The notes beneath the pieces were generated by a model that saw only the letters and a list, made by a program, of their open reading frames with translations, was not told the DNA's origin and did no database searches. Position numbers and translations under genes: made by a program. DNA of 60,617 nt, filler included, from Sphacelaria rigidula (lineage: Eukaryota), in NCBI GenBank assembly GCA_964200075.2. It is 9 parts of 9 records of this genome, joined end to end, with 100 filler letters (N's around TTAATTAATTAA, not from the genome) between each part and the next. Parts side by side here need not be neighbours in the genome. Positions count along the whole stretch, not along the records: positions 26,989 to 33,634 come from CAXNAA020018853.1; 8 more parts are not named here. One strand, 5' to 3'. Shown here piece by piece: positions 1-60,617 of this stretch. Position 1 is the first letter of the stretch; each line of letters opens with the position of its first letter.

Positions 1-56
1 CTGACAAGTCAGCGCTGACTTGTCAGTAGTCTAGTTGGTTGTCTCTTAAAGCATCA
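1..56. mobile_element. Partial copy of ~90-bp palindromic MITE (full copy at 27046-27137)
   Basis: ctgacaagtcagcgctgacttgtcagtagtctagttggttgtctcttaaa matches the centre and right arm of the 27046-27137 hairpin. Confidence 0.8.
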
Positions 57-75
57 CAGGCCAAACGTTGTCCAC

Positions 76-830
76 CCTACAGCTTTCCCAGTTTCCCGAA
101 TGAACCCGATGTGAGCATATCACTGTAAAGTGCAGACCAGCCTGGTAACACACGGCACCGCCGCTGAATAAAGAAAAAAAACATGAAAAAAACATGTACT
201 GCATAATATATTACCGTAACGACAGACGAAAAAAAAGAGAATCTGTCGTGATTCGAACTCATTACCTCCATAATTGGGGTCTCCTATTACTTGAATTATA
301 GGGGTGCAGCAGCGTCACGCAAAACGTTGCACGCACGGCCCAATCCGACGAGTCCTGAGCTGAAATTTCACGAGGACCTTCTGCACCCATGGGAATGATC
401 CATCACGGGAGCAGCTGCATATTTTCGTTTTTTTCCTGGACTCATGACGTTATCTTTGTTTCGCTGAAATTTGAAATCTCGATAACTTCCTTTTCTCTCT
501 TTTCTTTTTCTTTTCTGCTCTCGTCATATTTTTCATGTCAATCATAATAAGCTGCTGTCAAAATTTCAGCGTCCAACTCCTAATTTTACGCTGTGCGTCG
601 CCCGAGCGAGAAAACTACCCACTGTTGGCTGGCCCAGCTCGTATTTCGATAAAATATATTACGCACTATCGGGATGAGCACTGTGCTCCTTTGATTGTTT
701 TTTTTCTTCTCACGTGCGCTATAGCGATCATGGCCGCGTAGAGGGGTACGTTGAAGTAGAACGGGCCGTTGTCGCAGAAAGGATCTTCTGCGTATGAATT
801 CCAGTCGTCTTCGCATACATCCATGGTCGC
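76..830 (-). CDS. Two candidate exons (830-714 and 141-76) of an unknown protein
   Basis: cag|GCG...CAC|gtgag (117 nt, ATMDVCEDDWNSYAEDPFCDNGPFYFNVPLYAAMIAIAH) and cag|GCT...AGG|gtggac (66 nt, AGLHFTVICSHRVHSGNWESCR). Both are phase 0-0, and the second has a paralog at 14916-14981. Confidence 0.6.
300..645. repeat. Dispersed ~350-bp repeat, reverse-complement copy at ~14400-14745
   Basis: ggggtgcagcagcgtcacg...gagaaaactaccca...ggcccagctcgta corresponds to tacgagctgggcc...tgggtagttttctc...cgtgacgctgctgcacccc. Confidence 0.85.
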
Positions 831-1383
831 CTGTATGGCACAACAAGAAACAAAGTTGAAGATGAAGCAACCAATACGGAACAAATATAGAACAGTGCAA
901 TACCCCAGACAAAAGCAACATAAAACAAGAACAAGCACAAAGAGGAACAAGCACAAAGAAGAACGAGAAGAACGAGAAGAACGAGAAGAGCAAAATCAAG
1001 CACGGATAACAAGCACAAGAACGACGAAAACGACAAGCACGAAAAGACCAAGAAGAACGGGAACGAGAAAAACCAAAAATCAACTACAAAGAAATACGAT
1101 GGTCAAGGACAAAAAGAAAGCTCCACACAACACTCTCCTCAATCCACTCAATTCGTAAAGCTCTTCTCATTCGGCGCTACGAACATTTACCTCTGACACG
1201 ATTATAGCATACACGTAAGGCAGGCACAAGACAGATAGAGTGCACGAGGAGCGGGTGAGTAAAAACAACCTCGCAAAACGGTTTAGACAGTCCTTGCAGG
1301 GTACCTATAAAAGCAACTCTGTCATAGTGGTTTCAGACAGTCACTGAATGCAACTAGGTTTCACTCCATATTTCTCAACCATA

Positions 1384-1456
1384 CCGGGGAGAGATGGGTT
1401 GATCCCTCGAGACTTCGGATTCATCCCGAGGGAGGGTAGGAGATCAAAGTGCGACA
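1384..1456 (+). mobile_element. 3' end of SINE/LINE family (…AAAGTGCGACA)
   Basis: ccggggagagatgggttgatccctcgagac...tcccg...caaagtgcgaca also occurs at ~45087-45160 and ~48052-48130. Confidence 0.75.
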
Positions 1457-1471
1457 TAGAAAAAATAAAAG

Positions 1472-1782
1472 TAATCATGAATAATAATCATGATGATCAT
1501 AACAATCGTAATAATAATCGTAATAATCGTCATGATCATAATGATCATAGTAATCATAATCATTATCATAATCAAAATAATAAGCATAATAATAATCATG
1601 ATAATAATCATAATAATAATCATAATAATAATAATCATCATAACCATAATAATCAAATTCATAATAATCATAATACTCATCATAATCATAATAATCACAA
1701 TCATAATCATAATAATCACAATAATAATCATAATAATCATAATCAAAATAATCATAATAGTCATAATAATCATTATAGTAAT
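1472..1782. repeat. (CAT/AAT)n compound microsatellite
   Basis: About 310 bp of aat/cat/cataat triplets; this produces the spurious poly-N/H/I/Y ORFs. Confidence 0.97.
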
Positions 1783-2984
1783 TTTCAACAATACAAAAAA
1801 AGGACAAGAAGCATTGTCGCATCACGCATCCACAGCGCCGAGAAGGGTATGTATGATAAGAATGAGAAGGCGTAGTTTCAGTTTTGCAAAAAAAGATAGC
1901 TGACGGCAAGGAAAACAAAAAAAACAAGCAAAACAGGTAAAAACCGGGGATATTAATTTTTCACGGTCGAACATATAAAAGCAACACAAATGCAGTCGTG
2001 ACCCCTCTCCCACCACATCCCCCCCAGACACAAAGGTAAATGAAGCGATAGATATAAGGGGAAAACTAGCCCCATGAGGGAAAGTGGACGAGAAAGAGCA
2101 TCGGAAGATATACGGGCGGAGGTTAAGGGAAAAAGTAGGGATGAAAAGACGTTTGCATGACCCAGTGGACTACGCGGGTGGGGGACCTGAATCTGCCAGA
2201 AACAAGATAGGGGTAAACCAATAGTCGCGTCAAGGGGGAAGTAGATGTAGAGAAATTGCCTTTGTGGCAAAAGCAACAGAGTGGAAATAACATAGTGAGA
2301 GACTGCTGTGAACCACAAGTATACAAGGATGAACAAGACGTGCCGGAGGGGGAAACGAGGAAATTAAATCAAGGTGACATGTATGAAAAGCGTTTGGTAC
2401 ACTGTTTAGTAGGGAAAACAATCGCCAATACGTTTCTGCGCAAGACCTTTTCCGCCAAAGTCATGTGGCAGAGACCGGCAATTTCTGTCTTTTCTTCCTT
2501 CTTCCTGTTGTTTTCTTGTTCTTCCGGTTGTTTTCTTTTTCCCCTTAGTCTACGGTTCTGGTCTGTTCTTTCCGTTCTGTTTTTTGCCCTCCACTTTTCT
2601 TCAGCGAGTGTTTCAGTTCTGTTTTGTCTTGGGTACGTCTATCAGGTGACCACGGCTGGATCCTTGGGGAATCCGCCAGGAGTGCGTCAATCGTTTTTTT
2701 TTTTTCCGAGGAAACAAATCAGGAACCCTTACCGTGAACTTTGCTCTTTCTCGTTCCGTAGACGCCGAAAAAAAAGTCTGCTCCCTCTCGACAGGGATGT
2801 AGTACAGCGCTTTCGAGTGCGCTCCACCTCCCCGCCACTTCTAACTTAGCCCTCAAGCTGAATTGTCATTAAGACCAATGCTACGATACCCACCCCCCAC
2901 CCCGGAAAAAAAGTCTGCTCTCTCTCGACAGGGATGCGTCAATGGTCAAACGACTGAGGCAAGTAAAAAATGAGTACGCCGACA

Positions 2985-3492
2985 CTTTCTACGATAGCCC
3001 CCCCAAAAACCAGCCCAAAAGTGTCGCGAAAAAAATGGCCATACAGCGCCTGATGTTTGGGTGCAAGCTGCATGAAGCGCCTCATAAACGCAACATTGGC
3101 GAGAACGGGCCCAAGCGTGGGAATTCCCAGCTACTCGTGGTGCTCGGCTTGTCCGATTTCGATTTACGTGAAGATTTTGCCTCCCAAAACCATGCCCTTT
3201 TTTTGGGGGGGGGGGGTTATCGTAGAAAGTGTCCGCCCCCCCTCCCTTCCCCTCCGATGTTTTTTTGACTGGCTTAGGGAGGCAAAATCTACTGTACGCG
3301 TAGATCGAAATGAAACAATCCGACAACAAATAGTAGCTGGGATTTCCCACGCTTGGGATCGTTTTCGCCAACGTCGCCAGTATGAGGCGCTTCATGTAGC
3401 CTGGAACCAAACACCATGCGCTGTGCGACCATTTTCTGCGTGACAGTTTTGGGCTGTTTCTTTTTCGGGGGGGGGGGGGGGGGGCTATCGTA
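2985..3492. mobile_element. Foldback/MITE with long degenerate inverted arms
   Basis: tacgatagccccccc...cccaagcgtgggaattcccagctac on the left pairs with gtagctgggatttcccacgcttggg...ggggggctatcgta on the right. An extra terminus lies at ~3205-3232. Confidence 0.8.
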
Positions 3493-3683
3493 ACATCACT
3501 CTTAAGGTGATCCGGTGTACAGATAGGCACCAAGGTAGGGGTACTCCTCCAACCAGGTAGCCTCGAACTTGAATGTATCCATCGTCCTCAACTGGGTAGG
3601 GCCATCCTCACCGAGTAGACCTCCTTGCAGTGTCTCCCAGTTCGACTCTGTACACGAGTCACCCTACCCATCCGGACATTGCA

Positions 3684-4094
3684 CACGCGGCCATTCGGCT
3701 ACCCCCGTAAACATCCTCTATTATTGCGATTTTTATCCTCTCGAGGGTAAAGTGACCCTCCGGAGGAAAAAATACCCTCTGGATGACCCTCTGGATGGTA
3801 TTCCATACTCAGTCCCGGTTATAAACGAATCCTCTGGGGGGGCATCTGATGCCCCAGTGACTTCTGAGGTCTGAATTCCTCGAGAGTAACAAAAAAGATG
3901 GTGCTCTGGAGGGCTGCGCATCTTCCATGTTCCTCCGGAGGGTGCGCGGCCCTCCAGAGGCAAAACGAGCCTCTGGAGGCGTTCGATTTCACCCCTCTGG
4001 AGGACCGCGCACCCTCTAGAGGCGTTTAATTCCTCTGCAGGCTCGAAAAGTTGACCGGGACGGAGTATTTGTGAGGGTAGCCGAATGGCCGCGT
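3684..4094. mobile_element. MITE with ~20-bp TIR and internal CCTCTGGAGG subrepeats
   Basis: acgcggccattcggctaccc ... gggtagccgaatggccgcgt, with many cctc(t/c)ggagg-type motifs inside. Confidence 0.75.
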
Positions 4095-5974
4095 ATGTGG
4101 TCCTGGTCATCAATGGATGAATCAATCAGTCAATTGAACAACCAGTACGAGGAGAGATTTGTCGGTGGCTACAGACGGCGAAACAAGAAGGGGATAAAGT
4201 ACGTTAAAAAGAGTTGATACGTGATGAACGGGGGGGAAATTCTGATCACCCAAACGTTGGGGGTGTTTTTTTCAAGAGTAAGAACGGTCCTCCGTCTCGA
4301 AGGAATGCGCGATCAATGGTCAAATGACGAATGCGAGCAGGAAATAAGTTCGTCCCCCCACCCCCCACTTGCGTATTCGTGTGTCCATGACATTGCGTGG
4401 ATAGGCTTCGCGCCCCCCCTACATTGGGGATTGACACGTCGAGAGTTGATGTGGAGAAAACGAACACTGCTACCCTTCAGGAATTGTATATGACTCGTCC
4501 TCAGGGCTTACGTTTTTACTTATTTCTGTTCGTCACGCTCGTTCCCTGTATTTGGTTCCATTCCTGTCCGGCTTCGCGTGTCGAGTGGACTAATGGGCCG
4601 TGCCTCCAGTAGCCCGAAGGGTCGCCTACGGCATCGGAACTCGGGGGGTTAACAGTATTCTTTCCTTCTTCCGTTTTTTTATTAATGTCACTATTTTTTG
4701 TATTTGTTCGATTATTTGTTTTGTCTGTATCGCGTCTGAATGAGTTTTTGTCGGTCAGATTTTGTTTATTATACCCTATTTGGGGTCGTAAGCCTGTGAC
4801 CACGTAAGGCGTCAATATCAGATACCCAGTACAGAGTACTGGTCAAATTTCGGAACGGTTTCTAATGTGAAGACAACAGCAACAACAGCAGCACACAGCA
4901 GCAACAACAGCAGCAACAGTATCAACACTTTCGATCTCTTCTTCCTGTTCTAGGAATGCGTTCGTCGTCTCCAGTAGTCAGCCCATCTCCCCCCCTGCAA
5001 GCGCTAAATCTAACTTCGGAAGCGCAACAACAAAACCGATGACTACTTTGACGCGACTATTTCCGCAAATCGACGCTATTTGTTTTCTTCATTTTTCCTC
5101 CCACAACTTGCTCTGGATTGAATGCCGTCCCGGGAAGGCCACCGCATGAAAAAACGGGAATAGCCTTTGATTTGAATCCGCTTTCATAGAGCAAGGAAAA
5201 TATGTAAAAAGAGCACAGCACCTTCGTATCACGTCAACAAAAGGCCGACCCAAGCGACGATATTCCAGTTCCCAACAGCTCGGCTTAGGGCACTCAAACC
5301 AACATCATTACTTCACTATTTTTAGTGGTAGGCTATTATTGTTGAGTCATCCCCGAGTGATGTTAGACTATGAGAGCTGCCGCGAGTGTCTACTAGTATC
5401 TGAAGCAGCGGGCAAGCCAAAAACCTCTTGTATACGTTCCAGCGACAAGAGCAGGCGAAAATATAATGAGCTGATGACCTGCGCAAAAGCGAACACAAAT
5501 GAAGATATATGAATTATGTGAATCAAGAGAAATCTAATAGCAAACCGCTTCGCGTCAACGCATATATCTCGTACAGCATCGCCACTTAACTTGTGAGTAA
5601 AACTCTCTTGATCAACCGTCTACATGGCTGATCAGTTAAAGTGCGACAATCAGTCGAATCAAATCAATCAATCAATGGGGAAGGGGACTTTGGTGGATAA
5701 CCTTGATGGTTTCGCCAATGGCCTGTACATACAGTAACCCTAACAATACAAGTCCTACCGGCGAGGCCAGTGAAGCTGTTCGTGTTGCCGAGTCGCGTGA
5801 GCCAGGGGAGTGAGCCGGTCCTGTGGCACGGCTGTGCATTCGTTACAACGTACATGCATTGTGAATGCTCCAATGTTTGTGTGCGTTCTTTTCATTTAAC
5901 TGTTCTCACGTGCACGAGTGTTGTCTGTGTACGGCTGTTGGGGTAGTCAAGGGTGATGGACAGGAGACGGACAC

Positions 5975-6485
5975 TCTGCGTGCATCGACCCGCTCCTACT
6001 AGTCATATTCTACAGTAGCAACTCAGCCTGTGCGGCTCGACCCTCTCGCTTCTGGTCATACTGTACTACACAGGAGACAGATAGCTCGTGTGGATCGACC
6101 CGTTCCTACTAGTCATACTCCACATGGGAAGGTACGCCTGTTCGAGTCGACCCCCTCCTACTAACATTTTTTCACAAGAAGGAGCTAGCTTGAGGGGGCC
6201 GATCCTCTCGCCATCATACAACATAGGAGAACAACAGCCTTTGTGGTAGCAGCCTGTGCGAACCGCCCTCTCCTATTGGTTATATTACACGAGAGAGGGT
6301 TATCCTGTGCGGGCCTAACCTGTCCTAATTGTACTCTATAGGGGAGAACCAGCCTGTGCGAGCCAACCTCTCCTCGTCATACTCCACAGGGGGAGGACGA
6401 GCCCTTGCTCGTCAACCCTCTCCTCGTCATAAATCACAGGAGAAGGGCGGCCTGGGTGGGTCGACCCTCGCCTTGCCATACGACA
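5975..6485. repeat. Degenerate ~50-bp tandem minisatellite, about 10 copies
   Basis: Recurring consensus close to gcctgtgcgggtcgaccctctcctactagtcatactccacaggaga. Confidence 0.8.
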
Positions 6486-6577
6486 ACCTCCGGTAACGGC
6501 ATGGTCAAGAGTCCAAACCAAATGCAATGGAATGCCCGATATCGAAGAACATTCTCGGATCCACGTGCACGGGGCAC

Positions 6578-6647
6578 GGGGGGCGTACTCATTTGTTGCT
6601 TGCCTTAGTAATTTGACCATTGACCACGCATCCCTTTCGAGACGGAG
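6578..6647 (+). repeat. ~75-bp short interspersed element (multi-copy)
   Basis: ggggcgtactcatttgttgcttgccttagt...tttgaccattgaccacgcatccctttcgagacggag. Copies at ~36300-36372 and ~49165-49238, reverse copies at ~2925-2980 and ~4290-4360, variants at ~6790-6868 and ~35925-36006. Confidence 0.85.
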
Positions 6648-6747
6648 NNNNNNNNNNNNNNNNNNNNNNNNNNNNNNNNNNNNNNNNNNNNTTAATTAAT
6701 TAANNNNNNNNNNNNNNNNNNNNNNNNNNNNNNNNNNNNNNNNNNNN
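6648..6747. other. Artificial contig linker (N44-TTAATTAATTAA-N44); also at 13395-13494, 20142-20241, 26889-26988, 33635-33734, 40381-40480, 47127-47226, 53873-53972
   Basis: Eight identical 100-nt spacers carrying six-frame stops. The contigs between them measure 6647, 6647, 6647, 6647, 6646, 6646, 6646, 6646 and 6645 bp. Confidence 0.98.
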
Positions 6748-9700
6748 GCGGGGGGGGCGGGTGGTTGGGTGGGGGGGGGTTGGGGAGGGGGGGGTACTCA
6801 TGATCATGCATGCCATAGTCATCAGACCATTGATCTCGCATCCCTACAAAGCCGGGACGGAGCACGCGGGGTGGGGCGGAGGGGGTGGAAGAAGGCAGCG
6901 GGCTGATAATGAAGACCAGTACTCGTACGCGATTTTTTATTTTTGTGCAGTGAATTGAAAAACGACAAAAAGGACACATACTTGAATACCTTGTTTTGGA
7001 TATTATGTATTTTGCACGCTGGGTAGGAAGGGAAGGCACAGGGGAGTGGATAGGGGGTGAAGACAATTCTGCGATTTCTTTTACATTGTATATATCCATG
7101 CGTATATCTATATATGCATATATACTTCGAATGATACGCTGTTGGTGTTCTTCCTTCCGTTTATCCATCTGTCCGTGCTCCCGTAAGCCAAGCGCGAGAC
7201 GGCGGCTGATCGCGTCGTAGGTCACTGGGGACATCACCGACGTAATTTTGTTCGGGAAACATATATGTAGTAATGAAGTATTCTTGAAAATTATCTGTAT
7301 AGCGCATGATAATTTTTGCTTTGTTTTTCTTCTGTGAACAAGGCTCCAATTATTTGGTGTATTTGACGTATGTTTCGTCGTGAGATTTCTCCATTTTCTG
7401 AGCGATACAACTCGACGAAGTTTTCCACACCCTGGACAAAAAAATACACAGTCAAAAAGTGTAGTGCGTACAGTATCGACTATTGCGCCTATTGCAAAAG
7501 ACAATATATTCCATAATGTACGCAGTACATTCTTTATAATAGAACCTTTTGTCCAGGGTGTGAAGTTTTCAATGTTTCTGACGGCACATTTCATAGCGAG
7601 GTGGAGTGGGATCCATCGGAGGTTTCTATGAAAATTGGGAGGTTTTATTACTTTTTTACCGCACCGCGGGTGATGGTATCCCCCGCATCTTACAGCAGTC
7701 GTCTGTAGCTGATAAAAAAATAAAGAAAAGTAAGAAGGCAAGAATGAAGAGATGAAAGAGGGCGGTTTCGGCCTGCGGTAACGATGCAGCACAATATTAC
7801 AACCACGACTCGAAAACCGTTTTTGCCCACATTTCAGCAAGAATTGTATGTACGTAAGAGCTTGTAGCAGCCAGTCAGTCTCTGGAGAGTCGAGCGATGT
7901 TATGTGATGCGATGATGTGTGTGTTTTCAGACAAAACGGACCTACCCGGGTAAACAAGAAGAGTAAAGGGCATTTGATCGGATCAAGCCGGACGAGTCGC
8001 AGCCTCAAGAGGAGTCGAGAGCAATCATGAGCCAACGGATGGTGTACGACGATGGCCATTTTCCAGCGAAACAAACCCGCGCAAATGAAAAAAAGGGTCA
8101 CGAGCAGTCGGTCCAGAATATATATTTCACAGAAAGTGGTGACTACAGTGGAGATCACGCGTCATCAACTGTTCTAGACTGAGATGCAGTCGATCTGTAT
8201 GATTCACAGAGAGCACCTCCGGGATGGACGTAAGGTTGGGTGTGTTTTCTTGATATTGTCGTCACGTTCGCCTTGTCACAAAGGCAGACTGATAATCGAT
8301 TTTTGGGAATCGTACCAGTGATGGAGAGGAACGATTCTCTCACTCCCTGGTAAATCAGGTGTGAATGTGGGGACCGCATGTTGTATGCGTGTGTGAATGC
8401 GCGGCGAAACAGAGACAAAAAGAGGTGCAGCATTGTTGTTGTACAACATAGGGCTTTCACTCGAAGTGCTTGATCCTACAGCAGTAGTACGATACGATGG
8501 AGGGAGGGCGGGGGGTGTTTGATGATACGAAACAACAGGGTGGTTCGACTGCAGGAACGGCCGCACTTATGTACATGTAAAAGTAGTGCAAAATGTTTCT
8601 ATCCATGGAAGGTACTTGTTTGAGCTTTGGAGCATGTGTCGACAGTGCTCTTCCTTTTGTTGATCCCCACAACGGGGGAAGCTATCTCCGCCGTATGTCT
8701 CGGACACCATAGTGTATTACCGCACTCACAGCGGCGAGCAAATTCCACTTCACTCGCGATGGTTTGTTGGGCTCCTCTTGAGGTGTCGCAAATGGCCGCT
8801 TGCAGGAAACCCAACTTGACATGAAAACGTGTTGTGGTGTCTGTTGCAATGATGGTTGACATTGTTGTCTTCAATTTGTTTCCATATCTAGTTGCATTCA
8901 GATCTATCCCTAAGAACAGCGCATTTCTGTATTTTCCATTCATTCCGTACTCATTTTCTTTCATGTTCCTCTCCATTTTTCTTGCTTTCAGGCCATGGTT
9001 CGCTTTAGTAATATTATCTCATGTTACCTACATATTATATACCACCTGCATAAGACAAATTGTATTCAAAGTCCGACCAAAGCAATGCACAGCATCACCA
9101 GCAGCACCGCAAATAACAACCGATTCTCGAAAATGGGGGTGAACACTACCATGAGGTTCAAATGGCATAACTACTTCTCAGGAATAGTGCGAAAAAGTTA
9201 CACCAAGGGGAGACATGTACCCCCGAAACAAGTCTGCAACAATTATTAAGCAGGCGTGGCGAGGTACACCGAACGAATACGGCAGTGTACACGCGTGTCG
9301 ATGATTATATCACCAGACAGGAGCAACTTTTGGCAGAGAGGGAGCTCTTCGCCGGTGTCCTTTGTGCGTCCTCGTTCGGCGATTCCCACTCGCTGCAGAT
9401 ATTGGGATCATGTTGTTGTACCAGCACATACTCAGGTTGCCATGTTTGGGCAGGCGGTTATTGTAGCACAGCCCCGCAAACAACATCGGGATGCCCACGG
9501 TTGGTTGTGGTCTCCTGTCTGTGGCACTGATCAATGCAGAGATCGATTTATGTCTGCCTTTCTGCTTGAACAGGACGTACCTCTCTGTGCGCAGTAGAAC
9601 ATGTCGTGGAAAAGCAGGGCGATGTTCCCGTCACTGCTACTGTTCTCACACACGCATATGCGAGCAAAGACGGTTGCGCCGTTTCGCCAAGATCAAATAA

Positions 9701-10624
9701 CCGCAAGCTGGGGGGTGTTATATTATTGTATTCGTAGATTCCACCCGACGTCTGCAAAACAAGGACAACAGTCTGCCACATCCCAGTTGGGGGAATGTAT
9801 GAGATGTTAAACACTCGTGTAGACCGTCTTGGCATGCGGAGTGAGAAAAGATACCCCTGGGGATGAATTGACTCTTGCTGGCGTGACCCATGGCATCCCC
9901 TCATCTGAGAGTTTCTGCGCACCATCAGTCGCGTGCTCAGCAGGGTGTATCTGTGTCGGTGTCTGTCGCAAAAAATTGTCAGATGAGAAGAGGCATCCCA
10001 ACTAAGCTGAGCCGCGAAATGGTTAGGAACAAGGGCGTTCCATGATTAACTACCTGACATATTTGAAGTTGGATATTGTGGGAGAAATGATCCAAAGTAT
10101 CCCACCTTTGTATAAATGTTTATGAAACTGATGTGGGCCGTTTTGCAGAAAAAAGGGGGGGAAATCGAACGGGGATGAAATTCGCTCATCCCCTAGCTTT
10201 CGGCACAAATCTGACCATCAAGTCTGTGTTTGGCAACGCCGTACTCGACGGAAACATTTTTTTTCCTTTTTTTAAATCCATCGAAACACGTCTTGACGGT
10301 AATCTCCCAAAAATTGGTGTTCATCGGTTAAGATTCAGGTACTACGACGCACGTTGAGTGATACTCCCCGATCCCTCATTTTTCACCAGAAATCGACAAC
10401 GACAACGAAAATGAAACACCTAGCTAGCTAGGACGTTCCAGATCTCTTCCTTTGGCACAAGCCTTTACGCATTATAATGCATCACAATACATCACTTTCC
10501 GGCACCAAAGAGGGAAACGAGCCAATTCGGGGGTAAAACTGGATTATCCCCGGATTTTCGGGACAAATTTAGGCATTCTTCCCGGTGTTGAGCAATGCCG
10601 AACTCGACGAACACATTCGTAGAG

Positions 10625-10875
10625 GAGCCACCCTACGATAGGGGGGGGGGGTATTTTGGACCACTTCTTGCACGAAATTCCAAGGCTACTCGCCGCTGAA
10701 ATATGCAACGGTTGCTCGAACGAGCTTGTTATAGATACATAACGCTCATTCATACCGATTGACACCGTTTTGAACCAAATACAAGCGCATCGCGAGTGTT
10801 GCAGGTCATCTGACACACTTATCAGCCTTTTTTCTCGTGCAATCAAAATCCCCCCCCCCTATCGTAGGATGACTC
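10625..10875. mobile_element. ~250-bp MITE with TIR GAGTCATCCTACGATAGGGG (second copy 32782-33036, opposite orientation)
   Basis: TIRs are visible at both ends, and the internal sequence is the reverse complement of the 32782-33036 copy. Confidence 0.85.
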
Positions 10876-12359
10876 TGATGCGCGGATGGGATATGACGGT
10901 CCAAGATCCAAATGAGATATATATATATATAAGTGGGATTTTCTCGAAAACGAGAGGTCGAAAACGAGATCACGAGGGGTGATCAATGATGGCGGAGGTC
11001 GAGGTCCGCTCGCCGTCGTTGGATTAGTATGCATGACTTCAATAGCGGTTTGAGTCATGGCTTTCCTTTGATTGTTTTAATGAAATGACGGCAAGTTGAA
11101 GCATTGAATCTTTGCCGGCTGGGAGGCATGCAATGCATACGTTTTTCACAGTGTTGCAGAAGCAAGAGGCCAGGTATGTTTTTGACTTGTTGGGTGCTTA
11201 TTTCCTTCTAGCGTGAGGATGATGTACCATTTGGCTGTTGCACTCCGTTGCGCAGGTGTTGAACGTACAAAGAGTGCATTTTGTATGTTGAGAAGAACCT
11301 TGTCCCGGATGAGAGGGGCGATGAATCACGAATGCTCTGGAATTTGACGTTCGCTGACATTTCCGGTTTCGTGCCGATGAATAGTCAAGAGTCTTGTTTT
11401 GGCGAAGATTTAAGAATTTGGCGCTAGCTATCGCTTTGTAACTCGGAGTGGTGCAAGTCGCGTGATTGCATGTTCATGATGGACGATATTTTCTTGGGAT
11501 CTCTTGCGAGTTGTTCGGAAGTGGGGCAAGCTTGTATAGAGCTTTTGTCGAAAACAGCGGAAGATATTGCTATTCTTTGCGGAAAACGACAGCACTATCA
11601 GGCGCCAATGATGCCTGAGGTTGTCAAGCTCTGATGTATCTACTTGTTGGTAGTAGATAGCTTTGGGGGTGCTGTATACTCTAGCCACCACTGTTACCCA
11701 AGGTTACGGACATTGTGTAGGCGAAGTTGCGGGTCTGATCGCTGGACTCTGTGATGGCTGACCTCCATGACTTGAGGCTTGATTTTGCTACTCTGGTGGA
11801 GAGAGGCTATGGTCCTGTCCTCCTGTGTATGCTAAAGGTTGATACATGAATAACTAAAGCTGCTGAAGTCCATGTGCCCGTGATGGGAGGAGTCCACATG
11901 GCGATCTGATCTTGAGTGACTGAAGTGTATAAGCAGCTAGTAGCTGCCCACGGGTGCTCCATGTGGCGTGGTTCGTTGAGTAGTGGCGTTTTTGTTCGTA
12001 ATTTCTTTTTTTTAACTTTGTTGCGGGTCTGATATCGGGTATGGTGCTGTATGTGAGCTACTTTATGTTTATGTGAAACTGATGAAGAAAAAGTGTGTCA
12101 TATTTCACATCAAACAGCGGCTCCCGTCACAACGTCACATACCAAACAGTCCAATCCACCACTCTCTGCAGTGTTCAGCGCACAGTGCGCAGTGCACCGG
12201 CAGTACAGCAGTGAGCACTACAGGGGTAGTTTACTGGGCCGGCTGTGGGTGATGCGGAGGTAGTTTGCTGAGTCAGAGGCTAGAGTGCCATGCGGTATGC
12301 GATACCATAGTAAGCACAGTGGCGTGGCACCCAGTACGTACGTGTATGATGCCGACGAT

Positions 12360-12748
12360 GTCTGGTCGATGTATGCAAGAGCTGAAATGTGACTTGCAAG
12401 GGTAAAGTCGCGGAGAGCAACAAGTAACACCGCTGTAGAATCCAAGAAAGTATTTATGGCCTTCAAAATCAAGGAGCAGAGAAAAAACGAGCGAGCCTTT
12501 CTTCCGAGCAATCGTGAAAGCTCGAATTGTTCAACGTGCCGTCTTGTTTTCTTGCTGGAAGGTACGTTCCATGGGCGGTGCCGCCAGGAGCCCGCCAGAA
12601 ACTGCCTCAAGAAGGACGCGAAAAAGGCGCACAAGTCGCGCATATTTCACCAAAAAAAGCATAAATGGGCGCATAATGCTTACTTTTGAACACGAAAAAA
12701 ACTGGGAGAACGCGCGCGCAAAACAAAACGCATAAAAAGCACAAGCCT
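12360..12748 (+). pseudogene. Degenerate hAT transposase C-terminal dimerisation remnant and possible element end
   Basis: Frame reads VWSMYARAEM*LARVKSRRATSNTAVESKKVFMAFK..KNERAFL..LVFL, resembling WW..Y....LA..A......S...ER.FS......R..L....LVF. It has an in-frame stop. Confidence 0.4.
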
Positions 12749-13499
12749 AGGACGAGGTGACTAATGATATGAAGAAAACAGAAGACAGAGGAAGCGGAGA
12801 GGATATCAGAAAAATAAAAAACAAAGAACAGAAGGGGGGAAACCCCAGATCATTAACATGGTACATGGTATGATGTGATACCAACGACCATGATATGACT
12901 CGCGGCATTGGGCAGGTGCGTTCGGGGCGAGCAAAATCGAACAGCAAAAGCGGCAGGGGCGGACGGGGGGGCGTAGTGTTAGTGTGGACTCGTCTGATGA
13001 TCATGTGCAGCATGTGCTGCTTTCAAACATACTGTAGCGAAAAGAGGCACCCAGGGATAGGAGACACCGGTGTAACAGTGTAGTGGAGGGAAAGCATAAA
13101 TAGTAATGATGAACGATGAGCAAGAGTAGGTGGGGGAGGAGGAAAAAACCGGAAAATATAACATGGCCTAACGATTCAAATATCTCAACAACGAATTAAA
13201 TAAGGGTCGTTGTGCAAAAACAAATCAAGTGACTGCTGCCGAGATAGCCCCCCCCCCCAAACCGGCCAAAAACGTGCACGGGGGCGATGATCATAACTGC
13301 CGTTGAAGCTGGTTTCGTGCTGCATGACGCGACCGATTTGGGCGTTATAGCTGATTTCGGACTGCTACACGCGCCTCATGTGTGCGAAGTTGCTNNNNNN
13401 NNNNNNNNNNNNNNNNNNNNNNNNNNNNNNNNNNNNNNTTAATTAATTAANNNNNNNNNNNNNNNNNNNNNNNNNNNNNNNNNNNNNNNNNNNNCTCTG

Positions 13500-13640
13500 T
13501 TTATGTCGTTCTGTTCGTTTTTTTTTTTCTTCAGCGAGTGTTTTCAGTTTTGTTTTTGTTGGGTACGTCTATCTTGTGGATGATGACCACGGCTGAACCC
13601 CTGGGGGTCAGTTAAAGTGCGACAATCAGATCAAATCAAA
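13500..13640 (+). mobile_element. Non-LTR retroelement 3' UTR fragment
   Basis: T-rich tract then gaccacggctg...gtcagttaaagtgcgacaatcagatcaaatc. A related body occurs at ~2560-2680 and the same tail at ~5630-5675. Confidence 0.6.
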
Positions 13641-13799
13641 CCAAACGACCCCAACAAGCAACAACCGGAGAGAGACCCACGCCGAACTCTAGACTTCCCT
13701 CAAGCATCGCTTCATCAACGAACCCACAGAAAAGCAGTGTAACAGTACACACAGGAGCATGCGACGGCGTGGGATCCAAAGTCGTGCAGATCGCACCAG

Positions 13800-14245
13800 G
13801 TAGGTACTCAGTACAAAGGACAGCAAAAGACACTCTCAAGTACTCATTACCCAGTCAGTCAAAGGTGCTTCGGATCAAACATGATACTACAAGTCTTCTG
13901 GATTTGTCATTCTGAGCAATCAGTACCCCAAAAACAGCTACAACACGTGTCGACTGCCGAAAGCACCAAGTACTCAGGGTACCTAGAGGATCTAATGCCA
14001 AAAACACGGCAAATACTGGGTATTTCACAGTACTCGGAGTGTCGCATGCAGAAAGTATTTCAGGGTACCTAGAGTATCCTCTGGCGAAAATACCGAGCAT
14101 TCCACAGTACCCAGAGTATCGTCTGCCGAAAAATACTGATTTATCCTCGAGTACCTGCAGCACCGCCTACCGAAAGTTCTGAGTGTTCTTGAGTGTTTCA
14201 GAATACCTGGACTATCGACACCTCAAGTTGCTCATACTCGTACCC
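13800..14245. repeat. Degenerate minisatellite (cagtac/gagtatc/gccgaaa motifs)
   Basis: Repeated cagtacccagagtatcg..ctgccgaaa units. Confidence 0.7.
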
Positions 14246-14915
14246 TATCCTATAACTTTTCTTGATATCTACGAGGCGAACGCGTACAACAAAAAACAAA
14301 TGTTTGACACTGTACCGATATTACAAGTCAAAGTCAAAGCCAACGCCGGGGCCGCGTTCTAGTTACGAGTTGGCTCTTGACGAATGACCACCGATCGAAC
14401 TACGAGCTGGGCCAGCCGACAATGGGTAGTTTTCTCGCTCAGGCGACGCACGGCACGATATTAGGAGTTGGGAGCTGAAATTTTGACAGCAGCTCTTCAT
14501 GTATGAAATGCAGAATATCACGTCAGCGGCAAATAAATAAATAAATAAATAAAGGAGTCATGGGCATTTGGAATTTCAGCAAAAACAAGATAATGTCATA
14601 AGTCCACGAAAAAAACGATAATCTCTGCAGCTGCTGTCGTGAAGTATCGTTCCCTTGGGTGCAGAAGGTCTTCCTGAAATTTCAGCTCAAGAGTCATCGA
14701 ATTGGGCCTTGCGTGCAACATTTTCCGTGACGCTGCTGCACCCCACTAATACCCAGTGCGGGGTGATTGCTGACGTGAACCCACCGCATGAAAAAAAAAA
14801 CACTCCGACACGCTATCGCCCAACGATATGAGGCGCACCCCGTACTCTATGCAGTACAATAACGTCATCGGCAATACGACGCCAATCGAACGGCGACGCA
14901 GTCTTTTGTCATTAG

Positions 14916-14981
14916 GTGGATCTGCAGTTCACAGTGATATGCTCACATCGGAATCAGTGGGGGAACTGGGGAAGCTGTGGT
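14916..14981 (+). CDS. 66-nt exon paralogous to exon 141-76
   Basis: ttag|GTG...GGT|gtgag gives VDLQFTVICSHRNQWGNWGSCG, versus AGLHFTVICSHRVHSGNWESCR. Same length and phase. Confidence 0.6.
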
Positions 14982-16409
14982 GTGAGCAACTTTGAGCCGC
15001 GTTTAAGCTGGCCCAGCTCGTAGGGTCATACCATGTCGCTTTGTACACGAATATTATCGTATACCAACAGAAAAAAAACTTCCCGAAAGTATGTCTTCTA
15101 CTCTTGCTTTGTGGGTACACTATTGCGAAATATTAATCCGAAAATTGACACACGTATGTGCCTTGTATATGCTTGAGATCTCACGTTTGGCTCATTTTCG
15201 CTTCTTCACTATTTAAGCAAGACATATTCCAACGAAGGCATACCGACAACGCTCGGGCAAGGGGGGTACAAAGTGTTTCGTGGGCAAAGCGTGCGTGGCC
15301 AGACCTCAAATCGGCGCCGACTTAAACGAAAACGCGTTTTGCGCACACGGGGAGCACAGCCCCCGATAAAGATCCGGATTTCGGTGTCCAAACTAAAACC
15401 GAGTCGGAAAGTTCCACACCCCCCAAGTTGTAAACTCTACTGATTTTACGGGCTGCCATTTGGTATTTCACGTGCATTCGCAACACAAATATATACTATT
15501 CTTATTCATTATGTTTGTCCGCATTCCGCGTCTCTGGACGCAGGTGCAACAATTACGGGGCCTGAGAGCGCACCATTCCTCCGAAGTCCGACGCACCAGC
15601 GGTCAGTATTTGAATCTTTCGTTTCTCTGTGACGGTCAACCACTCCTGCTTTTTCTTGAAAATTTGCGTTTTCGCCGATTTATTCATTCAGAATTTCACA
15701 ATTTTTCGCGACTTCGCCACCACTGACTACTCTACCCCTCTGTCGGAAATTCACTTTTTCGGCCACTTCGACCACTGACAATTCTACCTCTCTCGGATTA
15801 TCGTACTCCTTTCTCTTGCCACTTCGGCACCACCTCACGAGTGACTTCGCCAGCCGTTTGCGCGAATTTATCCTGGAACCAGTGACATTTCCAGTCGTTT
15901 GACCTCCTTTCGCGCCCAGTGACGCGACGCTCCCGGCTCTTTGACTACCGTTTCGCAAAATTTAATTCTTCCGTTTCTCTGTGATCACTACAGGTTTTTT
16001 CTTCCGTTCCCTTTCTACGGACTTGAAAATGATTTTCGTTTCGTCTTCAGTCCATCTCCAGTCTCCTTCCCGGCCGTCCGCACCTCTCTCGCTGTTGGCG
16101 ACACCTACCGATCTACTTCTTCACCACTACCCAACTTGCCTCCTTTCTGCAGCAGTTTGTTTTGTTGGAGCTCACCACGTGCCGCGTCTGGCGCGAAGGT
16201 GCCCCGTACACCCTAGGGTAGTGTAAACGTACTTGAATATCACCACTAGTAAATATGCCTTGACTGAGATCGCTCCGGCCGAGCGCTCAAACGCAGGCCT
16301 TGCTATCTTGAAAACGATGTCGATTTCACAAATTTATTTTTTGATCCCGTCAGCAAATGGAGACCTGCGGCGGTCCAAGGCTTTGGTTTGTTATAAGCCC
16401 CCTTCTTCA

Positions 16410-17000
16410 CAATATCCGCGTCTTTTATTGACTGACTTAACTGCACTTCAACACTAACCCAGCCTTATCCCGAAAAAGGCAGACCTCTAACACTCGGGCA
16501 GCGATGGTGCTCTATCGCTCCGTAGGCAGAGAGTGCTTCGTCCGACGGCGTAGATAGAAACCCTTCGACTCAGTTAAAGTGTTCATTCAGTAGTAGAATC
16601 GGCATCAGTTTCGGGCCCTTTTCGAGTAAAAATGATGCCGATTCCACAAGTGACCATCTCCGACGCTTTGATGAAAATGATGCCGATTTCACTAATCAAT
16701 TAATTGATGCCGACAACAAACGGACACCTCCGGCGGTGCAAGGCTTCACTATCAATATCTGCATTCTTTACAGACTGACCCAAATGCACTTCAACACTAA
16801 CCCCAGTCGTACCCCGAGAAAGGTAGACCTCGAACACTCGGGCAGCGAGGGTGTTTGTTCTATCGCTCCGTAGCCAGAGAGTGCTTTGTTCTCCGGCGTA
16901 AATACAAACCTTCGACCCAGTGGAGTTGTTCATTTATTATTTGTGGAATCGGCATCATTCTCAACAACTTTCGAGTAAAAATGATGCCGATTCCACACAT
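16410..17000. repeat. Direct duplication (~16410-16650 and ~16753-17000)
   Basis: gcacttcaacactaaccc...aacactcgggcagcga...ctatcgctccgtag...aaaatgatgccgattccaca is present twice. Confidence 0.85.
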
Positions 17001-17044
17001 GGACACCTGCGGCGCTAGAGGGATTTACCGGAAGACCGCGATTC

Positions 17045-17565
17045 GTTGAGTCGGCATTATTTTAACTCGAAAAAATAATGCATAATCCAGATGGGCTATC
17101 ATCACGGTGGGAGGGTTAACCCTTGGACCCCTAGGTTAGTCTTCTGTTGAATCGGCATCAATTTCAAGTGAAAAAAAGTATGCATGATCCAGAAATACTA
17201 ATCTCGCGGTCTAAGGGTTATGAAATTGATGCCGATTCAACAGAAGAGTAACCTAGCGGTCTAAGGGTTAACCCTTAGGCCGCGGTGAGTCGTAGTCCAT
17301 CTGGATATTGATGCCGATTCAGCAGGTGATCTATCCTCGCGGTCAAAGGGTTAACCCTTAGACCTCGACAGTAGTCCATTTGCATCAAACATACTTTTTT
17401 CAATTGAATATTGATGCCGATTCAGCAGGCGACCTACCCTCGCGGTGAAGTGGTTAACCTTAGACCGCGAACGTAGTCCATCTGGACTACACATACTTTT
17501 TTGAGGTGAAATTGATGCCGATTCAACAAATGATGTGCTCTCGCTGTCCAAGGGTCAACCCTCAG
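17045..17565. mobile_element. Chain of ~80-105-bp TTAA-CCCTT…AAGGG-TTAA MITEs (piggyBac-like)
   Basis: Junctions aagggTTAAccctt at ~17115, ~17268, ~17350 and ~17455 (degenerate). Each unit contains gatgccgattca. Partial solo copies occur at ~18105-18183 and ~31980-32085. Confidence 0.7.
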
Positions 17566-17810
17566 CGACCCCGCAAGTGGGCTGAGATGGACTATGCCAT
17601 ATCTGGGGTTCGGAACAGCTCGTTCCTCGTAACACAAAAAAGCATTTTCTCATAACCATGTGGATGCTGGGCATCTATGTAGAAAACAGTTCCGGGAAGC
17701 TCCTGACCCGTTTGACCGAGCAGTCAATAGCGTACAGAGTCAGTATGCGTGCGGTATGTCTCCGCTGGATACAACGGCAAGAAAGAGTCAGCGTGCCATT
17801 GCCTTCCACT

Positions 17811-18045
17811 GGGTCGTGGGTTCAAATCTCGAAGCGATCTCGATTTTGTTCTCACACAATGCCAAATAGTGGAGAGAGACGATGTCGTGGGTACACAAAA
17901 CTCGACTTGACGGTCGACGAGGGAAAGGGACTGCTGAACCCCTCTCGCGATAAACGATAAAAGGCAAGCACCGCAGAAGGAAGGTGGAGAACTATGACAA
18001 AGAAGAAAAACCTCCTGTGTTGTCCTTTCTCCTGTGTGACACACA
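17811..18045 (+). mobile_element. tRNA-derived SINE family B, 5'-truncated copy
   Basis: gggtcgtgggttcaaatctcg.agcgatct...cctgtgtgac matches 23995-24240. Confidence 0.7.
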
Positions 18046-21000
18046 CACACACACGTGTCGATGCTGGTGTAGTCCTTGATCCTTACATGGCGATAATAGA
18101 TCATCTGTTGAATCGGCATCAGTGTCACTTGAAAAAGTAAGCGTGATTCAGATGGCCTACCCTCCTCGCGGTCTAAGGGTTAATTTGTTTGGGACCTTTT
18201 ACCTCACAATCGTGTGTTAGCGGCTGGTAGCAATGCTTTCGTGAGATTGAGAGTAGGGCGTTGATTGGAGTAGGTGCTATCATTCGCTTCAAGTTTGCCA
18301 ATAATTATTCATTCCACGTTTACTTTTCTTTGCCTATATCACTGGCGTGAGCTTACAGCTACACGTCGATATCCTACGGAGGGATATCAAGGGTTTCGGA
18401 CCATCGCTGCTTCCTTTTTTTTTCCTTTCTGAGGTCGTTGCTTTTGTCTTTTTCTGCTTCTTCCCTTATTTTTTCTTTAATCATTCATTCTGTTTTTTCT
18501 TTGCCGCTCCTGACCACGGGCTGGATTTTTCCAATCAGCTAATCTAATGTGAGATACCGGTCCTCGATCAATCAACATTATTTTTTTATGGCAGTCATCA
18601 ATCTCATATTTTTTTCACATCGGGGGGAAAAAAATCGGGGAACGCATTTCATGGACCAAGTCGGGGGCCCGAAAATATCGGGGTGTTGCGATCTCAGAAC
18701 GATTTCTCCCGATTTGTTTTTAAACGATCGGGAGATCAGTCCGAGATCGTGACTCCCCCCGATTTTGAAGAGATGGCGTACGTGCATTGACGTACAATGG
18801 TAGGGCAGGAGACGTTTGATACTTTCGTAATCGCAGAAGAAGACAGTCTCAACAATGATTTCGTGAGATTGAGAGTAAAGGATACGAGTGAGAGTGAAAA
18901 GCGGCCAGTTAGTGAAGGAATCGTTTCAGTTCCGAAATGCCCCTCCACGAGGTCCAATCTGTTTACTGTGGTAGCTTGCCACTGAGACCTTTGATATCCC
19001 TGAGTAGGATATCGACATGCACACGCCAGTGATGGAGGCAAAGAGAAGCACACACTGAATGAGAGAATGTGTAAGTTCCAGCGGATAATCAAAGTCACTC
19101 TCGATAAGCGCTCTATTCTCAATCTCACGAAAACGGTGCTTCTCGTGGCAGCGCAGGGCGTGCCTGCCCGCATCAGCTGCCGAAGCAGCTTTGCACGGGG
19201 TTTGACAAACGGATAATGAGTGCTGACGCTGTACCCTAGGGCGATGGTACTATTTGATGCTGCGCTGCGCTGCCACATGTATCACTATTATAACAACGGG
19301 TCCTGTACTCTCCCCGTCTGTTGTCGCTGTACTTGAGGGGTGGTGTATGGCACTGCACTGCTGAACTCTTCTCGCGCACTTATCTGATTGTTTACTTTTC
19401 CCGCAATACCGACTGTGCCGCCATCATGCACTATACCACACGGCATGATTGTGCACTGTATTAAATGAAGTGTCATGCATTGTATTACCCTAGGGAACCA
19501 AGGTACGGCACTGTACTCGAAGGATTATTCACCGCCTGCCTGCTCTTCGGCTTCATGCACAAGTACGCAATATCACACTCGTGCAAAAAATGGCCGTCGG
19601 TGGACAGAACTTTGTCACAAATTTATGATACCGTCTGTACCATGAAACGGTCCCCTTCCCCGATTGTGAATTCGCGAATTTGCGATCCGATCTAAAAAAA
19701 ATCGAGATTCGTTGCCATAAAAGATGGTCTTACACGTTGTCTCATTGACGGGCAACAGTGATTTACACCCTTTTTCTTTATACTACTGTCGATGCTGCCA
19801 TATGCCTTCATAGGTAGTTCTTGATTCTGCAGGACCAGTGTCTTCTGCGTCGCTGAGATTCTTTATTTTCGGTCGAGTTTTGTCCATGTTCAAAGGTTGA
19901 AATGAGTTCATTTTGGGCAGATATCTGAGACGCGGAGGATGGGTGGAGAATGACGGTAATTCTGTGGTTCTGTACGATCAGTGTCTTCTGCCTCATTTCG
20001 ATTCTTGATTCTCGTTCAGGGTTTGCCGTTTTTTTAAGGTTGAATGCGTTCATTTCGCCTGGATTTCTCGGACGAGCAATGCTACGGTAGGGGTGCACTT
20101 TTTTCGCGAAATTTTGTCTGGTTCAGGGGCTCCTAACGATTNNNNNNNNNNNNNNNNNNNNNNNNNNNNNNNNNNNNNNNNNNNNTTAATTAATTAANNN
20201 NNNNNNNNNNNNNNNNNNNNNNNNNNNNNNNNNNNNNNNNNTTTCGGGCAATCAGGCAGAAGAAATCGTGAATTTGGTAATTTTGAGTCGTGATGATTTG
20301 TCCTAATCGTGAATAATTTCTTCTGTTCTGGTGATGAACGCCGAAAGATGACCAACCGTAACAACCGACCGGCGGTCTGACCGAAACAACCAACCACCAC
20401 ATTTACACCCACTACAGGACTCGTACAGTGTGTTATATCCCGGATTTGTTCGTTCGGTACAAGTATACCTCAAGTATACGGTCCGCGGCTCAACCGTAAC
20501 CCGGAACAACAAAATACTATCGTACTAATCGTATAGTAGTATTCGATCATGTTCACCACATACATACAACAAGTATACGCGTGTGTAAGATTTGATTCTT
20601 CGGCGCTAGGTGGGGTGGATCATGTATGCGGTGTCTGGTGGGTCTTATACTGCTGTACCTATATCTATATTCATCTCCTCGGCGATAAATATAATGAATG
20701 CCCATCCAAATAACAGCAGCTGACCAACCCTGGCGGGCAACGGGTTATTTAACCCCTTGACCGTCATGGTGGCGTGTTAGCTGCTGAATTGGCATCATTT
20801 CCCGTTGAAATTGACTCGAGGACGAAGATGAACTACCCCCGTGATATAACAGGTTATAATAACATGATGGGCAAACTTGTTTTGACAAGTAACGACGCCC
20901 AACATCATGAATAATGAAAGCACGCGATCAAGAAACTTTTGCCAATTTGCTTTCGAAGAACACGAGCTAACGACCATCCCCGCCCAAAGACATGATGAGA

Positions 21001-21341
21001 GAAAGAAAAAATTTCCAAGGGTCGGATCCCATCATTGGAAATATATCCGACAGGTACAACCCGGTATTTTCCTGCAACACTACTCTGGGCAATACAACCA
21101 CATTGCACCATAGGCAAAATAGACTTGGTTGTTTTTGACAGGATTGGACCCTGATATTGACATTTTCTCCCCAGAGTTTTTGGCTCTTCCTGGTCATAAG
21201 CACCTGACGCGCATACTACATCACATGGCGGTACCAGATATTCGGATCCTGCCGCGTCTGAAGGAGCACGGGACACCGGCAGTCTAGGTGCTTTAAATAG
21301 CTACATTACTCGTCACCACCAGCACCACCTGGCCCCACTAG

Positions 21342-22193
21342 CAAGAAAACAGCTTCGATCCTCCTCACTACTTGCGATCGTTGGAAACAACCAACAGCAA
21401 GTCTGCTGCCAACGGAGAGGGATCGGCATCACCATCATCATCAGGAGCAGGGTCACTCCCAATCAACGCACAACCTCTACAGCAGATACAGACGGCAATA
21501 ATATCTCCTGCAAATATCGCAGACGCGTTATCGAACAAACAACACAACAATATTACCATCACTGCTACCACGACACAGGATCGCGAGCAACAGCGACAAC
21601 AGCAGGGTTCATTGCCGGGGGTTGATTTGCAACAGCTCGGTGCGATTATGGGGTGGCCAGATGGCCTTGATTCATCCGCCTACAGTATGCACGCCGCGCA
21701 GACAGCAAGCGGTGCCGGCGTTGGCACGGCGCAGCAGCACCAACAACAGCAGACTCTTCGCACAACCAGCCCCTCCATTGACTCCGCCACTAGCACTGCT
21801 CCCACGACGAGCGCGACGCCGCCGAGTAGTTTTGATAACTACCCGATCTCTCGTACGCAACTCTTCCCCAACAGCAGCATCAGCAGCAAACGTGCTGCAA
21901 GCGGCGGCGGCGGCGGCGGCGGCGGCGATGGGGTGCAGTCTTCTGCAGGTGGTGGGGGGGGCGGGGTGTTCAGTGAACACTCTTCTGTGACGAACTCTTT
22001 TGGTTTAGCAAACGCAGGGGCAAGCAATAATAATAGCGGTGGAGTGTTCGACACCCACACATGGCCGGCACCGTATTGCGGCAACATTGGGGACTCGGGC
22101 ACGCCGCACAATAGCAACAACGCCGGCGTACCCCAGAGGTGGATCCAGCAGCACCGGAGTGGGCATCATCATGTTGCCATGCGCACTGGCCAG
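21342..22193 (+). CDS. Large low-complexity (Q/S/G/T-rich) exon of an unknown protein
   Basis: ctag|CAA...CAG|gtcagt, 852 nt open in one frame, with poly-Q and poly-G tracts. Confidence 0.65.
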
Positions 22194-23949
22194 GTCAGTG
22201 AGAGCGTGCTTTTTGCAACTAGTACAACACAGTTGCATGCTATTGTTCATTTTAACGAAAGAAAGAAGGTAAGGTACTCCCTTTCTCGGTGCGCATATTA
22301 GTGTGCGCTGGAGCAGAGCGATGTTGCTGTATTGTGCCTATTTAACTGCGCCGACGCTACTGCAGATGTTTGTCAATCCTGCACACTGTAGTACACAACA
22401 GTACAGAGTTTTTTGCCTGCAGCCGGCCCCACTGGCAAAGTGATTTGAGGGGTGACCTGCGATCGTGATGACATTTTGACAATTGGTGTGCACTCGTAAA
22501 ATATCTGATTGCTGAGGACTTTATGCATTGTGCCGCCGTTCGTGCCTCATGTTGCTATGGTCGTCTACATACACATGTGAGAGAATAAGGGGTGCGTATT
22601 TCTATCTACGGTCTGTTTCCTATAATGAATGCTAGTTGTTGCAGAGCAAGCCAGAAGGAATCCGTTGTGAGCTTTTCTTTGGTGGGGAGGTCTATTTCGT
22701 TCTTTGCCCAAGTGCAGGGTGAATGTCGTAGCGTGTCAAATAAAGTATCACGCATCGTCACATCGAATGGAACAATATCTGCACACAACAGTCAGAAGAG
22801 GTAGTGAGCGAAGACAGAAATCAACAATCAGATTTGCTTCCGATACGCTGATGATATCTCAAAGGATGCTTCATGTAATACACGAAAAGCAATTGGCAGG
22901 AAATGACCCATCCATCAGTTCCGGTATGACTACTACCACACAATACGCCGCGAACTTCTGGTGAGACAGGGAGAAACACGATGCAGCAAACTTCATTCAT
23001 ACCGCAGACATACAACAGTATGTATGTGTAACGTAAAGATACAAAAAGTTGAGTTCGCGGCGAAACTTTTCCACCTACAGTTATTATTATTTGCTTGTGT
23101 TCGTTATTTACAAGAAAAAAAGACGGCACCTAATCTGTAGGCCTTGCTGTACGGCGAGTGACTGGCCCTCTCGTGGTTGCACGTGGCCGCACAGAGACAA
23201 CTGTGGGGCATATATGTTTTACATACACTTGGGCGGATCTCGATTTGACATCATTCTCATCGGAGACCGGACCGGATTACACGTAGTGTGGTCAAAGCTC
23301 TGTTGGACAGTCCCTATCGCTAATTTTTCCACAGCAACGTAGCAAAATATATCTCGTCCATGGCGACATATCATCGGACGCAAGTACGATCGTCAACGCA
23401 CCCCCACCCACGAAAAGCCTTGCACTTGGCAGCAACACCGTCTCTTGTTTACAAAATATTATACCGGGTAATTCAACAAAATATTGAGTTCAGTCGAACA
23501 AACCAGATATTGGCCTCTGTTGTCCAAGAGTTTTTCGGGGGCCGTTTGGTTAGAGGTGGTGTCGCCCTCAGAGACCGACGGAGACCCTCAGGCTTAGCGA
23601 TTCGTTCATGATGTTGAAGAATGTCCAACGACCCAAAATCGAGTGTTTTTGGTCATCACAAAAGTCTTGCCAGTAGCACAACGAGCGTGGTCTTCGAGAA
23701 CCCCATCATAAGTATCCAACCGATCCGACCAGTATCAAGTGAAGCGTTTCGGTGCGTCGGCGACTGCATCGCGCGTGACGGTGGAGTTGGGTACTACAAT
23801 GAGGCTACTCTGGACTTAATTTTTTCAGACAAGCTGTGGATGTAAACGACGATGGATCATTCTTGAGTCCCTACGCGAGCCTGGTTACTCAAATTGATGG
23901 TGGAACACTACCTTGTTTCAGTATCGACCATCATATTCCGATTTTTACC

Positions 23950-24240
23950 CGGCGCTCAGTTGGTAACCTCGAAACCTTCAAACCTTCTGACGGATGGGTC
24001 GTGGGTTCAAATCTCGGAGCGATCTGGGATTTTTTCTCACACCATGTCCAACAGTGGAAAGTGGCCATTTTGTAGGTACACAAAAATGGACTTGGGACGG
24101 TCGCGAGGGAAAGAGCCTGCTGAACCCCTCTCGCGACGAACAAGAAAGGCAACAAGTACCGCAGAAGAAAGGTGTAGAACTAAAGCAGACGAAAAAAACA
24201 GAAAGAAAGCATCCTGTGCTGGCCTCCCTCCTGTGTGACC
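23950..24240 (+). mobile_element. tRNA-derived SINE family B
   Basis: A-box-like gcgctcagttggt and B-box ggttcaaatc, followed by a body shared with 17811-18045. Confidence 0.7.
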
Positions 24241-25299
24241 CCGGCTGGTGCGCCCACATATACCGAAAGGTTAGACCAGCGTCCAGAATAGATGGGATGG
24301 CAACACACAACACACACGGCTCACAGGTAGTCCCGAGGCGGAAAATTAGATGCCCACTCGGGTGTACACCCGAGGGTCATGTGCACTGTGGGAATAATGG
24401 CAAATGTCATCTTGGTCAACATGACCGCACGCTTGCGCTTGCTGCTTTGCTGTTGCCGGCTGCGATGCGTTGCGCTATGTCGTGCGTGCCTATCTGTTCG
24501 CTCTGTTCGCCCGTCCCTGTTTTTTTGTGGCAAGTACGCGCTTCTTTGGATGGTGCATGCTTCAAGTTGTGCCACAAGCATCCGCGCACAAAAAGTGTAC
24601 TACCATACATATTCACCAGTCTCGCGCAAAAAAAGAAATGAACAGAATTGAAGCTCTTTTCATCCCCTCGCGCACGGCTACAACGCCCAACCCCAGATCT
24701 AGATGCATGGGCTTGTTGATTGTGGGCTACATGACACGTTGCGAAAGTTTCAGCGCAGAGAAGCGACGACAGTGCGCGCACGACCGTGCTTCCTCCTGCC
24801 CTGAGCATCTCTACATACAGTCGATACGGGAATGACTTCTCTACAGAAGAAGTCATTATCCAGAGGGTGTGCCAGTACCAATGTATGTTCGTTTGTCCGC
24901 ACTGTACCCTCCCAGGAATTAATGATACGAAAGTGAGTGAACCACCATGGCCACATGTGCATTCACTCACGGTACACTGAATCTAGGCTACGATATAGCC
25001 GTTTTGAGGGCCTATCGACGTTCAATCGGTATCGGTATCGTCTTTGTTTAATTTGCTCGTTTGCCGAAAGGAGCTGAAACTTGGTGCACATCTGCCTGTC
25101 TTGTGTGCAACTAGTGCACCAAATGTTTTGGTGGTGCCTGTATCCACGGTCGAGAAATGCACAAGCAAAGTTTCAGTACAAAAGTGCAATGGTTTTTGTA
25201 TGCGGGCCAAGTGCGCGCAGTCACGAATACAGGGCAGGCATTCCGGTATACCAATCCTTTTTTTTTTCTCGCAAGACTGTCAGGCCGCTTCTCATACAG

Positions 25300-25446
25300 G
25301 CTGGTTCAGATTGAATACCCAAAATTTATTCCCCGGCTGATGACGAACGCAATACCCAGCCAACATGCACAAATGTGGTATCATACTGACCGCAATGAAC
25401 GGAAAAAAATGGTGACATGGCCAGATTTTTGTTCAAGGCTAAAGAG
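25300..25446 (+). CDS. Candidate exon with retrotransposon Gag-like motif
   Basis: tacag|G CTG...AG|gtggcg (weak donor). HAQMWY..(10)..TWPDFCSRLKR resembles the Retrotrans_gag pattern A..WY....TW..F...L. Confidence 0.35.
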
Positions 25447-26359
25447 GTGGCGCTATGAGCAGAAATATGTCTCGACCAATCAGCGCCCTTCAAGTTGTCC
25501 CGAATTGGAAAAACGATTCCAAGCCCAATTTCCACCGAATCTCCACACGGTTAAAGTCGCGCTAACCGTCATCAGCCTGGGAATCTGACGGGAGGAACAG
25601 AGTTGAAAACGAATCCAACGGGGTCGAATTTTGCCCCGAAACCGTAATGTTTCGGTGATGTGGAGCCTTTGCGTCGTCTAATTTCCACTCATGATACGTG
25701 CGAAAGATCCACGGAGCCTCGTGACGATTTCCCTTTTATCTGTTGCAAAAAAGCTCAGATCATCCTCAAACTTGGCAATTCCGTAGGTATTGATGCCCCA
25801 AAAAATGGGAAAATGGCATGCTTGGCAAGGTTTTAAAGTTTCTCCGTTCTCTACCGGCTTCCGGGGGTCCCAGCATAAAGACCCCCGGAAGCCGGTACAG
25901 AATGCCTCAACACCACACTTTTGACACCTTGGGGTTAGTGGTATCCCCAGGGAACATGTGTATCAATTCTCGTTGCTCGATTCGAAAAACTGAATCGGCT
26001 GGGTCTTTTACCGTAAAAACAACCCTCAAAAAGGGCGATTCGATACTTCAATCAAGTAAATAGGGGGGCACGCAGACTTCAGCGCACGTTTTGGCCTTTT
26101 CTCACGCCGTTTTCTCGAGTCAGACCACGAAAAATTGATCAAGTGTTCTGGAGGGCACTATCTTGAAGTCGACGACCCCCCCATTTTGTTTTTTCAATTT
26201 TTGTTGGTGGTTTCTCATCCAAGGTCGCGGCTGACCTACTTGACCGGGGGAGGGGTCAGATCCTGACTATCTCGACACACACACAAAAAAAGAACGGTCT
26301 TCGAGTTTTAGAAGTAAGTGTCCTCAAGAACATGTGTGCAAATTTTCGTGGTCCAAGGG

Positions 26360-26825
26360 TACTTCTCATGTATCAAAAATAAAACTTGTTGAAAAGTGCA
26401 TTTTTGGCCCTTCTCCGTCGTTTTTCGCCCAAAAAGACGGCCAGGCGCCTGATGACACCTTGGACAGACTTGCTCTACTCGCCGAGACGGTTCCTGAGCA
26501 CCTTTGCGTTTGCCGTAGGTCACGGTTTCGTTTTTGGCCAGACTTGCGTTTTCAATAACAACAGTCAAGTTACCAAAAAAATGACAGTTTCCCCCCTGTT
26601 TTCAAATAACTTCACTGTTTGTTATTGGAAATGCAAGTTTGGCCAAAAACGAAACCGTGACCTACAGCAAACGCAAAGGTGCTCAGGAACCGTCTCGGCG
26701 AGTAGAGCAAGTCATTCGAAGGTGTCAACAGCTGCCTAGTAGTCCTCTTTCCGGGGGAAAAACGACGGGGAAGGGCCAAAAATGCACTTTTCAATAAGTT
26801 CTATTTTTCGAAACATAAGAAGTAG
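26360..26825. mobile_element. Foldback element, ~210-bp inverted arms
   Basis: gacttgctctactcgccgagacggttcctgagcacctttgcgtttg pairs with caaacgcaaaggtgctcaggaaccgtctcggcgagtagagcaagtc. A related element lies at 41055-41490. Confidence 0.92.
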
Positions 26826-27045
26826 CCTAACTCGAAAAAACGGCGTGAGGAAATCCCGGGGAATGAATTTTGGGCGTTCAATCTGAACNNNNNNNNNNNN
26901 NNNNNNNNNNNNNNNNNNNNNNNNNNNNNNNNTTAATTAATTAANNNNNNNNNNNNNNNNNNNNNNNNNNNNNNNNNNNNNNNNNNNNGGGGAGTCGCCC
27001 TCATCGGAGTGAAAGTGACGGGGATCAAACCCCCACCACTAACTT

Positions 27046-27137
27046 TTGCGACGGTTTAAGAGACTACCAACTAGACTACTGACAAGTCAGCGCTGACTGA
27101 TCAGTAGTCCAGTTGGTTGTCTCTTAAACCGTCACAA
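27046..27137. mobile_element. Near-perfect ~90-bp palindromic MITE
   Basis: gacggtttaagagactaccaactagactactga..agtcAGCGCTgact..tcagtagtccagttggttgtctcttaaaccgtc, with no loop. Confidence 0.9.
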
Positions 27138-28167
27138 CGCTTCAATCATATTTCGAGATGGTAGGCGAGATATATTGTTCGCATCTGTCTAAAGTACAGA
27201 AAAATGGAAGATAATCTCCGACCTGTGGAGTCAGCAGTACGTACACTCGGTCGGTATGACGTTATTGACGCTCAGTCTCGAGTCTCAGCTCACGTTGATG
27301 TCTTGCCTTCGTGGAACAATAGCTACCGTTCTGTGGGGCGAGGAGAAGCGATTGCATCAGTATATGTCATTGCTAAACCAACCACATGGTAGCCGAGGAC
27401 GACGGAAATAAATTCTACTTGTATATATCCATCCCCGCACTTTCTTATTCCGTTGGCTATCGTGAGTCTGAAATCCACTCTTGAAAGAGGTGACGGAATG
27501 ACATGCATATCGAGCCTGGGTCGAATTATTGCGTGGTGTGCTGATTGTTTCGACGTAAGGGACAGCCCGCACAACCTGTGAACAACCGCCATTGCATCAG
27601 GCATCTCGCGCACTCACCCCAGGTAATACAAGTGGGTAGACCGTGAATCGTTCTCGTCTCCCACCTTGTCATAAGTATGCATAGTGCGTTTCCCTGGAGC
27701 CCAGAATAGCTATGAAGGAGCGATCACAAGCATTGGTGGTGGAACACTACACGACACGGATGATACTTTGGTGTCGTCTCGAGAGCGTACTCATATGCTC
27801 CACATTCACCATCATTCCCACCGCTGCCGATGCCGCGACACGGGTGTGTTCGCACACGGGCCGAGCCTGAGCACGGGTCGAAGGGAGAATAGCGAATATT
27901 CCATGTGGCCACTTGCGCTGCCATCATCTCGCCTCAGAGCGTATGCTTTGGTGGCTTTGTCTGACTCGCGCGATCGTGAAAGACGTACCACATGAAAACG
28001 AGGTCATGTTTGCACTTCCGTATGTTCATCCACCGATGGCGTACTGACACACAGCCTACGTGCAGCCTATTGCTTACGTTTCTCCTCATGCTGCGATCGT
28101 TAGTGCTACAACTAACGCAGCTATTTCCTGTATAAGATACACTAGTGGTTGCTCTTGATGCCGCCAC

Positions 28168-31100
28168 CTACATCTCCGCCAACCGTTTGTAAACCTTGTC
28201 GCTATCTAGTAGCCCCATGCGTGTCGTGAACATGGCTTGGATGCGCCCCGCCGGAAACCGCAGCGGATTTCGTTTGTTCGCAGCAGTATGCCACTCTGCA
28301 CGCACCTGTGCTGATTTGTCGGAGGCGTCATCGACGAGCGGGGGTGACAAGCCGATTAGGCCGCAACGGGCAAGAGCGTCTACAAATTGTGAGAAACTAA
28401 GCCCTGTTCCTCGAGGTGCCAATGATGCCGGAGTTTCCGAGCTCGTAACCCAGTCTTCCAAGTCCTGAGACGCGTTTAAAAGAGAGATTGGAGGGGCGGG
28501 CAGAAGGTAAGCGCTGAGGCGAAACTATGTGAGTGTACTTGCAAGATATTTATTCCGAGCATTTTTGTCGAGCGCGCTACCTCTCGATGGAGATCGTATA
28601 TTTTTTTGCGGCAATAGCGGCCAATGTCTACTTTGGGAATAATGCGGCCGCTCGTACACACCGATAAACCTGCCTTCCAGTACTCTTCCTCCTCATCATG
28701 ACGTCGACGTCCGTCCACATCCTCGCTACAACGCTCCACCGCCGCCATCGTGGCAGCACTGGTATGATCGGGGAATGAGGCCACCACCGAACCATGAGTA
28801 CATGCGCAAAGGAAGGCTACCATAATTTGGACCTCGGTCAGCCAAACGTCCTCCGCTGTCACTATTGCTAGTGCCGCCAGTTCGCCTTCTTGAGGACGAT
28901 GTATACTTGTGTCTGTTGGAGCACGGCGCGCATCCTGGTGGTGATGAGTTAACGGGACTTTGTTGACACCGCGATTTGAAATTTCGTTGCTACCGGAGTC
29001 GCTTTTGGCAATGGCGAAGTGGTGGCACACCGCTTCGAACCCCGCCCAGGAAAGCAGCGGACCGCGTGCACGGTATCGGCGGAAATTAACGGGTGGAAGT
29101 CGGCTGCATGCTGCGTTGTCACATTCATTCCCGCCGCCATCGTCAGCGCTGAAGGGATATGCCGTCGAAACAGTGTACCGCTCCACGAAGGCTGTGAAAA
29201 TCTGTACTGGGTAGCAACGATGATAGACGTGGTACATCTAGCAGAGGTTGTTCAAACGCTACACGTGCACTACAGGGTCTGGACGAGGAAGTAATTCCTG
29301 TAGTGAGTGATGCCCCGATAGCCCCCCTTAAATGAAATTACTGGTTTGAGAACGCAACATCCACATATGAATCGAAATGACAATAGACCAGCACATGGAG
29401 AAGCTGGGGACTCCATCACTCGGGACGTTTTCGTCGATGTCGCCCACATAAGGCGCTTCAGATATCAAGCGCTGTATGGCCATTTTCTTCGTGACAGATT
29501 TGAGGCTGGTTTGGGGGTGGGCTATCGCGGCTTCACTTCAGTGCAAAAGAGTCCGACGTCGTCAAGACTGTCTACAAAACTTACCAGACTCAACGATCCA
29601 CACGCTAAATGTAACAATTATCAGGGCAAACAACTCTAGTGATGATGTGCTTTGCTCTGCTCAGCGCCTACCGCCGCGATGCCGGTCAGGCGTATTGCGA
29701 GATGTGCAACGCAGACACGACGTTCTTCTGATGTTTCCTCGACTTCAGAACACCCCACTAAAAACAATTGATACCACCCTTGAGAAACTGCAGAGGGAAT
29801 TTCCTTACAGTCCTCGATTCGGTCTACTGTGTGTTCGATCCACGCGCGACGTCACCCATGGACACGAAATCATCCCTTGGTGGAGGGAATTTTGAACATA
29901 CATGACGTCATCACAAGGGGAAGGTGATTGCTCCGCCCGAGGTTTCGTAGGCCTGCAGAAAAAAACTCGGGAATGTATTGATGGTCGACATTATGTCTTG
30001 ACCAATCAGAAAACTGCGGATATCTTCTTTGTCACTTAGGTCATGTCGGCCGCCAGTGAATTTCTGAGAAGTTTCTTCGAGAAGTACAGTACAAAGTCTC
30101 GCACCGAGCAATCATATTCTATCTGGGCGACGTCATACATGGCCAAACGTTTCCCTCCACCTGAAAAATGATGTCTTGGCCAGGGATTACATGGCGGATT
30201 AATCGAGGATTTTCCGACCAATTAAACCTTACCCACATTTCGTAACCACCGATGAGAAACTGTGGGCACCTCTCCCCTCCACCTGTGTTCAACTCTGTAT
30301 ATCGTAAGATGAACGCTACCACGGGAGGATCCTCAAAATAAATCTCTCACCGTCTCTAACGCCAAACGTACAGTATTCGCCGCCACCATCGTTTCAAGTA
30401 GGACCTTCGCCACCCCATCCATGCAAGCACGGGCGTGACGCACTTGAGCAGATATACTGAGCGATCCGACACCCCCACCCCTGTGTGAACTGGCATCCCC
30501 GCTGCCTCTGGCTTCCTGATTTAGGCGTAAGAACCCCCATCCCTCCTTGATGTCCTGTATTTCATTGACGGTATCGGGTCCCCCCTGTCCTTGCTGTTGG
30601 TATCCATGGCCCGGCCCAGCGCTCCTTGTATCTATCAAAGCCAAGTGGTCTCGCAAAAGTTCGGTCATATACAGTCCACTTTGCTGCAAGCGGGCCGGAT
30701 GCTCAGATGCGGTCTTGAAGGTCGGGTATGCAGCTTCCCACGCCTCGACAGGACGATCAAGGAGGTGTAATAGTACGGAGGATATTCTCCACGCTAGCTC
30801 GAGACGTAACGGATGGAGTTCGTGCAAACTCGGATGACCCTCCGGACCCTTACCAAGGCTAGTTTCGCCGTGATGTGTATCGCCGGGTTTGAGGTCATCA
30901 TAATCAAAGTCAGTATGTGATCCCCGGGTCACACCGGAAGCGGCCTGTCTGGCAGACAGGTATGCGGTGAGAGCCTGTGATGCAAGGTTTTGAACCTCGC
31001 TATTATTAATAGCACCTGGTAATATCGATTTCCCGCTATTTTGTCGGAGATGTGCTCTCTCGGCCACGTGTAGAAGCTGGTCTCCTTTGAGTTTCAAATA

Positions 31101-31487
31101 ACTTACCCTTCCTTGGACAGAGAGGATCCCATCACTTTCTCCGACGCGACTGTAGTTATTGGATGAGGTGCCGATTCTGTTTCGGGTGCCTTCTTGTTGT
31201 TCCACTCTTCCTCGTAGTTTCTGGTCGAACGCCAGGCGTCGCTCTATAAGTGTCTTGATTTTGGCGAACAAATCGCTTTGCCGGTCATTACTCGCGTCCA
31301 TCATTGCCACTTTCTGGGCACCGTACCTGGGGATCTTATCGTAATGGCCCCGTTGGAATCCCACATCATTCAACGAGAGCTCTTCATATAACAGTAGATG
31401 CGTCAAACCTCTGTTCAGTAGCGTGTGAGGTAGTTTCCCAGTCAAGTGTGCACTGTGGAGGCAGCGCGCTCGCCAGAGATCAACCAC
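28168..31487 (-). CDS. Multi-exon gene: divergent 14-3-3-like domain plus EF-hand-like C-terminal segments
   Basis: Exon ~31487-30351 contains YLKLKGD, ALTAY, LHPLRLELA and ELLRDHL (14-3-3 has YLKMKGD, SL.AY, THPIRLGLA, QLLRDNL). Downstream ORFs 29237-28476 (LSWAGFEAV) and 28461-28168 (LSFSQFVDALARCG). Exon boundaries are only partly resolved. Confidence 0.7.
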
Positions 31488-32532
31488 CTGATGAAGAAGC
31501 CTTGCTTAGCGGCGGAATGGATGCCGCTTGCCCAACCGGAACATCTTATTGGGCCGCATTTTGCACCAGTTCGGCGCAAAGGGTATGACATTCTAGCCGC
31601 TATGTAGGCTTTTACTTATCATGCTAGCACGGTTTTACGTGATAGCGACCCCACATTATTTTCAAGATAAACGAATTCTTAAAAAAACTTTTTGCCTATG
31701 AAACACTCGTAATTATTAATCGATGTGGTGAGGTTCTTCGTCAGGTCGAGCAGGAAGCTTCTGGTGGACAAATTGCCAAAACAAGAAAGACACATCATTG
31801 GTTTCTCGAGGAATGGGGATCGCGACCGAAAAGCTGAAGGAAGAGATCGTTTTTGTTATGCTGTTGTAGTACCAATTCACGGCACACCGCCCAGGCACTG
31901 ATGGGAAGTGCCTATTGTATTTCCTTGCACCACGTGACACTTCCAGAGATGTGGGACCCTACTGTCATGCTTCACTTGATCCTTACACCGCGATAGTAGT
32001 CCATCTGGGCCATGCACACTATTTTCACCTGAAATTGATGCCGATTCAACATAATATGACCTGCCCTCGCCGTCCAAGGGTTAAAACAGGAGTGAAAGAT
32101 GGTGCCAGAAGATGGAAAGTCTCGCTGTCGTAAGTGTGCCGCTTTCGAATATTGAAATAATTACTCGCTTCTCCTACCGATACAACCTACGGAGAGAAGA
32201 GCACGCGGATAAACGCATTCCCGTCCCTCCTCATGCGCCGATAAGTCGTTCGCTGAGAAAGCTATATACGATACAGCTCGAGGAGAAGAGTAACTGCAAT
32301 AAATCGGCGCGGATTCGGTGTGTTGAACGGAGCGAAACGAGCTGTCACAAGAGTCAAAGAGCGACATAATAATACAGAAAAAACCCAGGCACGTAATGGT
32401 GCACTGCTGCTCGATTACAGCCGTCCTCGAAGTCAAAAATCTGCGTCAACGATCATGCCACCCTATCTTCGTCGATCACTACAGTACGAGCCTAGACGCG
32501 GATTTGAAGTTTGCATGCCCATGCGCCCGCCC

Positions 32533-32768
32533 CATATTTAAAGTCGTTGGAGCGTAAAATTTGGTATGGACAACGCATAGGGCATGAAAAAAATTATGTC
32601 GGTACCGAAAGTTTGTTTTTTCATGAGTTGAGGGCAATAACCAGTTTTCAGTTATCAGTAAAATTCCCTCAACCCATGAGATTCTTTTTTTTTCGGTGCC
32701 GACGTAATATATTTTTGTATGCCCTATGCATGGTCGATACCAAATTTTACGCTCCAACTCTTAATATT
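32533..32768. mobile_element. Foldback MITE
   Basis: gttggagcgtaaaatttggtat...tgtcggtaccgaaa pairs with tttcggtgccgacg...ataccaaattttacgctccaac. Confidence 0.85.
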
Positions 32769-32781
32769 GGTCGGCGCATTC

Positions 32782-33036
32782 GAGTCATCCTACGATAGGG
32801 GGGGGGGGGGTATTTGGTTACACGAAAAAAGAGGCTCATAGGTGTGTCAGACGACCTGCCACACTTGTGTTGCGCTTGTATTTGGTTTCAAACGGTGTCA
32901 GCCAGTATGGATGAGCGATATTAATCCACAACAAGCTCGTTCGAACAATCGTTGCTGCTTTCAACGACGTTTTGCCTCGGAATTTCGTGCAAGAAGTGGC
33001 CCAAAATACCTTTCCCCCCCTATCGTATGATGACTC
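32782..33036. mobile_element. MITE GAG…CTC with apparent 4-bp TSD ATTC
   Basis: attc-GAGTCATCCTACGATAGGGG ... CCCCTATCGTATGATGACTC-attc. Confidence 0.85.
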
Positions 33037-35477
33037 ATTCGCCTTTTAAAAACCGGGTCGGTATGAATTCGGAACAGTATTTCGAAGGCCACTCAACGGC
33101 CCACATTTGGTTTTTGTGTATCGATATTTTGTGTGGGTCCTCGCTAGGGCATAATTAACAAAACTCAGTGAGTCAGTCTTTTTTTCGCTGGTTTAGCGCG
33201 TTCTAGTGCGATAAAGATTTGTTTTTTACGAGAATGCCCTAACCTCTCTATAAAAAGAATTGAACACCCTTTTTTTTCATTGGGCACACCTTCGCGGTTC
33301 TCCGTGCGAAGTTTCAAATCACACTTCTAAAAATTGAGCTAAAAATTGAGATGAGGCCTAAGAGTAATTACTATTTCTCCTCAAAACTCCACTAAAAACA
33401 CGAAAATAATGGGGGGAAAAATGAAATTACAAAAAAAAGACGAAAAGCTATTTTGTTCATTTCATTAAGCACTAGCGGTTCTCCATACTTTATCCAGATT
33501 TAGGGCATCTAGTCTCTGCTCGTATATTGGTTTTAGTCTGGAAACTTACGTGCGCCATATCTCGAGATATATAACAGCCGATTTTCGAAAATGGGGTTGA
33601 AAAAAATAATGAGGTTCAACTCAAAAGCCGTGCTNNNNNNNNNNNNNNNNNNNNNNNNNNNNNNNNNNNNNNNNNNNNTTAATTAATTAANNNNNNNNNN
33701 NNNNNNNNNNNNNNNNNNNNNNNNNNNNNNNNNNCCCCCCTTCCGCGCAAACATGCGGCGGCATTTTCTCTTGAGGCGGTGGCGCTTTTGCTTTGTCAAT
33801 CATCGTAGAACTTTGTCGGCTGTTCGCCAAGACGTTTGTGGGTTTTCTGCCATCGAGGGGAATATAACCCAGCGGCGCAGTGACCGTTGCTGTGGTGTAC
33901 ACCTGTCCCACAACCCCGCACCTGATACACAAGCACCCATCAAATTATGATCCCTATGTCATAGGATAGACATTCAGAATTCGAGACCTAGTCATTGATC
34001 AACTAAGTACGACATTTTTGCCTCCGGGAAAATCGGTTCGAAATTTAATGAGACACGATGGTTTCTGTCAGACGCGTGCCATGTAGCACACCCACAAACT
34101 GCGAAGGGCTCCATCATCAGCAATTTTTGTGACACATGCACGGCCGACCCCGTTCCAAACCCGCCGGGGTTACCGTGAAACTGTGTGTAGATAAGTAAGA
34201 GCTAGCGCTAGGCGTGAGGCTCCTCTGCTGTGGGTGTCTACGCATGTTTGTTCCAGCTCGGTGTTTGAGCCACGGCCGTTGAGATTACCGGACCTGTTTC
34301 TGACTGTGTCCGGTGCGGAAAGCAGCACCACTGCTCCAAGAAAGCCTGTGTTGTGTTTCCTCCGTAGGACCCGAAGTAATCGTTGTGGGTAAGCAGCATC
34401 CCTTGCTCGCTCCTTTTTTGGCTTCTTTGATTGTGTCGATAAGACATACAGTAAGACACGGCATGATGAATCGACGCTTTAGACGGCCGTTCATATGTCG
34501 AAAGAAACAGGATCCTTCGAACGAGTAAAAGTGAAGGGTGTTGCGCTGCGTAATTGGATCTCCCCCAACTCCTCCAAAAGTTACTTTGAGCAAATGCTTA
34601 ACTTCTTCGCTTGTCTTCTCGCCGCCCCATGGTCCACAATCACTTCAGTAGTACGAGTATACCCCCACGATTATTATATGTGCTTCTACTACTCCTACAA
34701 CCGGTTTGTACATCGCGTGGCGTCAATCACTCAGCAAAGGTTTCGTTTGTTAGGGTGAAAATCAATGACGGCGAGGCCCAGAGTTTCCAGGCCGTAGATA
34801 GAGGTAAAAAGAAGCGTTGGAGATATTCTTCAGCTGTTCAACTTTGGGTCGTGCGATGTCGGTCAAATGTGGGGTATACTTTGAACACAATTGAGGCCAA
34901 AACACGGTAAGATGAACTGCAAGATGAACATCGTAGTTTATGCTGGATGTACCTATCCCTTTTTCGAACAATGGAGGGTATTCTGCGAGGTCCTTGTACC
35001 CCGCGATGTTGTTTGGCCCTAAATCGCGATACTTCCCCCCAAAATTTGGTGTATATGCTCTGCATGGGCTGTCTACGCCTTGCGTTTCCGGCCGAATTGA
35101 TATTTGAGCGATTTGGGCCTAGCACGGACAGCTCTAAGTTGTGCCTACCTCTACCCACTTTCAGGCTGAAACAGGGAATAATGATGTACCCACTTTGTCT
35201 ATTGCCCACCAATATATATATTAGGCCATAACTTATCATGTGGTGAGATTGATTTCTCTTGTTTCGTTCTGGACTTTCCAGGTTCGGGTGATTTGCCGTC
35301 GTTTTTCACCTGGCCTCAAGATCAGGATATGTCGCCGTCCTCTCGCGTAAACTATACTCTATACTTTCGTATCGGTCATTATCCAGCTACCGGAACTCGT
35401 TGATCCGTGGGCATTACCGTCACTCGCCACCCGGATTCGTCTCTCGTTCCTTTGTGTCTGGAACTGCTTCGCTCCAG

Positions 35478-35657
35478 GTTGTGGCGGCGGCGTTGGGTCG
35501 GAGAGTGCGACCACGCATACCATCCGGTTGTCCACAGACTTTGTCGCAGCTGATGCAGATATGTTGGGCGCACGACCCAGATCAACGGCCATGTTTTGAC
35601 AACCTTGTCCCGTGGCTGGAGGGCATTTCAATGAGCGAGAATGATGCAGCAAAATGA
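35478..35657 (+). CDS. Terminal exon of a TKL/Raf-like protein kinase (subdomains X-XI)
   Basis: ccag|VVAAALGRRVRPRIPSGCPQTLSQLMQICWAHDPDQRPCFDNLV...* contains the RP.IP..CP..L..LM..CW..DP..RP.F signature. Confidence 0.85.
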   Translation, partial: VVAAALGRRVRPRIPSGCPQTLSQLMQICWAHDPDQRPCFDNLVPWLEGISMSENDAAK

Positions 35658-36784
35658 AGATAAAAATAGTATGGTAGCATACAGTAGATATATTGGGGAC
35701 AGGTTGCGTGGTTTCTTGTCACTGTATGTGCGTGTTGGATTTGGCGAGGGGTGGGGGAAGGGGTGCGTGTACTGTTTGAAACTTTGGGACTCTTTACATG
35801 TATCCGCTCCTTTGTTGATTTATTTATTCGCACGTTTCTTTGTTTTGCTCCTTTGTTCGATCCACTTCTCTTCAAGAGTCCTTCTGTTTGGTGTGAAGGT
35901 TAGTTAGAAGGCGCACGCGCAGGGACGGGGGGTGTATTCATGATCTTGCGTACCGTAGGTTCGAGATGTTGGCTCCGCATCCCTACAAAGCCGGGAGGGA
36001 GCACGCCGACGTTTCGCCGAACAAGGCTCGCAATAACCAGCCGCGAGCAGGGGGTGTTCGTTATTGGGTGTATATGGCTTCAAAATGCCACAGTAGGACA
36101 ACAGGTGAAGAACAAAATATATTTCGTGGTGGATTGGTTCAATAGACATGCACATCATTTCACTCCATGTAACCTTCGCGCTTCCTACATCTGAGCAGCT
36201 TCTGGCGGGGCTTGTCCCCCAAGCTATGCATCGTGCGCCGTGTCTATATTGACAAATTGCCTATATCATGTGGAATATCTCAACATGGGGCGGGGGGGAG
36301 GGGGGGCGTACTCATTTGTTACTTGCCTTAGTCATTTGACCATTGACCACGCATCCCTTTCGAGACGAAGCGCGGTTTCTATTCCTAATAGAGACATGTC
36401 CAACATTTCAGCGCTCATCGCGGTTTTCCGTACATTACACAGACAGTTTTACATATACCCTAGGTTGAGTACGCCAGGGTGCTGACCTGTCTGTGTGCGC
36501 GAGGTACGCTTTTCGCGCCTCCGGTTGTTGATGTTGGTGGAGTTGTTGCCGTATTTGACTTGATGTAGCTGGGGCACCCACTCATGTTGAGGAAAGAAAA
36601 TGGTGTGGTAAAGATGCTGGTGGGTAATATTGAAGAATTGGGGTGTTGATGAGTTGTGATGTAGTGTGCAGAAGGTTGATCATCCAGATATCGCTGTGAT
36701 GTTAACGACTGTAGGTCGAACATGGGATTGGAGCTCGAAGATTTTCACTTCAGGTGGATATTTCGCCCCAAAGACACTTGTTAT

Positions 36785-39700
36785 TTATTTTCCAAATCCC
36801 GTTACTGCCCTCCGTAGCCTTTGGTGTGTTGTTCTTTTGCAGTATTTCGTAAGGATATCGGAGAGTTGGTCCTCATCCTTGACTTGATTGATTATTAGCT
36901 GGTCGTTATGTATCAAGTCCTCCAAGCTGTTGAAGCGTATGGCGAGGTGCTTGCTACTGGTGCTGCAGTTCGCACTGAACGAGAGGTGAAGGGCTCCTTG
37001 GGAATCGGAGAAAATGGTTGGAGACTGGATTGACGGCCACCTGAGCTCTCGCAGGAGATGATAAGGGTAGGTACTGAACTTTCCTCCCCTCGGCAGGGCT
37101 ATAAGCTCGGCCTCGGTTGTTGAGGTGGCTGTAATCCGTTGCAGACTTGAAGAAAAAATGATTAGTCCATTTTACCAGGAAGAACATTGTACCTTTAGTA
37201 GATCTCATCTTGCCTTTAGTCCCTGAATTTCCGTAGGATGAATCGCAGAAGCATTTCTCAAGTCCAGGTTGTTTCTGGAGAGGCTGCAGATGATGGGCAT
37301 ATCTGGCGTACCTTTCAAATAGCGAAAAGATAGGCTTTACAGCTGTCAGGTGTTGGGTAGTGAGTTTGCTCATATAGTGCGCAACCTGAGCGACACTAAA
37401 AGATATGTAGAATCTTGTACATTGAGATAGGAAGATCAAGCTGCAGACCATGGCTTGATGCTGTGTAGTTGTTTGTTGATTCAAACGAAATCTGGTTGTC
37501 GGTGATGCCAGTTGTGTGCATTGCGTTGCACGATTCCGTGTTGAATTTTCGGAGTAGTGAGATGACGTATTTGTGCTGGGAGAGTTGTTAGATTCCTCGC
37601 TTGTATCTGTGATAACCTCCATAACAAGGCTGAGGGAGACCGGTTCAAGCTCCGATATAAAACACTTCATCCGCAGAGTGTCTCGAACCTTTTGTAGAAG
37701 CTTGATGGAGGGTCCGGTTAGTATGATGTCGTCGACAAACAGTGTCAGCATGATATACTCGTGCTGTTCTCCTCTAGTTTAGACGAAGGGGTCGGTCGCA
37801 GTGGCTGAAGTCAATTCTCCTCAACTCAGCGTCGATGGTGAAAATTCCACACGATGGAAATCTCTGTCGAAGGCCGCCAAGAGCGCGGCGAAGCCGCATC
37901 ACATGTGGTTGTCCGGTAGCATGGTCTAACGTTTCGAAGCCCGGTGGCTGCTTGCAGACTTCAGGCTCCTGTAGCTTCCCATTTTAAAAAGATTGTTTGG
38001 ACGTCAAGCGCAATTATCGGCCAGGTTTGGCGGCCGCTATTGCCAGAAGAATTCCTTGACTTCCGAGCCTGCAAACCGGTGCAAAAGTACGCCCGCAATC
38101 AATTCCGTATCGTTGCGCCCATCCTTGTACTATGAGCTGAGCTTTGAACCTTCCGTCAGCTTAAATCTTGAAAACCCATCCCGCTCCGATGACATTGTTG
38201 TTAGGTGGAACCTCTCCGGCTGGGATTATATCAGCCACGCGATGGTTTTTTTTTTATGTTTTGCAGCTCGTCCATCATGGCTACTTTCCACTTTAATGCA
38301 AACGGTGAGGAAGATGCTCGTTTATTGTAATTAGGAACTGGGATGGATGCAGGTGGCACGGCGCTTTCATTGCCAACCGTTCCGATATACTGCAGAACGG
38401 TTTCTAAGGCCATAGGTGGATGTTGTGAAGTTCTGCTAACGGGGTCAGCTTGTGCAGTCCACGGGATTGGTGATGGTTAGTTGGAGAGGGTGGACTGTGA
38501 TCCACGTTGCCAGCAGAACGTAGTCGCATTGGATGAGTAAAAGTAGTTGAGCTGGTGTCGGAGCTTTCCAGCTGCGCTATACCGTCGAAGATGTTGTCCT
38601 TGAAGTCCAAACTATTGCGCTGAATTATTTGTTCTTGGCATCGCTGGGCATCAGTTTGCCACTCGTTAGTTGAAGCTCCGACCGCTTGTTCGATGACGGT
38701 GACATTCCGGGAGCTAGATATATTCCCCGAGTAGCAGTCGTAAATACGGTAAAATGAGATATCGGAATCATAGCCTACAAACACTCCTTCCCGCGCTTTT
38801 TCTAGTTTACTCTGATGACGCTCCTTATGCACGAACGCCCTCGAACCGATGGTGCGAAGGAATGATAGCTTCGTATGACTTCCGAACATCCGGTAGTAGG
38901 GTGTTTTTCCGTTGATGTTTCTATGCGGTAGACGATTTATTAAGAATACTACAGTGGCAGCAATCTCCCCCCGAAGGTATTTGGGTAAACTCGCTTCATT
39001 TCAAAGACAGCGAGTGACGTTCAAAATAGTTCTACCCTCGCGTTCAGACATGCCGCTCTGCTGTGGTGTACAAGGCGCAGTAAATTCTTCGAGGATTCCA
39101 GTTGTTTTGCAGTACCGACGGAAGTGGTCCGCGATGTATTCACCCCCACGGTTCGACCGGAGGCGATATACTCGAAGTCCGAAGGGGATTGCCGCGCCTT
39201 GGATGTACTTGCAAAGTGTAGAAAACACCTCGTTTTTGTGTTGATGAAGTGTACAACTCTTAGTCGGCTGCGGTGGTTGGTAAATTTGGCCATGTACGTG
39301 TATTCTCCTAGTGCAGTTGGTGCGACGGGACCCGTCAGGTCAGTAGTTACCAGTTGCAGACGCTCTTTGACGAATGTAGAGTCGCAAGCCTTGGAGTGAT
39401 ACCGCTGGGGGCTTTTATTCGTGGAGCAGGTGTCACAAGAAAGAATTGAACGCACAAACTTTATACCTGATTCAGGAATATTCATGACACCACACATGTC
39501 TGGTTTAGCAGGGTGACCCAGTCGTCTATGCCAAACTTCGGCACCCATCGTAGTTGAAAGAGCTGAAGGGTCTTCGGCGGTAGCTGTGAATGCTGTCTCC
39601 ATGCCCGTACGTTCCCCGAAAACCACCTCAGCCGCGAGTGCTGACCCGGAGCTTGTGTTTAATATTTTTGAATCCCGAGCGATCTTCATGTCAATGATGT

Positions 39701-40190
39701 GAAGCATTCCGAATACCCGAGATCTATATGAGGATTAACGGAACACACGGTTGAAACACCCTTCGTCAGTGCTCAGGTATGAAAAGGTGTTTTCTCACGC
39801 GAACAATGATAGCTGGGAGACGAACGGAGCGCTGACTGCCCTGCCGATCGATGGCGATGAAGTGGAGCACCCCCTTTCCTGTTCCGCAAAATAGATGACG
39901 TCCCGCTGTAAGAATGCTCATGGGAGGATCGAGCTTCACATAATCGAACATCTCATCTTCGATGTCGCGCAGCAGCTCATTGTCTAAGTGGTGATGGGAT
40001 GCCCCCGAATCACATACCATCTTGAATGGCATGGAGACGGGTGTTCGAGTGTTGTCCTTGATGGGAGAACCAGCGAGAAAAGTAGAGCCTAAGCCCCTTG
40101 ATGATGGGCATGTGTTAGTCACTGTTGAAGCTGACGATCCGCTGAATTCTTGAGCTTGGTTGTTGGAGGGTACGGTAGTTGATGCAGTAC
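36785..40190 (-). mobile_element. Decayed Ty1/copia LTR retrotransposon pol (PR-IN-RT-RH)
   Basis: Protease DSGASHH, GAG-pre-integrase WHRRLGHP, integrase SNRGGEY and TPQQSGMSER, SH3-like GVFVGYD, RT LFVDDI, RNase H KHLAIR..DQLSDILTK. Copia domain order, with many frameshifts. Confidence 0.95.
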
Positions 40191-40196
40191 AGTAGT

Positions 40197-40380
40197 GCCG
40201 CCACGCCCCGGTGGCGTAATGGTCCGACGGTCGACATTAGGGTGGAGAGCGGTGGTTCGATTCCCGATGCGTTGGGTTTTTTCTTTGTCATATATGATTT
40301 CCACCGTGAAAAGCGTGAGAACGCGAGTAAACAAAGTAGTCGACTGGGTTTGTGTGACGTGAGTTGACGCGGTGGGGGAG
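40197..40380 (+). mobile_element. tRNA-derived SINE family A, 5' part, abutting the copia
   Basis: A-box tggcgtaatgg and B-box ggttcgattcc; the body matches 44857-45040. Truncated by the contig end. Confidence 0.8.
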
Positions 40381-41054
40381 NNNNNNNNNNNNNNNNNNNN
40401 NNNNNNNNNNNNNNNNNNNNNNNNTTAATTAATTAANNNNNNNNNNNNNNNNNNNNNNNNNNNNNNNNNNNNNNNNNNNNGCTGCGCCTTTGTGAGTGAT
40501 GCTATCGACAACAACCAACAACACACGAAGTAAACCATACACCGCAGCCGACACGCTATGAAGCCCGCTTCGCGCGTACGAGACTAAAAATGACACGCCT
40601 TGCTCGTCGGTCTCCTGGCAAAAGCATTGCAGATACGTTGAGAGAGTAGACATGTGATGCGCACTGTCGCTGTCTGGCGGGTAGTTCTGTGATCCTTCGA
40701 TGAAGGATTCAACTTTAGCAAGAACGAGGGGGGCATGGTCGCTTTCTCATTTCCTCGAAAGAACCGGCACTGGTGTTAGTGGGGTGGTGATGACCTCTCT
40801 GCGGCAGTGACGCTACATTACTACAGCACGCCACAGCACACGAAACATCTATGGGACTGTGAGCTGTTGAAACACGATTAACATGAAACTCGAAACCCTG
40901 GTGGAGGTATACTAATCAGAACAGTATGGTATGAAAATCTGTGTGCTGCCATAATATCGTTCCCGAAACCAAATTTGCCGCGGATTTGTTTCACCAGGAT
41001 TCCAAATTCTGTGGGCCAAAGATCTGTTGCCATCACATCCAGCCTAATGGACAA

Positions 41055-41490
41055 AAATAAAATCTGGAAGAGTGCCTTTTTGGAGCTTCCACGTCGGGTT
41101 ACGCCCCGAAAGGGGGCTACGCGGAGTTTGACACCTTGGAATGACTTGCTCCACTAGTTGAGGTGGTTCCAGGGCATCTTCCCGTTTTCCGGTGGCCGTA
41201 GTTTATCATTTTAGCCAACCAAGATTTTCTGTCGAAGAACAGTAAAAAACAGTCATGTCCAGAGAAAAGTGACTTTTTTTTCGAGATTCAACTGTTTTTC
41301 ACCGTTCTTCGACAAAAAATCTTGTTTGGCCGACGTAAATACTGCGGCCACCGAAAAACGGGAAGATATCCTGGAACCGCCTCGACTAGTAGAGCAAGTC
41401 ATTCCAAGGTGTCAAACTCCGCTTATCTGTCTTCCGGGGCGTAAAATGATGTAAAAGCTAGAAAAGGCACTTTTCCAGATTACTATTTCT
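41055..41490. mobile_element. Foldback element related to 26360-26825
   Basis: ggagtttgacaccttggaatgacttgctc pairs with gagcaagtcattccaaggtgtcaaactcc. The gacaccttgga..gacttgctc.act core is shared with 26360-26825. Confidence 0.88.
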
Positions 41491-42599
41491 GTCTATTATA
41501 AGAAGCGGCCTAACAGGCTCTTTCATTTTTTATTATCCACGAGCGGTTCACCACACGAAATTTTATGAAACAACTCTCATAAAATGGGACGCGACATCCA
41601 GATTTATGGCATCTAGTGCCTCTGTTCGTAATATACTTCCTCTGTCCCATAAGTAAAGGTACCTAACGGCGATACATTGTTCAGGTATGCCAGTGGTGAC
41701 GACGATGTTGTGGTTGGGTTCGTTAGAAAGGCAAAGCACAGACGAAGCTGATGACAAAAAAAAACCGAAAAAAAAACTTGTTTCCATCACTAAAACCATG
41801 TCGAAATATACCCCATTTCGACCCTTTTTTATCCATTTTCCCCCCATCATTGACCGATTTTGGACGTTTTCACGCCGAGCACTAGCAATTACACGCTAAC
41901 AAAATGTTGGATGGGGCGTGCGTAGGTTAATATCACGGACATGTCCAAAATTCATGGTGGTTTCGCGGTTTTCACATTTTTTGGCCCAATTTTCGCGATT
42001 TTTCGTGTTCCCGGGTCTACCATGCTTTCCTGGGAAAACCAGCGAAAAATGACCGTTTTTGGACCGGCCTACTTTCTCGGCCGCGCGGCAGCATGGTTCA
42101 AGCGCGAGCTGGAACTTTTTAATACATTTTTTTAACCCAATAAACACCGTAGAGTTCATTGAAAAAAAAACGATCGGACATTGTTAAGGGCCCGTACAAG
42201 TTTAGGTACCTTTACTTATTGGACAGAGGAAGTATTGATTTTAGTATGGAAAATTTTGTGCGTCATATGTCGGGGGTAGATAACGTAATAGGTGAAGGTA
42301 AGGGTAGCTATCGTCCCCCCTTGCTCCAGAGAATGTTCACACGAGAATTCGTCGTTATCCGCCGAATGCATCGATCAAGGGTTTCATATAGATTTGAGTG
42401 TGGACGCCATCTCCGTTAGATATGGGAATTACTAGACATGGGGTTTAGTCAACGAGAAAACATGGGCCCAAACTTTTGAGCAGATGTGCACCTTCCCCTT
42501 GGTTAGACCATGAAAACGATATGCGGATCACGGCCCAACTCGTCTGTGTCGATGAGATATTGCTTTTAGAGTATAAATCCGTTTTTAGGCTGGCCCACT

Positions 42600-42830
42600 C
42601 GTACGATACCATGGTATCACGAGATTTCAATATATACCGTACCCGCCCAAGCGGGTATTTTCAAATGTCGTACCTACGATACCTACGATACTACGGTATT
42701 TCGAGATTTCGATACCTACCGTACCCGCTCAATCAGGTATTTCCAAAACTCATACCACCCATATCCACGCATGACCACGGTATGGGATACCGCGGTAAAT
42801 ACTGGAGGTATACCAGGGAAATACCGGACG
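42600..42830. repeat. GTACC/CGATACC minisatellite-type element; longer copy at ~43960-44350
   Basis: Repeated ctacgataccacggtatttcgagatttcaatacctaccgtacccg...gggtattttcaaa units. Confidence 0.85.
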
Positions 42831-44355
42831 GGATGCACTCCCCACGGTGCAGCAGCTGGTCCCAACTTAAGCAAAGGCCAGAAGTTGTCGGGGCAGGTAC
42901 GTGTTATTTTCACAAGGAATATATTCCCAGATCAATTCGAATGAACTTGTTATTATGTAGTTGGAAGTGCGGTCGATTTTTCTTTCCCCATCTGATAGGT
43001 CCACCGCATTTCTGTTCTTAGAAGGCTTCAAATCAAATTTGCAATTAGTGGCGCGCGGGGGAAAACTACTAAACAAAAAAGCTAAGCTTCTTCGATCGAA
43101 AACACGCGGGCGAAAGGCACGAAGCGGCACTTCATTCCTATCTCACAGACCACCACGCCAGACAACACCCGTTCACAGAACCATGTTAACTCAATCCAAC
43201 TCATTCTCTTACCACCGCAACCTGCAGCATCGAGCACGAATTGAGCACAGGAATAGATACACTGCAGTAATTGGGTATGCTTCGTTCATTTTTTGCAGCG
43301 AAAATTCGCGCATCTTCTTTCGTGGTGGCGATCAGCGACGGAACTGCGTGGTACGGTGGCGAACCGAGTTGCGTACACGCTCATGGATAGTGCAGGCAGT
43401 ACAAAGCTGCACGTTGGTTTGAAGTCTTTTTCACGTCGCATTGTAAGCAGAGACAACTGACAGTCCTCGGCTGTTTGCACTGCACGTTGCTCGCTTCTCT
43501 TCAAAATCCTACTGTACGGAACACGCACATACGCACTCAACACACTGCTTGCAAGCAGTGCAGACAGTACAGACTGCCTGTACCGTACACGAGTGATCAT
43601 GTACCGTTTCACGAATTTCGCTGTCTTTTTTCGATCGAAAGCTTGCACACCGTGGACAACGGATTTTATTGTAAAAAACTGCACCGCATGCAGTATGGAA
43701 TCTCTTGTCTGTTGCAATAGGCGCAATAGTCGATACTGTACGCAGAACACTTTTTGACTGTGTTTTCTGTTGTCCAGGGTGTGAAAGCTTGACAATTCGC
43801 TAAAACCCAACTCGACAAAAATGAGTGCTTTACGCACAAATCAATTCCCCACCGCCCCATTTTTTCGATCGAAAAAAAAAGGTGCCAAGACACGCTCTGA
43901 AATGCTTCTCCGCACTGCCGGATGACAGTTTCGAAACCGGTGTAGCCGGTAAGGCATGTACCCGGTACTGGTATTTGGGACATCATCGTACCCTACCGAT
44001 GCCGACCCAATCGGGTATTTTCAAAGACTATGCCTGCGATCCCTACGATACCACGGTATTTCGAGGTACCAATACCTACCGTATCTGCCCCATCGGGTAT
44101 TTTCAAATGGCATACCTACGATACCTGCGATACCACGGTTTTTCGAGATTTCAATACCTACCGTACCCGCCCAATCAGGTATTTTCAAATGTCATACTCG
44201 TATTTACGATACCTACGATACCACGGTTTTTCGAGATTTCAATACCTACCGTACTCGCTCAATCGGGTATTTTTAAAACTCATCGGTACCCACGCATACC
44301 ACGGTACGGGATACCCCAGGAAATCCCGTGGGTAAGCTCGGTACGGTACCTTACC

Positions 44356-44676
44356 GACCATATTGTATGGCAACTAATCCGTATTTGTACAAATATGAGG
44401 ATTTCATTTCAAGATCGGGAGACTCCCGCATCTCCCCCGAATCTGGGGCCCAAATCGGGGGAGATGCGGGAGTCTCCCGATTTGAGCAGAAAAGGGATGA
44501 AGAAAAAGCAGCGTCCAGAGAATCGGAGAATTGATCTGGTTTCCTCAGAGCTAGGCGAAAAACAATGTCCCACGGAATGGGGTCCGAAAAATCAATCCAC
44601 GGGAGAAAATCGGATATACATCGGCTGAAATCCTCATATTTGTACAAATACGGATTGGTTGCCATACAAGATGGTC
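44356..44676. mobile_element. MITE with ~50-bp TIR, nested at the end of the GTACC-repeat element
   Basis: gaccatattgtatggcaactaatccgtatttgtacaaatatgaggatttca pairs with tgaaatcctcatatttgtacaaatacggattggttgccatacaagatggtc. Confidence 0.92.
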
Positions 44677-44856
44677 TCACCTACGGTTCCCGTGGATATT
44701 ATATTTGAAATCACGACCGATCAGATCGGAATTTTCCTTCTTTACCGCACATTTTCGATCGACAAATGATGTACGAAGACACCCCCATAGGATGAACCCT
44801 TTTCCCGCGAGGGTAGGCGATCCGTTGAATCGGCGTCATTTGTCTTCTTACTCTGT

Positions 44857-45165
44857 CGCCGCCGCGCCCCAATGGTGTAATGGTCCGACTACTGCCATGA
44901 GGGTGGAGAGGACGAGGGTTCGATTCCCGATTCTCGCTGTGTTTTTTCCTTCGCATTATGTGATTTCCACCGTGGAAAGCATGAAAACGTGAGTGAACAA
45001 AGTAGTCGACTGAGTTTGTTTGACGTGAGTTGACGCTATGCGGGAGTGCTGATCCGATCCTCGACACCAAACTGCAAGGAGTGTACGGGGGAGAGATGGG
45101 TTGATTCCTTGAGAGCGTGGACTCGTCCCGAGGAAAGAAAGGGGTTCAAAGTGTGACAACTAAAA
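44857..45165 (+). mobile_element. Apparently full-length tRNA-derived SINE family A (~310 bp)
   Basis: A-box tggtgtaatgg, B-box ggttcgattcc, body shared with the 40197 copy, and 3' end ...ggggttcaaagtgtgaca. Confidence 0.85.
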
Positions 45166-46924
45166 TTCAGATGTAAAGTATGCCGATCCAGCAGATCACC
45201 TACCCTCAACCATCCAAAGTGTTAACTTCCTGTCCAAAGTTGAACTTCCCTTTCCCGTCCCCCGGCAGTCTCCTATTCCAGTCCACGGGACACCGCGAAA
45301 GCGGCACGCGAAAGAAGAACGACACCGACGTACGGTATACGGTGTACTGTGCAAAGCATCATACAGTACAGTATACTGTACAGAGTACGGCACAAACGAT
45401 ATCGAAGATGCGGTGTGCTACAGACTGCTACTGTACTGTTGTACTGTGTGTCTACAATGCGTTGGTTCTCATATCGGAACTGGGCGATGCGGTGCGGTGA
45501 TCACCGATGAATAATTCGAAATTCCACTCCCACGAGACCACTTATGCGACCCGAAGTGATACTGCTCGTGGACAAAGTGGTCCCTTGATACCCTGCCACA
45601 ACTGCTGTTGACCGTCCCACCAACGCATCCTGTTGATGGCCATCCCGCTAAACCCACGCAACAGCACGCATATCCCGGGGGAAAGCGTCGGTTGAAACGG
45701 CGGAGGGTTCTCGGAGGTGTACCGTTGCAAAAGTCGGTACAACTTTACACGCGGTACAGTGGTACAGTACAGACAGGACGGGATTTGCACGACAACACTC
45801 TCTGAGGATACACCACTTTGTGAGCAGACAACACCAGCTCGACCATCCCCGACATATGTGGTCCGGTACACGTAATTTTTTCGGCCCTAGCTCGTCAAGC
45901 CAATACGAACACAAGACTTCAGCAGCTGCGTGTACACGCAACGCCAAAGGCGTTTTGATGGTCGGTTTCAAGCTAAAATGAAGATCGCAGTGTGCAATTG
46001 AGCATCTCCATGCCAGCGGTCTGTCTGGGTACCATACCTATTGCGCTCGATGGTAGATAACACCCCATGTCCAAAACGTTGCTCAACCTAATTTTACTCG
46101 TGATATACGCCCGCCATGCTGCTGAAACTGGTGCCTTTCAAGATTGCTTGTCAAAATCATTCGATCGCAGAAACGTTCTTCACGTGAAAGCTCCTATTCC
46201 TCGATATAATCGGGGTTGGAACACTCGTAAGTTCGGGGGTCTTGGATACGTCGTCACCAGATGCACTGGTCGTCACCTGCTCAGCGGACCACGAAATCTT
46301 CTTCACGTCAACATTCATACTGTACTGTAACACGTTACTGTGTGCCCACCTTGTGAAGGGGAGAACAAAGCAGTAGAATCCCCACAGCCTTCACCAGCTC
46401 CTCTACTTCGCCAATGTTATGGTTTTGTTGCAAGCTTGCTAGAAGTCGCAGGGCAGAGAGGCTTTAGTCCAAAAGGTCACTATTATCGTTGTTGTTGTGG
46501 AGTCTTGAATAGCATCGGTTGATCCATTATTCAGACCCGCGGTCCAAAGAAAGATTATTCGAAGGTTTTCGGGCAAATCATACGAGTACACAACGAAGAT
46601 TTTTTTTTTTGTCGCAGTGATTGGCCGCAGATTGCCCCGCCAAATGTACCATCGACCAGCCGTGTTGTGAACCGGAAACCGAACATTTGGTTTTCGGTCG
46701 TTTTTTTGGTCGTTTTTTGTCAACGGGAACCGGGTTTTTGAATTCGCTCTATCGGTTGCCAAAAACCGACCGAAACCGACAACCGACTCGTTTTTTTTCG
46801 GTCTTTTTTTTCAACGTGTCCCCTGAGCAAATATCGGCCGAACCATGGGTCCATGTAGACACCCACAGGCACGGCGCCACAGCCCACAGCCTACACAGTC
46901 CACATCGCTAGCCCACAACACATA

Positions 46925-46943
46925 CAGCGGCAGCAGTAGCAGT

Positions 46944-46984
<41 letters not shown>

Positions 46985-46995
46985 AAGCAGCAGTT
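46925..46995. repeat. (CAG)n microsatellite
   Basis: Run of agc/agt triplets. Confidence 0.95.
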
Positions 46996-47049
46996 GCGCA
47001 GGGATAATCATGTCTAGTTCAGGCGGCAGTGCCGACTCTGCACCGGATT

Positions 47050-47120
47050 CAGCACAAAAGCGAAACTGACTTTCACCCGAGAACGCCAACAACCTCATCT
47101 TCCTCCACGGGTGCCACCGG
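47050..47120 (+). pseudogene. hAT dimerisation-domain tail remnant
   Basis: KRN*LSPENANNLIFLHG resembles R.RL.P.....LIFL. Confidence 0.45.
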
Positions 47121-47757
47121 TTGGGTNNNNNNNNNNNNNNNNNNNNNNNNNNNNNNNNNNNNNNNNNNNNTTAATTAATTAANNNNNNNNNNNNNNNNNN
47201 NNNNNNNNNNNNNNNNNNNNNNNNNNGTAAATGGTCCAAGAAACATAGTTTTCTTGCTTTAGCGCAGTGACTAGGTGGAATTTCAAAAAAACAATCCTTT
47301 TTTAGTCTTTGTTTATATGACCCAGATCGAGTCCGTCCACCGAAAATACCGAAAAGCTAGAGCCTGTGGTCGTATTTTTGCAGGACCCCCGAAGATCGGT
47401 AAAGCCTATAAGTTACTCATTATTGATCGCAGATAATGTTTTTTTCAACATGTGTCAAGAGGTATAAAATATCTCCGGATGCCCATTTTTTGGCATCCAA
47501 CAGTCACTGTGATGAATGGTGGCAAGCAAAACAAATTTGGACAGTCTTTAAGAAACTAAGAAATTACGGATTCTGCAAACTTCTGACGCTGACTACTGTA
47601 CGCCATTCCTCTTTTGGAGAGGTGTCACTGTAGTGGCAAGCTGAGATAGCACTCTCCGACACCAAATGAATTCCACCGTCGACATGAAACTTGCATGGAA
47701 CGAACCCCGAGGGGCGGCACATGAATAAAGCAGAACACATGAAGGGTAGAGAGTACA

Positions 47758-47771
47758 TAATATATATGTAG

Positions 47772-47815
<44 letters not shown>
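47758..47815. repeat. (TA)n microsatellite
   Basis: Dinucleotide run. Confidence 0.97.
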
Positions 47816-47818
<3 letters not shown>

Positions 47819-48275
47819 GCATCCTCTGCTACACATACATGATCGACAAACGAAGATGTACTCACGAGACGAGGAAAAGGTAACAGAAAGAGGAAGTAGC
47901 CATATCGTCGGGAAAATGGAAAAGCATGTGATGGTAAAAGGGACAAGAAAAACGAGAAGGCAAAAGGCAAGAAGGTAGAGAAAATACCGGCAAAATTGGA
48001 ATCAGCAAACCCCTGGGTGTGGACCATGACTCCATTACAATGTATACGGTTACCGGGGAGAGATAGGTTGATCCCTTGAGACCACGGACTCGTCCCGTGA
48101 AAGGGGTGGGGTTCAAAGTGCGACAAAAAAATGTTGAATGCATTTCTGCAGCGAGGCCAACACCGCTCATACTGGTACCAGTAGTGCTACGAGTAGTACT
48201 CTAATAGCAGTATAATCAATACCGCAATAAGCGCACACAGCGAAACATTCCAGCGACCATACTACATATCCATAC

Positions 48276-51200
48276 CTGATTACTCTGCGGCTGCGGCAAA
48301 GGTGCGGAAATGTTGAGCATTTGTCGCATCCCTGGCGGGAGAGCCACGGGCGCGTTTCCGTTAGCTCCGGCGTTCTTCAGGTTTCCCTCGAAGCCCTCTC
48401 CACCGTCTGTGCCCCCGCCCCCCCCGCGCGCGCGAAAACATGTGAAAAACGGCACGGATCGTTAGCACGTGTGCGTTTCTCCAAAAAAGATTCAAGACAA
48501 TCTGTATCATGTGTACACACGACAAAAAACGACACGGCAGCGGGTGTTTACTATATCCCACGCGCTCTGTTGGGTACGCGTCCAGTAGATGCATCAAATT
48601 CAGGATAAGGGAAACGCTGTCAGGAACCTCGGGAAGAAATTAAGGCGGTGAAGCTTTTTTTTCTCAACAGAGCATGTTTCACGTCGCACTCTTGTCGTCT
48701 CACCCATGAAAAGGCTGTCCCCCAAGCCAGCGGTGACCCTATCCCGCTCTCCTAGTGCGACTTCCTGCGCCTCGAGCTTGAGCTTCTTTGCGTGTTGCTG
48801 CTTGCGGGCCTCCTCCAATTGGTCGTAGTGCTTTCGACTTTCCTTTACAAAGGGACCCCAAGCACACGAGGAAACAGTCAGTGTCACGAAGCGACGCATG
48901 CTGATGCGACGCGAGTGGGCACTGGACGCGTTACATATCTAGCAGTGTATTACCATCTTCCTTCTTCATGATTCGTGCCACTGTCATCCTCACGTGGCAA
49001 GTTTTATTCTCTCGTGATTTTTTTTTCGGATAACGTTACCTTTATGTTGGAGAAGTGGGTTCGGAAAAGTCGCCCTATGCTCTTAGTTGTGCCGGACAGA
49101 CTTGTGAGACATTTTCATGCTCACGAGGATGTAGCGGCGGCGGCGGAGCCGCGCGAGGTGGTGGGGGGGGCGTACTGATTTGTTGCTTGTCTTAATCGTT
49201 TGACCATTGGCCATGCATCCCTTTCGAGACGGAGCACGGGGAAGGGGGTGGTGTGGCGGAGGCGGGGGCGGGGGGAGGAGGGGGGGCACGAGGGTGTACG
49301 ACAGCGCACCGTTCGGTGGCACAAAGTATCCCTTTACCGTGCCACGCCGGCCCAGTAAGCTACGCAAGATGAACACACCATTACCGACTGACCTTGAGTT
49401 GTCGAACCGCCGCCAGCTGCTCTTCCACGAGTCTTTCTCGATCAAACCTATCATGGGAATTCGAAGGAGTACAAAAAAAACGATTATACAGTGCATTAGA
49501 GTAGAGGGCAATCCCGCAGCGCCACACCGCCACGACGCATGCGGCGAAAAAGACCTCCAATAAGATGACAACTCTGGGCTTTGTGTTTCCCCTGACGCGG
49601 TTCAGGCAAGGCGAGAAATATGACGCACGTAAAGCTCGGCACTCAACAGTCGCCCTTTGTAGTGCATAGCAACAAAGGAGTGAACATCTGCACATAACAC
49701 ACGCGGCAGGTGCCCCCCCCGCCGTTCCCCACCCTTCCTACTGTACCTCTTGGCAGCATTCTCTGTGATCTCGCTTCGATGCGCATCTTCGTAGGCGCGC
49801 ACTTTGGCCTGGGCTCTCTCCATCTCCTCCTTGGTTCCGCAGGTCATGTCGTAGATCAGGTCCTCCTTTTGCTCCAGGTAGTCATTGTAGGCCTTCAAGT
49901 CCCCCGCGAAGTCATCCTCTAACCGGTTGAAGCTTGGCAAAACACAAGTAAAAAGAAAAAAGGAGTTTTGAGTATCATTCATCACGACGAGGGACGGCAT
50001 GTTACCACGGGGGCGCTGCGGGCCAGCAAAGCACGCGCCCCGTGCTCAAGTCAGCGCGGTCTGTAAGGATTCTACGCCACTTTAATGAGACATATCATGA
50101 GATAGGGGCAGATTTGAGCAGTGCCTTCGGGTAATTTGGTCCACCTGTATTGTCAACTCCTCCGCTACAGTATCATGCCTTGGCTACATTCTACAGCAAA
50201 TATGTCGTGTTGTCATGTTTTCGAATAGCCTGGCTGACGGAGGACGGAAGCGGCACAGTGCGAAGAGATGCGGCCATCCTGTGCATCCTCGGTGTGATGA
50301 CTTGCTTTCACGCTTGAGATTACACAATACCATTACCACCTTGCCCCGCCTTCATGCTCCTTCATGCCGCTTGCAATGGCCGGCACAATTCTACGGAAGG
50401 TGAAGGTTGGAAGAGAGCGAGCACAGTTTCTGTTCCCCGAGTCTACCGATAGTAGCCTCTAGGGACCGGTGGCGTTTTTCTCACATCTTGGAAATCCTCT
50501 TGCGCACCGTGATATCCCTCGATACCTCGAGCTCGTCCAAAGTTTTCTCCGTCAATCCTGCCCGTTTCACCTTACGGCGGAAAAGACCACGCCGCGAATA
50601 GACGGCAGGCACGAGAACAAATGCAGTGAAACACATAAATCAAAATCGTGGTACGGGATAGAAAATCGACAAGTGAAAGGCCGCAGAACGAATAAAAACA
50701 TTGAGGACGAGAAAAACAAGGCATTGGAAAAGAACACCTTGCTACTACGCTACGGCACCTTCGGCGTTGTCAACGCAGACTGCTGCTATGCTACGGTAGA
50801 GACTTTCTGGTCCCCGAGGCGAACAGAACTAAGATGGGGTTGAACGACATTCATGGCCCTGTTGTCAGTCAGCGCACGCTGAATCATACGGTCAACGTAT
50901 CGTAAGGTCGCTGAATCACTACAGGGTTGCCTTAGATCCTCTGCCCGTGATAAATCAATGGCCTCGTACAGTGGTGTTATTTCAAGAACTTTTGAAAATC
51001 CACAAACGAAATGACGATGTCGACTCAATTAGATTGGCCCCAGGAATCAAACAACTCTGTGGTTGAGAGGACTAAAAAATGGCAAAGGGTACAATGCTCA
51101 CATCTCCTCCTTGTTGGACTCTGCTGTTGATCAGTATACAAGGAGCACCTCTATGATACTTTATGGAGAACCTCATACCTGAGTCTGACAGAGTGGGCAC

Positions 51201-52152
51201 GGGAACGATTTTCGTCGGACCAGCTCCTTCTCAACGCAATGCTGATGGCTGAAGGATGGGGCACCGCGAAGCAGGTAGAAGGCAAGGCCGACAACAATCC
51301 GGTGTGCATGTTGTGTGTGTGAGTGTGTCTGTGTCCCTCGGGAATCGTGGTGGGAGTCAACATACCGTACACACGATAAACGTAGAACCAGTGCAAGTAG
51401 TGGGGTACAACTCCTTGGTGTCAACACTCTTTCTCGAGAATTGCTGCGTAAACACCGTCGAAGCTGTGCCGCTGGAGCATCTCGTCGAAGTACTGTTAAC
51501 ATAGGTCTTGGTAACACATCAATCAAAATCAAACCTGGCTCGCCTGCTGCGCTTGGTAGGCAACTTGTTTTTGGAATACATTTTGTCCGAGGTTTCCCTC
51601 AACTAATCGCTTCGCAAAGCAAACGAACTCCGGACATACGTAGCCCTTGTGCGTGCTAATCATTGTGTCGGTATGGCCAGCGATCACCCAAGTCACGAGT
51701 GCAACGAAGCGGGCTGACTGGATCTTACTCATGTCGAGTAACGGCATCACGGCTGTACCAAAAGGTACTAGGTATATCGGCAAATGCTCCATGCGGCATT
51801 TCGAAAGGCATTTTACGGTGAATCAATAACAGCACCGTAGTGCAGTCAGTTGCACACATATAGTGATCGGACGTACTGTACTTGTTGCAGGGGGTGCTTG
51901 CTGCTCACGTCCAGCCCACCCGAGAGAGGGCGGAGAGATTTTCAGAACAATTCATACCACACAAGCAGGGTATAATGAGATCGTAGTCAACCGATTCAAC
52001 TAGTCGGGCGACACCATTTTAGAGTGGACTTGAGTAACTTACAAGCGATGCCCACACTTGTTGTTGACGACGAGCTTCTGTTGGGTAAGGTTACTAGCCG
52101 CGTCCTCCTTGCCTTTGCACAGGGCGCACACGTTCTCGTCCGCCTGCTGCAT
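48276..52152 (-). CDS. MAT1: CDK-activating kinase assembly factor MAT1 (3' end not found)
   Basis: GT-AG exons 52152-52043, 51248-51179, 50570-50485, 49932-49747, 49447-49393, 48842-48704 and 48406-48276 splice in frame. They give an N-terminal RING (CALC..CGHRFHQHC..CPLC), LDELEVSRDITVRKRISKIFNRLEDDF..LKAYNDYLEQKEDLIY, and a coiled-coil-like stretch. Confidence 0.92.
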
Positions 52153-52775
52153 GCTGCCGCTGCAACTGCTACAAGCAACACCTCGATCTCTTCCGTTCGC
52201 CGCAGACTGGTTTGTACTTAACTATCTTCACTGTGATATACGACACTGCGATATTTCACACAACAATTCAGCTCTTCGCAGCTGGTTCCCCGCTGTTCAT
52301 GAGCACACACGGCACGAGAACGTCGACAGACAGCAAGGAAAATTACACACAGTGAGAGAATCCTTGCCACGCATCTGTGGCATACTCCAGTCATGCTGCT
52401 GTCCGCCCACTTTGATCTTGCTTCGATTAAGCCAGCGACACATTACTTTAGAAAATAGCAGTTGACTCATATCTTTGCTATAATTTACTTTCAATGAAGG
52501 ATCTCCCAACGCAACTAATACTCTGAGACTTTCATGATGTTGTTACGATCGTCCAGGGCGATGCAAGCATCGGCGGACGGCTCTGAGCAATCACGAGCCT
52601 GTACGAATTGAAAAACAAAAAAGAGGTACACTGACGCTCGTATCCGTATCATACCGGCAGCAGCTCGTACAACACGGCTAAACGGTCCTGCACTAGGCAC
52701 ACTATTGCAGAACAGCTGTACCTTTACTGTGCGACAGGCGATACGCACTATAATCTGTCGTCAGCTGATCAATAC

Positions 52776-53087
52776 ATGTGCATCTTCTGCGAGAGAGCGA
52801 AAGCTTCGCTCGATGACCCCTTTGCAGAAATAGGCCTCGATGCCGCGGACCACGACAACACTGCTGGCAATAGGACGGCCAACGCCAACAAGGCAAGGAG
52901 GCAGTGGCAGGCCACTTTACGGCAGAAGCAAGAGGCAGAGCGGTGCCAAGAGCTTCGAAGGCGGGCGCGGTTGCCCGTAACTGTAATCACGGGGTTCCTC
53001 GGCGCTGGGAAGACTACGTTTGTGAATCACGTGCTCTCGGCGAGACACGGTCGGCGGCTTGCCGTGGTCGAGAACGAATTCGGTGAG
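52776..53087 (+). CDS. CobW/P47K (COG0523) metallochaperone GTPase, N-terminal exon
   Basis: [22 protein letters not shown]...[10 protein letters not shown]|gtgag. The true start is uncertain. Confidence 0.92.
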
Positions 53088-53384
53088 GTGAGGTGGTGTG
53101 AGTGAGGGCGTTGGAATGCGGAATATGATGACCGTGACTTGATGCACGGGGGGCTCTAAGGGCGCGGCCACATCACAACAGTAGAGAGGCTGGTTCTTCC
53201 CATTTGAGTATCAGGGTTACCCCTTTGACTCCGAGGGTAAGTCATCTTGCTATGCACTCGTTTTTTGAGTAAATTTGATGCTGGTTAACACTTGATGTAT
53301 GCTCGCGGTCAAACGGTTGATGTCAGTTCCATTGGGTTCACAGATCTTCGAGGCCGCTTCAGAAGTAGTCTTTCCCCCGTCAAG

Positions 53385-53580
53385 GCCCCCCCCCCCCCCC
53401 CCCTCCCCCCCCCCCCCCCCCCCGCCCCCCCCCCCCCCCCCCCCCCCCCCCCTCNNNNNNNNTTGTTTGCTCGGCGGCCAAAGGTTGTGTTCAGTTTCTT
53501 TGGGTTCCCCAATTCTCCGGGCCCCCCCCAAAAGTGTCTTTCCCCCCCCACCCCCCCCCCCCCCCCCCCCCTCCTCCCCC
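53385..53580. repeat. Poly-C tracts with internal N gap (low-quality sequence)
   Basis: Long C homopolymers and 8 Ns. Confidence 0.9.
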
Positions 53581-53972
53581 CGCTGTTTTACTATACTTTC
53601 CTGCACCCCTTAGCATAGCTTCTGGGTTCTCACACCACACTCGTATTAGCCAGAGACCATCTAACGAGATGATACAAGCTCTCAACAACGTGACTTCTGA
53701 CGTTCTTATTCGACCTACAAGTATTGATACCGTCTTCCTTTGGGCTCACTTGCGTTGGGCAACAACCCACTCATGGTAAGCAGCAGGCCATGTGGTGTGC
53801 CGAACGTGAATATGATTTTGCTTGTCTCCCCCCCCCCCCCCCCCCCCCCCTCCCCCCCGTGCCCGCCACCCCNNNNNNNNNNNNNNNNNNNNNNNNNNNN
53901 NNNNNNNNNNNNNNNNTTAATTAATTAANNNNNNNNNNNNNNNNNNNNNNNNNNNNNNNNNNNNNNNNNNNN

Positions 53973-56410
53973 GTCAGGCTGTGTGATCGGAAACGATGGT
54001 TCGAATCCGTGCGCAAACACAACTGGTCCATTGTTTCTCTTTTTGCTACGACCTGGGCCAGCCTAGAAACGGATCTGAGCTCCACAAGCAATATATCATC
54101 GACACAGACGAGTTGGGCCGTGATCCGCATATCGTATGAATCGTGTAATCAAGGGGAAGGTGCCCATCTGCTCGAAACTCTGGGCCATTTATTTCCCTCG
54201 TTGATTAAACGCCATGTCTAGCGATTCCCATACCTAGCAGACATGGCGCCAATACTAGAATCTCTATGGAACTCCCGACCGATGCATTTAGCGGATGGCG
54301 ACGAATTGTGGTGCGACAAACCCCGAGAGAGTGCCGAATACAAAAAACAGGGAGGGGGGGCTTCTATTCGTATTTTTGCATAGAGGTTGAGGCGTTCTCG
54401 TGAAGAAATGGTCTATACCATAGTAGAACGCCCTGAACCAGCGAAGAAGATCGAAAAGATACAACCTGACCCACTTATGTTCGTCAGCTATGCCTTAGAG
54501 AGCGTCCACACAAACTTTCAATACACGACAACCAAACACGGGCTGGTGAGCCGCGTGCGAAATACTGTTCCGAGTTCGTACAGACCCGGTTCTGTGAAAG
54601 GTGAAGAAGCGCATGACAACCACCAGAAATACATTCATTTCCTGTCTACCATTGTTCACGTACAGTTCGTCAGGTCTACTGCGCTATCGTTATAGTTGGC
54701 GACCATCAGATAATCACGATCCATCATCCAAGATTTGGACAAATGATCAAAACAGTGAATCAACACCAACAAGAGATTTGAAGCTACGGTGTACAATCCG
54801 TTTTGTGCGAAACGCGCGAGCAATCATGTATGTTTAAATGTGACAAGTTGGACAAGCCACCATGAAGAAATGACGCGATGGCTCGGTGGTCACGCTGACG
54901 GAAACGTCAGGCTGTGTGATCGGAAACGCTGGTTCGAATCCGTGCGCAAACACAACTGGTTCATTGTTTCTCTTTTCGCTACGACCTGGGCCAGCCTAGA
55001 AACGGATCTGAGCTCTACAAGCAATATATCACCGACACAGACGAGTTGGGCCGTGATCCGCATATCGTATGAATCGTGTAATCAAGGGGAAGGTGCCCAT
55101 CTGCTCGAACCTCTGGGCCATTTATTTTTCTCGTTGATCAAACCCCATGTCTAGCGATTCCCGTACCTAGCAGACATGGCGCCAATACTAGAATCTCTGT
55201 GGAACTCCCGATCGATGCATTCAGCGGATGGCGACGAATTGTGATGTGAAAGAAAACCCGCAAGAGTGCCGAATACAGAAAACAGGGGGAGCTTCTATTC
55301 GTATTCATTGCATAGAGGTTGAGGCGTTCTCGTGAAGAAATGGTCTATACCATAGCAGAACGCCCTGAACCAGTGAAGAAGATCGAAAAAATACAACCTG
55401 ACCCACTTATGTTCGTCAATCATGCCATAGGGAGCGTCCGCACAAAATTTCAATACACGATAACCAAACACGGGCCGGTGAGCGGCGTGCGAAATACTGT
55501 TCCGAGTTCGTACAGACCCGGTTCCGTGAAGGGTGAAGAAGCGCATGACAACCGCCAGAAGTATATTCATTCCCTGTCAACCATTGTTTACGTACAGTTC
55601 GTCAGGTCTACTGCGCTATTGTTATAGTTGGCGACCGTCAAATCATCACGATCCATCAACCAAGATTTGGACAAATGATCAAAACAGTGAATCAACACCA
55701 ACAAGAGATTTGAAGCTACGGTGTACAATCCGTTTTGTGCGAAACGCGCAAGCAATCATGTATGTTAAAATGTGACAAGTTGGACAAGCCACCATGAAGA
55801 AATGACGCGATGGCTCGGTGGTCACGCTGACGGAAACGTCCGGCTGTGTGATCGGAAACGCTGGTTCGAATCCGTGCGCAAACACAACTGGTCCATTGTT
55901 TCTCTTTTTGCTACGACCTGGGCCAGCCTAGAAACGGATCTGAGCTCTACAAGCAATATATCATCGACACAGACGAGTTGGGCCGTGATCCGCATATCGT
56001 ATGAATCGTGTAATCAAGGGGAAGGTGCCCATCTGCTCAAACCTCTGGGCCTTTTTGTTTCTCGTTGATTAAACCCCATGTCTAGCAATTCCCATACCAA
56101 GCGGACATGGCGCCAATACTAGAATCTCTATGAAACTCCCGATCGATGCATTGAGCGGATGGCGACGAATTGCGGTGTGAAAAATCCTAAAAGGGTGCCG
56201 AATTAAAAAAAAAAGGGGGGCCTTCATTTGTATTTTTTTCATAGAGGTTAGGGCGTTCTCGTGAAGAAATGGTCTATACCATAGTAAAACGCCCTGAACC
56301 AGTGAAGAAGGTCGAAAAGATACAACCTGACCCACTTATTTTCGTCAATAATGCCTTCAAGAGCGTCCACACAAAATTTCAATACACGAAAACCAAACAC
56401 GGGCCGGTGA
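53973..56410. repeat. Tandem repeat, ~932-bp unit, about 2.6 copies
   Basis: Unit starts (gtcaggctgtgtgatcggaaacg) at 53973, 54906 and 55838. Reverse-complement fragments occur at ~42400-42597 and ~33095-33290. Confidence 0.97.
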
Positions 56411-57945
56411 GTGGTCGACGAAGTGGTTGCTGGCGCCGGTGTCGACTGTCATGGTGAAGCGCGAAGGAGCAGCGGCGGTGTTCAGGCTGCTGTTGGCGAC
56501 GAAGGAGTAACCCATCCTGGCAGGAGGTGAAGGGTCTGAAGGCGATGGATCTGAAGCCTGTCGAGTGGTGGCAGTTGCGGAAGTTGGAGTAGAATATCCG
56601 GCTGTGTTGTAGTGTCCCACCACAGAAGTGGACCCCGGTGTCGCTGTTGCTGTGTGTGCTGCCGCGTTGGTGTTGTTGTTGTTGTCACCGCCTTGTCCGA
56701 TGTTGTCGTTCACGCCTCCTCGTCCACTGTTGATGTTGAAGCGCCCTTGTCCGCTGTTGCTGAAGCCGCCTTGTCCGCTGTCGCTGAAGCGGGATTGTCG
56801 TTGCTGCCGTGGTCCGCTGTTGTGACGTGGTCCTCGGCCGCGTTGCCCTTGCTGCCGCTGGTCGTCAGGATCGTTGCCCCAGTGTTGTTGCGCCTTGCAG
56901 GTTGAATTGTCGTGAAAACTGGTTTTGTGCAAGGAGCACCACCAGTTACTTATTTTCCCTCCGTTGTTTCTTGTGCTCTTTTTGTTGTGTCGCTTAAAGC
57001 AGTTATTGATGTCATGACCAGGCTTTTTGCAGTAGTTGCAGTATTTTGCCGTTGTGGCGGTCATCGCCGAGGTGCGACCCTTCGCTGCACGCGAAAGCCC
57101 GTTTTCTGCGACACGGTTTGCGAACATGTTCCTCACGGTGAACATGGCGTCTTCCAGATTGAAAGTGTCTTACGATTCCGCAAGCGGTTGAATCTGGGCG
57201 TACTCATCCGTCAGCCCATCCAGGATGATGTCCAGTATCTCGTCGTCCGTAATCACTCGACCCATCTCCGCCACTTCATCTCGCAACGAAAATAGCTCGT
57301 TGCAGAAGACGTCCGGGTCTTGACCTTGCTGCATTCTCATGTTAGACAGTCTTTTTGCCATAATTCGACGCCGCTGGCGTGAAGGGTTTTTGTTTTTTTC
57401 CACCAGACAATTTCAAGCGGCGATGCCGTTTGGCGAAATGCCTGGTCTAGGCTTGTACTTTAGGAGAAAGCTTGCTGCCGGTCCTGCCGTACTCAAGAAC
57501 AGGAAGTGGAACAGGATCTTGTTGACCATGTGCCACTCCCGGGTGTCCTCGACGTTCTGGACGTTGTCATCCATCTCCCACATCACAGAAGTAGGAGTCT
57601 CGCCGCTTGTTGAAGTCGGCTTATCTGGTGCAAGCTGCTGCTGTTGCTCGGGATGCAGTGCTGAGTCTTCTGCTGCATCCTTGTCTTCATCCTCTTCTTC
57701 ATCTTCGATGCTTGAGGTTGCTTGTTTCTTGCGCTTGCCAGTTTTGCCCTTGGTCTTCTTGTAAATGATCGGAGGACATGGTCTGCCGTCCAGGATGTCT
57801 GCAATGCCCGAATGTCGCATGCTGATCACGGACTGTGCTGTGCGGGACCAGACATCGAAGTCCGTCCCGTTGAACTTTCCACCAACAGCCTTGACGAGGT
57901 TGTCCACTGCGTCCGCCGCAGCAGCATTTGTCAATGGCTCCCCTA
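56411..57945 (-). mobile_element. Ty1/copia gag-protease remnant
   Basis: One frame with two in-frame stops (57413, 57170). UBN2-like MRMQQGQDPDVFCNEL..ILDGLTDEY, knuckle CNYCKKPGHDINNC, protease VDTGASNHFVD, then truncated. Confidence 0.92.
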
Positions 57946-59136
57946 TGCTGCGGTGATCCTGTTACTCTTGTTGTTGCTGTTGCTGTTGCCGTCCGTGTAG
58001 ATGACGTGTACTCGTACAGCAGTCGTACGATGACGTTGAAAATTATCAAGAGAAACTGACAGTCCCTCAACAGAAGAAGATGATGATGCACCCAGGTGTG
58101 AGTTACCTACGGGTGTTGGCTGCGAATGCCAGTTGATAGGCTTGATGGATCCGAAGTCCTTGCCTCTTGGCTAGTGTTGCTAGAAGAACCTGCAGAACCG
58201 ATGATGTCGTAGCTGAAGACGACGTAGCTGAGTGTCGTTGCTGATGACAACGTATCTCCCTTTTCTCGAAAAAACTCTCACGCAACAAAAATGCGGAGGA
58301 ATAGCTCGGAACTTGCCGATGCGATGCGGTCGGTTGTCGATCTTGTTGATGACCGAAGATGCTCACTAGCGAGATGAGCGTGGAGAGGTAGTCTTGAGCT
58401 GACTCCGTTGAACTGCTGCAGTGATGTCTTGGCGACGTGGATGATGCCGACGCGCCTGATCTTGATGGATCTCCACAGAACTTGAATTTGATTGACGGGA
58501 ATGGACTTGAAGTTCCCGTTGGTGCGATGTCCGTCTTCTGCTTGGAAGAGCAGTGTCGATCCTCTTGAGAACGTGTTGATCGCTGGCGACGCTGTGACTC
58601 CTTGCTCTGCTTTTTGGTGAAGCTCGAGGCTCATAACCTGACGGAACATGGCTTCACTCTTGATGGTGTGCCGATGTAGCAACTTTCTTCTGCAGTTTAT
58701 GCAGAGGTGCAGAGAGTGACGGTTAAGTCATTTGACTTGAGAATAGAGATGTTGAACTTGGCGCTTATGTGGCCGAAGATTCTAACTCATGGAAGAGAAG
58801 AGTATGAGAAGAGAAGTAGTAGGGGAGTGATCAGGTGGGCGAGCACCAAGTGTGCGAGCCTACCGATCAGCTAATGAACTTCCAGAACTTCCACACGTCT
58901 AGAACACTCGCGGGATATTACAGCCGATAACTCCCGATTAATCCCCCGACAACTTGTTCTGGAAACAGAATGTACCGCAGAATATACCGCAGACTATTTC
59001 TGGAACACTCAAATGACTTCTTACTTGTATACGATAACCTACGATAGATAGTAGTCGTTACCAATGACATGGAATATTGCAACACCCCTGTGCCTAGACG
59101 AGCACCCCAGACATTTGTAGATGCGCAACCTCCCCC

Positions 59137-59757
59137 CTTTATGAGCAACAGTGACAGCTTTCTGGGCATCGGCGTGTTGTTTGGCGGCGGCCGTAGTAGT
59201 CAAAGATCTAGCCGAGGTAGAAGACAGTAGACGACCCGAACTGTCACTATCGGAAATACCGAAGAGACATCCTCTACCTCACCATCGGCACTGTCCTCGA
59301 CCGCGCCGAATACCAAGATGCTGTGCTCGCCGTATTCGCGGCATTACGTGCTATTACGACACTGCCCCGGCAGCTGACGACGACGACTGGACCACCCCCC
59401 GGTCTACTTGTCACCGGAACGACGATGACGATTTTGATGACGACAATGCTGGTGGTGGTCCCTGTCGCGGCGGCGGTGGACATTCCACGAACCGTCGCCG
59501 CCAACGAAACCAGCGCAACAACCGCCGGAGCACCCGCGGCAATAAGCACAATGGAGATCATTCCTCAAGCCCTTCGTCGAGCAGATTCCGGAATCGCCCG
59601 GAACAGGCATCGATTCCCACCTCGGCTGTTGCCAGGCAAGTTGCCCCCCACTTCGCGGATCGTCCACTGTCTTCTACTTCGGCTAGATCTTTGGCTTCTA
59701 CGGCTGCCGCCGAACAACACGCCGATGCCCAGAAAGCTGTCGCTGTTGCTCGTAAGG
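59137..59757. mobile_element. ~620-bp element with ~100-bp inverted arms
   Basis: gagcaacagtgacagctttctgggcatcggcgtgttgtt...aaagatctagccg pairs with cggctagatcttt...aacaacacgccgatgcccagaaagctgtcgctgttgctc. Confidence 0.85.
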
Positions 59758-60089
59758 AGCGATCTCGCGCAGCAACCATCACATGTGTATATTTGCAGAT
59801 GGATGTCCAGAAACTTTGGCATATCAAAATCATGCCTGCTGCCGATCATGAAGACTCCAGCCAATAAGAGCCTGGATTCGTTTGTGAGGTTCACCATTTG
59901 GGTGAGGTTCAACGGACCATCGAGATTTCATTTGCTTTGTCCAAAAGGCTCGGGATTCGCAACCGGTTTCGACCGTGTGCCCCCAGTCCAGAAGTTTCTG
60001 CACGGCAGGGCAAGCATGATGATGAGCAGTCCAACAGAAAAAACCGCCGTCACTCATTATGCGTCATCTTTTTTTAGCAGGACCTGCGT

Positions 60090-60605
60090 CTAAGCGCTAC
60101 GGAACACGTAACAAAGCATGCTGAAAACATACTTCTTTGGACTAGTCATCGAGTTTTCGAGCGCCTCTTGTTGAGTATCTGAGAGAGACTCCATACTGTT
60201 GCACCGGCGACGACCACCGTCAGCGAAACGATCCAATGCAGCGGCAGACGCCAACGATCTTTGAAACGCAGCATCATTGAGCAATCTGCTGAGATATGCC
60301 ATCACTAGAGTACAGCATCATTACGGTACGGTGGTCAGTTGGGTCAAATGGATGCCCCACAATAAAGCTGCAGACACACACAACAGGGGTAAGGGTTAGT
60401 CCCACGCCGACTGAGGTTGTTTCACCACTAGTGCCCATGCGAGGCGCTTCTTCCAGTCTGAACCAGCTATCACGCCTTGCATGGCCACCTCCGCCGTTGC
60501 TGTGTTGAGAACCGGTGTCGCGGTGAGGCTGTCGAACAATATTGCTGTGGTGCAACGCGCTTGCAAAATCCGGGCCGTTTCTTTAAATTTAGAACCCGCA
60601 TCCAC
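60090..60605 (-). CDS. Possible exons of an unknown protein
   Basis: Two short ORFs with protein-like composition (ARILQARCTTAILFDSL..; AYLSRLLNDAAFQRSL..) and no recognised motif. Confidence 0.3.
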
Positions 60606-60617
60606 TGTAGTTTGAAT

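Follow-up and report, generated by a model that had tools for sequence, protein, structure and literature searches.

Few eukaryotic proteins are as strongly conserved as the 14-3-3 proteins, the textbook example of stand-alone dimers that read phosphoserine. Helices A-C of the canonical fold carry the dimer interface as well as two of the four phosphate ligands, Lys49 and Arg56. By human zeta numbering we take the ligand positions to be Lys49, Arg56, Arg127 and Tyr128 for the phosphate, and Asn173 and Asn224 for the peptide; this numbering agrees with the chain indices in our phmmer alignments. A 14-3-3-like helical domain is also found in the multidomain proteins SMG5/6/7 and EST1, where it still binds phosphoserine and, to our knowledge, escapes detection by the Pfam family PF00244. 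A second group with a bearing on this locus is the TPPP/p25-alpha superfamily. Multidomain TPPP-like proteins occur in stramenopiles, and the excerpted text of the survey describing them names B-box, IQ and other domains as partners, 14-3-3 not being among those found there (Orosz 2012, PMC3498115).

We analysed a 60,617-nt window of Sphacelaria rigidula DNA (the whole stretch, made of nine joined parts), in which a sequence-only reading had proposed a pseudo-14-3-3 domain fused to a long EF-hand-like C-terminus. Judged by its sequence, the locus is one intact gene of three exons, on the minus strand like all features described below, with a predicted protein of ~592-596 aa. Three minus-strand ORFs (30333-31487, 28476-29237 and 28168-28461) correspond to the three exons. 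The coding part of exon 1 (30351..31304; 318 aa) starts at the first ATG of its ORF and ends before a GTGAGA donor at 30350. This ATG, at 31304, is most likely the start codon, in place of the GTG at the upper end of the ORF, and the proteins of relatives start there too. The upstream part of the mechanical ORF (31305..31487, GTG start) is probably 5' untranslated and outside the protein, since nothing in the 15 aligned relatives corresponds to it and no ATG lies upstream of 31304 in the exon 1 frame.

Intron 1 (29202..30350; 1149 nt, GT..AG, phase 0) has its junctions where the tblastn blocks of relatives stop and start. In relatives the read-through ORFs have Val (GTx) directly after the residues equivalent to ALET, which places their donor at the same position as that of exon 1, and across the acceptor position the relative P0038 reads FPRQ and then IFEVY. 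Three small read sets guessed to be RNA showed no joints, and one of their low-depth contigs (30266-30416) is unspliced across the exon 1 donor, so those read sets may be DNA. Intron 1 also contains a very high-copy word of ~30 nt at 29469-29497, with a repeat depth of 40467 vs ~66 in the flanks.

Exon 2 (28662..29201) encodes 180 aa with a GTGTGT donor at 28661. An alternative end at 28674 gives 176 aa with a GC donor (GCAGGT) and reproduces the spacing of YWR and DMER seen in relatives; both models are in frame, yielding proteins of 596 or 592 aa. The relative P0040 reads HWR and then VSCFF, indicating that its own donor lies directly after the WR codon. Intron 2 (28465..28661) is 197 nt, or 209 nt with the GC donor at 28673, and ends in a TCTCAG acceptor at 28466-28465. 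In the relatives P0050 and P0054 the ORF of the homologous exon 3 opens just before G/D-I/M-ER. Exon 3 (28168..28464) encodes 98 aa followed by a TAG stop at 28170-28168, and holds GLSFSQFVDALARCGLIG, the best-conserved motif of the C-terminal domain, together with RIQAMFTTRMGLLD.

The fusion of the downstream ORFs to the 14-3-3-like ORF, which the sequence-only reading had proposed, is borne out by the relatives. Full-length proteins of Ectocarpus, Scytosiphon and Hapterophycus align by tblastn as three collinear blocks on the three ORFs, and residues 11-593 of the spliced model align to residues 15-599 of Ectocarpus P0010 (E 1.6e-85, 36% identity). Both domains were detected in 14 of 156 collected proteins at E<=1e-5 with our in-house profiles. 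Complete transcriptome ORFs join them too: one from MMETSP has 596 aa, and the Triparma eleuthera sequence clustered with it has 598 aa. The fusion is also kept in gene models of brown algae, Triparma and Chrysoparadoxa, whose proteins are collinear with all three ORFs, and intron positions are common to the gene and its relatives; the Triparma proteins are ~23% identical to that of Sphacelaria. A quick tree (48 rows, first 360 residues of each) was used only to place the Sphacelaria protein among these relatives. On comparison of these proteins the family is present in several ochrophyte classes. Our literature search found no published description of a fusion of 14-3-3 with p25-alpha or of a heterokont 14-3-3 fusion.

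Were the three ORFs separate genes, or a decaying pseudogene, they would not form one expressed gene in S. rigidula. We consider this highly improbable: the donor of intron 2 may be either GC at 28673 or GT at 28661, but each of the exons has an open frame, in collinear order with full-length relatives, a predicted helix (TVRLALET/IFTAFVERY) runs unbroken across the exon 1-exon 2 junction, residues invariant in the family are retained in the Sphacelaria copy, and fused transcripts exist in Triparma.

The 14-3-3-like domain of this single gene comprises residues 1-232 (30609..31304). In the predicted model its helices lie at residues 4-41, 63-89, 101-123, 165-181, 185-201 and 208-228, equivalent to 14-3-3 helices D to I, with a disordered insert of 41 residues (124-164) between helices F and G. 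All motifs quoted in the sequence-only reading were found on the minus strand and collinear with 14-3-3: YLKLKGD (31100-31080), with ALTAY in the same ORF, HPLRLELA (30815-30792) and LLRDHL (30659-30642), followed in the C-terminal part by LSWAGF (29054-29037) and LSFSQFVDALAR (28401-28366). Comparison of the 384-aa ORF with PDB sequences by phmmer yielded 55 distinct sequences at E<=10, of which 54 were 14-3-3 proteins (best E 0.047). The alignments to 14-3-3 chains form two stretches in the expected order, pairing YLKLKGD, HPLRLELA and LLRD with the family signatures in helices E, G and I, and these motifs are invariant or nearly so in an alignment of 34 sequences.

The only Pfam family matched by the 384-aa ORF is PF00244 (E 0.023), at 14.7 bits and thus far below the 33.2-bit cut-off, so that its membership rests on the relatives and on the fold. 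Brown-alga relatives score 12.9-29 bits against PF00244, and Triparma P0061 reaches 37.1 bits over profile positions 30-217, above the cut-off. Across the family, 49 of 127 members match PF00244 at E<=1 (best 3.3e-9); the next commonest family is matched by three. Fold searches agree with this, taking the likeness beyond chance. Foldseek at E<=1e-3 returned at least 285 matches with the Sphacelaria model and 388 with that of Triparma; those listed are without exception 14-3-3, and the predicted fold superposes on solved 14-3-3 structures. The overall confidence of the Sphacelaria and Triparma models is middling (mean pLDDT 70.7 and 74.5, pTM 0.57 and 0.52, respectively). It is very unlikely that the resemblance is convergent and that the N-terminal domain is a generic TPR-like helical repeat, given that helices E, G and I retain their hallmark motifs in order, that no family other than PF00244 recurs among the 127 members, one of which lies above the curated cut-off, and that every fold search places 14-3-3 chains at the top. 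Together these data show that the N-terminal part is a 14-3-3-derived domain keeping the 14-3-3 fold, as had been claimed from its motifs.

The domain is a truncated one. Only six of the nine 14-3-3 helices precede the linker in the predicted model, and structural alignments open at residue ~70-73 of the 14-3-3 zeta chain and cover ~70-230 only. The search for a hidden exon encoding helices A-C found no 14-3-3 signal in nine minus-strand ORFs located upstream, downstream and in the introns. Helices A-C are absent, and with the interface helices missing the domain is probably not a classical 14-3-3 dimer.

The replacements in the ligand groove listed in the sequence-only reading are seen directly in the phmmer alignments, where GDYYRY becomes GDQLLH, ALNFS becomes AWRIS and RDNL becomes RDHL; in zeta numbering the Sphacelaria domain has Leu for Arg127, His for Tyr128, Arg for Asn173 and His for Asn224. 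In the 34-sequence alignment, made up of close relatives, the ligand residues are replaced in 34/34 and the substitutions are conserved. The Arg127 position is occupied by Leu in 31 sequences and Val in three, the Tyr128 position by His in all 34, the Asn173 position by Arg in 32 with one His and one Lys, and the Asn224 position by His in 32 and Gln in two. The equivalents of Lys120, Asp124, Arg222 and Asp223 are retained in 34/34. In a further alignment, the divergent long members without exception lack Arg-Tyr and the two Asn at the ligand positions, and in the Triparma proteins the Arg127-Tyr128 pair is Cys-Gln and Asn173 is Lys. With helices A-C lost and the remaining ligand positions replaced, we infer that the domain would be incapable of canonical phosphoserine-peptide clamping. 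Because selection still acts on the groove, its ligand is probably another one that is not phosphorylated.

The two domains are joined by a disordered linker (residues 233-278), with pLDDT <50 over residues 234-285 of the Sphacelaria model. Within it lies a conserved motif, GWGFLR (residues 255-260; 30525..30542), in which W256 and F258 are invariant and L259 and R260 nearly so in the 34-sequence alignment. The invariant WGF might serve as an internal pseudo-ligand.

The C-terminal conserved domain (28171..30470) extends from residue 279, in exon 1, to the end of the protein and is split by both introns. In the model of the 23%-identical Triparma homologue it is compact and mostly helical, with pLDDT mostly >90 over residues 285-520. 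Its pI is 5.9 in Sphacelaria and 5.75-8.5 in relatives. TPPPs are basic; the C-domain is not consistently so, and simple electrostatic binding to tubulin is therefore not favoured. The peptides of exons 2 and 3 match no Pfam family at E<=10.

The proposal that the C-terminus is EF-hand- or p25-like did not find support at the level of sequence families, none of 127 members matching a p25-alpha or EF-hand family of Pfam. For p25-alpha (PF05517) there was no match at E<=10 in the exon 2 and exon 3 peptides, or at E<=1 in the 127 members. Pattern searches of the spliced protein found neither a canonical 12-residue Ca-binding loop nor the Rossmann-like motif GxGxGxxGR. According to the excerpted text of the p25-alpha survey, the latter characterises p25-alpha domains of the long or partial type (Orosz 2012, PMC3498115); short and truncated p25-alpha domains also lack it, so its absence is compatible with those forms. 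We also considered whether the C-terminus holds two repeated EF-hand-like modules and rejected this arrangement, the LSWAGF half and the LSFSQF half aligning with an hhalign probability of 0.3%.

Further searches for relatives of the C-domain were mostly empty. The PDB profile search with the family alignment gave 14-3-3 only, among the best 60 of 67 matches, and Foldseek against the PDB with the two-domain Triparma model also gave 14-3-3 only among the matches listed, which left the C-domain hidden. Single-sequence PDB searches with the relative P0065 and with exon 3 yielded nothing or chance matches, and among the matches listed neither these nor the PDB profile searches included a TPPP; a BFVD fold search gave 0 matches at E<=0.001. 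The word-based search with the Ectocarpus C-terminus recovered five proteins including the query, all of them brown-alga family members, and that with the C-domain profile recovered 19 proteins, none with p25-alpha.

Three leads emerged from this work. A C-domain profile matched 26 residues of FAP216, a central-pair protein of Chlamydomonas, in the PDB (E 0.016), besides a chance match. By Atlas language-model features, five of 30 matches were clusters with p25-alpha in 14-17% of their members (score 0.93), and the Ectocarpus C-terminus reached the same partly p25-alpha cluster at 0.88. The C-domain model had a single structural match other than 14-3-3, to residues 13-148 of chain 9nw3_2A (listed length 190) of a Tetrahymena ciliary-tip central-pair entry. 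The excerpted text of the corresponding paper describes TPPP-like and CH domains as small and helical and wedged between microtubule protofilaments, and places TPPP-like domains in the entry at 335-461, 889-1064 and 1489-1657, the first of these being that of TLP1 (PMC11642885). The p25-like reading of the C-domain is left with the language-model lead and one structural match, to a ciliary-tip chain.

The numbering of that chain is in tension with the p25-alpha lead. As far as the excerpted text goes, SPEF1A has its CH domain in the first ~150 residues, contacts tubulin at R25-K80 and has its helix 7 at 158-209 (PMC11642885), and residues 13-148 of 9nw3_2A may fit this domain better than the TPPP-like domain of TLP1, being nearer in number. 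The C-domain could then be a calponin-homology domain of the SPEF1/EB type, neither p25-alpha/TPPP-like nor EF-hand-like, which would still make it a microtubule binder but of another family. We regard this as unlikely, because no Pfam CH-type family matches any of the 127 members, because the Atlas feature matches lead to p25-alpha-bearing clusters and none to CH, and because the chain length of 190 has no clear fit to the modelled part of SPEF1A. It is similarly doubtful that the C-domain is a lineage-specific helical domain unrelated to microtubule binders, for example in a cytosolic scaffold, with its ciliary look-alikes due to chance, as three weak lines from different tools (structure, language-model features and sequence profile) converge on proteins of cilia or microtubules.

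These data allow us to propose, with a probability of about 0.55, a two-domain protein in which a truncated, groove-altered 14-3-3 domain is joined to a C-domain acting as a microtubule anchor, the whole serving as a fixed adaptor. In this model the C-domain, which may bind microtubules, would anchor the protein on microtubules, possibly flagellar ones; the degenerate 14-3-3 groove would hold a partner there; and the protein would act as a fixed adaptor rather than as the reader of a phospho-switch. A fuller version, which we advance only tentatively, is that the family is an old ochrophyte invention, shared by brown algae, Chrysoparadoxa and Parmales, in which a 14-3-3 shed the N-terminal helices that serve dimerisation and phosphate reading, had its groove refitted with conserved His/Arg/Gln for a non-phosphorylated ligand, and was permanently fused to a 'wedge' domain lying between microtubule protofilaments, giving a structural adaptor of heterokont flagellar or cytoskeletal microtubules.

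Such a conserved family shows that the 14-3-3 scaffold can be reused for another purpose, with the C-terminal two-thirds of the fold kept, every phospho-ligand residue replaced by a conserved set, and a permanent place taken in a larger protein. It offers a natural test case for binding by the groove without phosphate. Few specific proteins of the heterokont cytoskeleton and flagellum have been characterised; should the C-domain turn out to be a wedge domain of microtubules, the family would add a lineage-specific component to one or the other. Since members occur in brown algae, including genetic model species, ordinary tests are feasible.

Compared with known systems, the C-domain is like the TPPP/p25-alpha superfamily in being a small helical domain with feature matches to clusters that partly carry PF05517, and possibly like Tetrahymena TLP1/TLP2 in its structural match to a chain of an entry which, by the excerpted text, contains both (PMC11642885). 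It is unlike TPPP/p25-alpha in that PF05517 is found in 0/127 members and GxGxGxxGR is missing. The calponin-homology domain of SPEF1/CLAMP is, from residue numbers, a candidate for the chain matched by the C-domain model, but it differs in having no sequence-level support in the 127 members. The N-terminal domain is like canonical 14-3-3 (PF00244) in the order of its helix E-I signature motifs, in its superposable fold and in its invariant equivalents of Arg222 and Asp223, and unlike it in having six of nine helices, replacements at Arg127, Tyr128, Asn173 and Asn224, and 41 residues inserted between helices F and G. Canonical 14-3-3 proteins are stand-alone and ~250 aa long, whereas this domain is the N-terminal part of a protein of ~600 aa; the divergent 14-3-3 of Cryptosporidium parvum (PDB 3efz) is likewise stand-alone, unlike the fused Sphacelaria domain. 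The Triparma and brown-alga members bear automatic database names only, and our literature search found no paper on them. The Triparma '14-3-3 domain-containing protein' (a UniRef automatic name; P0061, P0119 and P0134) and the unnamed gene products of Ectocarpus, Scytosiphon and Hapterophycus are the closest likenesses, belonging to the same family and sharing the same two-domain architecture.

The motifs on which the sequence-only reading relied all lie where it placed them, on the minus strand, in both the ORF and the DNA reading. Three minus-strand ORFs carry the gene: 30333-31487 (384 aa), 28476-29237 (253 aa) and 28168-28461 (97 aa). Exon 1 runs from the frame's first ATG to a GTGAGA donor (31304-30351), and the DNA reading places intron 1 at 30350-29202. 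Exon 2 starts at 29201 and ends at 28662 (GTGTGT donor) or at 28674 (a GC donor, GCAGGT), and exon 3 covers 28464-28168. The GC donor exactly matches the relatives' spacing, and the frame is kept with either end (596 or 592 aa). The spliced protein aligns to P0010, a full-length Ectocarpus relative, as a single block (residues 11-593 against 15-599, 36% identity, E 1.6e-85), and intron positions are common to the window gene and its relatives. In the relatives' read-through ORFs, Val (GTx) directly follows the exon-1-ending residues; the ORF of one relative runs from ..FPRQ into IFEVY over the exon 2 acceptor, and that of another runs from HWR into VSCFF where exon 2 has its donor. Because the part of the ORF above 31304 has no counterpart in the aligned relatives, it is probably untranslated. 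The gene in the window is intact.

One 151-nt contig (30266-30416), assembled from a small run presumed to be RNA, passes over the exon 1 donor without splicing; it may represent either an unspliced transcript or genomic DNA within that run. Intron 1 contains a roughly 30-nt word (29469-29497) of very high copy number (summed contig depth 40467 vs about 66 in the flanks, DNA run X3), at which contigs of that run break; it is probably where a short dispersed repeat ends. About 1.4 kb downstream of the stop lies a long hairpin-like inverted repeat (26375-26808), with inner arms of 131 nt (26431-26561 and 26619-26749, 89% complementary), outer arms of 63 nt (90% complementary) and near-identical peptides from ORFs of both strands; an N-run (about 26889-26988) follows it. 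Upstream of the gene are inverted repeats at 32546-32758 (52-nt arms, 87% complementarity) and 32782-33036 (36-nt arms, poly-G/poly-C core), and an assembly gap at about 33690-33730 appears as X in the ORF at 33687-33932. The minus-strand ORF at 39021-39707 is probably a retrotransposon remnant, with a GAG-pre-integrase match under the cut-off (PF13976, E 3.1e-5), and a scan of 14 other long ORFs of the window gave no Pfam match.

The sole Pfam match of the 384-aa ORF is to 14-3-3 (PF00244, E 0.023), the family proposed for it from sequence, but its 14.7 bits fall well under the 33.2-bit cut-off. Of 55 distinct PDB sequences matched by this ORF at E<=10, 54 are 14-3-3 proteins. Two stretches align to them in the right order, bearing out the proposed succession of helix motifs with replaced groove residues: GDYYRY becomes GDQLLH, ALNFS becomes AWRIS and RDNL becomes RDHL. 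PF00244 was matched at E<=1 by 49 of 127 family members, and no other Pfam family recurred in more than three of those scanned. The Triparma relative P0061 lies above the curated PF00244 cut-off (37.1 bits, E 3.3e-9, profile positions 30-217).

In 14-3-3 proteins, much of the dimer interface is built by helices A-C, on which Lys49 and Arg56 also lie; with Arg127 and Tyr128, these two residues bind phosphate. Among the 34 aligned close relatives forming the brown-alga-type group (human 14-3-3 zeta numbering), Arg127 is replaced by Leu (31) or Val (3), Tyr128 by His (all 34), Asn173 by Arg (32), His (1) or Lys (1), and Asn224 by His (32) or Gln (2); equivalents of Lys120, Asp124, Arg222 and Asp223 are kept in every sequence. 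The divergent long members (alignment A4) have other residues again at the four replaced positions, never Arg-Tyr or two Asn. The N-terminal domain is a truncated, re-fitted 14-3-3 of six helices without the canonical phosphate site. Given these replacements, canonical phosphopeptide binding is excluded as far as sequence can tell, in line with the non-phospho-binding domain first proposed. Within the brown-alga-type group the new groove residues are strictly conserved, an argument for the groove still having a ligand. The linker that follows is predicted to be disordered and has an invariant WGF motif.

Fusion of this domain to the downstream ORFs, also proposed from sequence, is conserved. 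A protein search gave 33 relatives at E<=0.001, including gene products from five brown-algal genera (Ectocarpus, Laminaria, Scytosiphon, Hapterophycus and Pylaiella); beyond the 14-3-3-like part, the long relatives (600-715 aa) have a C-terminal region collinear with the window's two downstream ORFs. A full-length-protein profile searched against 1.84 billion representatives gave 95 proteins at E<=0.001, 70 of them at E<=1e-10, many being single-exon ORF fragments from unassembled eukaryotic DNA. The named divergent full-length members come from Triparma verrucosa, T. strigata and T. laevis (all automatically named '14-3-3 domain-containing protein' in UniRef), a scaly Parmales species and Chrysoparadoxa australica. 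Both domains occur in a complete 596-aa MMETSP transcriptome ORF, clustered with a 598-aa Triparma eleuthera protein, so that the fusion is backed at transcript level in a relative. Profiles at E<=1e-5 find both in one chain in at least 14 of 156 collected proteins; since only brown-alga-type sequences went into the N-domain profile, the true count may be higher. A quick 48-row tree joins the window to two sequences (SH-aLRT 100), within a 37-row group holding all named brown algae; Chrysoparadoxa, then Parmales, then other groups lie outside.

The C-terminal domain begins within the last 40 residues of exon 1 and reaches to near the stop codon, with a predicted helix spanning the exon 1-exon 2 junction. 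Since introns split the window's own copy, the compact Triparma homologue P0061 was modelled, from 127 sequences. Over residues 285-520 pLDDT is mostly >90; there are seven main helices, and the first loop holds a small sheet of three strands. By this model the domain is confidently folded; it is also conserved. The EF-hand/p25-like character first proposed drew no backing from the sequence searches. The window's pieces had no Pfam match at E<=10, nor did the domain at E<=1 in 127 members; neither a canonical EF-hand loop nor a GxGxGxxGR motif was found in the spliced protein, nor a detectable repeat between the domain's halves. Weak language-model matches point to clusters that partly carry p25-alpha: of the 30 Atlas matches for a natural fragment holding just the C-domain, 5 were clusters with p25-alpha in 14-17% of members (score 0.93, 188-194 shared features), and one of these clusters recurred for the Ectocarpus C-terminus (score 0.88). 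With a pI of 5.9 for the window's copy and 5.75-8.5 for those of relatives, the domain lacks a consistently basic character, which speaks against a simple TPPP-like picture. In exon 3 (28404-28351), GLSFSQFVDALARCGLIG is the C-domain motif best conserved in the family; in the domain profile it matches 26 residues (305-330) of FAP216, a central-pair protein of Chlamydomonas (PDB 7n6g chain 3C, E 0.016), and it may be the sign of a broader module of ciliary proteins that has yet to be described. A ciliary microtubule-associated helical domain is weakly suggested, as the sole point where three weak leads, from structure, language-model features and a sequence profile, agree.

We put the probability of this anatomy at roughly 0.9. 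Far more tentatively, the protein could be a fixed adaptor: the C-terminal domain would anchor it to some structure (microtubules are the likeliest, perhaps those of flagella), where the re-fitted groove would grip a non-phosphorylated partner or an internal segment. It is probably not a classical 14-3-3 dimer. The function of the family is conjecture.

Family members are already in databases under automatic names, and a database pipeline has recognised the domain in relatives; literature searches found no paper describing the family. The excerpted part of the Orosz survey of multidomain TPPP-like proteins gives partners other than 14-3-3 for stramenopiles (PMC3498115). Membership of the C-terminal domain in the TPPP/p25-alpha, CH or EF-hand families is not established. 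The window protein works like a 14-3-3-derived scaffold but departs from canonical 14-3-3 in score, in helix number and in phosphate ligands, half of the six membership features considered; its N-terminal domain is best described as 14-3-3-like, divergent and truncated, and its departure from the stereotype is real, conserved and easily tested.
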